Shown here piece after piece: positions 1 through 64,000 of a stretch of DNA of 64,000 nt. The position numbers were made by a program, and so were the translations under genes. The DNA lies in the NCBI RefSeq assembly GCF_000315625.1, contig NW_005434645.1, positions 295,925 to 359,924 on the forward strand, in the 5' to 3' direction. The notes under the pieces were generated by a model that was not told where the DNA came from, did not search any database, and saw only the letters and a list, made by a program, of their open reading frames with translations. Each line of letters opens with the position of its first letter. The first letter of the stretch is position 1. Source of the stretch: Guillardia theta CCMP2712 (lineage: Eukaryota > Protista > Cryptophyta).

Positions 1-858
1 GAAGAAAGATGCTGTGTGCAGGAGGGGAAGGGCTGACTTCAATGCTGACTCCTCTTCCTCCTCCTCTCTGACTTAGATGACGGACATCGTCTAGTGGACT
101 GTGAAGAGATCAGCAAACTTGGGTCGTCCATGCATCGTCCATGGACAAGGGCGGTCTGCTCCGCAAGGAACCAGCGATGCTGCTCCAGCCGTTCGAGCCT
201 TTCTCCACCTCCTCCTCCTACTCCTCCTACTCCTCCTACTCCTCATCCTCAAGAAGTTCTCTCAATACAATCGAACTGCCCCCACCACCTCCATACGTCG
301 AGAAGCCACACCAGTCGTCTCCTCCTCCCGCACTTTCCCCGTCCCTGTTCCTGCTCGTATCCTTGTCCCCCACCCTTCCCCCCCCCTCCTGTCCATCTGC
401 TCTTACCTCTCTCCCTGCTACCCTCGACATCTACCCTCCCTCCCTCCTCTCCCTCTGTTCTACCCTCCCTCCCTCCTCTCCCTCTGTTCTACCCCCCCTC
501 CCTCCTCTCCCNNNNNNNNNNNNNNNNNNNNNNNNNNNNNNNNNNNNNNNNNNNNNNNNNNNNNNNNNNNNNNNNNNNNNNNNNNNNNNNNNNNNNNNNN
601 NNNNNNNNNNNACGTCCTACCCCCTCCCTCCCTCCTCCCTCCTCGCCTCCTACCCCCCTCCCTCCCTCCTCCCTCCTCGCCTCCTCTCGCTCCTACCCCT
701 CCCTTCTCCTCCTCTCGCTCCTACCCCTCCCTTCTCCTCCCTCTCGCCTCCTACCCCCCCCCTCCCCCTCCCTCCTCCCCGCTCCCCCAGCGTGCGACCC
801 CAACGAATTTCACCTCAGGGTCTCAGTGATCCCTGGAAGGAGTCAGGTAGAACCGAAG

Positions 859-1892
859 ATGCCGCACGGAGAGGAGGGAGGCGGCGAGGAGGCGGCGATG
901 GAGGGGGAAAGCATGGCTGTGGTGGAGTCAGAGGACAGTCAGTCTGAGGAAGGGGCCGAGGACGGCCAGCTCTCTTCCTCCTCCCCTGCCTTCCTCAGGC
1001 AGAAAGCGGCCCAGCTCTGCTGCGACGAACTGCCCGAACTGGAGATGGCGGCAGCCAAGAGCGCCCTTGGAAGGGAGATGTTGGAGAACGGCATGGCAGA
1101 GAACGCGTATCCTCTCCTCTGCGACGTCCTGGCTGTACGAATGCTCTCCTCTCCTCTCGACGAAGCCGCCATGGCTGATACCCTGGAGTTAGTGGCAAGA
1201 GCACTAGTCGGTAAGTTCTCCCCTCCTCCCTGCTTCTCCCGCTCACGGAAGTGCAGGGAAGAATCAGCATGGCGAAGCCATCGCGCGGTACGAGGAGGCG
1301 CTGTCGGTGCATCAGAGCTTGAGGGATGAAGCGGCCATGAAGCGCTGCCTGGAGGCTATGGGAGGACTATACATGCAGCAGGCAAGTCGTGGTCCTTCCT
1401 CCTCCTCCTCTCCTCCTCCTCGTCCTCCTTTTTCTCCTCGTCCTCATCCTCGTCCTCGTCCTCGTCCTCGTCCTCATCCTCGTCCTCGTCCTCCTCCTCC
1501 TCCTCCTCCTCCTCCTCCCCCATGATGACAGCATGGCAGGGAAACCTTGACAAGGCGGTGGACATATACAATCGATGCTCAAACCTCTCCTCCTTCCCTT
1601 CTCCGTCTCCTCCTGCGTCTCCTCCTCCCCAAGGCGACGCCAGCACCGTGAAAGACCGGCCACACGAGCAGAGCTCGGCCGTGGGCAGCGCAGAGCCTAA
1701 TGGCGTCTCCCCTCTGAGCGCAGGGAGACTTCATGTATGCCGAGCACGTTTCAGGTTGGAAGTGATACTGGAGGTTGCAGGACTTGCGAATGGCAGGGGA
1801 TCAGGCAATGCTGCACAATATGGAGATTATGATGGACAAGTGAGTGGTGAGGGTGGGGAGAGGAAATGTATGATGGAGATGATGATGATGGA

Positions 1893-1946
<54 letters not shown>

Positions 1947-3236
1947 AATGATGATGATGATGATGATGATAGGAGTGATAATGATGATGATGATGGAAAT
2001 GATGACTACAACAACGATAACAAGGGGAGGAGGAGGAATATAATTCTCACGCAGGATCGACAGCATTGCTCGTCTCACTCAAGCCTTTGACAGTGAGCGA
2101 CAGCTGTTGAAATCTTTACGATGCTGATGTCTTGTCTTTTGCCGATTCCCCTTTCCTCCCCTCTCCCCTCTTCTCCCTCTTTTCTCCTCCTGCTCTGCTT
2201 CTCATTTCCCATGTCCCTCCCTCCCTCCGTCCCTCCCTCCGTCCCTCCCTCCGTCCCTCCGTCCCTTCTTCCCTCCGTCCCTCCCTCCGTCCCTCCGTCC
2301 GTCCGTCCGTCCGTCCGTCCGTCCCTCCAGGTCCGGTCTACGGGCTCAGGTCTGAGAGGAGGCGGCCATGGCGGTGCGCTGAGGAGTGGCAGGATGAGGG
2401 CAGCATACTCGCTGGTAGAGCTGGCAAGGATGCACGTGGAGCGGGGAGAATCGCACTTGGGAAGGAAGGCAAGTGACTTCACTTGTCCTGCTGGTACTGG
2501 TGCTGATGCTGGTTCTTTTGGCGCAACCCGCGCTGTCCTCTTGTCCTCTTGTCCTCCTCCTCCTCCTCCTCCTCCCCCTCCCTCCTCTCGTGCTCCGATA
2601 CACCTCTCTCTCCACTTGTCTACGTCTTTTCTTCTTCCGCTCTCCTCCATCCTTGCTTCTCTGCCGGCATCGGACTGATTGTCTGACTGAGCAGATGGAG
2701 GAGGCGCTGGGGGTTATTGTGGAGGCTGCTGTGAAAGATGCAGAGGAGTCTCACTTCGCTTGAGGAGGAGGAGGAGGAGGAGGAGGAGGAGGAGGAGGAG
2801 GAGGAGGAGGAGGAGGAGGGGGAGGGGGAAGAGGAGGGGGAAGAGGAAGAGGGGGGGGCTACCTAGGAGAAAGAATGCAATCTGGTCATCCAAGTCATTC
2901 GGCCGAGAACTCAAAACCTGATTCTGAAAGTCATCCACTTGTATCACTTCGTCCATCTTGTTTGACATCTTCAGTTGTATCTTCGGTGTCCTGTCCACTT
3001 CCTTGGGATCTCTTTCTCAATCTCCTGGCAACACAGGCCGCAATGCCTTCGAGCCAAGGTCAATCTCAGCAGGTCGATCTTATCAAGGAGCGCAACGGCC
3101 GCGTCACGGCACGGTTCTTACCTCAGCCACCACGTCGGTCTGTGTGCTGGACTCGTTGACCTCTGTGTGCAGGCTGGAATCAAGCAGGTTGAAGCTTCTT
3201 GAAGATATGGAAGAATTGTTCTCTGCCAAGAAATGA
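859..3236 (+). CDS. Multi-exon tetratricopeptide-repeat (TPR) protein
   Basis: Exons give TPR-like helices: ALGREMLENGMAENAYPLLCDVLAVR...MADTLELVARALV, HGEAIARYEEALSVHQSLRDEAAMKRCLEAMGGLYMQQ, GNLDKAVDIYNRC, AAYSLVELARMHVERGE. ATG at 859; last exon LESSRLKLLEDMEELFSAKK* ends at 3236. Internal exon structure only partly resolved. Confidence 0.6.
1870..1995. repeat. (GAT)n microsatellite, intronic
   Basis: Long imperfect GATGAT run; gives spurious poly-M/poly-D/poly-I ORFs. Confidence 0.95.
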
Positions 3237-3299
3237 CCTCAAATGACACAATCCCTCTCCCAGAAAACAAGCTTACTTTCGAGCTGATCCGAAAATCGA

Positions 3300-6150
3300 C
3301 CTTCCCCGCCATCCGACTCATGCAGTCTTGTCTGAGCGCTGAGAGAGCTGTCAAACATGTTGCTATCATGCCCTGGTGATCGGATCTTCTCAAACAAGAT
3401 CTGTTTGGGGTTGTCTCTCCACATGTACTTTATCCATCGATCGAGTTCGATAAGCTCTCCTCGCTGTATGGAATGACATCTTCAACGATGGTGTCAAGTT
3501 CAAAGGGAAACAACCTCGCTCATGGCATGGTAGAAGATTTTGATGTCTTCCAAAGCGAGANNNNNNNNNNNNNNNNNNNNNNNNNNNNNNNNNNNNNNNN
3601 NNNNNNNNNNNNNNNNNNNNNNNNNNNNNNNNNNNNNNNNNNNNNNNNNNNNNNNNNNNNTGAGGAGGAGGAGAAGAAGTAGGAGAAGGTGAAGAGGAGT
3701 AGGAGCCAGCGTAGCATGAGTAATTGTAGGCACGCGCTAGGAGGAGGAGGAGGAGGAGGAGGAGGAGGAGGAGGAGGAGGAGGAGGAGGAGGAGGAGGAA
3801 GTAAGGGGAAGGCCGTAGGGGAGGGGAGACCGAGAGATGAAGGTTGCAACCAGTTACCTTGCAATTTTCCTTCTGCACGCGGTCCACCTGCGCAAGAGCT
3901 CAGAAGTTTGACATGCTGTGGGTCGCTGGCACCAGCGAGTTCTCGATCCTCGGGATGGCGGAGATTTGGGCGAGGGCCAGAGCGAGAGGGAAGTCCTTAC
4001 ATGGTCATCGGCACTTGAAGGAGAGCTAGGAGGAGGAGAGAAGGGAAAGTAGGGCAAGAGCAGAGAAGAACGATTGCGAAGAGATGAGGAGAGGGAGGAG
4101 GAGAGGGAGGAGGAGAGGGAGAGGAAGCGAGCGAGAGGGAGGGGAGAGAGAGAGAGGAAGCGAGCGAGAGGGAGGGGAGAGAGAGAGGAAGCGAGCGAGA
4201 GGGAGGAGGAGAGGGAGAGGAAGCGAGCGAGAGGGAGGGGAGATAGGCAGGGAAGCTGGAAGGTTATGGAGGAGGAGGGAGCGAGTAGAGGAGGAGCCTC
4301 TCACTTTCCCTCCTTGCATGTTGAGGATGAGGTTGTAGAGTTGCCTGCCCGGTGAGCTCAGAGACCCCGAAGGCCTCGGGCATCGAGCCTCACCGCATCT
4401 CATCCTCCGACTTCATGTCAAAGGTCAGCTTTATCTGCCCCGATTCCTGGCCGGCCTCCTCCGTCTCCCCACTCGGGGCTCCTCCTTCCTCCTTCTCCTC
4501 TCTCCCATCTTGTGACTGTCATCTCTCGTCACCGCCCTTCCCCTCCTGCCGCGCTTGCCTCACCTTCGTCTCCAGCAGCTTCTTCCTCGCCTCCACCTCT
4601 CGCTTCCTCTCCGCGACTGCGAGGTCAACCTTGCCCGACTTTATCATCCTCCTCTACTCCTCCCTTGTCCCCTCACCACTGCACTAGTCACCACAAGTCC
4701 AGCTGCACTTGCCAGGGCGATGTCCGTCAGGTCAGCTGTACACATCGTCATCCTCCCCATCCTGGTACCCCGTTGCTCCCTCGCTTCCTGTTCCACTTTC
4801 CTTCTCCGGCCTGCTGTGCACCCAATCCCTCTCTTGTCTTGCCCCCTGCCCCCTGCCCTCTGCCCCCTGCCCCCTGCTCCTGCTTCTCTTTCACTCACCA
4901 GAGGCTGCTACGGCACCCACTGCCAGCAGGCCAGGAGCTATCTTCTGCGCCTACCTCGGCTCGTCATCGGACTTGAAGCATCAGCATGAAACCCCCTCAC
5001 CTGCTCTGCTGCACTTTTCCCTCCCTCCACGATCGCGCTCCCAGCAACAACAGAGCCTAGAGGAACACCTCACCCTTGGTCCTCCTTCCTCGTCCTCCCA
5101 CCCACTCCTCCCCCTCCCACCTACTCCTCCCCCTCCCACCTACTCCTCCTCCTCTCCCTTCTCCTGTACCTTGCCACGTCTTCTTTCCAACGAACTTGAC
5201 GACGCTGACCGCCAGGTCCCAGTTCTCCTGTGTGCCCTTCAGCGCTTGCTTGCTCCCGCTCGCCTCCCACTTTTGCCCTCCTCCTCGCCTCTTCGATCCT
5301 CCTCTGCTGCTCCTCCTTCCTTCGTCGCTCCTCCTCCTCCTTTGCCCTTTGTAGCATCAGCGTCTGGGTTCGGCCTGTGTGCTGGGTCAGCCATGTGACC
5401 GCTCGTCCTCTGCTCTACTTTCTTCCTCCCGCAGCTTCTTCGCTATCTCCACATCCACATCGACATTCACACCGAAGCTCCTCAAGGCTGCACCAACTCA
5501 GGAGGTTGTTCCTTATCAACATCAAGTTACCTTTCACCGCTGCCATGGCAAACTTGATGTAATACTCCCTTCCCCTCGTTCTCATCAGCCTGGTTGAGCT
5601 CGACACTGCAGCCATGAGCCTTCCTGCTGCTCCCGGCGAGACTTTCTCTGGCAGTGCGGTCAAGTAGCACCGGACGACTAGCCAGGCAGCGAGAATGGAG
5701 GAGGAGAAGTAGCCGAGTAGAGCACGGAGGAGCTTGAGTAAGTCGTTCTTGTAGGAGATTCCAACTGTCTCTCCCTCTCTCGCGTCCACCCGATCGAAGA
5801 CAGAGCTCATGAAGGGATTGTGGTCCTCGTCCTCTATCAAGGAATCGCGTCAACCACGCTCAAGACTCGAGTGGCTCGGAAGAAAAGACCACAAAAAAAC
5901 GATAGAGCAGCGTCAACCGCAGCAAGCAACACAAACAGACACCAACACTATGGCAAGGGGAAGGGCGCGAGAAAGATCTCACCTCTCTGGACCGTTTTAG
6001 ATCTCATCAAATCTGATTGTCTCCGAGAAAGTCCCATGGGCTCCAGTCTCGCTCCCCCCTGCTTCATTTCTCCAACTCTCAGCATCCTGTTCATCCCCCC
6101 TGCGGCAAACGCGAGAGATCCTCCTGCCAAGCATCCCCTGTGCATGCCCA
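3300..6150 (-). CDS. Multi-exon hypothetical protein with charged coiled-coil segments
   Basis: Coding-like minus-strand segments (MIEDEDHNPFMSSVFDRVD...KFAMAAVKGNLMLIRNNLLSW; LQRAKEEEERRRKEEQQRRIEE; EEYRRMIKSGKVDLAVAERKREVEARKKLLETKVRQ; LALEDIKIFYHAMSEVV) separated by low-complexity introns; spans a gap; no family recognised. Confidence 0.4.
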
Positions 6151-6619
6151 GCCACCTCCCCGCAGCTCCTCCTCCCCCTCCTCCTCCCCCTCCTGTGACT
6201 GCGAAGGCGAGCATTTCGCGTTTTTGGTACCTGGGGAGAAACTGATCGCACCCCCAGATATAGTCGAATTTGAGGCTTTAATGTACCCGTACTTGTGCTG
6301 ACCCACCCACCCCCTTGCTGGAGTTTTTTAACGGCATCTCAAGAAATCACTGAAGGGAAACAAGCGACAGAGCGACAGGAGGGAGAGGGAGGAGGGAGAG
6401 GGAGGAGGTGGGGGAGGAGGGAGAGGGAGGAGGGAGAGGGAGGAGGGGGAGGGGGCGGGGATGAGGAGGTTGAGATAGGAAGGGAGGGAAGGGATGAAGG
6501 TTGAGAAGAACAGCGAGGGGTTGAGACTCGCTGAAAGGGAGCTAGGAGGTGGGGGGGAGGTCCTTTAGCTCACTTGATTAAAATGTATTTGAGCCCTATC
6601 GTCAGTTTATGTACAGTCT

Positions 6620-8680
6620 GCAGCTATATTTACATCCAAGGACAGAGACCGTCCTCGTCCCCTTCGATGTGTGTCCGTCTCAAGCTTCTTCAGCCTCCAG
6701 GCTGTCGAAGACCTCGAACGAGCACTTGACCACCTGCCCGCCACACTTTCAACCCGCCATGCACGAGGAATGCGAGAGAGTCACCTCGGCGAACTCGTCG
6801 GACAGGAAGGAAGAATCGAAACCTTCAACCCCATGTCAGCAAACGCATCGGTCGCAGTTCTCACGCTCACTCTCCGATCCCAGCATCTCGACCATCCTCT
6901 CCTGCAGTGCTGGTTCAGCTCCAAACGACCCATCCAGCGGTTGACTCTGCTGACCTCGAAGGTTTCGATGACTTTGAATGCCTTGTTCAGCTCCGTCTTG
7001 ACTTGAGCCTTGTTCGCGATCTCTCCGTCGTCGGAACCATCTTCCTCTTGCTTCAGGACCTGCACACTGGTCACCCTGGCAGTCTGATCCGCATTCCCAC
7101 CCACTCGATACCTTGCATGCATGGAGGATGCTGGTCAGTGACAGCCCCAGCAGGAGAGAGATGAAGAGGCTGTAGCAGATCCGCGAAGAGACTGAAGCCC
7201 CTCGGGCAACTAGATTCGTCAACAAGCTCTGGTTTGAATTCTGATTGCATTTGCATCAGAAGGCTCGAGACGGCCATTCAAAGGACCAACCTTGGCGTTC
7301 TTCAAGAAAAGCTGCATGAAGTCCAGGACAAAGTACAACACATCTTCAAGGCCGTTCAATGCCCCTGGCACGTCAATATCCTCCTTGCTGATCGTGTTGA
7401 TAGCCTTCAAGAGGTCTTGCGAACTTTGGATCGTGGGAGTCTGCCGTTTGAACATCCTCCTGTAGCATGAAACCGACAGATTTTCCAGTTGAGCTTGCAG
7501 GAAATCCGATATGAGATCTTCATCTTCCGAATCGTCACCATCCAGTTCCGCTGATAGGTCCCACAGCTGAAACGTCAATTATCAGAGAAATCGCAAGAGA
7601 CGCAAGGCAGGAAGACCGCAATGATCCTGAGAAGGTCGTCCCTCCAGGAAGGGCCGCTGACTCTACCGCTACAAACACTCTTCAACTCCATGCGCGCACA
7701 TTTGACCACCTTTGACGCTGGTGAGTCAGGGAGAACAAACATCATGCCATGTCGTCTGATACCTTCTGCGAGCACGCATCTGAGAGCTCAAGCCCGACCT
7801 CTCCCTCCGAGTAGTCATCTGAGCCTGCAAATCTTTCACTCGGAGCCCAGGAGGGTGGCTCGCTCTTCAAACCAGCGTGCGCTATCATCTCGTGGACAAT
7901 CCTCCCCGCCGCCAAGACATCGGGTGGATTTCCTGCCAGCAGCAGATGCACTTTCTGCATGCAGGTCTGTCGAGAAACGGGTTAAACGACAGACCCACGG
8001 ACCGGTCATGCATGCTCACTCCAAGAAAGTCTCCTCCTCCTTCGTCTTCTTCAGGCGGTTCCAGGCTCCTCTCTTGCGGTCTCCTCCGGTACTTCTGAGG
8101 AGTAGTAGGAACAAAGACTAGGTCGTCCGATGAGATAACGCTCTTGCAGCTGTTCACCACTTCCGAGAACGACTTCCCTGCGGCTCTGGGTTCCAACTGG
8201 CGTCACTCGATGACACTGCTGGACACGCTCCCACAGTCACCTCAGCAGTCTGTTCCCCGACGGGCATACAGCAAGCGAGAGCTGAAGCCTCATGGAGTCC
8301 AGCTGTTGCTGTGCTTGAAGTTGAGAGAGTTTCACATGGGATATGTCAAAAAACCTTCTCCATTGCGCACTGGGACTGTTGTGAGGGCAAGAGCGCAAGT
8401 CTTACCTCCCTCTTCAGCTTCTCGGCGTCATCGTACCTTGGCAACCTTAGGACCCTTCAAGACACAGAGGGAGAATACCTTTCCTCTTCCATGGCTATGG
8501 ACAGCATCTCTAACAGCTTGTGGAGACGACTGCACGCCGTTCACAAGCTAGTCTTATCTTAGGGTAGCTACCTGGTGGGTTCTTCTCCGAATCGAAGCGA
8601 TCGTGCGCTTGTTATCTGTGCAACACCTATTCCGAATGTCAAATGCGCTTTCCAGAGATACCCCATTGCCCTTCCATGAA
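6620..8680 (-). CDS. Multi-exon hypothetical helical protein
   Basis: Consecutive minus-strand ORF pieces (KVHLLLAGNPPDVLAAGRIVHEM; GMMFVLPDSPASKVVKCARMELK; FQLWDLSAELDGDDSEDEDLISDFLQAQLENL...; KAQVKTELNKAFKVIETFE) with short intron-sized interruptions. Confidence 0.5.
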
Positions 8681-10341
8681 TTTCTGTATCCTACTTTTTC
8701 ACCCCTCTCCCCTCATCTCATCTCCTCTCATTCACACACTCGTCTCCATCAGGTATCTTTCTCCCATCCTCCCCTCCCCTCCCCTCCCCTCCCCTCTCCC
8801 CTCCCCTCCCCTCCTCTCCCCTCCTCTCCCCTCCTCTCCTCTCCTCTCCTCTCCTCTCCTCTCATTCACAGACTGATCTTGGTATCCTCCCCCTCCCCTC
8901 CCCCTCCCCTCCCCTCCTCACCGCTCTGCTGCCATAGTCGGTATGCCGCTTGCATCACCACCACAAGTTTCAAACTTTCAAAACATGACCAGAAACTTTG
9001 AGTGAAAGTTCAGAACATTCGAAGGCCCGGAACTGCAGCCAGCCCCCGGGCCCGGATCTAGTTGCCTTCGAACTTGGACCGCATCCCCTCCCTGAGCCCT
9101 CTCGAGTCGGCGAGATACAACTCCTTCCCACGACCTCCCTTACGAACCTCCCCACCCCTCCTGAGGAATCTGTACCCACCCCATGGGCCAATGGACCCTA
9201 AAATCGTCTCGAAACCCTCATTATAAACCCTACCCCCTTGTCAATGGGACCCATAACAATCCTATTAATCACTACCCGTGGGTACCCCACATGCTCGGCC
9301 CCTGCAAATAAAAGTGCTTTTGTTTTAACTGCAGTACGTGTCTGTAGCGATGGGGTTTGGGCCAGAATTATGGACAGTGAAGTGAAGTGGCGGAATGATT
9401 AGGGTTAATAATTTCTGCCCTCTCTTCTACATAATTGCATCTCCTGAGGCTGATTTGTGTCGAGTACGTGATGAATTTTAAAATTCAGGAACTGGCCCAC
9501 GGGTTCTTTTCTAAACAGCCAAGGGGGTCTAATTGATATTAAGGTATTTTTATACCCCAAAAACACAACGGGGGTACAGACCTTATAAAACACTTTTTCA
9601 TTTTTAACAAGTATTAATTGACAAGTTCGTATGAGCGTCCTCCGTACTGTGAAAAACTCTTTTAAAGATGAGTCCGGAAATTGAGGGGGTGGGTGGTTTT
9701 TGGATTCGAGATGGGGTACTTCTGATAGCCAAATTAGGGGTAGGCTGATCATCGTAATCCACCCTCTCGGGCCCCACGGGGTGTAGTAGGATAGACCGGC
9801 ATACGTGGACCCCCCAATGAGGGACAAACTTTTATTAGCACAGTAGGGTAGTTGAAGGAGTACCCGTCAAATAACGGGGTAGGGGTCACACATGGAGGGG
9901 GTGAAAGGAACAGGATCTGTATTCAGCTGACCCTATGGGGGGTGGGGGTGGGTACACGGTGTGTGAGTATAGGGGGGTAGCTTCCTTCATTGCGTGTCCT
10001 CCTCGACGATGGCGGCAATCTGCGGAAAGGTAAGGAGAATGGCTAATGAGGGGAAGATGAAGAGGAAGATGAGAGAGATGGGAAGAGAGGGGCTGATAGT
10101 CAATGCGTTCTTGTTTGAGTTGTTTTACAACAACTCCTTCTCTGGTGCTCTTGCCATCAATTTCTGATTTCTGCGCGCCGCTGAAACATTTTATTCTTTG
10201 TTGGATCCTGTGTTGCTTTTCGCTTTGTTTTGAAAGCAAGTCTGAGGCCTTGAAATCCAACCTACACCATGTTGTGGAGGGAACCTTTATCTGCCATGAT
10301 GTTGTTGTGTGCATATCTTTGGCTCTGTGACTTCGACGGTG

Positions 10342-13300
10342 ATGTCGGGCATGTTTCAGGTCAGTTCCGCTCTGGCCGTGGCGGTCTTGCTGCTCGCATC
10401 ATCTCATTTGGCTGGGGCTCAAAATGTTGTTTCGCCGAAGCAAACTACACCGCCTTCTGGAGGGAGTTCTGAGGTTTCGACCGTGCTCAGTACTGGAGCC
10501 AAATATAATAGCTCCTCTGCAGGCTCAAGCCAACTTGCTTATCTTCTCCTGCGGCATTGTTGGAATTGCTTTTGCGTCGTTCCTCTACTACTGTGTCTCA
10601 TTGGTGATGTTTTATTTCATATTCTTGCCTCTGGTCTGACAAGTTGGAAAGATCTCCTTGCGTTCCCCCAGCGATGATATGGAGCCGCTCGTCAGCTCTG
10701 CGAGAGCAGGAGAATCTGATGAGGTATGTACAGACTCCTATCACATCACGCACGTGTTGGTGGGAAAGTCGGTGGATCTCATCTGAAGTTGCCTTTCAAC
10801 AGGAGCTCATCACAATTTATGAGACCATCCGAGCAGGAGCAAGAGCCTTCTTGTGGGCCGAATATCAGGTGAGCACGGCGAGCTGTCATCTTTGCTTGTT
10901 TTTGTTTGGTACAATGTGGGAGGCTGATTTTAGATGTAGATCTGCTTCATCTTCGTGGCTGGTTTCTCCGTTTTGATCTTGCTCATGGTTTCCCACACCA
11001 ACACCAACGGCTGGGATTTTACCGTCGGTGATGCCAAGCTTGCACAAGGATTATGATGGGTGGGTCTTTAACATTGTGTATAGGTGGACTTACTGCGCTC
11101 TCGTTCATCGTTGGAGCATTGACTTCTATTCTTGCGGGATTCATCGGAATGATGGTTGCTGTGTATTCGAATGCACGTACCACCGGTGCAGAACATGATT
11201 TGAAACTTGTTATTTGCTAACCATGTGAGCCAGTGTCCGCAAAGAAGGAAGGAGAGTATGGCTGGAGCGCTGCATTCAATACTGCATTCCGCGCTGGTGG
11301 AGTGATGGGCTACTCGCTCTGCTCCTTGTCGCTCATGATCCTCTACACCTTGTGTCTTGTTTACCGTGGAATCTTCACCGGTGCAGATGGGAAAACAGAT
11401 TACAAGACCGTGTTCGAGTGCATTGCCGGTTATGGTCTTGGTGGCTCTGCCATTGCCATGTTCGGCCGTGTTGGAGGAGGAATTTTTACCAAGGCTGCTG
11501 ATGTTGGTGCGGATCTTTCGGGCAAGGTTATTGGCGTGGGTGATGGCAAGAAGCTCGATGAGGATTCTCCTTACAATCCAGCATGCATTGCCGACAACGT
11601 TGGAGACAACGTGGGAGACGTTGCTGGAATGGGATCTGATTTGTTCGGTTCTTTTGGAGAGGCAAGCTGCGCTGCCATGCTCGTGGGCTCTGCGTCTGTT
11701 TCAATCGAGAATGAGGGATGGGCTGCCCTTGTGTTCCCTCTCTTCATCAGCGCCATCGGAATTGTTGCTTGCATGGTTGTTTCTTTCATTGCCACTGATA
11801 TCCAACCGGTCCGCTGTGAAGCAGACATTGAGAAGGCTCTCAAGATTCAGCTCCTCGTGACTTCGATCGCCATGACAGCTCTCCTCTATCCAGTCGCTGC
11901 TTGGGCTCTTCCCGAATCCATCTTACTGTCGGTCAATGGCAAGGATGCCCTTGTTACCCCAACTATCTGCTACTTCTGCACTATTTCTGGCCTTTGGGGT
12001 GGATGCCTCATTGGATTCATCACCGAGTATTTCACAAGCCACAGCTACACCCCTGTACGTGACGTCGCTCGTTCTACTGAAACCGGTGCGGCCACCAACA
12101 TCATTTACGGATTGGCTCTTGGTTACAAATCAGCTATTCTGCCAGTGATCATCTTGTCTGCTATCATCTTCCTCTCCCTCAAGAGTGCTGGAATGTATGG
12201 AGTTTCCCTTGCTGCACTCGGAATGCTCTCCACTCTGGCTACCTGCCTCACCATTGATGTGTATGGACCTATCTCCGATAACGCTGGTGGAATTGCTGAG
12301 ATGGTTGAGATGCCGTCGTCTGTGCGTGACAAGACCGATGCTCTTGATGCCGCTGGAAACACCACTGCTGCGATCGGAAAGGGCTTTGCCATTGGATCTG
12401 CTGCCCTCGTTTCCTTGGCCTTGTTTGGTGCCTTCGTTACCCGCGTCGCGTCGAATGGGAATAGCCCACTCTCAACAGGTGCAGTCAACCTCTTGTCCCC
12501 TGTGGTTTTCGCGTTTTTGGTGTTTGGTGCCATGGTGCCATACTGGTTCTCCGCCATGACCATGCGATCTGTCGGTGAGGCAGCCAACGCTATGGTCAAG
12601 GAGGTTGGTAGGCAATGGGCTGAAATCCCGGGCTTGAGCGACAGTGCTGGCCTTGATTTCCATGAGCGTCAGGAATGGAGAAGCCAGGGCAGAACCCTCG
12701 CGAAACCAGATTACCAGGCGTGCATTGCCATCGCCACGAAGGCTTCCCTCAAGGAGATGGTCCCGCCTGGTCTTCTTGTGATCCTTAGCCCAATCTTGGT
12801 CGGCACCTTCTTCGGAGTGGAAGCTGTTGCTGGGCTCTTGACTGGCGCCACTGCGTCATCTGTGCAGCTCGCCATCTCCATGTCCAACACTGGAGGTGCT
12901 TGGGACAATGCCAAGAAGTACACCGAGAAAGGTGAACTCAACGGCTGGTTCCCTTACCGCGATGGACGTCCCATTGCTCAGAACTGGTATGAGCAGGCAG
13001 CGAAGAACAACGGAGATTCTTGCCTTGTGCAGAGAGTCCGTATGGGAGGCGCTGACAAGGAGGTGCCAATCAGGCAGTGGCTGTCGGACTTGCAGAGGAC
13101 GGATCCCGCCAAGTACAACAAAATCATGGCAGGAGACGAGCCAGTGGAGACGGCCGATGGGCGCAACGTCATCTATGCTGGGAAGAAGTCTTCAGCTCAC
13201 GCTGCCGCTGTCGTCGGAGACACTGTGAGGAGCAGCGGGAGTGTGATGTTGCCCTCAGTGACACATGTTACAGGTTGGAGATCCTCTCAAGGACACCTCG

Positions 13301-13420
13301 GGGCCTGCGCTCAACATCGTCATGAAGCTCATGGCTATCATCTCAGTCGTTTTCGCTGACTTTTTCATGTCTATCAACCATGGAGGCGGGCTCTTCAACA
13401 CCGGATCAGGCCCCAACTAG
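10342..13420 (+). CDS. AVP1: Membrane H+-translocating inorganic pyrophosphatase (V-PPase), K+-dependent type, with N-terminal signal peptide
   Basis: Motifs [64 protein letters not shown] (Ala form = K+-dependent), [10 protein letters not shown], and after a last intron (~13225-13273) [20 protein letters not shown]...GSGPN* (TAG 13418-13420). Start [26 protein letters not shown]. Confidence 0.95.
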
Positions 13421-13599
13421 ACTGAGATGCGCATGTCGAGTGAATGGCATTGTGCTCGTTTCAATCTCTCTTGTTGCCTTCTGGCTTCTTTTCCTGCATC
13501 CTGTCCATGTAGACGTTGACTGTCTCCACCACAGCAGCCAAAATCTGAAAAACGTGTAAGAACCTCCTTGAGGGCTGAAGTCATGATCTCACCCCGATA

Positions 13600-15330
13600 G
13601 CGAAAACTCCTGCATCTCCGAAGTTGGCTTTCTGTACCCTGAGGTTTCAGTTAGAGAGGAAGTAAGGAGGGGGAAGGAGCAAAGCAAAGAGCCGGGGGGG
13701 GAGGACGGGAGAGGCGTCAGGACATGAACGATCTGGGAGCGGTAGGGATCAGAGCATGAGGAGGGTCTCGCTTGCCGTGGATTCCGATGATCTAGCCCTA
13801 CAAGGTCGATGAAGAAGGGGAAGAGAACGACGAAGACTCGCTGAAGTGACACCCAGAGGCCCAGGACGACGTGCCGAAAGATCCAGCGCCTGCAGGGAAG
13901 TGAGCGGGGAAGGAGGAGGACGTTCGGACCTGTGTGATGCCCGACGGTGCAACAGGATGGAGAGGAGGGCGAGTAGACCTGGTGGGTTGAGGGCGGGACA
14001 GTGAGGATGGAGGTAGTGGTACCTGTAACGAGGAAGAGAACTGCCGCTGTGAGAGAAGCCTCGGATCAGAGCAGGAGTGGAGGAAGGTGAGTAGACCTGA
14101 GGTCAGGGATGGCTCGTGGGCAGGAAACATGTGAGAGGACTGGTCGGAGAAGACAGTGAGGACGAAGGGAGAAGAGAGATGTTGGGGACCGCATCGTGCG
14201 TCGAGATGTTCCGGAAATCATGCCTGGCAAGGAGAGTGAGGAGAGAGACGAGAGTGGAGGTCGGAGAAGCCACAGACTTATAGTAGATCAACCCGCGGGC
14301 CTCAATAGCGTAGTATCCGACCTGATTCAAAGGGGCGATCAGGGCATGGCGAATCTTGCTGGGTGGCGGACCCACCATCATCGCCAGCGAGATGGTCAAG
14401 AAGATGGCTCCGACGACTTGATGCTGAGAGGAGGGGGGGGGATGAGGGGGCGCAAAATCGGAACTCATCCTGACCAGCAGAGGATGCTGAGTGCGAACGC
14501 CCTTGTTGAGTTGGACGATGATGGCGATGCTCCAGAACACCTGGAGATAGGAGCGAGAGAGAGGAGGAGGGGGGGGAGGGAGATAGAGGTGGGATTCAGC
14601 AGGAGGAAGGCAAGGCAAGGTTTGGAAGTTAATATCGTGAAGTAGAGGAAGTCTCCAGAGGAGAAGGAACAGCGCAGAGAGGAGCGGGAGAGAAGCGAGC
14701 TAGGCAAGGGAGGAGACTCACCCCAGGGAACACGTGAGTGAAGCAGATGAGATGCTGGTCTTCGTACTTGGTCAAGAGACTGAGAGGAACCTGAGGTGGA
14801 GGGAGTCAGAACTTGCCGCCTAGTTGATCTGAGGATGAACTTGAGTTATCTTCATGCTCTGCAGGAAGTCTCTTCGTCCGCTGCTCCTACATAACTCAAC
14901 AGTCACGTCCCTTGACCTTCAGAAGGCCAGAAGTTGTAGGAGTGAGACGGAAGCAAGGAGTAGGTCAGATCGGCGTAGTCGTGAAAGGGATCAGAGGAAA
15001 GAAGGATTGGAGTGACGAAGGAACAGAAAGGGGAGGGAACACATGGGAAGGATGGAGGGAAAGGGAGAGGGAGAGAGACGTGCAAGGGGACGAGAGATAG
15101 AGAGGCTGAAGGAGGAAGGAGAGGAGGGGGGGGGGCGCAGAGAGGGATGCAGATGTGTTTGGAGAGGGGGGGGGTAATGAACGACAAGAGGTCAAGCATC
15201 CAACCACAGGAGGTGACAGGCTCCAGGCATGACGAGGATCCAGGAGATCATGAGGAGAGCGAGAAGGGAGCATAGCGCATAGAAACCCCTACGAGAGAAA
15301 CAGGTCAGAGCAACTCTCTGCACTCATGGT
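13600..15330 (-). CDS. Multi-exon hypothetical membrane protein
   Basis: Short hydrophobic exons bounded by GT/AG (VFWSIAIIVQLNKG; VVGAIFLTISLAMMVG; VGYYAIEARGLIYYKS; RVFVVLFPFFIDLVGL); no family recognised. Confidence 0.4.
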
Positions 15331-15544
15331 GTTAGCTTCACGTCACTTTATTGACCTGGACAAGTTCATCATAGTTCGCTGAGCTAGCCCCATCCTCCTC
15401 CCGACCATTTGTCCTGTGATGGCTCCAACCATCTAGCACTCCGTGGGCACAGGAAGAAGCACATAGGAAGAGGAGAGGAAGGAGAAGGAGAAGATCCTAC
15501 CAGGGAGATGAAGAATGGCTGGAGAAGGCTGTTGAGGAGAAAGT

Positions 15545-16149
15545 TCATTGTGCTTTCTTGCTCTTCGATCCACTGACAAGCGGTTTGAGGAGGAGGTAGG
15601 AGGTTAGCCCTGCAGGACCCAGCAGCAAGGTGAGAGGAAAGATCCACACGATGAAGAGATGAGGAATGCCTGCAAGCGAATCAACAAAGAAGGAAAAGGA
15701 GGAAAGGAAAGAAGGGGGGGGGGGAGGAGAGGATGGAGAGGATGGATTAAGATAGCAGGCGAAGGAGCAGGCGAAGGAGAAGGAGTAGGAGCAGGAGCAG
15801 GCTCTGAGCGCGCCTTACCTGCTGATTGCGAGTCCAGAAGGATGAACCTGGCAGCTAGCAGGTCAAAACTCACATAATGCACCCAACCGGCCAGGACAGC
15901 CCGCTTGCTGGAGAAGAGATTGACGATGCCTTGGAGAGAGGTGAAGCTCGAGCCGGGGGGGAGCGTGCCGAAGATGGAGGAAGGGAGGAGGAGGGTGTAC
16001 AGGAGCGCGTAGAAAGCCGAGACCAGAAGGACCACGCTGGGGGTGTGCTTCCAACGGGGGAAGGCAATCAGCAGAAGCCAGCCGATGAGGCAGCCGTTCA
16101 CCAACTGGAACACGTCCTCTTCAACGACGTTGAGGAAAGGGAGGGTCAT
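15545..16149 (-). CDS. ABA4-like / DUF4281 family membrane protein
   Basis: Signature AGWVHYVSFDLLAARFILLDSQSAG | (intron ~15670-15818) IPHLFIVWIFPLTLLLGPAGLTSYLLLK...KAQ* matches the W-x-H-x-x-x-FDL...D...GI...GP-x-G pattern of DUF4281/ABA4. Confidence 0.85.
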
Positions 16150-17560
16150 GGCAACCTGCTAAGGCTACAGGTGGTTAGTGACTCAAGCGTTCCCTCCTGC
16201 ACCCACCCCCAGATCCTGCCCACGTTCTTAGCCTTGGCCCACCCCTGATCCCCTTCCTCTCCTTGCTGTCTCTTTGCCTGATCTCTTCACTGCTTCAGCT
16301 CTCCTCGTACTCCTCGCCTGCCCTCCCCCCGTGCCTGTCCTGCTCCCTCCCCCCCCGCATTGTTGCTCGCTCCCCTCCGCTCTACCCGACAGGGCCCGGC
16401 CGGGAGCTCCGGGGCTCCAGTCCGAAATGAAAGTTTTAGTTAACCGTGAGAAATCTTGACGTTTCGCGTCGAGAGGCAGCGAAGGCTCAGTGGGGGTGGG
16501 GTTCTGAAAGAGGGATAGAGGGGGGGTCCGTGGAAGCTGGACTTGTGCAATTTTGATTCAGCGACTTTGTCCTACTTTTCTTCTGTTAAATTTCAAACAT
16601 TTATTTAACGTTTTGGTAATTTTCCTTTCATTTCAAATATTTGGAAGTACATTCCTTGGTATGAGATTCATCGTTTTCCAAATAAATTCTTACAAATTCA
16701 AATATTGCAAAACAGTTTGAAATAATGTTTGACTCCTTGGGAAATTTGTAACTGAGTTAACCTAAATCAAATTATCAAAGTTCTGGCTATTTATCTGTTT
16801 AGATTCAAATATTAGAGACAAAATAATGAATATCTGATATCTCGATATGAATATTATTTATCAAATATATTGGTACTGAAAACTGGTAGTAATTGTGGGG
16901 GATGGGTGGTTCCATGACTTCTGGTGTGAAGTGGTTTTGTTCAGGGGGTGGGGTTCAGTACCCTCAAAAAGTCATAGAGGCTGTCAAGTAGGGGTTAAAT
17001 AAAAATGCAAAGGAGGGGTACTTCATGCATTTCATCATTTTGTGGATCCGTGGTAGGTAGTTTCTAACGGGGTGGGGGTGAACAACAAAGAGTTTTCGGG
17101 GTGTGGTGGTAACTCGGGGGTTGAAAGTGGGGTAGTATTTGCTAGAAGTGTGGGGTAAGGGTAGTCATTTTGAGTCCGAGATCTGCGGGGTCCTCCTGTT
17201 CTGAACATGAAGGAATGGCGGTTTTCGCAGGATCAGGAGATGGGAAGGGAGAAATAGGATTGATAAGAGAGTGCGAACACGTAACTAGCTACGAATATGA
17301 AGAAGAGGCCGCATGAGGGATGCAGGAAGCAGGGGAGACATCAATCTGAAGGGACGAAGGAATCCTGACTCAAACCATTGCGAGCGCAATCTCGATCAAG
17401 AGCGAGTTCGACATGATGGATGTGTGTGTTTTGATGTCGAAATGAATTCCTTGGATTGACATCATCTTGAATAATGATCTGATCAAAGAGCTTATCTGTA
17501 CTTTAGAATCCTCACGAAGTATTGTCCTGTTAGTCCGCCCCCATCCCAACAACCCCCAGC

Positions 17561-20500
17561 ATGAAAGATATAGACGGTCAAAGGAGGTGTTTGCTGAAAT
17601 AGTATTCGCGAGTCAACGTATTCCTGCACGATTCTAAATCTATGTTATGCAGGAGGAGCTATGTATTTCCTCATCGCGATTCAAATTGATTGAAGATTGG
17701 AGCGAATAAGACCAATCTCAAGATGGTCTGGAAGGTGTTTAATGGCAAGAAGAAGTACAATTACAACATCCCCTCAGCCTTCAACGATGCGTTTGAGGAG
17801 CCCCAAAGTCTGGCAGGAGTGGGTATCGTCTTCTTCAAAGCCCCGGACAACTCGTTGTTTGTCAAGGCCCTCGTGGAGGGCTCGAGTGCAGTCAACAGTG
17901 GCATACAGCCGGGAGACTGTCTGATGGAGGTTGATGGGAAGAGTGTATACTGCAAGGGGATAGAATCAGCTACAAAGGCAATCCTTGGAGAAGTAGGAAG
18001 CATGGTCAAACTCAAGCTTGTGAGGATTGAGAATGGCAGGTGAAAAACGTGATGGTGGGCTACTGTTGCTGTTCCTTGACAGTTCATGACAGGAGAATTC
18101 CAATCATCGCAAATCTCATCAGGGAGCTGAAAGCCACTGCTGATCCAGAATTCAAAATTCAAAGTCAAGAACAGTACAAGAGCGGAGTCACCACTTCGCA
18201 GGTCAGCTTGTTCAACTCTGAAAGCTAGCGTAAAAAACATCTAGGTTTTCCTGGAGTGTTTGCAAGAGCTCGAAGCTTCTCAAGTGAATAAAGTTGTCGA
18301 CGAAATCAAGGTGTGTTGATGTCTCTGGTATTTATTGGATGCTGAACTTTTTCTTGAATCTAGGACACTGGCGCAGGTATGGTGTTTGACATGCATGCTT
18401 GACAAGTAAGAAGTCACAGGAGTTTGCTGACTTTGTTTTGCCAGCTTTCAGAGAGGCACAGAAGCATGTCAATGATGCGACACACAATGAGGAGGAGCAA
18501 TACGCCGACTTGTTTGAAAAAGATTCTGATGAGGAAATAACGCAAGAGCCCAAAGTTTCCTCGGAGAGGATTGTAAAGTACCAGGGCAAGTGGTACACGG
18601 AAAGCAAGATCATGGAGTTGGAAAGGAAGACCAAGAAGGTCTGGACATGCAGTAATTTTGTGTTTGATCTGAAGAGAAGGACAGGTGAAGAAAGTTCTGG
18701 AAGAAGTGGAGAAGAATGGAGGAGTTCAAGATTCTGTGAAGGCGTCTTTTATGGACTCGATGCAAGTGCCGGTGTACAGCAATATACAGGTAAAAGATTC
18801 CTACATCCCCAAGGCACATAGCTGAACTCCATGGTATCAGGTCAGGAAGACGAAATCGCTCGTTATGGGACCAGCCGCATCTGATTCACAAGAGGTCTGT
18901 TCTTGTGTTGCCTTCTGTTTCGGGCGAGATAAAGTAATGTTTCTGCTTTCCTCAGGAGGCGATATCAGCCTTGTCCAAGGAAGAGGAGAAGTTGAACAAT
19001 GACCCTCAGGTGATGGATAAAGCGATCATCTCTAACGTCGGCACTGACGTGATCTCGACAGGCACTCAAAGCAGCTATCTTTGTGGTCGGAGGAGGAATG
19101 GTGGAGAAGATGCTTACGTCGTCGAAGGTGTCTAAGAGCGCAGATGGGAGGCAGCATCTGAGTTTGTCATTGCGAGCAGATTGGAAAGAACAAGAAAACT
19201 GTCAACTTGAAGATAACAACTGGCGGCGTGTTGACATGGGGAAAGGATAAAGAAGGTCACGTAATGTGGATCCAGCCGTGGAAGAAGCAGGTTTGCTTGC
19301 CTGATGCGATTTATCGTCCTCAGCGCTGACTCTTTCTACAGTACAGCCCGAGCATGAACAAGGAAGAGTACTTGTCACTGAACAGGAAGTTCATTGTGGC
19401 GATCGAAGGCGGGCAAGTGATGGCCCACTCGGCTCAAGGAGGTACCGTGAGGGCAGAGGTGAAGAGAGTCATGGAGTTCTTGGCTCCCTCCTCTGAAGAA
19501 CGGGACCTGTGGGTGACTGGGGTGAACATGGTGCTTGCCATGTCCAAGAGAGAGGCGGAAAAGAGGCAATCGTGCCAGCGGGAGAAAGAGCTCTCCGGTT
19601 CAGCCTCCCAGCAGAACAGATTGTTCATATCGCACCCCCTGCACGACGGGGCCTTCCGGAAGTCAACTTCGCCTGACCCGATTCCCAATGATGAGGTGGA
19701 TGGTGCCTCGAAGCATGAAAGAGCGTTGGCTCAGGTACCGGCAGCCAACGTCCCTCCTCCTCCGAAGCAGCGGATGAGGCCGACCTCTGTCAAGAGGCTC
19801 ATCAGCATCTTCAAGCCCAAGGCAAACGTCGAGAGCGAGGCCAACAAGAACAGCTGCAGCGACTCCGTCGAGTCAGACGGTGAAGAGCCGCCCCAGGAGC
19901 TGCCGAGAGACACGACGACAAGGCCGAGTGCCAAAGTCTGGGTCGGCAAGGGGAACAACGACATGGATCTCTTTCGTATCTTTGACAGCGACGATGAAGA
20001 GGAGGAGGAGGAGGAGGAGGAGGAGGAGGAGGTAGTTGCTCGTGCCTCCAATCCCCCGGTCGGAGAGGAGTCAACTGCACCAGCAGGCCCGAACAGTGGC
20101 AGTGGTTCCGAGAGCAATTCGGCTCAAACGTCGTTTTACAGCTCGAGCTCCCCGGTGCTGAAGGCAAGAGCGGCAGAAGACAGCTCTTCTTTCCTCATGT
20201 CGTCCAAGACTGAGTTCGCCTCTGAGGCGGAGAGCCTGCTGAGCTCCTACGCTGCCTCCTCCCACCGTGACGCTCTCCGCATCGATGAGGTGGCTGTCGA
20301 ACACGAGGAGGAGCCGAGGGCACCTCCCAGCGACCCCCCCGGTGAAATCTTCCCCAAGGTACTGCCGCTTGTGCTGGGACTTGTCTCGAACGGTCGTCGC
20401 CTGACAGTCTTGCAGATCAGCCCCAGCCTTTCGCCCTCTGACGTGGCGGCGGCCACTCCCTGTCATTTACAGCACCTTCATCTCTCGCCTGATGAATCAG

Positions 20501-21149
20501 AATCAAAAGACTCGTCGCCCTCCAGTCAAGCCCCGAACCCTGCAGGCTCGCACGCTGCCTATCCCATCCTAGCAGACTTGTCTAAGAACCACAGCTCTGG
20601 GTCTGCTGAGCTGGAAAGTTTGGAGCTCTGCGAGGAAGGCGCCTCGAGCACTCCTGCGATCGAGGAGCCGTACGGAGCCGTCAAGGGAGGGTTGTCGGAC
20701 ACGAGCGCTATACCAGCTCAAGGGCCCAGCGAGGATCTACTGCGCTCCAAGATGACAAGCGTGACTCACCCGGTGCAGAACTTCTCCGGAGGAGAGCCCC
20801 GGCTGTCGTTCAGCAAGGAGGAGGAGCCGGCGGCTCGGCCTGTTTCAGTTGCTTCTCTGTCGCGGGTGCCTTGTGCGCAAGGGAGCTCCACCAAGACGTC
20901 TCTGAGCTCCAGCTCTCCGTCCAGGAGCTTTGCCGAGGTCGTGAAGTCGGACGAGCCGGCAGAGAAGGTCAAAGTGGAGCCCAAGCGCCTGAGCGTGAAG
21001 TCGTCGGGTGGTGGAGGAGGAGGAGGTCAGTGCGGTTGACATGGCTGCTGTGTCGACTGACTTGCTCCCTAGGAAATGCGCTGGCGGCGATGATGGCGGC
21101 CAGAAGGAAAATGGTGGACGAGAACGACGACGAGGGATATTATTTCTGA
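17561..21149 (+). CDS. PDZ + PH domain protein with long disordered C-terminus
   Basis: PDZ: GVGIVFFKAPDNSLFVKALVEGSSAVNSGIQPGDCLMEVDGKSV...ILGEVGSMVKLKLVR. PH C-terminal helix: MEFLAPSSEERDLWVTGVNMVL. Ser/Pro-rich tail ending GNALAAMMAARRKMVDENDDEGYYF*. Start codon uncertain. Confidence 0.75.
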
Positions 21150-22135
21150 TTTTATTGTTTCTTCTTCGATGTTTTATTATGAGACATGAGGGTCACACGG
21201 GGAGCAGTAGGAGGCGATCGGTTCGACCGTGTTTGTACAGTGAAGTGAAAGTGAAAACAGCTTGACAACTATGAAGGCAACCAGCTCGCTCGTCCTGTCG
21301 CTCACTATCAGCTTTTGTCGTTGAATATCCTCCGCCTCCTCCGCCTCCCTCACCCTTGTGCGAGAACTCCGGCGTGATGTTGGAAAAATCTCCGTAGCTC
21401 ATGCCGCCCTTGGGCGTGAAATCTGAGAAAGGCTACGGCAGGAGAGTGAGAGACGCGGTCGTCTTCGCTCTCCACGCACCTTCCCAGCAAATTGCTGCAT
21501 TCTCGAGCAGCCGACGCCCGGAGGCTGCGACTGAAAGTTAGTGGTGGGGACGGGTAGACAGGATCATACCGCGCAGTTGTAGGTCAACCCTGGTCGAGCC
21601 TTCCATGCCTCCTCCTCACTGGACAGCATGTGAGAGAACGTTCGCAATGGATGAGGAACTTGCCTGCTGTGGCCAGGACTGAAGACATGGTACATGCCAT
21701 CGTCATCTGAGCAAGCTAGCTCAGTCTACAAGTTTAGAACACCATCACATCTACTTCCTAATCTCAGCTCCATCCTTCTTTCTCTCCAACCTGTTTGCTC
21801 GCCTGCCTCACCAATCCCGACCATCGCAAGCTCCTCCTTTCTGCAAGTTTGCAACCCAGTCGCATACTATCTTTCCTTGCCTTCCCCCGAACCATCCGTT
21901 GCTTCCTATGTTCCCCTCCCTCCTCCCTCCCTCCTCCCTCCCTCCCTTCCTCCCTCCCTCCCTCCCCCCCTCACCTGCCATGTCTCTTGGTGCTGTTGAC
22001 CTCATCCCCTCACTGACCTTGAAGATTTTTCGGCTTTTTCAGGATTCGTTTCCCTAGTTGCCTACGACAGGTCGAGAGCTGAAGGGAAGGCAGGGAGAGA
22101 GGAGGAGAGGGGAGACGGTAATGGTGTGAGCTGAG

Positions 22136-23344
22136 ATGAGAGACAGAGAGAGGAGACAGAGATGCGCGAGGAAGGGCTCGATGCCGGAGGAGGAGCTCGT
22201 CGCAGGAAAGGGCCGGATGAAGGTCCTTCGGGTCGTGACCTTACTGTTCTTCGCTCTCACGTCGCTCCTGGTGTTCGTGAAGCTCTTCATCTACTCTCAG
22301 CACGAGGGCATGTTCGATCCACGAGGAGGCGAGGCCGAGGGGAGAAGACTTCTGCCCGCACCAGCCAGAGAGCTGGGCTCCTTCTTCTCGCTCCAGGGCT
22401 CTAGCAACACTATCTGCCCTTCAATCCGTTCCTCGGACTGGGTCGAGTTTGACTTCCCTCCCCACCCCCGGAAACCAGCGGGCAACGAGACGAGCATATG
22501 GGTGGGGGTGATGGTCAACGACGAGGTGGAGATGCTGAGGCTGCTGCTGGAGATGTACAGCAAGACCGTTACGGGGGTGGTGGTCGTACAGAGCCGGCAC
22601 ACGCTGTCGAACCGCAGGAAGAACCTGTCCATCACCAGGGACGACATTAGGTTTGCGCCCTTCAGAGACTTCTTCTACCTCGTCTCCATCGACGGGAGGG
22701 CCGAGGGGTTCCAGTACTGGGAGAACGAGGCGCTACAACGATGCGCCATCGGAAACGTGGGATTCAAGAAGCTACCGATCCAGGACAGCGACGCGGTCCT
22801 AGTCACAGATGTAGACGAGATCGTGAAGCCTGAGGTCCTGGCCAAGATGAGCAGCAGCATCCGGCACAACCAGGCCGTCACTTTCTGCCTCACCTGGCAC
22901 TTCTCGCACTTCGGGAGAGTTCTGGAGTCAGGATGCAAAACGGTCAGGGGCCTGGTTTCAGGGAGCTTCCTGAAGAACATGCTGCAGTACAACACCAACG
23001 CAGTCAGGAACGTGGCGGCGAATCCCAACAACAAGCATGCGGAGGAGATCAGTGTCGGGAGTGGGCCGGGCAGGACGTGCGAGCGAGCCGGCAACATCGT
23101 TGGGTGGCACTGCTCCTGGTGCTTCGGGTCGGCGGAGGAGTATGGGAACAAGATGAAGTCGTTTGCTCACTCGGAGATGTCTCCTTCTGCCAGCAACCCC
23201 GACCTGATCCGCGACATGATGTGCCAGGGTAAGTGGGTCACGGGAGGGGTCCACGGGATGGAGCTGGACTGCAGCATCCCGCCTATTCAGCTCCCCGACT
23301 ACTTCCATGCATGGAAAAAGAACTGCAGCAAAGGGTCGCCATGA
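22136..23344 (+). CDS. Glycosyltransferase family 17 (MGAT3/GnT-III-like), single exon, type II membrane protein
   Basis: N-terminal TM anchor VLRVVTLLFFALTSLLVFVKLFIY; motifs NDEVEMLRLLL, VVVQSRHTLS, EALQRCAI, VLVTDVDEIV (DxD), GWHCSWCF, KMKSFAHSE. Confidence 0.88.
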   Translation: MRDRERRQRCARKGSMPEEELVAGKGRMKVLRVVTLLFFALTSLLVFVKLFIYSQHEGMFDPRGGEAEGRRLLPAPARELGSFFSLQGSSNTICPSIRSSDWVEFDFPPHPRKPAGNETSIWVGVMVNDEVEMLRLLLEMYSKTVTGVVVVQSRHTLSNRRKNLSITRDDIRFAPFRDFFYLVSIDGRAEGFQYWENEALQRCAIGNVGFKKLPIQDSDAVLVTDVDEIVKPEVLAKMSSSIRHNQAVTFCLTWHFSHFGRVLESGCKTVRGLVSGSFLKNMLQYNTNAVRNVAANPNNKHAEEISVGSGPGRTCERAGNIVGWHCSWCFGSAEEYGNKMKSFAHSEMSPSASNPDLIRDMMCQGKWVTGGVHGMELDCSIPPIQLPDYFHAWKKNCSKGSP

Positions 23345-23449
23345 GGCGGCGGCAGGTGCAGCAGGGCGGAGGGGAGGAGGAGCGCTTCATCCGGGGTAGC
23401 AGCTTCTTGCAAGTTAACGAGCCCTCAGCGAGGGTCTCAGTGCCTCAGT

Positions 23450-25040
23450 AACAGTTTGTCGGTAAACTGCTCGAACATCGACCTGCGCCATCGTCACCCG
23501 ATCAGAGCCCGCCTCAGTCCTGCCCTCCTTGCCTCGGGGGCTTCATCCTCGCCCTGCGCAAAGTGCACTTGAACCGCACGACCCCCAGCTGCAGCCACCA
23601 GTTCGGTTGAGCCCAGAGCCTTCGAGTCAGGTGATGGTCAGTCCACACCGACGTGGGGCCATGGACAGGACAAGCACCTGTGCGGGCCAACCAGCCTTGC
23701 CACTGTCACCTCGACGCTCGTCCCCTCCTGCCCCGAGAGCTTCTCCGCCACCTCCGAGGTGTGCCGTTGGGCGCAAGACCACCCGTCTACGGAGATGATG
23801 TAGTCACCCACACGAAGCTTCCCTTCCTGCTCCCATCGCCCGTCACATGCGAACACACCGATGCATGCTCTGCCACACACACACACACACACACACACAC
23901 CTGCCTCGCAGCTTCAGCTGTCCCCCCGCTTGAGATCTCAGAGATCTGAACCCCGAACTTCCCTTCGGAGATCTCCACTCCCTGATGTGCTTGCTTCAAC
24001 CCGATTCCGATCCCAACTCTGCATCCCCTCCTTCAGCACAGCACAGGGTCACGTCGGGGCAATCCTACCTCCCGTTCGTCTCCGTGGCGTCGACCCGCAC
24101 TCCCTCGTCGGCACTCCAACTGCACATGTTCTGGTCACTCCCGATGATCCTCTCGTTAGGCGGCAGCGGCCCCGACGGCCAGCAGCGCCACTCCGAGTCA
24201 GACTTCGTCGCATCCTTCTCGAAAAGCACCTGCAACAAGAAGGACCTTCATCGCCCCAGCTGTGGCTCCCTCTCCTTCCCCCACCTGCGGCTCGAAGATG
24301 CTCTTGCCCCCGATGTAGGGAGCTGACACATAGTTCTTGCCTCCGCCGTACTCGCTCTCATGCGGATAACGTTGGCTCGAGGCCACACCCTGCCCCTGCA
24401 CGTCTTCTTCCTCTCTTCTCACGCCTTCCTCTGAGAATTCGGGCACGCTGGACAGCAGTTGGACGCTCTCGATGGAGCAGAGGGCCTGAACCCATCGCCC
24501 TGCATCGTGATCGTCCTCACACTCAAACTCCAATCCCCTCATGTTCTTGTCTTGAGCAAGGAAGCCTGAGCGTATCGAGTAGTCATTCTCTCCCAGCCGA
24601 ATGTTTCTTGACGGCTGATAACTTATCTTGAGTCCCTTGAGACTGAACAACCTCGTCCCTATCAAACTCGTCAAGGTCCAACAGGCCAATGGCAACCCTG
24701 AAGACGATGATCGTCACCTTGATCTTGGACGCTCTCATCCTCGAAATACAAAAATGACTTGTCGCGAAGAACAAAGAAACGCTTCTCCCCATGAGTCTGG
24801 GTAAGGTCGTAGAAAGTCAGCCATCCTTTCTTCAGCACCCTCCCTTCCCGCAGCAGAAGTTGATCCACCAACGCCTGGACATACATCAAACGGGTTTGAC
24901 TGCACATGGAGCTTGCCTCTGTATCTACAGAAGGCAGGAAACTCGTCATCTTGCTGAACCAGCTCGAGTTCTCCTCCTCCTGTACCCCATCGGCATTTGG
25001 ACCAGAAATCGTAGATGATCCTTTTCGGAAAGATAGCAAG
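23450..25040 (-). CDS. PH + PDZ domain protein
   Basis: PH: VLKKGWLTFYDLTQTHGEKRFFVLRDKSFLYFEDE ... LEFECEDDHDAGRWVQALCS. PDZ: GVQISEISSGGTAEA / EGKLRVGDYIISVDGWSCAQRHTSEVAEKLSGQEGTSVEVTVAR. Ends approximate. Confidence 0.8.
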
Positions 25041-25448
25041 GAAAATCAGCCAACTCAATGGTGTCTCATCACTATTTGCATGAAGCTTCTACACAAACAA
25101 GACTTTCTGTCATGTCATTGTCCACTCTCGTTCTACCTTCCCCCTCCCTCCTACTTTTTTTCCCTCCACCATTCTTGGTCTTCTGTCCCCCCCATCCCTC
25201 CTGCCTTGAGCTCATCATGGTTGCTCGTGTTCTCTTGACTTCTACACATCCTCCCATCATCCCTTCCTCTCCTCCTCCTCTCCTCCTCTCCTCCTCTCCT
25301 CCTCTCCTCCTCCTCTACCCTCCTCCATCGCTGCGCCTGAAGCGTCTCTGCCCTCACCTGCCATGCCTGTTCAATGGAGCATCACCAGAGGAATTGTTTA
25401 CTCATCTGCAATCTCTGTACGACGCGCTGTACTGCATATAGAGTTGAC

Positions 25449-26600
25449 TTAACTTGAACTACTGAACAATGGGGCTATCGTCATCTGCTGTGACTCGATC
25501 ACAAGAGCGCAGTTGTCCTTGCTGCTAGCACCGGATGCCAGCTCCGAGCCCATCACCTGAACACTCGTCCAACATCTCCATCGAGGGGCTTGCCAAATCT
25601 CCTCATCCACCACGATGGCACGGCTGACAGGCCGCCAAGTTGGGCATGGGCCCAGCCTTAGTAGTAGGGCTGAAAGCCTCCTCAACATCGTCGTCGCAGA
25701 ACTTCAACAAACTCAGACCAGATCCTTGACTATCCTCTTGAAATTCATCTCTACAAAGGACTTGACGGTCATCCCAACCCTGTGGAGCTTCCCGACATCC
25801 TCCTTGGAAGCCACCAGCCTCGTCCTTTCCGCCACGCAGCAGAAGCCAGAGATGTGGTTATTGCTGCAAGCCTTGCTAAGCATCTCGAGCTTCTTCAGCA
25901 GCTTCCTCACGTTGCTGCCCCTCTCGATCTTCTCCACGAACATGTTGCTGTCGTTGTGCCTGAGGATCCTGCTGAAGCCTTCAAGGTGATACTCCCTTAC
26001 ATCCACCGCGTGCAAGATTTCATAACCGAACAAACCGACCAGTTGAGCCATTCTCCGGAGCCAGGCACGGAGGCATTCTTGCTCGCATCCTCCCTCTTCC
26101 TCTTTCTGGAGAAGAAGTCATTCGGTTTGTCACCGAAGCCCCTCCCCGCCTCGAAGCGGAATTTCGATATCTGGTGTATAGGAGCGCGGGACCGGAGTGA
26201 CATAGAACAAGGCGAATTAATTTGAAAGACCTACTGTCTCTTAACTCCTCAGCCACCAAAAACAGCTCAAAGGGAAGCAAAACACCGCTCAACAAAAGCG
26301 CTTGAGATGGCCGACGTCGTTGATATGCATCAACATCTCGAGCTTTGGGATCTTCTCCGGCACAACGACCGTTGCCACCGCAGGAAGCTTGCGCTTCTGT
26401 GGAAGCTGCGAGACAGAGGTGGAAGAGGAACTCTTCGAAGCCTCCAATACGCCGGTAGAGAGGTCAAGAATCATTGGACCAGTTCCCATCACCATCTTGC
26501 ACCTGGAAATCGGGCTTGGGGCTCAGCTTGCCATCCCTGGCGAACTTCTGTCACTGGTGACCTCCTGCAGGCTGCTGCTGCTTAACTTAGCCCAGCAGAT
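25449..26600 (-). pseudogene. Decayed intronless ORF (frameshifts and stops), unknown origin
   Basis: Protein-like pieces in shifting frames (PEKIPKLEMLMHINDVGHLKRF; LLPFELFLVAEELRDSRSFKLIRL; MAQLVGLFGYEILHAVDVREYHLEGFSRILRHND...KRIVKDLV*) with no intron-like spacers. Confidence 0.45.
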
Positions 26601-26744
26601 CGCTGGGTGTAAGGGGTACGGTAGTGATAGTGACAATTTATTCCTTTAAGACCGGGCCATCAAAGAACCTCAGTGACAATACTTAATCATGGGCGCCCCC
26701 ACTCAGGCTCCACAGCCGTCACGGCGACCGTCACCTTGTGTCCC

Positions 26745-27524
26745 TTACAAACGAGAGGTCATCGCATACCCTAGCAACGACAGCAGCAGAGGCATGTACA
26801 GCGACGAAAGGGTCCTGGGCGCTGCTGAATTGCAGTTGGTGTCACTACATGCTGCTTTGGATTTTTCAGAAGCGATGATGGAGTCAAGCTTGGCTGAGTC
26901 GGCGGTGCAGAGGTTTGAAACGTATGACCTCGTCGCGCTGCAGCACTCCACCACTGTGGTGGTGGTCGTTGCGCACTGGGAGTCTGAAGTACAGCCTGTG
27001 GTTATTGATGAATACGCAGAGCACAGGTCCGAGCACTTGGTGGCCTTGGCGGGCTATACAAACATCACCGTCAATGATGCCATCAATCGATTCATACAAA
27101 GATGCATTGCAGCACTCACCACACCGTAGCCAGCACAAATACCAGAGATTAAGATGGCACAAGCAGCATCGGTTGAAGGTATGACGGCCGCGCCAACAAG
27201 AGACAGAGCCAATCCCGCGTCTGCTTCACTTTGCGAGGTACAGCTGCCGTACTGGACGGTTCTCGTTCCGCAGCTTCCTGCACAAACGATCGCAAAGCCT
27301 CATATCAGACGCTGGCCGGGTTAAACGAGCTCAATAGGACCCGAGGCAGGATAGATCCAAACAATGGTAAGAAAGACAACCGGAGAGCAGGACGGAGCAA
27401 GGTATACGAATCAAAGTGAGAAAGAAAGGCTCGCCTCACCTACGGTGACATCGCTCTTCTTGGCAATGTTGCAAGTGACGGCTGATGCTGTCGCGATCGC
27501 CGTCAGGACGAGGAAAGCTCGCAT
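26745..27524 (-). CDS. Cys-rich secreted, putatively GPI-anchored surface protein, paralogue A (3 exons)
   Basis: MRAFLVLTAIATASA signal peptide; two GT-AG introns in the same positions as B and C; exon 2 GSCGTRTVQYGSCTSQSEAD...CAILISGICAGYGV; exon 3 PAKATKCSDLC...CSDTNCNSAAPRTLSSLYMPLLLSLLGYAMTSRL*; AAGGAATAAA block about 100 bp downstream. Confidence 0.85.
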
Positions 27525-28233
27525 CGTCACTGGCATGCTTGGTCGTTCCTCGGCCCCTCCCGGCGCATATTTATTATTACTCCCCTGATACGTTGTAGAT
27601 AGGGGACCAAAGACTGCTCTATAGGCCACTAGGACCGATGAAGTACCCTGGCATCCCTGCGAATCCTTCTACTAGGCTGGTTGCAACCGGTACTCAGGTC
27701 ACCCACCCACCCTAGGAAAAAGAACTGGTCATTGCCAAGTACGGTCTCTACTATAAATGTAAATGGTACTAAATGGTACTAGCCACCTCCGTGTCATCCC
27801 GTAGTAACGCCACTCACAATAGGCCCAAGGCATTATACCTACAGAGGCCAACAGTCGTGTATAATCATGAATATAAGGTTACTGTCAACTTCAAAGGAAC
27901 AAGTAGACTGTATCTATCCGCATCTACCCACCCCCCTTGCAGCCTTTACTAAACTTGGCAAGTTCAGCACGTCCGACGGGTACTGCCGCATAGCAAACTC
28001 TGACAGCTGGACAATTATCATTCTGGCAGAGTACCGGTGTCATTCTAATCGCCAATGAATGAAGATTAGTCAAGCTAGTACTGACATGGTACTATCACTA
28101 AAGAGCCACATCTGTCATTGGTACTGGCATATGAAAGCCACTGATGCACTAATAATAATAAAACTTAAAGTGTGATGGTCGTAAATCTGAAAATCGGGCG
28201 GCTCGGACCTACTCTCATGTCACAGTATCACTC

Positions 28234-28393
28234 TCTTTACTCAAAGTTAAGTTAAAAATCAGTACGAGGATCGGACAATCAGGAGAGTCACGGCGAGGAG
28301 GCTTGACCGTACCCTGTGTCAGGGTCAAGCCTCCTCCGAGTCGTCTCTCCTGATTGTCCTCGTACTGATTTTTAACTTAACTTTGAGTAAAGA
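28234..28393. mobile_element. ~160-bp foldback (MITE-like) palindrome
   Basis: Left arm tctttactcaaagttaagttaaaaatcagtacgagga...caatcaggagag...gaggaggcttgacc pairs with right arm ggtcaagcctcctc...ctctcctgattgtcctcgtactgatttttaacttaactttgagtaaaga. No clear target-site duplication. Confidence 0.65.
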
Positions 28394-28989
28394 AAGTACC
28401 CTGACACTCTCAGTGACTGAGACTCCGGGCCTGATGAGTCAGGCTCCGAGGCTCCGAGTCGCCGCCGGATTCAAAACTCCGACTCCGAAAGCCCGTGACC
28501 CAGTCACGAAGCCAACATGGTTGTAGCGCCGTCTTATGGCCCTCCCATCTTGTGCATAGGAGCTGGGTTGGTTTGCATTGGTCAGAATTCTGCCACTACG
28601 AAGCAGCAGAGCTAAGGCTGTCTCTTCCCTCCTCGTCTTCGTCCTCCTCCTCTCACCACCCGAATGTTTCAAGTTTACGCGACCCAGACATCAGCAGCGA
28701 GGGCTCAACGCACCTCCACTGGATCACACAAAGATAAAAACACATGTTCTAATACTCATGTATGTTGCAGACTGTAAACAATTTCATGAAATATGTGAGT
28801 TTCTGTTCAATTTTCACTGTTCGGCACAACGCCAACATGTTGTTGTTGGAGATAAATTCAGCGATCTGTTGCGTACAAAATCACATAGACAAAGGAAAAA
28901 GTATATTGAGTTGTGTGTAATAATATCCATCTTGATTCAACATCTTAATTGGAAAAATTTTCTAATACAAATGTACAGAATATGATATG

Positions 28990-29890
28990 AGCGAAATTGG
29001 GTTTTTATCTTTCAGACTTCTTAAACACCCAACTGTCGCAGTGGAGGAGGTTTGTTACTTGATTGCAGGCTTCGAACATGAGTATTGCATCCATCAACGG
29101 TCTTCAAGTGTCTCCCACGCTACTTTTTTCTCCCTCGAGTTAAAGACCTCAACATTTCTGGAATGCTCGCTCCGCGCCCTGATTTCCGTGGCTCCCTCCG
29201 TGGCAAAACCGTAGACGGAAACAAGAATCTACACAACCTCTTACCTCCTTGCCTGCTGCAAGATTGCAATGGGTTCTCCAGATTTGCCTGCATGTCTCTG
29301 AGTAATTTTCATGCTTCTCAGTCGAGATAGGCCTCTTCAAAACTTGAAATTGTTCCAGTGCTCATCAACATTTGATATGAGGTACTCCAATCATTTTCTT
29401 TACCTTCTCTTTCATACCTACACTAAACCTTGTAACTCTTGACTTCCATCGTGCACTTTGATGATATTCATTACAATCAAGTCCATTTTCTTTCTCAGAG
29501 CAGCTTCTTTGCACTTAGTTCACCTCGTAAACTGTGAAATTGAAGTTGATGCAGAAAACCACTCCGCATGGAATATGACCATCTCCCATTGTTTTCCGCA
29601 CATGTTAAAGCTGTAAGCAATTGACCTCAGTCTTTAAGCATTTCATGCGTCTCGTCATCACATATGGATGACGAGATCTTGTGCTGTGGGATCGTCAAAT
29701 CATCTGTTCCGGCATCAATCTTGCACTCAGATGTTTCTCTCGTGCTGGTGCATGGCGAGTCATACCATGTCTGTTCACTTTACAAATGAGTCTTTAGGCC
29801 TTTCTCCAACACTCAGCAGTATCATTTTCCCCTGCACGATGATTCTCAAACCTTCTAGATGATGTTTTACCCTGTTTTGAACGAAAAAAA
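28990..29890 (-). pseudogene. AT-rich decayed coding-like sequence
   Basis: Protein-like minus-strand runs broken by many TGA stops (RVKHHLEGLRIIVQGKMILLSVGERPKDSFVK*; NGRWSYSMRSGFLHQLQFHSLRGELSAKKLL*EKENG); unidentified. Confidence 0.3.
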
Positions 29891-30843
29891 ACATCAGAAA
29901 AATATTTCTGAACGACACAATCGACGAACCATTTTTTCACAGTAACCTCCAACGAAATGCTAGAAGAAGTGACTGATTAACACGAATAACATGCGATTAC
30001 GAAGACACTTGGCGTGGAAACAATTTCAGGCGCTACTTGGGTGAAACAGACATGAACCAGCCAGTGCTAACATCCGTCTGATGAGTAGTAGCGCAACGAA
30101 GTAGCTCTCATCAGGTCCCATCAAGTACTCAAAACTCTACTGAAAGCGCTTGTTCTTACCTCATATGCCCCAAGGCCCACCACGGCAAGTCTTGCTGCAC
30201 AGATCTGACCTCCAACACTATGCATAGCTTGCCTAAACTAGTCCCCACCAAGACCCCTGTGTTTGCGCAATCTTTCCGCATGATTCCGGTTGTTTGAGAA
30301 TGTTTGATCGCACATCCCTGTCCTTCTGCACTATCCTGCTCTTCCTGCTCCCTCCTGCTCCTCCCTCCCCTCTTCCCCCAGCCCTCTGCTCCTCCCTCCC
30401 TCCCCAGCACCTCTTTCTTTAGCTCCCTCTACTGTTGTCTGTATGGATGAGACGGTGGAGAAAGATGAGATAGTGGAAGGGAAAGGGAAAGGCCAGAGAA
30501 ATGGGAGGAAAGAGGAGCCAAAGGAGAAGGAGGAGGCAGCTGAGACAGAGAAGCCTGGGGAAAGCGAGAACACTGGGGGCGAAAGAGAGGAGGGAGGATT
30601 GAGGAGCTCCGAGGTAGGAGAGAGGGAGGGAGAAAAGAGAAAGAGAAGGTGAAAAGCATCATCCATTGTCCTTTCATCAATACATGGAAAACTATAGCAG
30701 TGCGGCGCACGCAGCTCACTTTGCTTCCTAACCAATCCCCACTCCTGCCATTGCTCTGAGCGTATGCACTCGGACCCGCCTCACGGTAAAGACATAAGAA
30801 TTTTAGAAGGCAGAGATTGATCATTACCGTGATCCCCTCAGAG

Positions 30844-30885
30844 TTTACTCAAAGTTGAGTTAAAAATCAGTACGAGGACAATCAG
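30844..30885. repeat. 42-bp copy of the foldback arm (inverted relative to 28350-28391)
   Basis: tttactcaaagttgagttaaaaatcagtacgaggacaatcag is the reverse complement of 28350-28391 with one mismatch. Confidence 0.9.
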
Positions 30886-31173
30886 TCTACTAGTGAGTAC
30901 TTGGATGTTTTTTTTTATCTGACTAGGAGGCACCAGCAGACTACTTCCGTGGGAGGGTGGGGTCATGCTTCAGAGTCCTACAGGGGGTGGGTACTCTAGT
31001 ATGAGCCCCCTACTACCGGGTGCTAAGTGTGAACCAGTAGTTTCGAAGTTAACACTGAAGTCCCCTAGGACGCTACGGCTGTGTACGATAGTCTTACTAT
31101 TACCCGGTTACCTAGGGTCAGACTGATTAAAACGGGTCGCCGGGAGGGGCCAAAAGGAACGACCGGCATGGCC

Positions 31174-31854
31174 ATGCGAGCTTTCCTCGTCCTGACGGCG
31201 ATCGCGACAGCATCAGCCGTCACTTGCAACATTGCCAAGCAGGGGGATCTCTCCGTAGGTGAGGCGAGCCTTTCTTCTCTCCGATGTCTCCCTATTGTTC
31301 ATCTTTAAACGCATCTTCGGGCAGGGAACTGCGGAACGAAAACCATCCAGTACGGCAGCTGTACCTCGCAAAGTGAAGCGGACACCGCATTGGTTCTGTT
31401 GCTTTTGAGTGCAGCCTTCATACCTTCAACCGATGCTGCTTGTGCCGCCTTCATCACTGGTATTTGCTCTAGCTACGGCGTGGTGAGTGCTGCAATACAT
31501 CTTTGTATGAATCGATCAATGGCATCATTGACGGTGATGTTTGTATAGCCCGCCAAGGCCACCAAGTGCTCGGACCTGTGCTCTGGATATGCATTTTCCC
31601 AAGGCTGCACTTCAGACTCCCAGTGCGCAACGACGTCCACCACAGTGTTGTCGTGCTGCAGCTCGACGAGGACAGCCATCTCAAACCTCTGCACCGCCGA
31701 CTCAGCCAAGCTTGACTCCATCATCGCTACTGAAAAATCCAGTGGAGCATGTAGTGACACCAACTGCTATTCAGCAGCGCCCAGGACCATTTCGTCGCTG
31801 TACATGCCTCTGCTGCTGTCGTTGCTGGGGTATGCGATGACCTCTCGTTTGTAA
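31174..31854 (+). CDS. Cys-rich secreted, putatively GPI-anchored surface protein, paralogue B (3 exons, 182 aa)
   Basis: Exons 31174-31258, 31325-31482, 31549-31854 splice in phase; signal peptide, 14 Cys, C-terminal small-residue site (YSAA) then hydrophobic tail SSLYMPLLLSLLGYAMTSRL*; AATAAA at 31981. Confidence 0.88.
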
Positions 31855-32929
31855 GGGATCAGTGCCGGGCTCAGTCACAAGGTGACGGTCGTCGTGATGG
31901 CAGTGGAGCCTCAGTGGGGGCGGTGGAGGCTGAAGAAGTAGAGAGAAGGTGAAACCTGAGTAGAGGCACGTAGTTGAAGGAATAAACCGTCACTCAAAGT
32001 CTGATCTACCCACCTGGATGCACCTTTGACGCTACCGGGGAGAAGTGTTAGCCGCCGTCTCGCCTTTGACCGTACGTTGTGGATCCAGTTGGTTGAATGC
32101 AAAGTACAAGTGAAGCCTTCGCACACGGAACTCGTTGCTAGCCCAGCCAGATGGGTACAGTTAAGGTTGATGGGTTGCAGACGTGTACAGCGAATGCTGA
32201 AAGCACCTCGCTGGATCGCACATTCTTAAACTCCCACTTGTGCTATTTTGATGCACATCCCGTACTGATCATGGACACTGTGTCAGGGATATTTTGAGTG
32301 GTACTGGATATCCCTTGCAATGCTTCTTCAATGTCCTGATCCTTGTTCCCCTGATTGTCGTGCATGCCGCTGCTCGTGTTGTTGGAGTAGAGGTTTTTGC
32401 TGCTGCTTCCTTTCTCCTGGTCTCTTGCTGAGACGGATATGTTTGTTTATCCTCTCCGACGTAGCTTGCTCCTGTTTGTCCCCTCCTCTTCAGTAAACCG
32501 AAGAAGATCATTCTCTATCTTCTGCTTCTCCTCGCCCCCTCCACATGGCATGGAAGGCAACAATTGACATGTATACATGGTGAGCGATGGTCCTCATAAG
32601 AATCTACTGATGCACACAACACTCATACACAGCAGCTTTCATCGACTCGACGGGCTCCACATCTGCAACAGAGGGAACCATTACCAACAACCAGTGAGTG
32701 TCAGTTCGATTGTACAGAGACAACTTGAGCTCTATGTTACTCTCAGTTGTATCCTATTGCTCTGATAGCCTTGAAGCTTTACGGGTTCAAGGCTGCAGAC
32801 GTCTACACCGACTGCTCAAGGCCATGGCGCCGTGGTGTGAGGGATGGATGGTGCGATGGCGCGATGGTGTGTGGATGGGATCGGATGGGATTTGGTGTGT
32901 GAGTCCTTTGGATTGTTGTCTTTATCATA

Positions 32930-34030
32930 CACTATCTACTTCTTCGACTTCCCAGCGGCCGGCTCCTTGGGGGGAAGTGCAAACTTGGGCGGTGCTGCTT
33001 TCTTGGGCGGCTGGTACTGCAGCTCTGTTTTTGTGACCTTGCCCGCGTCTCTGTCCTTCTTCGATTCGTTCCTTTCGTTGAGGGTATGTTGTTATCCCTC
33101 GGACTCCGGGCAACCCACCCATGCTCCCATCCACTCCACCGATTGTCCTTGTCGGCAGTGATGAGTGGGTGTCTGCAAGCCTGGTGGCCATGGATGGCTT
33201 GATGGAAGCGATCTCGACGAGAGTCTTGAGGTCGTCGATGGTCTCGATGTCGATCTTTGGTGCGGGCTGTATGATGAAGTTGATCGTGCCTCAAGTGCCC
33301 ACGCAGCAGCTGCATCTCGGCGGAGAAGATCCTCTGGTTCATGCCCGCCTGGGATGTTAAACAATTGAAACACAGAGTTGATCCAATTGCCCTGCATCTG
33401 CGTGATGTCCTCCTCAGGCTTCAGGGCTGCCAGCATCTGGCTGTTGTAGTTCTTTGGAAGGATATGTAGGAGTGGTGGGTGGTTCCCGGAGTTGTCAAGG
33501 AATTCGTTCTCTAATGATAGGAGTTACTTAAGCTATGGTTAACTGAATCTATCTGTGCTGACGAGTTTTTCATCTCGCTGTGTTCCTCCTCGTTGACCCC
33601 CGCGATGAACCTCTCGTGCTCTTCCCTTACGAGGGGGAGGCTCAGCTGGAGGCTCAGCTGGCTGGCGAGAAAGTTTTCCCTTGGCTGATCCATCGGGATC
33701 TTCTTGTCCTTCCTCGAGCAACAACGTGTGCACAGGTGTTGCACGCGTCCGCAAAGGATCTGCGGGTCTTTGCCTCCCTCACAAGTTGCGGTTCTCATGG
33801 ATCAGGCCCGCCATCGGGACCTAACTTTCCTTGACATTCCCCGAGAGGATCTGTATCCAATACCTGAGAACCTTGGACTCCTCGTCGTACTCAAGAGTGA
33901 ATTTCGGTTCAAAGTCCATCTTCTTGGAGGCCTCATCCATGGATGAGCCTATGAAAAAGCCGCTGTTCGCGCTCCTCAGGGCATTGTCCTCGGCCATGGT
34001 GACCTTCTTGTTCGTGTCATCCTGAGTTTT
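32930..34030 (-). pseudogene. Frameshifted intronless ORF remnant, possibly from a mobile or viral element
   Basis: Protein-like blocks in alternating frames: MAEDNALRSANSGFFIGSSMDEASKKMDFEPKFTLEYDEESKVLRYWIQIL; LENEFLDNSGNHPPLLHILPKNYNSQMLAALKPEEDITQMQGNWINSVFQLF; GTINFIIQPAPKIDIETIDDLKTLVEIASIKP; KTELQYQPPKKAAPPKFALPPKEPAAGKSKK*. Confidence 0.5.
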
Positions 34031-34088
34031 TCAGAAAAAGTCAGTTTCGCACACATTTTCGTTCATAAGTTCGTGAAGACTTACATTT

Positions 34089-34756
34089 CCCCGTAACTCT
34101 TCCTTACGTTGCCCCGTAACTCTTCCTTACGTTGCCCTGTAACTCTTCCTTACGTTGCCCCGTAACTCTTCCTTACGTTGCCCCGTAACTCTTCCTTACG
34201 TTGCCCCGTAACTCTTCCTTACGTTGCCCCGTAACTCTTCCTTACGTTGCCCCGTAACTCTTCCTTACGTTGCCCCGTAACTCTTCCTTACGTTGCCCCG
34301 TAACTCTTCCTTACGTTGCCCCGTAACTCTTCCTTACGTTGCCCCGTAACTCTTCCTTACGTTGCCCCGTAACTCTTCCTTACGTTGCCCCGTAACTCTT
34401 CCTTACGTTGCCCCGTAACTCTTCCTTACGTTGCCCCGTAACTCTTCCTTACGTTGCCCCGTAACTCTTCCTTACGTTGCCCCGTAACTCTTCCTTACGT
34501 TGCCCCGTAACTCTTCCTTACGTCTTCCTTACGTTGCCCCGTAACTCTTCCTTACGTTGCCCCGTAACTCTTCCTTACGTTGCCCCGTAACTCTTCCTTA
34601 CGTTGCCCCGTAACTCTTCCTTACGTTGCCCCGTAACTCTTCCTTACGTTGCCCTGTAACTCTTCCTTACGTTGCCCCGTAACTCTTCCTTACGTTGCCC
34701 CGTAACTCTTCCTTACGTTGCCCCGTAACTCTTCCTTACGTTGCCCCGTAACTCTT
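34089..34756. repeat. 23-bp tandem array (ccccgtaactcttccttacgttg), about 29 copies
   Basis: Near-identical units, two with c>t variants and one 11-nt internal duplication near 34520; each unit has the inverted motif CGTAA-N7-TTACG. Confidence 0.97.
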
Positions 34757-36045
34757 TCTTGTGAAGCACGTCTTGGTTGCATTTCTTTGTCCGCTGAATC
34801 AAAATCTCCCAAATGGAAGTCATCGATAGGGTTTTTTCTTGACGGCAACGGTGGGTCGCCTTCCATGTCAATCTGAAAGATTTTCTTGGATTCATCTTAC
34901 AGGACCACCTGTGTATGATGGTAGATCAGATGTAAACCAAATGAAGGGCTAGAAGAGTCCGCACCAGACTGTTAACTCTAAGAGACTCAGCTGTCTCTAA
35001 TGACTGACACATCCTGTCGTCCAATAGCCCCATCGAACGGAAGTGCTTGTCCTTTCAGACCATCTATTGTTACCTCTTCAACCTTGAGCAGCACCGTTCT
35101 CTTACCCACATCGGCCGCTTGAACTTGTCCTCCATGATCTTCATCATTCTCACTATCATTTAGAGAATCACAATCTTGTGCTCACATGGTATTAATCTCA
35201 TATTGATGAGCTCAGCTTCCTTGCTGAGCAAGAGAGTTAGAAGTCCTCCGACACCCTCCTCAGCCTCCAGGCATAGGATTGGGTGCATTCTGTGTCAGCT
35301 AGTAGATCACACTGATCTATACCAGTCAAGACTAAACAGTTTCTAACACAGATTGCATGAATAGTACGCGATGCGCATCAAAATACCACAAGTAGGAGGT
35401 TAAGAATGTACTTCAGGAAAGTATGGAGGTCAGGACACAAAGTTTACTGTCATGCTAACACCGAATCGATGAACTCAAGTCAGGAAAGCTCACTTCCCTG
35501 TTTGCACCATGCAACTCAAGACCTGTCCGCGGATCACTTTCTCTATTCGAGCGATCAACTGTTGAACGTCCATGAATGTGAAAATACCTGGAGTAATTTT
35601 CAGAATGAATCAACTATCTCAAACTTGTCTGTGTTCTCAGTCAATGAACAATTAGAACAAAGGATTAGAGGCGCCTCTAGACACGCTACCCGCAAGCATG
35701 TAGCACAAATTGTGCATCCATGGGGCATTGAGACTTAGTGATGAGTTGATTCCAGTAAAGGCGATGGCGAGTGGTAAATGGCATATATGAACTTCCATTG
35801 GAGCCAGTTGATGTTGCATAGCGCTACATCAGGTTTGAGACTGCTCACTCCACACTTTCAGCACTGTGTGAAAAGGCACTGCAACGTTTCAGTCACCTCA
35901 AAACTTTTGACGGTTTATTCCTTCAACAAGATGCCCCTAGTCATCTTACTTGAAAGCCTTCAGCCTCCTTGCCACCGCCCCCACTGCCAGGCTCCACTGC
36001 CGTCACGACAACCATCGCCTCATTACTGAACCTGGCGCTGATCCC

Positions 36046-36749
36046 TTACAAACGAGAGGTCATCGCATACCCCAGCAACGACAGCAGCAGAGGCATGTAC
36101 AGCGACGAAAGGGTCCTGGGCGCTGCTGAATAGCAGTTGGTGTCACTACATGCTCCACTGGATTTTTCAGAAGCGATGATGGAGTCAAGCTTGGCTGAGT
36201 CGGCGGTGCAGATGTTTGAGATGGTAGACCTCGTCGTGCTGCAGCACTCTACCAGTGTAGTGGTGGTCGTTGCGCACTGGGAGTCTGAAGTACAGCCTGA
36301 GCTAAACTGAAGGGAAGAGCACAGGTCCGAGCACTTGGTGGCCTTGGCGGTCTGTACGAATACCACATTCATTGATGGCTTCAATCGATAGGACACTCAC
36401 CAGGCCGTAGTCAACACACCTAGCAGAGATGAAGGCGGCACAAGCAGCGTCGGTTGAAGGTACGAGGGCCGCACCGAGAGACATCATGGCAATCTGGGTG
36501 TCTGCATCACTTTTCGAGAGACAGCTGCCGTACTGGAGAGTTTTTTTCCCGCAGTTTCCTGCCAGAAGATGAGTCGAAAGAGTGACAGGGAGAAAGACAT
36601 CGGAGAGCCGGACAGTGCAAGGTATACGAATCAACTTGAAGTGAGAAAGAAAGGCTCGCCTCACCTACGGTAACATCGCCCGTCTTGGCAATGTTGCAAG
36701 TGACGGCTGATGCTGTCGCGATCGCCGTCAGGACGAGGAAAGCTCGCAT
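36046..36749 (-). CDS. Cys-rich secreted, putatively GPI-anchored surface protein, paralogue C (3 exons)
   Basis: Same signal peptide and intron positions; exon 2 GNCGKKTLQYGSCLSKSDADTQIAMMSLGAALVPSTDAACAAFISARCVDYGL; exon 3 TAKATKCSDLCSSLQFSSGC...YSAAPRTLSSLYMPLLLSLLGYAMTSRL*; conserved gttgaaggaataaaccgtca downstream. Confidence 0.88.
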
Positions 36750-37368
36750 GGTCATGCTTGGTCGTTCCTCGGCCCCTCCGCCACGTTTATTTAAAACCAA
36801 CCTGCAGCCTTTAGGTAACCGGGTACTATTACAGTACCCACCCCTAACCTCTAACCAGTCAACTTTGCAAGAGATGCCAGCTATATCAGTTCCTAGGACC
36901 AATACCAGAGGCAGATAGGAACTCGTAATACGACCGTGCACCCACCCCTAAAGGACTCCCGGAACCGTGCCATGGCTCCACCCCACCTAGCAACAATATC
37001 CGTATAATAAAAAAATAGTCATTCTAGCCGATATATAACGATATTACCTTGTACTGCTTGCGCTTCTACCTCGACTATTATCTTTTATTTCGCCGTACTA
37101 TCAGGAGCTCTACAGTACTGCTCGTTGTAAAAACTATACTCTGCAATGTTAAAGGGTCTCAATTCGTGATACTAACTTGCGGTCGATTTTTCAGGAACCG
37201 TGGTACTAGTTTTACTCAAATGCATTGAAATCATCTGGCCCAATGACAAAAGTACATTTCCAGAGGTCGAGGTGGTGAACCGTTGCGGGCAAAACGAGTA
37301 CCCTTAATTTGATACAATAAAACAAGGGGTGGGTGGAGACTAGAGTTGGTCAAATTGATCGTTTGAAT

Positions 37369-39836
37369 TCAAATCGAAAGGGAGCCTAGGTTGTATGATA
37401 GCATCTGCTGCTGCGGCCGTTGGGACGACGACACGTAGCCAGGGCGCCTGTAGCTGCCGCCTTGGTAGCCCCACCTGTCACTCCCTCCTCTCTGCCCATA
37501 GGAGCTCCTGCCGCTGCGTGGAGTGAGATAGCTTGCAGCACGTGTGGCCATATCATAACATTCACCTGCTCCTGCCGTACCTGTCCCTCCCCGAGTATCC
37601 TGAGCGGCTCATGGCTGGACGACCAGAGATGGTCAGGGAGGAAGACGTAAGGGTTGTCAGGGTGCTCACATGAACGTCGTCTCAGGGAGGCGAGATGAGT
37701 CAAGAAGTCAGGGATGGGTTGGTTCGCCTTGGTCAGAATCTGCGAAGCAGCAGAGTTAAGGTCACCTCTTCACTCGAACTGATGTCTCTTTCTCGTTCTC
37801 CCTCCTCCTTTCACCACCATCACCACCATCTCCTTCCCTCTCGTTCTTTCCCTTCCTCCATTCTCCTCCTCCTCCTCCTCCTCGCTCCAGCCCCCCCTCC
37901 GCCCCACCCTCTCCCTACCACCCAAAAAATTTCCCTGCCCAATGCCCCTCGTCCTCCTTGCTCTACCTTGATCAGATCGCCTGCGCTTCCTGCGTCTCCA
38001 TCGCAGATGAAGGTGTGAGCATGTCCCTTGGCGCCAGCACGGCCTGTCCGCCCGACACGATGCACCCAATCCTCCGCCTAGAGGCTAAGGGTGAGGGGCA
38101 CACATAGAGGAAGGATGCGGGAGTGAGGAGCCTACCCCGCTGGAGGGAAGATCGAAGTTGATGACGTGCGACACGCCTTTGATGTCCAGGCCCCTAGCAG
38201 CCACGTCTGTCGCTACGATAACCTGCTCGACATGCTTCAGCGTGAAGGTTCTTGTACACACGAGGGCAAGGAGAGGGCCAAAGGAAGCAAGGGTAGAAGA
38301 GGAAGGTATCTCAAGATGATCGGAGAAGATCCTGGTACCTGCGCTCTCCCAGACGTGAAGTCGTTGAGTGCTCGGAGCCTTTCATCCTGCAACTTGCCTC
38401 CATGGATACTCTAGAGGAATGATCAGTGCATGCTGTGAATGGTCTTCGATTCGCTCACTCGCGCTCTCCATGACTGTTGTCTCAGCTTTCTCGAGATAAG
38501 GTCGCAGTTCCGCTTTGTGTTGACAAAAATCTTGCGGAAGGAAAGTCAAAGTGACGCAGAAGCACAAGAATTCACTCACAATTATGCTCGCATCACATGC
38601 AGATGGATCAGGAGAGATGGTTTGAAGCACTTCAAGCAGCTTCGCCTCCTGCAGTCAAGCCAGTGAACGACATCCCCCGTCGCTTCTCCGGCTCACAAAC
38701 CTTGGTATGCGATCTCACGTGATGAAATTCTTGCACTACATCGCTGTTGACGATCAGCTCATCAACTCCGCCAACATTGACTTGAACGGCCTCATGCAAG
38801 TACGTCGCCGCAAGCTTCTGCACTCCTCTGCGACATCAGTCAGCCAACACATGGAGGAATCCAACCTCAATAACTACTTGGGCCAAGTAGCAGTAAAGGT
38901 GATTGTCTGTCTGACTGGATGTGCTGGAAGCGTCTTGAAAATCTTCTTGATCTGTGGCTCGAATCCCATATCCAACATCCTGTCTGCCTCGTCGAGCACA
39001 ACATACTCCACTTGGTCCAGCCGAGCTGTGCCGCAGTCTATGAAGTCATTGAGCCTTCCTGGAGTTGCGATGATGAGGTGAGCTCCCATGTTCAGTTGTC
39101 TCATCTGCATGCCCCTTCCAACACCTCCAAAGATCGCAACGTTTACAATACCGCATGACTTTCCAAACTTCTGCGCCTCTGCTGTGATCTGTACAACTAG
39201 CTCCCTAGTCGGTGCCAGCACGAGGGCATGAGAGCGTACTGGCGAGTTGGAATACTTGGACGACCGGGACCCTCGACGCTTCATCTCAAGATCAGGGCAC
39301 AACTTGAGAATCTTCATGAAGGCGCAGAACAGATACCCACACGTCTTCCCACTCCCTGTCTTCGCTACCGCCACCAGGTCTCTTTTGGCCGCCAGGTACG
39401 GCCAGCATTGAGCTTGGATGGGAGAAGGATGTTGAAACCCAGCAGCTCTCACCTCAGTCAGGATCTCCTGAGCGAAAGGCGCCTTGGCGAAAGTTTGGAT
39501 GGGATCCAACGGTATCGAGCTCTTGGGATCCTTGACCTGGATCTCGAACTTGGACCTGTACTCCGAGGGACTCACTCCATCCATCCCCAGCGAGGGAGGC
39601 TTGTCGTCATCCTGTGCTCCTCGTGACTCCAAGTACATCCGCTTCCCTCTCGTATCCAGTGTCCGCTGCGTTATGCTCTTGATCATGGTGCTGTCGATGG
39701 CAGACTGCTCGTGCCCTCCTCGAAGTCTGATGTCGTCCGCATGCAACAACAACCCGGAGGAGAGTGTGCTACAGGTTATGCTCACACAGAAACACAAGAC
39801 GAGGAAAGCAGCGTAGAGGAGGCGCTTCATATGCAT
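37369..39836 (-). CDS. DEAD-box RNA helicase, DBP2/DDX5-like, with N-terminal signal peptide
   Basis: Q motif [56 protein letters not shown], later exons with [11 protein letters not shown] and [10 protein letters not shown]; Arg/Gly-rich C-terminus; leader [23 protein letters not shown]. Confidence 0.93.
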
Positions 39837-40469
39837 GAGGTTGGCCCTTGCGAGCTTCAGAGTTTGCAGGGTTCTATGGGGCATATCTTTGCCCTTCCGT
39901 CTGTCTCCTTCGCTCAGTTTTTCCGGAGCATTTTCAAAATAAGAGGTCGAGGATCAGATTTGAATCTACAATAGGCAGTCAGAGATGATCGGCCAGGGGG
40001 CATTACAGCACAGTCAAACATTCCGCATCTACTAACTTTAACGGCTTCACTCAAGGCCGCATACATCATGTCTGCACAGCCCTCCCCGCAAAGGCACTCC
40101 TCTACATAGACTCCTCCCTGACCTTGCTATCTCGTCCGATTCTGCTATCTCTCTCGCCTCTTTCTCTCCTCCTTCCCCTTCCGTCTCCCCTGCCATCACT
40201 CTTCACGTGCCGCCATGGGACCCTAGCTAGGGTTTCGCCTTGGGGGCAGCACTACCCTCCTACCCCCAGCCTTACCCATAGCCCTCTCAATCTCCCGAAC
40301 CCCTGCACCCTACCCTACCTTACTATTCATCCTTCTTCATACCACAAAGTACCCGTAGTTGCCTCAGTCTCAACTATCTCGTGGCTCTGAGGCGGACAGG
40401 GCTGCTGCCAAAGAGCCTAGCAAGCGCCTCCTGGCTACTTTGATGTGTGTACGATATCATGGCATGCCT

Positions 40470-43400
40470 TCATATGATCTTCACATAGACATACTCGTTG
40501 TTGTTGCAGGTTTGTCCTCCCAAACAGAGTGCTGACCGATCGTAGCCGGCGATGGCAGGGCGACGCTTCTTAAGGGCGTTCTCCTCCCTCCCTGTGCGCT
40601 GACCTTGTTCGGAACCTCGTAGGATCGCTTCATACCTGCAGGAAGTCACTTCTCCCGACCTCGCACTCGCTTCCCCTCCCCACCTCCCGCTGCTCAGGAC
40701 CCGAACAGCTTCAGCGTAAGCGTCATCGACCTCGAGCGAGGCAAGGAGCCGTTCACTGTTCTTGAGGAACCTGAGGAGGGACGGAGGAGGAGACTCAGGG
40801 CTTCAAAGAAGGAGCATAGGTGACGTGGCAAGAAGACCTTGTGAGGATGGCGTCGTGCAGCCGGGTCTGGACCTCCTTCCTGTTGGCCTGCAGGAGGGCA
40901 AGAAGGTCTTGCTGCTCTACCTCCTGCTCACAGGGCACCCAACATCATCAAGGAGCCAGCAGCACGATTAGGATCCCAAGACTCAGCCTCTCTTCCCCCC
41001 GCTTCCCCCTCTCCTCGGCCATCTTCCCGCTTCCTCCGCTCCCGCTCTTCCTTCCACTCCTCTCACCATCGCCCTGAGCGAGGATGCTACATATCTACTG
41101 ACCTCGAGGAGCGCTAGGCTGTGCAGGGACTTCACCATACCGTCGCTCTTCAGCTTCTCCATCAGCTGCCGACCGGCGCGTCAGGACCGTCAAAATCCAA
41201 CGGGCGACCTCACCCGGTCGACCTCCGGGTCACGCGCCTCCCGCGTCTTGAGGAAATCTGCCACATACAAGGAGAAGCTGGTCCAGATTTCCTCCTCGGA
41301 GCTCCTGATCTACATCGCCTTTCAGCGGCCCACCCCCTTCCCCNNNNNNNNNNNNNNNNNNNNNNNNNNNNNNNNNNNNNNNNNNNNNNNNNNNNNNNNN
41401 NNNNNNNNNNNNNNNNNNNNNNNNNNNNNNNNNNNNNNNNNNNGCCGTCCCTCCCCTCCCCCTCCCCCTCCCTCTCCCCCTTCCCCCCAAATCCTCCTCC
41501 TCGACCTCCTCCTCGACCTCCTCCTCGACCTCCTCCTCCTCCTTGACCTCCTCCTCCTCCATTCATCCGTCCATCCAGAAGTTCAGCCTCACAGAAGCAA
41601 CGATGTCAGACGTTGAGGATGTTCCAACGGGCTCCAGGTTCTTCTCCACCATGGCTCCATGCCTCTCGCACCACCTTGCATGCAGGTCAAGGGCGGCAGC
41701 GAGCACGAGACAACGTCGCACAAGGAAGCGAAGTCGAAGTAGACTCCTCTCAGAGTCAAGAGCTCTCCGACCCTCCCACCCCTCCCCGCGCTCACTTGGA
41801 CGTCGGGCTGGACCCCGCTACCACCCCTCACTGGCCTTCCATTCACCGTCTTGGCCTGTCTGTCGACCACCTCCTGCACTTGGGGAGGGGTGAACTTGGA
41901 CACGCATCTTCCGGACGGGGAGAGGAGGATCGAGGTAGTTAACCGCACGATGTCGCTTTCCCCGAGCTTCATGACCTGAGCAAGACACGGAGGTCAGCCG
42001 TCGGGCCCGCCTCGCACGCCATGGACTAACCTGCTGTGCTGACGCCTTGCCGTATGTCTCTTCCCCTATGATGACACCTCTGTCTAGGTCCTAGCAAGCA
42101 AATCAGGGAATGAAAGTGCTGGGCAGGATCGCTTTCCCCCAAAATGGGAGAAGGAAGAAGAGGAGGAAGAGAGGAAAGAGGAGGAGGAGGTGTTGATGGA
42201 GGTGTTGATGGAGGTGTTGGTGGTGATGGTGGAACACGGCAGGTCATTGTCATCACCTGGATCGCAGCAGCAAGAACCTCCGCGCTACTCCTCGTCGCCG
42301 AGTTGACAAGGATGGCAATCTTGACCGCTCTCAACTCCTGAGACAAGGAGTTCTCCGGGGTCAAGTATCTCTCTCTGATTGTGTTCCCCGGGCAGCTAGT
42401 CTGAAGCTTGCTGTCTTCTCCTCCCTCTTGCGATGCAGCAGTCCCCCGTCTGGCAATCGCAACATGAGCAACTGTCTTTCAGCCAGCAGCAGAGCTCCTC
42501 ACTTGAGGCAGGTGTCGACCACAGGGCTGCCCTCCGGCATGAACAAGCCAGCGATCTACGTTTTGTCATCAGCGGGCGAGGCCGAGGGGAGAGAAGCAAT
42601 CCTTTGCCTCGACTGCAGATGACAGCAGCCCACCAGGGTTGTCCCTCAGGTCTACAATCATAGCTCTTAACTCTCCTTCAGACTCCTTGAGAATGTCCCG
42701 CACAGCAGCCTGTTGAACAAACCTCAGCTGCTTGCTAGTGAGCCAGGACTTTTGTCCTCCCGACATTGGCAGAGCAAGCATCAAGTCTCAAACAATCCCC
42801 ATCTTGCTCATCTCACAAGCATCGGCAACGCTCTCTCTACCTCTGCCTCCATTGGCGACGAAGGCCCCATGTCCTTGAGCTTCATGTACCCTGTGCTTCC
42901 AGCTGGACTCCTCGCAGTGAAAGCAAGAGGAACGGATGGAGTCTCCATCGCCTGTGCACGAGCTTGTGCTCTAATCTTCATCGTCCTCGCCATCCCAGGT
43001 CTTTCCATCTCGAGCTCGACCTGACCAGCCTCCCTCTTGCTCACCATCCCTGACACCTCCTCCAACGACGTCGTAGCGTCGACCCGCACACCGTCGATGC
43101 GCGTTATGATATCCCCCGTCCTCAGCCCTGCCTGTATAACCGCGTTAGCGCATCCTATCGTCGATCAGCATGATCGTGAGCAGACTTGTTCTGCAGGACT
43201 CGACTCAAAGACGCTGGTCACTGTGAGGCGATCGGGCAGTCTTGAGTCCTTCACGACGGCAGCTCCTAGACCGAGTGTGGGGCCATCGGAGAGAAAGGCA
43301 GAGGACTTGACCAAGGGATCGACTTTCTCTCTTGCTACCAGCGAGCTGAAGGGATCTTTCAACTCACTGAGCGCCGCAATCGCTGCCGACCGCCTTATCT

Positions 43401-43743
43401 CCTTCATGTTGACTTCGTAAGGATACTTAGTCTCGATGATCGACAGCACGTTGTCCAGCAGATCCTCCCCGTGTACAGCCCTGAGCTGGAAAGGAGCTAG
43501 GGACAATGTGGCTATCAGACTGACTAGTAAGAGCTTGGAGAAGACATGGCTGGCTGCGTGTAACCCCCCTTTGGCTTCGCCAGAGGGGGGTTTGAAGGAA
43601 ATCATTTGTCCCCTTTCCCTACGTGTATTGATGGCAGATGGTTTGAGCATGAGAGGTCTCGAGGAACTCATCGGAAGTTTCAGTGTTGGAGCAAAAGAGA
43701 TCATGCTTGTCATCTCTGTGTTGGACTTCGCCTGGCACTTCAC
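40470..43743 (-). CDS. ctpA: C-terminal processing peptidase (S41A, CtpA/Prc-like) with PDZ domain and long C-terminal extension
   Basis: AIAALSELKDPFS, PDZ (VTSVFESSPAEQ), TGYMKL, MIVDLRDNPGGLL, ILVNSATRSSAEVLAAAIQ (catalytic Ser), GVIIGEETYGKA (catalytic Lys), TVNGRPVRGGSGVQPDV; hydrophobic leader LLLVSLIATLSLAPFQLRAVHG. Spans a gap; 5' end uncertain. Confidence 0.85.
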
Positions 43744-44332
43744 ACGAGAGATTTGCGGGGTTTGAGCGATGAATCAGACTTCATCGATAAGACTTCATCT
43801 TCATGTCGTCGAACTTCATCCCGTTGCTTCCCTCGTCGTCCTTCCTTACAGCTCACCCCTCCTCGTTCCTTCACCATTCTCGCATACGTTCACCAGTTGG
43901 ATCTAAGATTTGAATTTTGGTCTTTGATTAAATACAAATTTCATAGTCAAATTTCAATAATGTAGCATATTTCTGAGAGATCACATAAAGGACTAGCTAA
44001 CAGGCCAGGTGCTACGTGCAATACATTGGCGATCAGGCTTATCAAGTGGTGTACCGGCTTATGCATTGCTACCTATCTCGGGTCATAGGAAGTTGCTAGA
44101 TAGTAGAATCCTTTAAGTGTCTGGTCCTCACGGACCCCACGAATACGCTGAGATGAAGATGCTGGCGAGAGATCAGGAGGGGAGGGGAGGGGAGAGGACA
44201 GACAGGGAATGGCAGGATAGGACAACAGGGAAGGTGGGAAAGAGAGGAATGCAGAAGGGTAAGCAGGAAGGAGGGAAAGGAGAAGTTAGATGCATGAAGG
44301 CAGGAAGCATTGCAAGGAAGAGAGAAGAGAGA

Positions 44333-44395
<63 letters not shown>

Positions 44396-44408
44396 GGAAG
44401 GTACAACC

Positions 44409-44620
44409 TCACGACGATCGCGGTCATTGTGAAACTTGCGGAGGAGGTTTGACTCGAACTTCTTGGGCTTGGAGAGCTTGAAGCACATCAGCTTCCTGAA
44501 ATGCTTCTCCCCTCGCGTCAGGCCGGACGCGATCCCGGCTCCGATGTGAATCATCGGAGCCTCCTGCCCGCACGCCATCCCACTCGCCACCGACAGGATC
44601 GTCCCGACGACCTTGACGAA
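44409..44620 (-). other. Isolated exon of a CLC chloride channel/transporter (CLC-6/7-like), truncated by a gap
   Basis: FVKVVGTILSVASGMACGQEAPMIHIGAGIASG...FHNDRDRRE corresponds to the CLC GxEGPxxH motif and the FRNDRDRRD segment; no flanking CLC exons visible. Confidence 0.8.
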
Positions 44621-44895
44621 NNNNNNNNNNNNNNNNNNNNNNNNNNNNNNNNNNNNNNNNNNNNNNNNNNNNNNNNNNNNNNNNNNNNNNNNNNNNNNNN
44701 NNNNNNNNNNNNNNNNNNNNAGAGAGAAGAGAGAAGAGAGAAGAGAGAAGGGGAGAGAAGTGAAGTAAATAGGAGAGAATATGTGAATACGTTGAACGAT
44801 CGCATCTTGGGAGGAGCGTGCTAGACGGCAAGCTGTATGTTATATCGAGGTCAAAGAAATGGACCTCAAAGTAATGTTTGTTGCCAGGGATTAGC

Positions 44896-47091
44896 ATGCC
44901 TGTCTCTGTTCAGCTCCTGGAAGCGTTGGATGACGCCTGCAAGGAAGAAGACCAGGAGAAGATCTGCGACGTGCTGGACAGGCTGCAGGAGACCGACCTG
45001 GACGTTGACTTCATAGTGAAGCATGTGGGAAAGAAAGTGAAGCTGCTGAGGACGCACTCGAGCGCGGAGGTGAAGAAGAAGGCAGTGGCCCTGACGCAGT
45101 TCTGGAAGGAGGTGGTCAAGAAGAAGGTGGAGTCGAGCGGGAAGGGGAAGGGGAGAGCGGCGGTGAAGGTCAAGGAGGAGGAAGTGAAGCAAGAGGGTGA
45201 GTTTGTGCCTCCTCCGCCGCGTCTCTTTGTTGTTGCACGTCCTCCCTCCCCTCCCTCCCCTCCCCCTCGCCTCACATGCGCTCGAGTGAAGTTTCTCGTT
45301 TTTCTCCAGCTCCCGTTGATTTTGTGTGTGCTGCGCTCAAACGTCAACGATCGTTTCCTCTCCGCTCCTCTCGCTCGTTGCGACTGTGTAGACCCTCCCT
45401 GGTCCTGTACTTGGCTGCTCTATGTTGGCCTGGCACGGACTCTTACACCAGCACGCACCATTTCTTCTCTGCAGTTGATAATGCGGCGAAGATCGGCAAA
45501 GACTCGATCGAGAGATCGGGGAAGATCGCGGTAAGGAGGAGGAGGAGCGGAAGGAGGAGAGGCAGGAGGAGGAGCGGAAGGAGGAGGGGCTGGAAGAGGA
45601 GGGGCAGGAAGAGAGGTAGGAGGAGGAGGAGGAGGAGGAGGAGGAGGAGGAGAGGCGAGGAGGAGGAGGAGGAGGAGGAGGAGGAGGAGGAGGAGTAGGA
45701 GAGGCAGGAGGAGGAGGAGGAGGAGGAGGAGGAGGAGGAGGAGTAGGGGGGGCAGGAGGAGGAGGACGAGAGGCAGGAGGAGTGCCTTAACGATTCCTGC
45801 AGGTTCTCCCGGAAAGAACGAGGGCAATCAATCACAAGAATGTTGAATCCTGTCCGAAGGGGAAGCCTGTCGTTTACTGGATGAGCAGGTAGGAGGGAGA
45901 GGTAAAGGGGAAGGAGGGGGGATAGAGAGAGGAAGGAGAACTTTCAACTCACAGACAGTTTGCAGAGATCAGCGGGTACAAGACAACTGGGCTATGCTGT
46001 ATGCTCGCATGCGAGAGGAGAACGATCTCTGACTGTCGTCTCCTCCTCTCTAGTTATGCTCAGCAACAAGCCCTGGAGGCCGGTGCCCCCCTTGCTGTCT
46101 GCTTCAACCTCGTCGACTCGTTCCTTGGGGCCGGGCTGCGGCAGTTCGGCTTCATGCTGCGCGGGCTGAAGGAGGTAAGAGGAGGAGGAGGAGGAGGAGG
46201 AGGAGGAAGGAGGTGTGGGTGGTAGCGAGAGATCAGACAGGTCAGAGATGGTCATCTTGAAGTAGAGGAGAAGAGAGAGAAACTGAGGAGGTAGGGCGAG
46301 ATTAGATGAGAACTCAAACAAGATTTCTGAGCTGTCATTGTTCACAATGTCATGTTGTGTCAGATTCGTCCCTCCTCCTCTCCTCCATGACCGTTGCTGA
46401 TGTTGGTGGGGACCAGGTGGAGGAGGAGCTGAAGGAGCTGAACATTCCTTTCTTCCTCCTTCGGGGAGACTGCGTCAAGACCATCCCCAAGTTCGTCAAG
46501 GACAACAACGTTGGCCTCGTGGTCTGCGACTACAGCCCGCTGAGGATGGGACGAGAATGGTGAGGAGGGAGAGGTGAAGGAGGAGTAGAGGTGGTGGAGG
46601 AGACCAGAGAAGGGAGGAGGAATCTGCTNNNNNNNNNNNNNNNNNNNNNNNNNNNNNNNNNNNNNNNNNNNNNNNNNNNNNNNNNNNNNNNNNNNNNNNN
46701 NNNNNNNNNNNNNNNNNNNNNNNNNNNNCAAAGGCATCACCCCCCGTCCACCCCCAAGAGACAGACGCCCACGAGTTCGGGGAGAAAAAAGAACCGCTAG
46801 TGTGACCGGCTCTTACTCTCCTCCTCCTCCTCCTCCTCTTTTCTTCTCCAGGTTCCAGTTTGGGTTGCGTCCGACAAGCAGGAAGTGGGGGCAAGAACCC
46901 TCCGCCCGAAGATTCACAGGGTGAGATGCGTATCCTGCCCGTTCTTCTCCCTCTGAACCCACATCCTGCAGCTTCTCCCCAAGTTCCATCAGAACTTTCC
47001 CGCCGTTATGTCACATCCTCATCCTTGGAAGACTTCTCCTCCACCTACTGGTGACCTCAAAACTCCTTTCTCCTTCCCCCCATTCCTATCA

Positions 47092-47185
<94 letters not shown>

Positions 47186-49215
47186 TCTCCCTTATGAGTT
47201 GTGAATCTCATGTTCTCCTCATCGTCATTGTTCCTCGCAGATTTCGAGGCTGCCCTAAAGTCCCTCAAGTGCGACGAGAGCATTCCAGAAGTCACGTGGG
47301 CGGTGAGTCCGCAGGAGGCAGGAGGCAGGAGGGATGAGTGGGTGAGGAGCGAGGAGACAGAGAGGACGGAAGGGAGGAGGACGAGGAGGAGGAAACAGGA
47401 AGGGAACAGGAAGGAAGGAGAATAAGGAAGAGGAAGAGGAAGAGGAGATTGCCAAAGAATTCAGCGGTCTTCGCTGATTTTTCAGCAGAAACCCGGGTCA
47501 GCAGCAGGCCTTGAGAACCTCTCCAAGTTTCTCATGCAAAAATTCAAGAACTTCAACACCAAGAGGTTTTCTTTCCCTTCCCTCCCTTCCCCCTTCGCCT
47601 TCGCCTTCCCCTTCCCATCCTCCTCTTTCTTGTACCATCCTCTCCCCTTCTCCCCCCTCTCTGTTCTCTTCCTGCGTCCTGACGGCAGCGGGCGAGCAGG
47701 AACGACCCGAGCGAGGAGGTTCTGTCCGACATGTCCCCCTGGCTTCACTTCGGCCAGGTGGCGCCGGCGCGATGCGCCTTGGAGGCGAAGAGCTTCTCGA
47801 AGATGCACTCGGAGAGCTACGCGAGCTACATCGAGGAGCTGGTGGTGAGACGAGAGCTGAGCGACAACTTCTGCCACTACAACAAGAAGTATGACTCGCT
47901 TGAGGGGTGCGCGGGGTAAGACTCCTCTTCCTCCCTCTCGAGCCTGCTCCTGCTCCCGCTCCTGCTCCTGCTCCTGCTCCTGCCTCTCCGTTCTCGTCCT
48001 CATCCTCCTCTTCATCCTTCTGCTTTCTCCCGCTCATTGTCTTTTCTTCCTCCTGCTCCTGCTCGCTTTGCTCCTTCTCCTCTTACTTTTGCATCAGGTG
48101 GGCCCAGGAGACTCTCAAGGTGCATGCGGGCGACAAGCGCCCTCACGTCTACTCGCTTGCGAAGCTCGAGGAGGCGAAGACCCACGACGATCTCTGGAAC
48201 GCTGCACAGCTCGAGCTGGTGCACAGGTGGGAGAGGAGAGGAGAGGAGAGAAAGGGAGCAAGAAAGAGGAGGTGAGGATGGAGAAAGACGTCAGGAAAAT
48301 AATAATGTGCATCGTTGAAGATGGAGATGGGGAAGGGAAGGAGGAATGAAGAAGGAGGAGGACGGGGACGGGGACGAGGACGGGGACGAGGACGGGCAGG
48401 AGGAGAAGGGCGAGGAGGAAGGAGGAAGGAGGAAGGATCATGACTTGGAAGCAGGGGGAAGATGCATGGCTTCATGAGGATGTACTGGGCTAAGAAGATC
48501 CTCGAGTGGACCTCGTCGCCGGAGGAAGCGCTCAAGTTCGCCATCCTGCTCAACGACAAGTACAACCTTGACGGCAGAGACCCCAATGGCTTCGTCGGAT
48601 GGTGAACCTCCTCCCTCCTCTGCACGGCCTCCCTGCTCCTCCCTCCCTCCCTCCCTCTCCCTCCTCCTCTTGTCTCCTCCTCACTTGTGCTCTCAGCATG
48701 TGGTCGATTGGTGGCGTTCACGACATGGGGTGAGGCGGCGTAGTAGCAGAGGGAGGAGGAGGAGGGGAAGAAGGAGAAGGAAGATGAGGGAGGGGGATAG
48801 AGAGGAGGGGATGACGATTGAGCAGATGGAAGGAGAGGCCAATCTTCGGCAAGATCCGCTACATGAACTATGAAAGTTGTAAGCGGAAGNNNNNNNNNNN
48901 NNNNNNNNNNNNNNNNNNNNNNNNNNNNNNNNNNNNNNNNNNNNNNNNNNNNNNNNNNNNNNNNNNNNNNNNNNNNNNNNNNNNNNNNNTCCTCCTCCTC
49001 CTCCTCCTCCTCCTCCATCCTGCTTGCCTCCTCTGCCGCTGTCTGCACGTTCCTCGTGCTATCCTTTGCCTGTGCTCTGATCTCCCTCCTCTCTCCTTGC
49101 CCTTGCTGCTCTCTTGCTGCCTCTCACTTCCACTTGCCTTCTCCTCACGGCGAGCATGCAGTATGTCAACAAGATGAAGCAGCTGGTTGCGACGGTGAAG
49201 AAGGTCAAGACTTGA
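44896..49215 (+). CDS. PHR1: Class II CPD photolyase fused to an N-terminal TFIIS-N (TND/LW)-like domain
   Basis: Photolyase exons: [133 protein letters not shown]. Exon 1 (44896-45196) encodes a TND-like helical domain. Two internal gaps. Confidence 0.92.
47092..47182. repeat. (CCTGCT)n intronic microsatellite
   Basis: About 15 perfect hexamer units. Confidence 0.95.
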
Positions 49216-49285
49216 GAGCTTGAGTTTACAACAACATGAGGCTAAGATGAGTTGAGGCCCGGGCCTTTAAACATGTAGAACAACT

Positions 49286-52144
49286 TCACGCACACCCCAA
49301 CGAGTTCCTTGCAGACCTGCGGAATGCAGTTACATCATCATCGTCGTCGTATATGATCATCTATCCACATCATCCATCCGCATCATCAGACATCGTCATC
49401 ATGATCATCATTATCAACAACATGCAGCGAACAAAGTAAACCTCGTCGTGATCATTCGGAACTGAGCTTCCTGTGCAAAAGAAGACGATCAGTTCTGCTG
49501 GGTCTCAAGCATCCAAGACTCTCAACCTGCGAGAGAAAGTCTGCGTCCTTCAGTACCTCGAGGCAGTCCATCCTCCCCTGCGATGCGTAAGGCCAGCATG
49601 AGAAGGAGGAGGAGGAGGAGGAGGAGGAGGCGGAGGCGAAGGAGGAGGAGGAGGAGGAGGAGGAGGAGGAGGAGGAGGAGGAGGAGGAGGAGGAGGAGGA
49701 GGAGGAGGAGGAGGAGGAGGAGGGACTAACAGAAAGATCGTTCACAAACTTCAAAACGCTGTCAAACTCCATGTCCTGCAGAGATCGCATCAGCACCATC
49801 AGCTCCCTCCTCCCTCCTCCCCATCACCTCCTCTATGATGTTAGCCTTGTGCTTGCGTAAGATGGCAAGGGCGACGAACAGGTGCAGATCTTGCCCTCTG
49901 ACTCGACTCCAGAACGCCTCCCAGAGTCGAAAAACGTCTTGCAGCCCAAACTCTCTCTGTTGCACGAAATTATCAGCGCAGGTGGACGGTGGCGGGAGGG
50001 AGTCACCTTGTAGATGATCAGCAGCCACCTGAAGCAAAAATAGAAGTTGGAGCAATCTTTCCTCTCGAGATGGTCGTACAACTCCGGCTCAAGATCCTGC
50101 GATGCACTCGGTAAGGCAAGAGAAGAGATAGGCAACTTGACGTTAGAAAGGAGGGGAGGGTAGGGAAGAGGAGAGAAGGGGGGAGAAGGGAAGGGAAGGA
50201 AATTGTTTCTTCTTTCCAAATCCTGACATGGTCCAGGATCTCACCTTACACAGAGTATTAATCGTCTGCAACTGTGTATGCATCCCATTCTGATCTTTGT
50301 GGAAATTCGGCTCCATGAGATCCATCAACTTCTGAAAGCACCAGAAAGCCTCGACCTGCACCATAGTCAGCGCCTGATGGCAGCACTTCAGTCCTCAACG
50401 GACCTCATCCTCCATAACAACAAGTAGAGGAGCTGCCAGGTCGCTCATTCCCTGGGGACTAAGTCACTTCACATGGAGCAATGCTGCGGGCTAACTTGGC
50501 AGTAGGAGAGGTCGAAGTTGTAGAAAGAGTAGGTCAGGAGAATGCGGTAGAGCTTTTGCAGCCCATCGCCATTGTCGTCCACAAAGATGTCAATACTTCG
50601 ATCAGTGCGGATAACGTCCTTCTCGATCCTGTGCCTTCGATCTCTGAATTTCGAGAATCTCGATTCCTAAAGAAACAGAGATCAGGCCTTCAAACCCAGC
50701 AGCAGAAGACTGACTACCTGGTCCGCTGTTATGCTTTCCCACTGGCGCCGGTATGCTTCATACTCCTTCGCCTTCTGCGATAGGAGATGTTCGCGATCCT
50801 TCCTCGTTGAGTTCACAGGATAACATCCGAGAAGCCATTTCCATCCCTCCCGCCGAACGTTTGGAGCAAAACCGCCATAGAAAGCTCTCCTCCTCAACTT
50901 TTGGATGTCTCGGATCCTGCGATTCCGTCAGCTGCTGGAGTCACGCATGCCTGGAGGAGCACCTTCCATTGGTCTCGAAAAAACCTCTGAATTCAGCTTC
51001 TTCTATCAGGCCTTGGTCTTCCCATGGTAGAGGCTCGTGCTCCACAAAGACACATTCATCATCCCCACATCTGACTTCATTCGCCTTCGAGGAAGGACGA
51101 CTGCCAGCTGGGTGATGATGAGCCTCCGAAGGCAGAGGCATGGTCGAGGCTGGAGGATCCATCTGATCGAGAAGTTCCGCAGCACTCGCTGCCACGTCGC
51201 TTGCTACAGCACTCGCTTTCTTCCAGCCTGATCGTAAGCCTTGCATCACGCGAACGCCTCCCTGCAGGTACCTCCACTGCCATTCGCCTCCTATCTCCCG
51301 ACTCCATTCTAACTCATCCCCGTCAATCTCTGCCTGGCATTCAGGAGTGCTTGGCTTCGTCGGCGCTCTTGATCGAACAACGCCAGGAGAAGACTGGACC
51401 ATATCCAATCCGTGCAAACTTCGTTGGAGCATATTCGAGCTATCATTCACAAGGAGCGTCGAAGCATCGGCATCACATCGAGTCAAGGTAGCATACTGGG
51501 ATAACTTGCAGTCACTCTCACACCTTTCACAGGGAATCATTCACCTCCTGCAACTTGTTTTGAAACTCCAAAGCGCGGCCAGAGTGGAAGAACATCGGAG
51601 GGTGGGAACACCCGCTTCGCAGGTTGAGGATGACCTGTACAGTCCTTCAGTGAAGGACTTGCAGATTATGGAGAGACCTGTGGCGTTCCCAGGGACGGTC
51701 GGATGAGACGGATGGAGTAGATCTGAGATATGTGCGTGCAGATGGCGTACTGGAGATTGCTGACCGCTTTAGTTGCAGCCTACAGTGCAGCCGCTTTCAC
51801 CTTCCCAGCATGACGAAGAGAGTTCATTCATCACCTGATTCGGGTCGTCCGTTGGATTCCAAACGATGTAGACGGATTGACCTTCATCTTCAACCCTGAT
51901 CGAGAGGCTTCCGAACATCGGCGAGCAGCTCTCACTTATCTGTGAAGCTTGAGGTGAGAAAGAGGCACGAACGGCAGCTGGCAACAGGTTGGACCTGTAT
52001 GTATACAGACTTGTTCTGCCACTTGATACTCTCTTTGCCTGGACAATTCCTGTTTCCTGGAGCACACCACTCTCCACCACTGCTCTCTCCTCCGCCATCG
52101 CTACCGTTGACCTCCGCCCAATGCTCCTCTATGCAGTCTGCCAT
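49286..52144 (-). CDS. TBC-domain Rab GTPase-activating protein, TBC1D15/17 (Gyp7)-like
   Basis: AFYGGFAPNVRREGWKWLLG, IEKDVIRTDR (Arg finger), YCQ/GMSDLAAP (Gln finger), EAFWCF, YFCFRWLLIIYK/REF, VFRLWEAFWS. Confidence 0.9.
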
Positions 52145-53624
52145 GACGATAGAGGGAACGGTGAAAGAAGCAGACCTGCCAAGCAGAGATTCAGTGTGAG
52201 AAAATCAACGACAATCATTTCAAGTGCGAAGAGGATGGAGAACAGAAAAGAAGTATGTTCTACCATCCCTGTCAACATGCAAGTGGCACAGCAACACAAA
52301 AAGGGTCAAAAAGTCTCAAATATCACATTGCCTCAAAACAAGAACTTTTGGGGCTCAAGAATGCAGAGATGGACCGTAAATTCTTTTCAAACCAGTCCAA
52401 GATCCTTATTTCAGCATCCCAAACTCGCTCACATATCGCCCGCCCACCATGATCACCGAAAAATGTTCGAGGGAACCAAATTGAACATGAGCATGAACAG
52501 CATGGTTCCAGAAAGAATTTACGTCCCGAGTTGGTTCTTCCTGCACGGCTGATGGTAAAGTACTAGTAACTTTCATTGGACATGGGGTTTTCTCCTTCCC
52601 CCTCCTCCTCCATCCTTCTCTTCCTCATCATTCTCCTCTCCCCGCACGCGCAACCATGCCGCTACAGCCCAAATCATGACTAGAAGGGGTGGGGTGGGTT
52701 TGACGAGGGTAGTACTGTACAGCATAGCAAAACAGGGGTTGTAATGAATAATTGTGGGATTCCCGGCAAACAGATATTCCCTTGTGTCCAAAGTTGAATG
52801 TAAAAAATTGAAATTGTGGAACATATGTTCACATTAAAACATCATTTGATATGATTATTTGAAATCAAGATGGTGGGTGCGCTGAATCTGGAACTTCAGG
52901 GTAGTGGGTAGAATCTGGGAATGTTTAAGGTAGGGGTACCTCCTAGTGAGGCGGGTGGTTCATCAGGTGGGGTGGGGTGAGGGACCGCAGCCATTTAAAA
53001 TTGGTTTTAAAGAAAGTATTTTATGGCAGAGAAATATTGAATAATGTTAGATTTATTGGAAAGTTTATTGATTTTGGTAGAATGTTAGGGGATGAGGGGC
53101 AGAAGGGAAGGCGGGGCGGGAGGAAATGCTCGTCAGGAAGAACAAGGGTGAGAGCCTGGAAAACTGCTCATCCTCCTGCTGCTCCTGCTGCTCCTGCTCC
53201 TTATCCTACTGCTCCTGGTCCTCTCCCTGCCCATGTTTCTTGTCGTCGTCCTCGTTGTCGTCGTCCTCCTGTCCCTCCACTCCCTTGCTTCTGCTCCTCC
53301 TCTTCCGCCTGCTCCTCTTCCGCCTGCTCCTCTTCCGCCTGCTCCTTCGCCGGATCCTCATGTTGGTCGTCCTCCATTCCCTCTTCCTCTTCCTCATTTC
53401 CCTTGTTCTCATAATTTTGCACATTTAACCACCTTTGTCATTGGACCATCCATCCAATCTATCGGGCACGCGCTCCAATCTGTCGCCTCAGTCGCATATA
53501 ATGAGAGGAACCATGATCTAGCTCCCAATTTCTTTGATTCGCCCTTGACTCGGTCGCTTTGCAGCCTGTGGAAGGTCAAGGATGGCATCTTGAACCTGGT
53601 CGATCGCTCGACTCTTTGCTACCC

Positions 53625-56600
53625 ATGTTTGATTCTAGCGATACACACTTTGCCAGCACCTCCGCGCACCCGCGGCTGGCGCCGCCGGTGTTGAACCCCA
53701 ATGGCACCATCGTCCTCAACCCGGCGCCAGTACCAGTGAAGAAGCAGGAGAGCAGCACGAGCCGCTCGATCTATGGTAACTCTGGCTTCGTCAAGGCAGA
53801 AACGCATGGAGGGCCGCAAATAATCGTCCCGAGGGACGAGGAGAATGGAGGAGGGAGAGTGGAGAATACCTCTCAGCCCACCACCCCTCGTACCCCTCGT
53901 ACTCCACAAACGCCGCAAACCCCACGTACCCCAACCTCGCCAGCTGCACGTTGGCCGACAGACAGCGCAGGCTCTGCTGATGGAAGCAAGATCCCCTCAG
54001 GTGGTCCCGGTCTAGTTCAGCGGCTGACTCTGTTGACCGTGTGTACAGACTTGGACTTGGGCGCGTCTTCGGCAAGTGCGGAAGGTTGAAGCAACATGGT
54101 TCCTGTGACTTTTCCTCTCAACTTACTCCTCCTTAGGGAACGAGACCAAGGCTCAAGCAGACCCCGAAGCAGGAGCTGGTATGGGATCGGCTCAGCGCCT
54201 CGACCCGTGTCTGAGACTGATGAACGTGAAAAGTAGATTTCGTTCCGACTGCCGAGGATACTGAGCCACAGGAGACTCCCAGGTGTCGATCCTGCCATCA
54301 TCGGCTTCCGGTTGACTTGTCCTCCTGCAGCTATGCCACCGAAGACCCTGCGGAGTTTGCCCCGGGGAGCTCCCCCCCCGTACTCTTTCGTATTCGTTGA
54401 TCATCGTCTGTCACTGAACATTGGTTCTAGGAGGAGTTTGCCCCGGGGAGCCTTCCCGACTACGGGTATTCGAATAAGAACAACTCTAGTTCCCCCCATT
54501 ATGCATCTGGAAGCCCCCCAAGCTACGCCTCAGGCAATTCGCCCAACTTTGCGCCGGGAGGCTCTCCAAACTATGGCTCGGGAGGTTCACCCCACTATGC
54601 ATCAGGGGGGTCCCCCAAGTACGCCCCGGGCAGCCCCCCCAGCAAGCCTCCAGGGTCTCCGCAGTACGCCCCGGGCAGCCCCCCCAGCAAGCCTCCAGGG
54701 TCTCCGCAGTACGCCCCGGGCAGCCCCCCCAGCAAGCCTCCAGGGTCTCCGCAGTACGCCCCGGGCAGCCCCCCCAGCAAGCCTCCAGGGTCTCCGCAGT
54801 ACGCCCCGGGCAGTCCCCCCGGCAAGCCTCCAGGGTCTCCGCAGTACGCCCCGGGCAGCCCCCCCGGCAAGCCTCCAGGGTCTCCGCAGTACGCTCCTGG
54901 ATCTCCACAGCCATGTAAATTCCATTTGGCTGGTTCGTTAGTTTCTGATTCAAGTTTCAGCATTCGATACAGGCAATGGCATGGCCAAGGTAGTGATGCT
55001 AGTAGTGTGTTAGAGCAGTTGATCCCTTCATCGCTGAACTCTGCATTTATCGTTTACAGGCTCCACAATCACCTCAGTATGCCCCTGCGAGCTCCCCTCC
55101 TCAGTCTGGAGATCAGGACGAAAGCCAGCAGGATCCAGCACCAACCTCGTTTGCTGCAAAGATGATGGCGAAGATGGGATGGAAAGAGGGTTTGTTGTGA
55201 GTGCCGGGGCAAGCACAGAGAGTCACTTGGATTCTTTTTCAGGGGATGCTTTGGGTAAGACCGGACAAGGGTTGACTCAAGCTATCGATGTTTACGACAA
55301 ACAGGTATGCTCTCAGATTAGTCTTGGGGAGCTTCGTGTCACGATGCTTTAATAGGATCGTGCTGGATTGGGAGCCTCTAGCGGTTTCCAAAGGGAACGA
55401 AAAGCCGGTCTGCACATCCAAAACCACCAGAAGAAAGAGGTGCTTACTTCCACGGCTTCAAGGTGCTGTCTTGACGCTGTCTTGAACCTTGAACGTACAG
55501 GAGATCAGCATCGATGTCTACGTGGAGTGGGTTGTGGCAGACCCTGACCACATGAACCCCTCGTTCGATGTGAGTAGCTGCGATGGGAGGTCGAGAGGAG
55601 CTGATCAGGATTTGGAAGGCTCTGCGGATGGGATACGTGATGGAGCAGGTACAGGATTGTGACTGTATGGGAGACCCCAAGGTTGCTCAGTCCCTTCTCC
55701 ATACTTGAGCGTTGTGAGGGATTCCCAGGCATCCCCGACTGCTGATTACGACATGCTGGCAACGCGTGAAGTAGCCCAAGACATAAAGGACTCCAAGAGC
55801 GCGTTCGATAACATGGACCGCAAAGTACAAGTGGCAGAGGGGGGAGGGGGAAGGGAGGGCAGAGCGAAGGGGTGGAAGATGTGGGAGGAGGGAGGGCAAG
55901 GCCAGGGAGCATGAGTGTAAGGGAGGTTGAGCAGGGGCGAGAGCTAGACAGAGGAGGCTGGAGTGTCAGGGAGGGAGAGAAGCTGCAGGATTTGCTGATG
56001 TTGCTCCTTCCCCTTTCAGTTGATGAGAGACGCTGTCATGAGAGCCAACCCGTGGGAGCTTTGTTCAGTGAAAGGTCATCACATCTTTCAGAACAGGTGA
56101 GGGAGGAGCAGGTTCCATACACGTTCCGCGCTGAAATGTTGTTGACAGGGCTGCGATGAAGATGGCCGAGATGGACTGGCTGTTCAATTTCACATCCAGG
56201 AGATACTCAAACCCTGTCATCGATGACACTCCCTCCAAGCACGACAACCAGTTCTACTTCGCCGACATTTGCGCAGGGCCAGGTCCAGTCCTCGATGCGC
56301 TCCTGCTCCTGCTCGCCCACCTTTGAAGCCTAATGCAGGAGGATTCACCGAATACATGTACTGGAGGAGACAGCAGTCCGCCCGCGGGTATGCCCTGCCG
56401 GCTGCTTGTTCCTCCTATTGAGTTCCGCATCAGCTGGGGATTCACCTTGAAAGGAGACCATGACTTCCGTCTTGACAAGTTCAACTCAACCTCCCCACAT
56501 TATACCTTCACTCCTTGCTACGGACAGGTTCCTCTCGAGACTCGCCCTCGCTCGCTCCTCCCTCTCTCCACCCACGACTCTCCCTCCCCCACTCTGTCTC

Positions 56601-59534
56601 TCTCTGTCTGTATCTCGCTCCCCCTTTCTCTTCATCCTCTCTCCATGCCCTGCCCCCCTTTCTTCTTCCCCTCTCCCCTTCATCTTCGAATTCAGGATGA
56701 CTCGGGGAATATCTACAACAACGAGAACATGCGGCACTTCGCAGCCAAGGTGACGTTGACGCTGAGGTGGCTGAGGTTTCAGCACGCTCAGGACGGGATG
56801 GCAGGTAAAGAAGGACACGGAAGGGAGGGGTGTAGTCCTGGTCACTGCCGACGGAGGGGACTCTGTGGACGGAGAGTTTTTGCGGTGAAGGAGGAGGAAA
56901 GAGGAAGGAGGAGAGGGTAGATGATCGCCTGTCACAGTCAGGAGTGGATCATGCGGAGGCTGGCCCTGTGCCAGTGCTGCACTGCGCTGATGATACTGAG
57001 GAGAGGAGGGAATTTCATCTGCAAGGTCTTGCTCAGCCCGACACTTGGGTTGACCTGTGACTTCTGTGACAGCTCTTCGACATCTTCACTCCCTTCCTCC
57101 ATGACCTCTGCTACCTCATGAGCGTAAGACCTTCCCACCCCACCCCCTTCTTGCCTCCCTTTCCCGCCACCTTCCCGTCCCCCTGCCTTCGTGTTTGGCA
57201 TTCAATGTTTCCTCCATCTGCCTCTGTCGGACTCTATCCCCTCAAACCTCTGCCCCTCCATTCTCATCCCCGTCCCTCTCTCGTTCTCCTTCTTCCCCTC
57301 CCGCTCCCGCTCACTCCTCGTGGGACTTGCCTCTCTCAGCCCTCCTCCTCCTCCTCCTCCTCCTCCTCCTCCTCTTTCTCGCACGAGGAGAGCACCGACG
57401 TCTTCCTGTTTGACAGGACCAGAGGCACTGAGGGGGAGGGAAACCATTTCAAACGGTCAAAAAGGGGATTTTTTTTCTTCGTGCGAAACAAGAGGGTCCT
57501 CCCTGNNNNNNNNNNNNNNNNNNNNNNNNNNNNNNNNNNNNNNNNNNNNNNNNNNNNNNNNNNNNNNNNNNNNNNNNNNNNNNNNNNNNNNNNNNNNNNN
57601 NNNNNCCTCCTCCTCCTCCTCCTCCTCCTCCTCCTCCTCCTCCTCCTCCTCCTCCTCCTCCTCCTCCTCCTCCTCCTCCTCCTCCTCCTCCTCCTCCTCC
57701 TCCTCCTCCTCCTCCTCCTCCTCCTCCTCCTCCTCCTCCTCCATTCTCTTGTTCAGCCATCCCTCCTGCTTGACATGCGTTGCAAGTTGCATTTCGAACA
57801 AACGGCGCTTGTCAAACCGCTCACCTCCAGACCCGGTTCGCCTTCTCCCTGCTCCCTGGAGGCTTCGTTTGACACGTCAGCAGCTAACTCCGAGCGTTAC
57901 CTCGTCTGCAAGGGACTGCTTCAAGATAGCCCGCAGCTGATAGAGTTCCTGCTGCACATCAACCAGTTTCTAGACGATGACAAGGTAAGGGGTCCGGGGG
58001 TTCCGAGGGCCGGGCAGTCAAACTTTTGCGCCGCAGCTGAAGGAGCGGGGAAACCGCCAAGTCAGCCGACTGCTCCCTCCTGACAGGTCGGTCGTGGAGA
58101 GCGAGGGGAGGGCTTGTCCGCGACTGACTCTGGTGATCCTTGCAGCGTCCCTCAATCCTGGACCAACTACGTGAAGGAGCACAACGTGACGTGAGTACCG
58201 CTTTCTTGAAGATGCTCTTGTGCGCACTCAGGACGAGGATGGCAGGGTGGGTCAGACACAGATCGAGTATCTGAAGGAGACGATGAAGTTCTATGAAGAC
58301 CCCATGCTCTCGATGTGAACCCTGCCCTCCTCCCACCCTTCCTATCCTCTCTCCTCCTCCTCCCTCTCCTCTCCCCTCCTCCTCCTCCTCCTCCTCCTCC
58401 TCGCTGTCTCTCTAACACCTGGCAAGCTCCGACAAGCAGGTGGAGATCTGTAAGAAGTGTGTGACCAAGTGGGGCATCCCCGAGACGATCTCGGTCGCTG
58501 CAAGGAGGCGAGGAACGTTCTGCTCACCCTTGACCACAGGAGAGCCGAAAGTTGATCTACATGCCGCCGGGAACGAGGCAGCCGACGCAAGTGAGTGAAG
58601 GCCGTGAGATGTCTTGATGTAGATGTCCTGATGTAGATGTCTTGATGTAGATGTCTTGATGTAGATGTCTTGATGCAGATGTCTTGATGTAGATGTCTTG
58701 ATGTAGATGTCTTGATGTAGATGTCTTGATGCAGATGTCTTGATGTAGATGTCTTGATGTAGATGTCTTGATGTAGATGTCTTGATGCAGATGTCTTGAT
58801 GCAGATGTCTTGATGTAGATGTCTTGATGCAGATGTCTTGATGCAGATGTCTTGATGTAGATGTCTTGATGTAGATGTCTTGATGCAGATGTCTTGATGC
58901 AGATGTCTTGATGCAGATGTCTTGATGTAGATGTCTTGATGTAGATGTCCTGATGTAGATGTCTTGATGTAGATGTCTTGATGTAGATGTCTTGATGCAG
59001 ATGTCTTGATGTAGATGTCTTGATGTAGATGTCTTGATGCAGATGTCTTGATGCAGATGTCTTGATGCAGATGTCTTGATGTAGATGTCTTGATGTAGAT
59101 GTCTTGATGCAGATGTCTTGATGCAGATGTCTCGATGCAGATGTCTTGATGTAGATGTCTTGATGTAGATGTCGCTGTTGTGGGCTCATCTTGGTGATCA
59201 ACAGGCTTCGGAGCATGCAGAAGACAAGGAGATGTTTGTCTTCAACCCGGAGACCGACAAGCCGAAGCAGGAGGCGAAGACTGGAGCTCGAGCTGTCGCC
59301 CCGACGCAAACCAAGGAGCCTCTTGCACACGAAGACGCTGAGAGGAAGGGAGCGAGCGAGTCGAGCGGCAAGGAGGCGACGGCGCCCGCAGCGGCCGACG
59401 ATCCGTCGCAGAGAGTTGAAGTGAAGAAGAAGAAAGTCGTTGGGCCCGATCTCTCCAACGATAGGTTCGTAATGAAGGGGATGTTCAAGAGGGAGAGGAC
59501 AATGGTGGTCGTTGAAGAGGAGGAGGAGGAGGAG

Positions 59535-59569
<35 letters not shown>

Positions 59570-60809
59570 GGAGGAGGAGGAGATGAAAATGATGATGCGA
59601 AGGAGACGAAGAAGAAGTGGAGGAGGGAACAGGATAATTTTTGTTTTTCAGTGTCCTTGCTGCACTGCAAAAGCGCGCAGCAGCAGCAACTGCGAAGCAG
59701 CTCGAGGAGGAGGAGCAGGTGCCGTGCTGTGCTCGTCGTGCTCACTCCATGACGGCGATGTTCACAGAAGCAGAAGCAGAAGCTGGAGGAGAAGAAGGAG
59801 AGAGATCGCAAGTTGAAGTGAAGCCTCCTCTTTTCTCTTGATCTTCGTGATGTTCCATCCTTCCTCTGCATTCCCCTCATTCCCCCCCTTCATAGTCTTC
59901 TATCTGCATACGTCACCTTCGCTCCTCCTCCCTTTATCCCTTCCCTTCTCGTCACCTCCCTCTTCTTCCTGCGCCACCGTCTCCTCCTCCTCTTGCCATC
60001 AACAGTGCATTTTGCCTGTGATTTTGTTCTGAACGCAGGGAACGAGAAGAATCGAGCAAGGCCGGGGAGGCCAAGAAGGTATCGCGGCATGGTCGTCACT
60101 GCGTGGGGATTTTGACGATGGAGCTGCAGAAATCGGCCAAGGGCGACAAGCCCAGCCAGAAGGCGACAGAGGTGGAGGATGGAGACGAAAGCTGCTCTCC
60201 CCCTGACGCTCCTGTCAGGAGAAGGTAGAGAGGAAGGAGAGAGAGCCAACACCTCCTACTCCGCCACCGACCCGGGAGGAGGAAGAGGAGGAAATGGGAG
60301 AGAGGGAGGAGAAGAGGTGAGCACCGGAGGTGTAGAAAAGAGGGGAGTGTGACTGGCGACGGTCTGTTGTCACAGGGATCGTAAGGAAAAGAAGTCCAAG
60401 TCGAAAAGGAACAGGAGCGACGAGGAGGTAGGGAAGACGGCGGCTCTCCTTCACTGGCTGACTCGTCAGGGTGCGCAGGAGGATGGGAGGGAGAAGAAGC
60501 ACAAGAAGAGCAAGAGGGACAAGGAGAAAGGGAAGGATTCTGATGAGAAGCGCGACCAGTAAGTCGTGACTTGCAAAGGGTTTCCTCAGTAGCTTTCCTC
60601 CCTTCCCGTCCTGCTCACCCCCCTCCCTCCTCCATCTCCTTCCCTTTCCCCCCCCCTTTCCCGTGTTTTCCATACCTCCTGACTGCACTCCTCTGCTCTC
60701 TCTGCTGTTCATGGCTACCATTTTCATTTCTCTCCTTTGTCGCTCCTCATTCAACCTTTTCAGGGATGCTGGAGGTAATGGCGGGACATCTTTTAAGGTA
60801 ACTAGATAG
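53625..60809 (+). CDS. CMTR1: Cap-specific mRNA (nucleoside-2'-O)-methyltransferase 1 with G-patch and CTD-like repeat N-terminus
   Basis: G-patch FAAKMMAKMGWKEG..LGKTGQG; RrmJ-type MTase RANPWE..FQNR/AAMKMAEMD, FADICAGP/GGFTEY, WGFTLKG..DF, VTADGG, QEWIMRRLALCQ..ALMILRRGGNFICK/LFD, KPLTSRP/ANSERYLVCKG; KQVEICKKCVTKWGIP; charged low-complexity tail. Start and end approximate. Confidence 0.9.
54618..54900 (+). repeat. 45-bp coding tandem repeat (YAPGSPPSKPPGSPQ) x6 plus a partial unit
   Basis: Unit agtacgccccgggcagcccccccagcaagcctccagggtctccgc starting at 54618, 54663, 54708, 54753, 54798, 54843. Confidence 0.95.
58607..59173. repeat. 14-bp intronic minisatellite (agatgtcttgatgY), about 40 copies
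   Basis: Two main unit variants differing at the last base (t/c); lies inside a CMTR1 intron (~58590-59204). Confidence 0.96.
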
Positions 60810-60999
60810 CAGGAATAGGAAGGAAGGTAGAGGACAGGGAGGAGGAGGGAAGGGGGAGGAGGAGAAGGAGAAGGAGGGAAGGAGGAGGGGGAGGAGGAGG
60901 GGGAGGAGGAGGGGGAGGAGGAGGGAAGGAGGAGGGAGAGGAGGAGGAGGCAGAGAATTGACGAGTAAGCAGATCAAGCTAAAAGTCACGTCGAAAGAG

Positions 61000-63900
61000 A
61001 AGTAGCAGCATAAGATAAAAGCCTGCTCCGCTTGCGCTTCTAGATTCTTTTAAGATAAAGGAGACTGAACAAGGTTGAGGAAAGGTGGGAGGAAGAGAGG
61101 GAGAGGAGAGGGGGATAGAAGGACGAGGATGGGGACTAACAGAGGAGGAGGAGGAGGAGGAGGAGGAGGAGGAGGAGGAGGAGGAGGAGGAGGTATTCGG
61201 CCTTAACAGATTCTTGCTCTCTCCATCTGCCGATGAACCTCCTCTGCTAGAGGACTCCTGTCCCCTGCTAGCTTCGAGTAGCACGTCTCCTCCTCCGCAC
61301 AGACTTGGATCACTTGTCTCCCCTGATGGACCTCAGCAGAATCAGGCGAGGAGGCACCAGAACTTACAAGGGACGACGAGCTGAAGTCGGAGGGGAGGAC
61401 GGAGCTCTGGGACTTGAGCCCTTGCAAGAGCGGGACAATCTATCCATTGGTGAGGACGGTAGGGAAGGAGGAGAAGGGGGGGGGGGGAGCAAGGAGAGAA
61501 CGAAAGGACACGGAGGAAGGAGGCAGGGACTATGGAGGGTAGCAGGACGAGGAGGTTGAAGGAAAGGCGGAGGGGGAGCGAGGAAAGGGAGGACTAGAGC
61601 TCACATGCTCTATGAAGTTCTCGTCGTCCTGCTGCTCTTCTGTGCGGCATGCTGGGAGTTGGAAGCTGAGAACCTGCTGGCCATCAGCTCGCTGTCTGCT
61701 CTCCCGACCCACAAGACCTTGTGGTAGAGGCCGGGTGAGGAGGTAAGGATGAGCCTGCGGAGAAAGCGAGGGTCGCGAATAGAGCCTTTCCTTTCTCGCT
61801 CCTCCTGCCCCCATCGGAACAGATGCATGCTGAGGAGGAGCGTCAGTAAGCAGCGGAGGGGGAGGGAGGAGATTGAGGACCTTAGGTGATGGAGGCAATA
61901 GTAGAAGAGGAAGGGATTGTTGTCTTCTGTAATCTGAGAGGAGGACAGGAAGTTGCGGTATTCCTCGAGGAGCTGGAGGAGGAGGAGGGGGGATGATGCA
62001 GGAGGAAGAGAAGGAAGAGGAAGAGAAAGAGGAGGAAGAGTAAGAGGAGGAAGAGGAGTGAGAGGAGAAGGAGAAAACATTATGCACAAATTGTTCAAAG
62101 CATGACTCACCTCGAAAGAAGTCTCGCGGGGAAAGAGATACCTGCAAGAGTTTGAGACGTAGGAAAGAAGATCCCTTCCGAACACTCCCTTTCACCGCCC
62201 CGCTCCTCCTCCTCCTCTCCCTTCCCCTTCCCCTGCCCCTGCCACTGCCACTGCTCATCACCTTCGGACTCCTCCTGGAACGCCATCCCTCTTCGGTCGG
62301 AGCATCCTGAGGAGGAAGGGGGACAAGATCTCAAGGACACGCGCGCGCCACTCGGATGGAAACTTGACTTGGAGGGAGAGGAGGAGCACCTGCAGGGAGG
62401 GAGAGCGGAAGGGAGCAGCGGAGGCGAGATGGGGAGGGAGAGAGATATAGATAGTGGTACAAGAGATTGAACAAGAAGATCGCGAGGCAGGAGGAGAAGG
62501 AAAGCAAGGAGGGAGGGAAGAGGAGGGGAGGGAAGAAGAGGAGGGGAGGGAAGGGGAGGGGAGGGGAGAGGAGAGGAGAGGAGAGGAGGGGAGAGGAGAG
62601 GAGAGGAGGGGCGAGGGAGGAGAGTGACATAGGAGACATTCACGTGAGACGTAGTTGAGCATCAAGCGAAACTTCACCTGTGCAAACTCCTCATCTCCGT
62701 ACGAGTCTTCTGCGAACTGCTGGGCTAGTGCGATGAAAAGCTCTCGCGGGTGATGCCGAGACTTGTGCTGCTGCATCTGCTGCAAGCTCTCCACTGCACG
62801 AAGTCAATCCAATGAAGCTAAGAGGGAGGAGGGAAGAGGGAGGAGGGAGGCAAAGCAGAGGAGGGAGGAAGAAACAGGCAAGGATAGCATGAGGAGCAGG
62901 AAGGAGGAGGCAGACCAATGTCGCAGCTCGTCAGCGTTGATGTCCAGGAGGGCGACAAGCTATCCTCCAGCTGTCTTCTCATCAAGCTGCTTGTCAGCTG
63001 GTGCATGTAGATGGCATTTCCCAGCAGGTAGACCGAGATTACATCGCAGAAGATGATCCCGTGCATGGAGAGCCGACTCGTCTCCTCCTCCTCCGCACCT
63101 CTCCCCTCTGTCTCCTTTTGCTTCCTTGTTGCTCTCTTTACGCCAACGACGATCTCACGAGGAAGAAGAGCGAGCGTTCCGAGCGTGTACACACAGGCTC
63201 TCTGCATGGTCGGCGTGAGGAGGTGGAGGTCCTGGGCCTCGTTCTTCTGCTTCTGGGCAGCATGGAGGGGTTGGAGGAGGAAGTCCGGCTGCAAAGGGAG
63301 GAAGGAAGAGCACCAGGGGTGAGCGAGGCTAAGGACGCGGAGACTGTCGCGAGTCCACAGAGCTCGGGAGAGCATGACGATCCCTTCGCCCTCCGAGCTC
63401 AGAAGGTTCAGCAGCCAGTCAGCGTAGAAGTCGAAGAGGATGCGAGGGGAAGGCGCTATTTCTTTTGAGTCCATACAGGCGAGCTGCCTCCCTACCCCTG
63501 CCATGTCTGCGTCCTTGCCCTCAGCAGCAGCAGCCACCATCACCTCGAGAGCGGGAAGGAGCAAGATCTCGTCTCCTGCGCGGACGGCAGAAGTGAGGAC
63601 CCGCGCTCCTTCGCGTACACACTCAAGTCGACTCGTCCCGTCCACATGTACATCGTCGTCTTCCAACCAGGAGGAGGGAGAAGAGAACCACGTCATGAGC
63701 TCTGTCAGGAGGAAAAGCTTCGATCGATGTGACAGGCTGAAGTCTCTTGATATCAAACTGTCTGCATCCTCCAAACATCTCTTCAGGCTGTCTCCATGCT
63801 GGGAATGAAAGGCTCGGAGGAGCTGAACTAGTCGCCTGCTCCTCTCATCTCGCTGAACCTCCTCTTGAGATAGGGTAGAGGAGAAGCGAGGAAGAGGGAG

Positions 63901-64000
63901 GGGACCTTGCGAGCTCCCGAAGCGAGCTGCATGCTTGACCAGGAAGTCTTGCGCGAGTGATCGCGACTTGCTCGATGCGCAATCAGGGGAGCAGGAAATC
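61000..64000 (-). CDS. RPAP1/Rba50/MINIYO-like RNA polymerase II-associated protein (3' part; 5' end outside window)
   Basis: FLPLQPDFLLQPL, LFIALAQQFAEDSYGDEEFAQ, FPSEWRARVLE, NNPFLFYYCLHHL resemble RPAP1 C-terminal motifs (LP-x-DW-x-F-x-P; QF-x-x-x-S[FY]GD-x-x-F; LY-x-x-A-x-HH). Confidence 0.6.

What the first reader, a model, noticed from the sequence alone, without database searches (positions are those of the whole stretch)
26745..36749. Three-gene cassette of an unrecognised 14-Cys GPI-type surface protein family with invariant ends and variable core
Seen: three intact 3-exon paralogues (A 26745-27524 minus, B 31174-31854 plus, C 36046-36749 minus) that the ORF track misses as whole proteins. 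They share an identical signal peptide, an identical final 20 residues (SSLYMPLLLSLLGYAMTSRL), all 14 Cys, both intron positions and an AAGGAATAAA 3' block. Residues between the Cys differ in patches (DAGLALSLVGAAVI / DTALVLLLLSAAFI / DTQIAMMSLGAALV; SAYSSITTG / SGYAFSQG / SSLQFSSG). A and B differ at 15 of 53 residues in exon 2, while their adjacent 66-nt intron 2 differs at only 3 positions. Established: a fixed Cys scaffold with a GPI anchor and variable loops typifies variant surface antigens and recognition proteins (e.g. ciliate immobilization antigens). Inference: a diversifying surface or recognition system (virus or predator evasion, mating or self recognition) in a probable alga.
Basis: partly seen in the sequence, partly recalled or inferred. 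Interest (0 to 1): 0.78.

Follow-up and report, generated by a model that had tools for sequence, protein, structure and literature searches.

The report
Gene-swapping algal 14-cysteine surface proteins
Three neighbouring genes of the alga Guillardia theta encode small, disulfide-braced, probably lipid-anchored surface proteins of an unnamed cryptophyte family with no known fold, and their "variable core" comes from patchy sequence exchange between copies, with no demonstrable selection for change.

Summary
Three intact 3-exon paralogues (182-183 aa, 14 Cys) share an identical signal peptide, an identical C-terminal tail and their intron positions. The genome is Guillardia theta CCMP2712. Genes A and B already have public models, named only "hypothetical protein"; C has none.

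The trio belongs to a five-copy subfamily within a family of about 20 loci in this genome. Homologues occur in other cryptophytes (Hanusia, Proteomonas, Rhodomonas) and in environmental data. All 14 Cys are invariant or nearly so across 33 distant members.

There is no Pfam, PDB-sequence or fold match, although the AlphaFold model is confident (pLDDT 86).

A GPI-type C-terminal signal is family-wide, and the genome encodes the GPI transamidase subunits.

The "diversifying antigen" reading is not supported:
- dN/dS is 0.55-1.07.
- Synonymous and nonsynonymous divergence rise and fall together along the gene (rho 0.74).
- The copies are significant mosaics, which points to gene conversion.

This scan described the same family earlier at another locus (s1-446767). 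A twin note (s1-441425) noted the mosaicism.

Verdict: a real, undescribed domain family of a familiar general kind, of moderate interest.

The parts
26745..27536 (-). Gene A (public model EKX46672 / GUITHDRAFT_152285, P0003). Exons 27536(or 27524)-27440, 27277-27120, 27053-26745. Introns 27439-27278 (162 nt) and 27119-27054 (66 nt).
   Evidence: The spliced translation equals P0003 apart from the choice of start codon. It has 14 Cys and GT-AG introns.
31168..31854 (+). Gene B (public model EKX46673 / GUITHDRAFT_152286, P0001). Exons 31168(or 31174)-31258, 31325-31482, 31549-31854. Introns are 66 and 66 nt.
36046..36755 (-). Gene C, for which no public protein model was found. Exons 36755(or 36749)-36665, 36558-36401, 36351-36046. 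Introns are 106 and 49 nt.
   Evidence: A search with its exon 3 returned no 100% match among public proteins of 64-203 aa.
26637..26646 (-). AAGGAATAAA block about 100 nt 3' of the stop codon of A. It is a likely polyadenylation signal (inference).
31977..31986 (+). AAGGAATAAA block 3' of B.
35914..35923 (-). AAGGAATAAA block 3' of C.
27537..27570 (-). Conserved 5' leader (GGGAGGGGCC-GAGGAACGACC) just upstream of the ATG of A. The same block lies at about 31140-31167 (+) for B and about 36756-36790 (-) for C.
   Evidence: Alignment. Similarity between the copies ends about 330 nt upstream of the ATG and about 250 nt downstream of the stop codon.

Best explanation
The three genes are recent duplicates in a five-copy subfamily. 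The other two copies lie on scaffolds C27 and C41. The subfamily belongs to a cryptophyte family of about 20 genes in Guillardia theta.

Each gene encodes a small secretory protein with three parts:
- a cleavable signal peptide (cleavage ASA|V);
- one compact domain of about 140 residues, a beta-hairpin followed by helices, held by 14 invariant cysteines (presumably seven disulfides);
- a C-terminal signal with small residues (N-S-A-A), a 6-residue spacer and a 14-residue hydrophobic tail.

The C-terminal signal is most likely exchanged in the ER for a GPI anchor. That would place the domain directly on the outer face of the plasma membrane, under or within the periplast.

The constant ends and variable core arise from patchy gene conversion among the paralogues, acting on a protein in which little beyond the cysteine scaffold is constrained. 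Recently converted segments (5' leader and signal peptide, intron 2, the 3' half of exon 3 and the 3' UTR) are near-identical even at silent sites. Unconverted patches keep older divergence at both silent and replacement sites.

Shown here: gene structure, family membership, Cys conservation, the signal architecture, the presence of transamidase genes, mosaicism, and dN/dS not above 1.

Inferred: GPI anchoring, surface location, disulfide bonding, and function. My best guess at function is a structural, adhesive or ligand-binding coat protein of the cell surface, not a switching antigen.
For: - Gene models and Cys counts.
- Public models identical to A and B.
- Family size in this genome: 16 exon-3 matches, 17 exon-2 matches and 21 profile matches.
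- Wider family: 60 representatives with E <= 1e-3 among 1.84 billion proteins. Every hit that carries an organism name is a cryptophyte: Hanusia phi, Proteomonas sulcata, Rhodomonas sp. CCMP768 and G. theta.
- Cys conservation: 10 Cys are invariant and 4 are at least 90% conserved in 33 sequences of 17-40% identity.
- Structure: the AlphaFold2 model has pLDDT 86.1 and pTM 0.71, with pLDDT above 90 over most of residues 21-160.
- C-terminal signal: a stretch of small residues plus a hydrophobic tail of about 12-18 residues, followed by 0-9 further residues, occurs in nearly all complete members although the tail sequences differ. One Proteomonas member instead has a full transmembrane helix plus a cytosolic tail, which fixes the domain as extracellular.
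- GPI machinery: Gpi16/PIG-T, Gaa1 and a C13 peptidase are present in the genome.
- Constraint: dN/dS is 0.55-1.07. Against the two off-window copies it is significantly below 1 in most pairs (p about 0.02).
- pS and pN co-vary along the gene, rho 0.74, p 0.0015.
- Mosaic structure: A resembles C at the 5' end, A resembles B from exon 2 to intron 2, and B resembles C at the 3' end. The runs test gives 80 runs against 116 expected, p <= 5e-5.
- In the five copies all 10 possible splits occur, 56% of site pairs fail the four-gamete test, and the PHI-like test gives p 0.009.
- Six of eight G. theta models form one clade with 86/94 support, which indicates a lineage-specific expansion.
Against: - No transcript or protein evidence exists for these five copies. 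Their 90% clusters hold only the genome-derived models, whereas a distant G. theta paralogue (P0043) is also present as an MMETSP transcript.
- Among A, B and C, dN/dS is about 1, which by itself would also fit loss of constraint.
- No GPI or signal-peptide predictor was available, so the anchor call rests on rules applied by eye and by script.
- The tail of this subfamily is the least hydrophobic in the family (Kyte-Doolittle mean 1.7 over the best 12 residues) and ends in polar TSRL.
- Selection at individual sites cannot be excluded with five recombining sequences. Pooled over all ten pairs, the SAYSSITTG patch gives pN/pS 1.5 with nominal p 0.036, but the patch was chosen post hoc and the pairs are not independent.
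Confidence: 0.68

Rival explanations
1. The subfamily is a diversifying surface or recognition system, used for virus or grazer evasion, or for mating or self recognition. Variable patches are kept different by positive selection, and mosaic gene conversion supplies new combinations, as in variant surface antigens.
For: - The ends are constant and the patches variable.
- Segmental mosaicism is significant.
- dN/dS is about 1 within the trio, which is high for a gene with 14 invariant Cys.
- pN/pS is 1.5-2.1 in two short patches.
- The expansion is lineage-specific.
- An earlier scan note (s1-446767, not re-tested here) reports a few selected sites in another branch of the family.
Against: - No region has dN/dS significantly above 1 in the trio.
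- Exon 2 gives 0.43-0.96.
- Silent divergence is as high as replacement divergence in the variable patches.
- Only five close copies exist, a small repertoire.
- There are no expression data.
- No Pfam family of any kind, surface-antigen families included, matches these proteins.
Confidence: 0.12
2. The trio consists of silent or decaying duplicates. These would be young copies under relaxed constraint that are not, or hardly, expressed, and the variable patches would be neutral drift plus conversion.
For: - dN/dS is 0.92-1.07 among A, B and C.
- No transcript-derived protein for this subfamily is in the collections searched.
- Gene C and the C41 copy were not modelled in the public annotation.
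Against: - All five copies keep open frames, all 14 Cys, canonical splice sites and only codon-sized exon indels, while intron lengths vary freely.
- dN/dS is significantly below 1 against the C27 and C41 copies, and is 0.14-0.5 in the C-terminal part.
- The 5' leader and the AATAAA block are conserved.
Confidence: 0.1
3. The domain is a very divergent Frizzled-type cysteine-rich domain or another lipid or sterol-binding helical Cys-rich fold, working like plant GPI-anchored LTPs or folate-receptor/NPC1-type CRDs. It would act as a membrane-tethered binder of small hydrophobic ligands. The variable hydrophobic helix residues would line a pocket.
For: - UniRef names one distant G. theta member (P0043) "FZ domain-containing protein".
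- The predicted order of a beta-hairpin followed by helices resembles Fz CRDs as I recall them.
- The variable patches are largely hydrophobic and lie in predicted helices 48-63 and 69-82.
Against: - The Pfam Fz profile hits four other loci in this genome and none of this family.
- Fz gives no hit on 33 members.
- hhalign of the family profile against the genome's own Fz domain gives probability 0.3%.
- Foldseek finds nothing.
- No LTP or elicitin Pfam family matches.
Confidence: 0.08
4. Same protein but a different anchor. The hydrophobic C-terminus is kept as a short transmembrane anchor with a 4-residue cytosolic stub (TSRL), or is a cleaved propeptide of a soluble secreted protein, and is not replaced by GPI.
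For: - A K or R lies within the last five residues in 33 of 62 family members, which resembles a positive-inside stop-transfer signal.
- One member has a true transmembrane helix plus tail.
Against: - The hydrophobic stretch is only 14 residues in the trio and mostly 12-18 in the family, short for a helix that spans the membrane.
- It is preceded by a run of small residues and a spacer that places the tail at omega+9 if omega is Ser161 of P0003, which is the classical GPI layout.
Confidence: 0.15

Closest known systems
Ciliate immobilization antigens (Paramecium/Tetrahymena i-antigens) and other variant GPI surface antigens
   Same: These are GPI-type, cysteine-rich surface proteins encoded by multigene families. 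Sequence is exchanged between paralogues, and constant targeting signals flank more variable regions.
   Different: - i-antigens are large and built of periodic Cys repeats (from my own knowledge). Here there is one domain of about 140 residues with 14 non-periodic Cys.
- No Pfam family of any kind matches.
- No omega above 1 was found.
- Mutually exclusive expression is untested.
Plant GPI-anchored non-specific lipid transfer proteins (LTPG, 8-Cys motif)
   Same: A small, largely helical, disulfide-braced domain is followed directly by a GPI signal, sometimes via a Ser/Thr/Pro stalk. The genes form a multigene family with tandem copies.
   Different: There are 14 Cys and not 8, and an N-terminal beta-hairpin. 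No Pfam LTP or prolamin-superfamily hit was found, and no fold match.
Frizzled-type cysteine-rich domain (Pfam PF01392)
   Different: The Pfam profile, the profile-profile comparison and Foldseek are all negative. The domain has 14 conserved Cys against 10.
The same family at another G. theta locus (scan note s1-446767)
   Same: That note describes an unnamed family of about 20 small, disulfide-braced, probably lipid-anchored proteins, present as recent tandem duplicates. My count of about 20 loci and the tandem copies on scaffold C117 agree with it.
   Different: That note concerns another branch of the family. Here the copies alternate in orientation, are 4-5 kb apart, and exchange patches with two copies on other scaffolds.

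Membership tests
GPI-anchored protein (class) | N-terminal cleavable ER signal peptide | tested here: met
   MRAFLVLTAIATASA|VTC has a hydrophobic core (best 10-residue Kyte-Doolittle mean 2.3) and small residues at -3 and -1. The test was rule-based, as no SignalP was available. No transit-peptide-like extension is present, because the first conserved Cys is at +3.
GPI-anchored protein (class) | C-terminal signal: small omega to omega+2 residues, a polar spacer of about 5-10 residues, a hydrophobic tail of 10-20 residues, and no cytosolic domain | tested here: met
   The trio ends ...NC-N-S-A-A-PRTLSS-LYMPLLLSLLGYAM-TSRL. The same layout, with different tail sequences, occurs in nearly all complete family members. 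No NetGPI or PredGPI was available.
GPI-anchored protein (class) | The organism has the GPI transamidase | tested here: met
   Gpi16/PIG-T on C34 (99.5 bits), Gaa1 on C56 (160.6 bits) and Peptidase_C13 on C85 (313.5 bits). GPI8 was not distinguished from legumain.
GPI-anchored protein (class) | Lipid anchor shown biochemically (PI-PLC release, or mass spectrometry of the omega site) | not testable with these tools
   This is a wet-lab test.
Variant surface antigen system | Excess of replacement over silent change (omega > 1) in exposed variable regions | tested here: not met
   Omega is 0.55-1.07 for the whole gene and 0.43-0.96 in exon 2. pS is as high as pN in the variable patches. Fisher tests are not significant in the trio.
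Variant surface antigen system | Segmental gene conversion or mosaic paralogues | tested here: met
   Runs test p <= 5e-5. All 10 splits occur among five copies, and the PHI-like test gives p 0.009.
Variant surface antigen system | Mutually exclusive or switching expression | not testable with these tools
Frizzled CRD (PF01392) | Match to the family profile | tested here: not met
   No Fz hit on 33 members at E <= 0.1, nor on P0043 at E <= 10. A genome-wide Fz scan hits only unrelated loci. hhalign probability is 0.3%.
Frizzled CRD (PF01392) | Shared fold | tested here: inconclusive
nsLTP / prolamin superfamily (8-Cys motif) | Profile match or shared fold | tested here: not met
   No Pfam hit. 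No LTP among the fold matches.

The most novel reading that the evidence does not exclude
The five-copy subfamily would be a gene-conversion-driven combinatorial surface system of a free-living alga. Short patches are shuffled among paralogues on three scaffolds to generate new surface variants for recognition or evasion, on a disulfide-rich fold that has no solved relative.
Probability: 0.1. Interest if true: 0.7.

Novelty: new variant of a known kind. Interest (0 to 1): 0.34.

Why it matters
Almost nothing is known about the cell-surface proteins of cryptophytes. This work defines a domain with 14 conserved cysteines that appears restricted to cryptophytes among named organisms. The domain has no Pfam entry and no detectable solved fold, although its predicted structure is confident. 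It is very probably displayed on the cell surface by a lipid anchor.

That gives a concrete candidate for surface or periplast biology, and for a new Pfam family or a structural-genomics target. The locus is also a clean small example of how patchy gene conversion can mimic the "constant ends, variable core" signature that is usually read as diversifying selection.

Tried and rejected
- **Pfam on single exons and on 33 whole members:** nothing real was found. A CX9C hit at E 0.05 and Collar/CBM_25/DDE hits at E > 0.02 are chance.
- **PDB searches:** the sequence profile gave no hit at E <= 10. P0043 alone gave only a chance tail-fibre hit.
- **Frizzled-CRD lead:** tested and not supported.
- **"Kazal-like" name on P0006:** this automatic UniRef name has no Pfam support.
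- **Intron 2:** I asked whether its conservation reflects an RNA structure. The z-scores are +1.1, -0.4 and -1.0, so it does not.
- **Literature:** there are no papers on these accessions and none on GPI proteins of Guillardia.
- **Environmental loci L017-L020:** fetched but not analysed further.
- **Site-class codon models:** not run. codeml and HyPhy are not installed, and the demonstrated recombination would in any case make single-tree tests unreliable.
Full report
**1. Observation**

- Reading the DNA and building models in a script gives three 3-exon genes. Exon 1 is 85 nt and exon 2 is 158 nt in every copy. All introns are GT..AG and sit at the same positions.
- The products are 183/182/182 aa with 14 Cys each.
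- A 57-nt stretch over the signal peptide, a 35-nt stretch over the C-terminal tail, the first 34 nt of exon 3 and an AAGGAATAAA block 3' of the stop codon each occur exactly three times in the window.
- Intron lengths differ freely (162/66/106 and 66/66/49 nt), while the only exon length difference is one codon. That is what real introns and a maintained reading frame predict.
- Similarity between the copies covers only the gene plus about 330 nt upstream and about 250 nt downstream.

**2. Whose genes they are**

- The window is contig C29 of an 87.1-Mb, 669-contig assembly.
- A word search with the exon-3 reading frame of C returned three proteins named as Guillardia theta CCMP2712 hypothetical proteins.
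- P0002 (EKX47077) is a further copy on scaffold C27.
- No public model of 64-203 aa matches C at 100%. None was found for a fifth copy on C41 either.

Method note. I handed no exon-joined sequence of my own to any search tool. Exons were searched by reference, and whole-protein steps used the public models that the tools returned. Whole-protein searches with C or the C41 copy were therefore left out. Exons were concatenated only inside local scripts, for translation and codon counting.

**3. Size and range of the family**

In this genome:
- Exon 3 of A finds 16 places in the genome: five at 76-100% identity and eleven at 29-48%.
- Exon 2 finds 17 places, at the same loci and at the same distance upstream of exon 3.
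- A profile of 15 exon-3 translations finds 21 matches.
- Other members also sit in local clusters: three in tandem on C117 and a divergent pair on C166.

Beyond this genome:
- A profile of six public full-length models, scored against 1.84 billion representative proteins, gave 60 hits at E <= 1e-3 and 17 at E <= 1e-10.
- Among the 20 representatives looked up, every one that carries an organism name is a cryptophyte. These are G. theta itself, Hanusia phi, Proteomonas sulcata and Rhodomonas sp. CCMP768.
- The rest are unnamed MMETSP transcripts and environmental contigs.
- In a tree of 31 members, six of eight G. theta models form one clade with 86/94 support. This is a lineage-specific expansion, with two older paralogues placed elsewhere.

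**4. The domain**

- In an alignment of 33 members at 17-40% identity to A, ten Cys are invariant and the other four are at least 90% conserved. Almost nothing else is fixed.
- Pfam gives nothing for single exons or whole proteins.
- A profile search of all PDB sequences gives nothing at E <= 10.
- With the 33-sequence alignment, AlphaFold2 gives a confident model with mean pLDDT 86.1 and pTM 0.71. pLDDT is above 90 over most of residues 21-160. A first model from six sequences had pLDDT 69.8.
- The model has a beta-hairpin (residues 23-44) followed by helices at 48-63, 69-82, 92-98, 123-133 and 138-150.

- The Pfam Fz profile hits four other loci in the genome and none of this family.
- It gives no hit on P0043 even at E <= 10.
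- hhalign of the family profile against the genome's own Fz domain gives probability 0.3%.

I therefore do not file the domain under Fz. On present evidence it is an undescribed domain family.

**5. Targeting**

- The N-terminus is a textbook signal peptide (MRAFLVLTAIATASA|V). The first conserved Cys follows at +3, so there is no room for a plastid transit-peptide-like extension.
- The C-terminus reads NC-N-S-A-A / PRTLSS / LYMPLLLSLLGYAM / TSRL. That is small residues, a six-residue spacer and a 14-residue hydrophobic stretch, which puts the tail at omega+9 if omega is Ser161 of P0003.
- The same architecture recurs in nearly all complete members although the tail sequences are unrelated: MSFAMLLLAVVASLTASKI, VSFVMVFLSSIVGLFVAARM, ISMALPALLAFFAMFFSRV and others.
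- In some members a Ser/Thr/Pro-rich stalk of up to about 45 residues lies between the last Cys and the signal.
- One Proteomonas member replaces the signal by a full transmembrane helix and a cytosolic tail of about 35 residues. This fixes the domain as extracellular.
- The genome encodes Gpi16/PIG-T, Gaa1 and a C13 peptidase.
- GPI anchoring is thus well supported by inference but not shown. No GPI predictor or biochemical test was available.

**6. How the copies evolve**

Nei-Gojobori estimates:
- dN/dS is 0.92-1.07 among A, B and C, and 0.55-0.86 for pairs involving the C27 and C41 copies. In four of the six off-window pairs tested, it is significantly below 1 (p about 0.02).

The key point is that silent divergence follows the same landscape as replacement divergence:
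- dS within the trio is 0.23-0.37 in exon 2, 0.00-0.02 in the last 54 codons, and 0 in the signal peptide.
- In the DAGLALSLVGAAVI patch pS is 0.39-0.52 against pN 0.38-0.42.
- Across 15 non-overlapping windows pS and pN correlate with rho 0.74, p 0.0015.
- Two short patches have pN/pS of 1.5-2.1. Neither is significant within the trio. Pooled over all ten pairs, one of them (SAYSSITTG) reaches nominal p 0.036, but the patches were picked post hoc and the pooled pairs are not independent.

The contrast between exon 2 and intron 2 is therefore not a signature of selection on the protein. It marks the boundary between segments of different age.

The copies are mosaics:
- Among A, B and C the odd one out changes in blocks. 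A resembles C in the leader, exon 1 and the start of intron 1. A resembles B from exon 2 through intron 2. B resembles C in the 3' half of exon 3 and the 3' UTR.
- The runs test gives 80 runs against 116 expected, p <= 5e-5.
- With all five copies, all ten possible bipartitions occur among 72 informative sites. Of all site pairs, 56% fail the four-gamete test, and a PHI-like permutation test gives p 0.009.
- Intron 2 is better conserved than either flanking exon, even against the C27 copy (5/66), but shows no RNA structure signal. I read it as part of a recently converted tract.

**7. Interpretation**

The best-supported picture is a lineage-specific family of small, seven-disulfide, GPI-type surface proteins. 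The window trio is a young cluster homogenised by gene conversion.

It is also not excluded at single sites.

**8. Limits**

- The 90%-identity clusters of A, B and the C27 copy contain only genome-derived entries, whereas a distant paralogue (P0043) is also present as an MMETSP transcript. This is weak negative evidence on expression.

**9. Relation to earlier notes of this scan**

- s1-446767 described the same family (about 20 genes, probably lipid-anchored) at another locus. My counts agree with it.
- s1-441425 noted the mosaicism of this very stretch, and I confirmed it statistically.
- Several notes named the genome Guillardia theta, which searches confirm.

Noticed in passing
window 34080-34760: A near-perfect minisatellite with a 23-nt unit (CTTACGTTGCCCCGTAACTCTTC), about 30 copies at 95-99% identity, lies between genes B and C.
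   Followed up: no
window 28350-28391 and 30844-30885; also 28230-28270 / 28357-28397: 42-nt inverted repeats (98% identical) bracket a 2.45-kb low-GC segment between the heads of genes A and B, and a second nested 41-nt inverted pair lies beside them. This may be a TIR transposon or MITE. ORFs inside it have no Pfam hit.
   Followed up: partly
window 27054-27119, 31483-31548; L002 (C27 copy): Intron 2 (66 nt) is better conserved than the exons beside it: 3-7 differences of 66, against 16-27% divergence in exon 2. In A, B and the C27 copy it stays open in frame up to its last codon (TAG). It shows no RNA structure signal.
   Followed up: partly
window 36046-36755 (gene C); L005:1132-1806 (C41 copy): Two intact members of the subfamily appear to lack public protein models.
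   Followed up: partly
P0006, P0008, P0013 (public G. theta models of other family members): Several public models of paralogues look mis-spliced. P0008 loses the last Cys-containing part, P0013 runs into an unrelated tail, and P0006 lacks part of exon 2. The genomic reading frames at L008, L009 and L013 are intact.
   Followed up: no
L011 (G000:C117:10356-13580): The third tandem copy on C117 is cut by an assembly gap (a run of N) just after the last Cys, so its C-terminus cannot be read.
   Followed up: no
C-termini of P0001-P0006, P0008, P0025, P0035, P0053: Ten of 62 family members end in a tripeptide of the form [SA]-[KR]-[LMIFV], such as SRL, ARL, ARM or SKI. This resembles a peroxisomal PTS1, which should be irrelevant behind a signal peptide. 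A K or R lies in the last five residues of 33 of the 62 members.
   Followed up: no
window 22136-23344 (+), 38874-39884 (-), 11233-13359 (+): Neighbouring reading frames carry a GT17 glycosyltransferase, a DEAD-box helicase and an H+-pyrophosphatase. None has an evident link to the family.
   Followed up: no
L019, L020 (JGI metagenome contigs Ga0315899_10037282, Ga0315905_10019076): Environmental genomic contigs encode a homologue 73% identical to P0063. The match is spread over about 590 nt for 169 residues, which implies an intron. The source organism was not identified.
   Followed up: no

What the first reader, a model, noticed from the sequence alone, without database searches (positions are those of the whole stretch)
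44896..45890. TFIIS-N (TND) domain spliced in frame onto a class II CPD photolyase: candidate transcription-coupled photoreactivation enzyme
Seen: exon 1 encodes [68 protein letters not shown]. It ends GAG G|gtgagt (45196, phase 1). The next exon ctgcag|TT GAT AAT...ATC GCG|gtaagg (45475-45530) restores the frame. The next, cctgcag|GTT CTC CCG GAA AGA..., runs directly into PVVYWMSR of the photolyase. There is no gap, stop or alternative ATG in the spliced path. Established: GK-x-V-x-x-LR-x-H...A-x-x-L-x-x-x-WK is the hallmark of the TFIIS N-terminal/LW domain (TFIIS, Elongin A, MED26, IWS1, PNUTS), which docks onto motifs in Pol II elongation factors; CPDs stall Pol II and a stalled polymerase can shield them from photolyase. 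Inference: the fusion would tether light-driven repair to elongating or stalled Pol II. I do not know this architecture from characterised photolyases.
Basis: partly seen in the sequence, partly recalled or inferred. Interest (0 to 1): 0.85.

Follow-up and report, generated by a model that had tools for sequence, protein, structure and literature searches.

The report
Photolyase gene carrying a TFIIS-type domain
In the alga Guillardia theta, a light-driven enzyme that repairs UV damage in DNA is made as one protein with a docking domain normally found in transcription-elongation factors, and the intron between the two parts seems to hide a second, plastid-type address label.

Summary
The window is Guillardia theta nuclear DNA. 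Transcript contigs from three studies join exon 1 (44896-45196), exon 2 (45475-45530) and exon 3 (45803-45888) at exactly the predicted GT..AG sites. One open frame runs from ATG 44896 into a class II CPD photolyase.

Exon 1 is a TFIIS N-terminal domain (TND). Pfam Med26 scores exactly at its cut-off. A profile built only from photolyase-linked N-termini hits only solved TNDs. The predicted helical bundle matches TFIIS, MED26 and PPP1R10 TNDs best.

The fusion is not unique. NCBI already holds it as hypothetical protein GUITHDRAFT_162898. An ESM Atlas cluster of 105 eukaryotic, mostly green-algal, proteins carries both domains. I found no paper that describes it. Tethering to RNA polymerase II remains an inference.

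A new point: the 3' part of intron 1 (45310-45474) looks like coding sequence. It has a basic stretch, a hydrophobic core, a small residue at -1 and Y or F at +1, which is the signature of a cryptophyte plastid-targeting signal. This is conserved in eight homologues. A minor transcript includes it in frame. One gene may therefore serve both nucleus and plastid by alternative splicing. This is not proven.

The parts
44770..44895 (+). 5' leader of the mRNA. It holds four upstream ATGs, including a 59-codon out-of-frame uORF from 44837.
   Evidence: Transcript contigs of X3 and X4 start at or before 44770. ATG list and in-frame TAA at 44872.
44896..45196 (+). Exon 1: start codon, TND helical bundle (residues about 3-81) and a Lys/Glu-rich linker. 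It ends in phase 1.
   Evidence: Pfam PF08711 at 20.6 bits, E 3.9e-4, profile positions 2-52 of 52. The A2 profile hits only TNDs in the PDB. AF2 model with four helices. VIA Z 10.9 to the yeast TFIIS LW domain.
45197..45474 (+). Intron 1 of the main isoform (278 nt, GT..AG).
   Evidence: Joint 45195/45474 in three runs.
45310..45474 (+). Alternative 3' splice site extension: 165 nt, or 55 codons, in frame with exon 1 and exon 2. It encodes a basic stretch, a hydrophobic core ([11 protein letters not shown]), PGTDS|Y and THHFFSA. I read this as a candidate signal peptide plus the start of a transit peptide.
   Evidence: X8 contig joins 45195 to 45309 at depth 4.2. Open frame. Conserved in P0001, L011, L012, L013, L001, P0018 and L016. 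Differences by codon position run 3 > 1 > 2. Single copy in the genome.
45276..45278 (+). In-frame ATG inside intron 1, 56 codons before the putative cleavage site. It could start a signal-peptide-first isoform if transcription starts inside the intron.
   Evidence: No transcript evidence.
45475..45530 (+). Exon 2: linker in the TND isoform ([19 protein letters not shown]). It would be transit-peptide-like in the long isoform.
45531..45802 (+). Intron 2, filled with a (GGA)n microsatellite.
45803..46559 (+). Exons 3-6 (45803-45888, 45966-45998, 46054-46174, 46417-46559): the alpha/beta DNA_photolyase domain.
   Evidence: Joints. Translation. PF00875.
46629..46728 (.). Assembly gap that hides at least one exon. 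Transcripts continue with ...GVGKAIAPV..., which is not in the window.
   Evidence: Loose end at 46564 in X3, X4 and X8. The homologue L012 has QWREGVGACIQPV here.
46852..48889 (+). Photolyase exons 46852-46920, 46972-47050, 47241-47302, 47489-47565, 47700-47915, 48098-48226, 48455-48601, 48697-48729 and 48826-48889. The last runs into the gap 48890-48989.
   Evidence: Threading of P0019. tblastn with the L012 photolyase..
49162..49215 (+). Last coding exon ([17 protein letters not shown], then stop).

Best explanation
This is the Guillardia theta class II CPD photolyase gene (GUITHDRAFT_162898). Its main mRNA encodes one polypeptide with three parts. The first is a TFIIS N-terminal domain (TND) of about 80 residues. 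The second is a basic linker of about 60 residues. The third is a complete class II photolyase. All of that is shown. What follows is inferred. TNDs have no catalytic activity. They dock short acidic-hydrophobic motifs (TIMs) found in Pol II elongation factors such as IWS1, SPT6, LEO1 and PAF1. The domain therefore most likely keeps the photolyase in the nucleus and concentrates it on the elongation machinery. Blue-light repair would then be delivered to transcribed DNA, which is where stalled Pol II otherwise hinders photolyase. The fusion is conserved in cryptophyte-like algae and in a large, mostly green-algal cluster, so it is a selected architecture and not an annotation accident.
For: Splicing: three transcript assemblies carry identical in-frame GT..AG joints, and the frame is open. 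TND: Pfam Med26 scores at its cut-off here and 21-33 bits in relatives. A profile of 13 photolyase-linked N-termini hits Elongin-A TND at 1.1e-5, TCEA1 TND at 1e-4 and PPP1R10 TND at 2e-3, and nothing else. For the AF2 helical bundle, Foldseek's top hits are TFIIS LW, LEDGF IBD and PPP1R10 TND. VIA gives Z 10.9, rmsd 1.9 A over 79 residues to yeast TFIIS LW. The top three Atlas shape hits are TFIIS, Elongin A and plant TND clusters. Invariant G45, V48, L51, R52, V59, A63, L66, W70 and K71 align with the same residues of human TFIIS. Photolyase: E 1e-115 to rice class II photolyase 3UMV. Conservation: the TND exon lies directly upstream of a class II photolyase on the same strand in L001, L011, L012, L013 and L016. 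P0049 is a single ORF with both Pfam domains. An Atlas cluster of 105 members has 100% PF00875 and 94% PF08711. Rationale: TND biology is reviewed in PMC9987994. Yeast photolyase is inhibited on the transcribed strand, probably by stalled Pol II (PMC12153352).
Against: No binding partner, localisation or repair bias has been tested. The Pfam score is only at threshold and the Foldseek E-values are weak (0.08 or more). HEAT and ARM repeats score as well as TNDs in VIA. In human TFIIS the TND has been linked to nuclear localisation, so a plain import or retention role would explain the fusion just as well. In one other species, the only transcript contig (L021) has one extra G at the exon 1/exon 2 junction compared with a canonical splice of its genome (L011). 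That puts the TND out of frame with the photolyase. It may be a homopolymer error, but it is unresolved.
Confidence: 0.5

Rival explanations
1. The TND is only a nuclear import, retention or stabilising module. Its basic linker acts as an NLS. It makes the photolyase nuclear but does not couple it to elongating or stalled Pol II.
For: The review of TNDs notes that mutations in the human TFIIS TND affect nuclear localisation. The linker [26 protein letters not shown] is Lys-rich. The same gene seems to carry an alternative organelle signal, so the N-terminus may simply be an address label.
Against: A short NLS would be enough for import. A folded TND with its conserved core and basic residues is kept across distant algae. 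The same TND type is also fused to another enzyme, a NADAR domain, in P0014, which suggests a recruiting function.
Confidence: 0.3
2. The TND-photolyase is a light-sensing regulator of transcription, cryptochrome-like, rather than mainly a repair enzyme.
For: It joins a flavoprotein photoreceptor fold to a transcription-machinery docking domain. Bifunctional members of the family exist in algae (paper title listed).
Against: The catalytic part is very close to proven class II repair enzymes (E 1e-115). The class II Trp spacing W-21-W-7-W is kept (alignment; the triad positions are recalled from memory). No class II enzyme is known to signal.
Confidence: 0.07
3. In at least some species the TND reading frame is a separate upstream overlapping ORF. 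It would regulate translation of the photolyase and not be part of it.
For: Transcript contig L021 has the TND in frame 3 and the photolyase in frame 1. ATGs in the photolyase frame lie at the end of exon 1.
Against: In G. theta three assemblies are in frame. In L011 a canonical GT..AG intron of 351 nt would be in frame, and the contig differs by one G in a G5-6C7 run. P0049 and the Atlas cluster are single ORFs with both domains.
Confidence: 0.05
4. The fusion is an artefact of gene prediction or assembly.
For: The NCBI model has errors further downstream: it jumps an assembly gap and is truncated at the 3' end.
Against: Independent transcript contigs span exons 1-6, and the arrangement is conserved in other organisms.
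Confidence: 0.01

Closest known systems
Class II CPD photolyases (rice 3UMV, Methanosarcina mazei 2XRY; Arabidopsis UVR2/PHR1 and Chlamydomonas PHR2 named from memory)
   Same: The catalytic part is orthodox. PF00875 is present, the match to 3UMV is E 1e-115, and the motifs WNAAQ...[16 protein letters not shown] and [20 protein letters not shown] are conserved.
   Different: It carries an N-terminal TND plus linker of about 140 residues. No characterised photolyase is described with a TND in the papers I could search. I could not check whether Chlamydomonas PHR2 has it.
TFIIS N-terminal domain family (TFIIS/TCEA1, Elongin A, PPP1R10/PNUTS, MED26, IWS1, LEDGF IBD)
   Same: It shares the sequence profile, the helical-bundle fold and the conserved L...W core with basic residues.
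   Different: It is attached to a DNA-repair enzyme. The 2023 TND review lists only transcription, chromatin and phosphatase regulators and does not mention photolyase. TIM binding is untested.
Transcription-coupled repair factors (CSB/Rad26, UVSSA, ELOF1, bacterial Mfd)
   Same: It would work in a similar way, bringing repair to lesions met by RNA polymerase.
   Different: There is no homology. This would be direct reversal by light rather than excision, and it would be recruited through an elongation-factor docking domain rather than a translocase.
Bipartite topogenic signals of nucleus-encoded plastid proteins in cryptophytes and diatoms (ASAFAP-type motif)
   Same: The stretch hidden in intron 1 has basic, hydrophobic and small -3/-1 residues, then an aromatic residue at +1, then a net positive hydroxylated stretch.
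   Different: It is not at the N-terminus of any transcript seen. It sits after the TND and is removed from the main mRNA as an intron.

Membership tests
TFIIS N-terminal domain (Pfam PF08711 Med26 / PROSITE PS51319) | Match to the family HMM at or above the curated cut-off | tested here: met
   20.6 bits against a cut-off of 20.6, E 3.9e-4, profile positions 2-52 of 52, so borderline. Relatives: P0049 32.9, P0014 23.4, P0001 22.3, P0008 21.5, P0010 20.8. 94% of a 105-member cluster carries PF08711.
TFIIS N-terminal domain (Pfam PF08711 Med26 / PROSITE PS51319) | Compact four- to five-helix bundle | tested here: met
   The AF2 model has helices 3-16, 20-32, 37-51 and 57-81, with pLDDT 69. VIA gives Z 10.9, rmsd 1.9 A over 79 of 84 residues to 7faw, and Z 9.9-10.1 to the MED26 and PPP1R10 TNDs. 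The top three Atlas shape hits are TND clusters. Caveat: other helical repeats score similarly.
TFIIS N-terminal domain (Pfam PF08711 Med26 / PROSITE PS51319) | Conserved hydrophobic core with the L...W ('LW') signature | tested here: met
   L27, V48, L51, A63, L66 and W70 are invariant in 13 photolyase-linked N-termini. They align with the same positions of TCEA1.
TFIIS N-terminal domain (Pfam PF08711 Med26 / PROSITE PS51319) | Basic patch and two hydrophobic pockets that bind a TND-interacting motif | not testable with these tools
   K49, R52 and K71 are invariant, but no partner was identified or modelled.
Class II CPD photolyase | N-terminal alpha/beta DNA_photolyase domain | tested here: met
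   PF00875 at 79 bits in P0019 and 30.7 bits on exon 6 alone.
Class II CPD photolyase | Full-length similarity to solved class II enzymes, including the FAD-binding half | tested here: met
   3UMV at E 1e-115, and 2XRY and 8OET at about 1e-108. The homologue L012 scores 4.6e-152.
Class II CPD photolyase | Light-driven CPD repair with FAD | not testable with these tools
   This needs an enzyme assay.
Bipartite plastid targeting signal of red-lineage complex plastids | Signal peptide (n, h and c regions) at the N-terminus | tested here: inconclusive
   The n, h and c pattern is present in 8 of 8 homologues. It is internal in the only transcript that includes it. A nearby in-frame Met exists in only some species. 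No SignalP-type predictor was available.
Bipartite plastid targeting signal of red-lineage complex plastids | Aromatic residue (F, also Y or W) at +1 of the transit peptide | tested here: met
   S|Y, C|Y or S|F in all eight. The rule is taken from PMC4329603.
Bipartite plastid targeting signal of red-lineage complex plastids | Transit-peptide-like region that is net positive and hydroxylated | tested here: inconclusive
   Net charge is +4 but only 16% Ser plus Thr over 50 residues in G. theta.

The most novel reading that the evidence does not exclude
Intron 1 is an exitron-like coding intron that works as a splice-controlled address switch. When it is spliced out, the protein is a nuclear TND-photolyase. 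When its 3' part is kept (G. theta 45310-45474), or the whole intron is kept in relatives, the same open frame gains an internal cleavable signal sequence followed by an aromatic +1 transit peptide. The photolyase half would then be sent into the complex plastid and the TND left behind. One gene would then serve two genomes, and the TND would mark the nuclear form.
Probability: 0.4. Interest if true: 0.8.

Novelty: new variant of a known kind. Interest (0 to 1): 0.7.

Why it matters
Photolyase is poor at repairing the transcribed strand in yeast, apparently because stalled Pol II covers the dimer. Which proteins relieve this is an open question (PMC12153352). A natural photolyase that carries the docking domain used by Pol II elongation factors is a ready-made test case. 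Deleting the TND, or transplanting it onto yeast Phr1, and then reading strand-specific CPD repair would test this directly. It would also be the first enzyme-linked TND in a family known only from regulators. The hidden targeting cassette, if real, would show how an alga with four genomes supplies one repair enzyme to two of them through splicing.

Tried and rejected
- Searching the window's genome with the Pfam family PF08711 found nothing, not even this exon, and the controls did not ring either. This says nothing about whether the family is absent.
- Region-limited homologue searches with the N-termini of P0019 and P0049 returned only the queries, because word-based sensitivity is too low.
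- The raw-read RNA run X21 laid no reads on the stretch, with only about 6% of the run read, so it gave no start, end or strand data.
- P0001, the 85%-identical relative, could not be traced to a contig.
- An exact-pattern scan of metagenome contigs for the L011 signal-peptide-coding stretch found only two more genomic contigs and no transcript.
- Foldseek alone gave no hit at E 0.001 or better.
- I first read the P0002/P0004/P0008 group as prasinophytes. Their photolyases are close to G. theta's, so I call them cryptophyte-like. Their taxonomy is unproven.
- I considered that the conserved CACCATTTCTT just before the exon 2 acceptor is only a splice signal. Several points argue against that: the variation falls at third codon positions, there is a 9-nt indel, hydrophobic residues replace one another, and the frames stay open. 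L001 shows the same nucleotides in another frame, so a nucleotide-level element is not excluded.
- Complex prediction was not used, because no specific partner is claimed.
- The search of earlier findings returned nothing relevant.

Full report
**Organism and locus**

The window is eukaryotic and intron-rich, with about 53% G+C. A homologue search returned NCBI 'hypothetical protein GUITHDRAFT_162898 [Guillardia theta CCMP2712]' (P0019, 505 aa; UniRef name 'Deoxyribodipyrimidine photo-lyase'). Its first 235 residues are identical to my spliced translation. The whole protein threads onto the window without a mismatch, as 14 GT..AG exons starting at 44896. The assembly has 87 Mb in 669 contigs. 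The window is therefore G. theta nuclear DNA, and the fused gene model already exists as an uncharacterised prediction.

**Checking the observation**

- The decisive test was RNA. Contigs from runs X3, X4 and X8, from three studies, lie on 44770-45195, 45474-45529, 45802-45884, 45962-45998, 46054-46167 and 46415-46564. All their joints are GT..AG, at depths of 47, 60 and 100.
- Contigs that lack the introns must come from spliced RNA.
- The spliced frame is open from ATG 44896 through [22 protein letters not shown]. It has no other in-frame ATG before YWMSR and is closed upstream by TAA 44872.
- The 5' leader holds four upstream ATGs.

**What exon 1 is**

- Pfam Med26/TFIIS helical bundle (PF08711) matches residues 26-74 over the whole profile at 20.6 bits. 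That is exactly the curated cut-off, with E 3.9e-4.
- On its own this is thin, so I built a profile from 13 N-termini that all sit in front of photolyases, with no TFIIS sequences included (A2).
  - Against all PDB sequences it hit 12 chains, every one a TND.
  - The hits were Elongin A (1.1e-5), TCEA1 (1e-4 to 1e-3) and PPP1R10 (2e-3 to 5e-2).
- An AlphaFold model (pLDDT 69) has four helices.
  - Foldseek's top hits are the human TFIIS LW domain, the LEDGF IBD, the yeast LW domain and the PPP1R10 TND, but with weak E-values.
  - VIA-align gives Z 10.9, rmsd 1.9 A over 79 residues to the yeast LW domain, and Z about 10 to the MED26 and PPP1R10 TNDs. HEAT and ARM repeats score alike.
  - In the ESM Atlas the three nearest shapes are TFIIS, Elongin A and plant TND clusters.
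- Sequence and fold together make the TND assignment sound.
- Invariant K49, R52 and K71 could form the basic patch that TNDs use to read acidic motifs. That is inference only.

**What the rest is**

It is an orthodox class II CPD photolyase: PF00875 is present, the match to rice 3UMV is E 1e-115, and the FAD-half motifs are conserved. Two assembly gaps (46629-46728 and 48890-48989) hide exon sequence. The NCBI model jumps the first gap from a wrong donor at 46521 and stops early at 48730.

**How widespread the fusion is**

An exhaustive HMMER search with exon 1 gave 17 hits. In five environmental loci (L001, L011, L012, L013, L016) the TND exon lies directly upstream of a class II photolyase on the same strand. 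Those photolyases are close to G. theta's.

L021 is a 2.2-kb transcript contig and is 100% identical to genomic L011. It joins the TND exon, exon 2 and a full photolyase. It has one more G at the first junction than a canonical GT..AG splice of L011 would give, and that breaks the frame. I cannot tell whether this is a homopolymer error or real.

P0049 is a single 462-aa ORF with Med26 at 32.9 bits plus photolyase. Both P0049 and P0019 map to one Atlas cluster of 105 proteins, with a 593-aa representative. All members carry PF00875 and 94% carry PF08711. The cluster is eukaryotic and Chlorophyta is the commonest phylum. The architecture is therefore old and selected, not peculiar to Guillardia.

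**Literature**

- No paper in the library holds 'photolyase' with 'TFIIS N-terminal'.
- No paper holds 'CPD photolyase', 'TFIIS' and 'fusion' together.
- Papers that hold 'class II photolyase' and 'TFIIS' are general repair reviews, judged from their titles and abstracts.
- Two surveys of the photolyase/cryptochrome family mention no such domain.
- The 2023 TND review does not mention photolyase.

**Likely mechanism**

TNDs are non-catalytic scaffolds that bind TIMs of IWS1, LEO1, PAF1 and others, and so hold them near Pol II. Yeast photolyase repairs the transcribed strand poorly, probably because stalled Pol II covers the dimer. The simplest reading is that the TND keeps the enzyme nuclear and concentrates it on the elongation complex. 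Nothing here tests binding. A plain localisation role is a serious rival, because the TFIIS TND has been linked to nuclear localisation.

**An unexpected feature in intron 1**

Several hits are ORFs that read from the TND straight through the intron into exon 2. Their intron translations resemble one another and G. theta's.

In the exon 2 frame, G. theta reads ...[24 protein letters not shown]|[10 protein letters not shown]|VDN.... Eight homologues share the following order of features:

- basic residues;
- a hydrophobic core of 9-16 residues (mean Kyte-Doolittle 1.7-2.95 over 11 residues);
- a small residue at -1, and mostly at -3;
- Y or F at +1.

Further evidence that the stretch is coding:

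- The frame is open for at least 72 codons upstream in all six loci with DNA.
- The motif CAyCAyTTyTTy varies only at third positions, and an indel is 9 nt long.
- Differences by codon position total 112, 90 and 136 for positions 1, 2 and 3.
- In L011, L012 and L013 the whole intron is a multiple of three (351, 273 and 396 nt) and is open in the TND frame. Shuffled introns are open in 1-11% of trials, and the joint chance is about 1e-6. This ignores shared ancestry.
- In G. theta the full intron (278 nt) is not a multiple of three. A minor X8 contig (depth 4.2 against 100) uses an acceptor at 45310, and this adds exactly 55 codons in frame.
- P0001, from an 85%-identical relative, reads in the same way.
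- The stretch is single copy in the genome.

A signal peptide followed by an aromatic +1 residue is the hallmark of plastid import in cryptophytes and diatoms (PMC4329603). I therefore propose, at about 40%, that alternative splicing switches the enzyme between nucleus and plastid.

The weak points are these:

- The signal is internal in the only transcript seen.
- A nearby Met is not universal.
- L001 shows the conserved nucleotides in another frame.
- No RNA from a second species includes the stretch.

**Verdict**

The domain assignment is supported. The function is plausible but untested. The architecture is in the databases but undescribed in the papers searched.

Noticed in passing
L019:73-1092 (protein P0014): A transcript-like environmental contig with UTRs encodes the same photolyase-type TND fused to a NADAR domain in one ORF. 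The TND is 39% identical to G. theta exon 1, and by eye differs from P0015 at only a few residues. The NADAR match is PF08719 at 6.5e-13. This is a second enzyme carrying this TND. G. theta has no NADAR match to it.
   Followed up: partly
G000:C70:229000-230800 (L018:2984-4795): A second, divergent class II-like photolyase locus in G. theta, 26-30% identical to the L012 enzyme. At least four other PF00875 loci exist, on C54, C11, C61 and C25.
   Followed up: partly
window:46521-46852 and 48730: The NCBI model GUITHDRAFT_162898 uses donor 46521 to jump the assembly gap 46629-46728 and ends at 48730. Transcripts extend exon 6 to about 46559. Homology shows further exons at 48826-48889 and 49162-49215.
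   Followed up: yes
window:44781-45014: There are four upstream ATGs in the 5' leader. The one at 44837 opens a 59-codon ORF that overlaps the main start out of frame.
   Followed up: no
L021:300-360 versus L011:1185-1590: The transcript contig has six G at the exon 1/exon 2 junction where a canonical GT..AG splice of the genome gives five. This puts the TND and the photolyase in different frames. ATGs in the photolyase frame lie at the end of exon 1.
   Followed up: partly
window:44400-44620 (- strand): The reverse strand reads GQEAPMIHIGAGIASGL, which recalls the CLC chloride-channel motif from memory. It is probably a divergently transcribed neighbour cut by the gap 44621-44720.
   Followed up: no
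window:45531-45802, 46175-46205, 47095-47185, 49600-49725: The introns and flanks are packed with long (GGA)n and (CTC/CTG)n microsatellites. Read laying masked several of them.
   Followed up: no
L011:512-964: The L011/L021 species has a 455-nt GT..AG intron in the 5' UTR of the same gene.
   Followed up: yes
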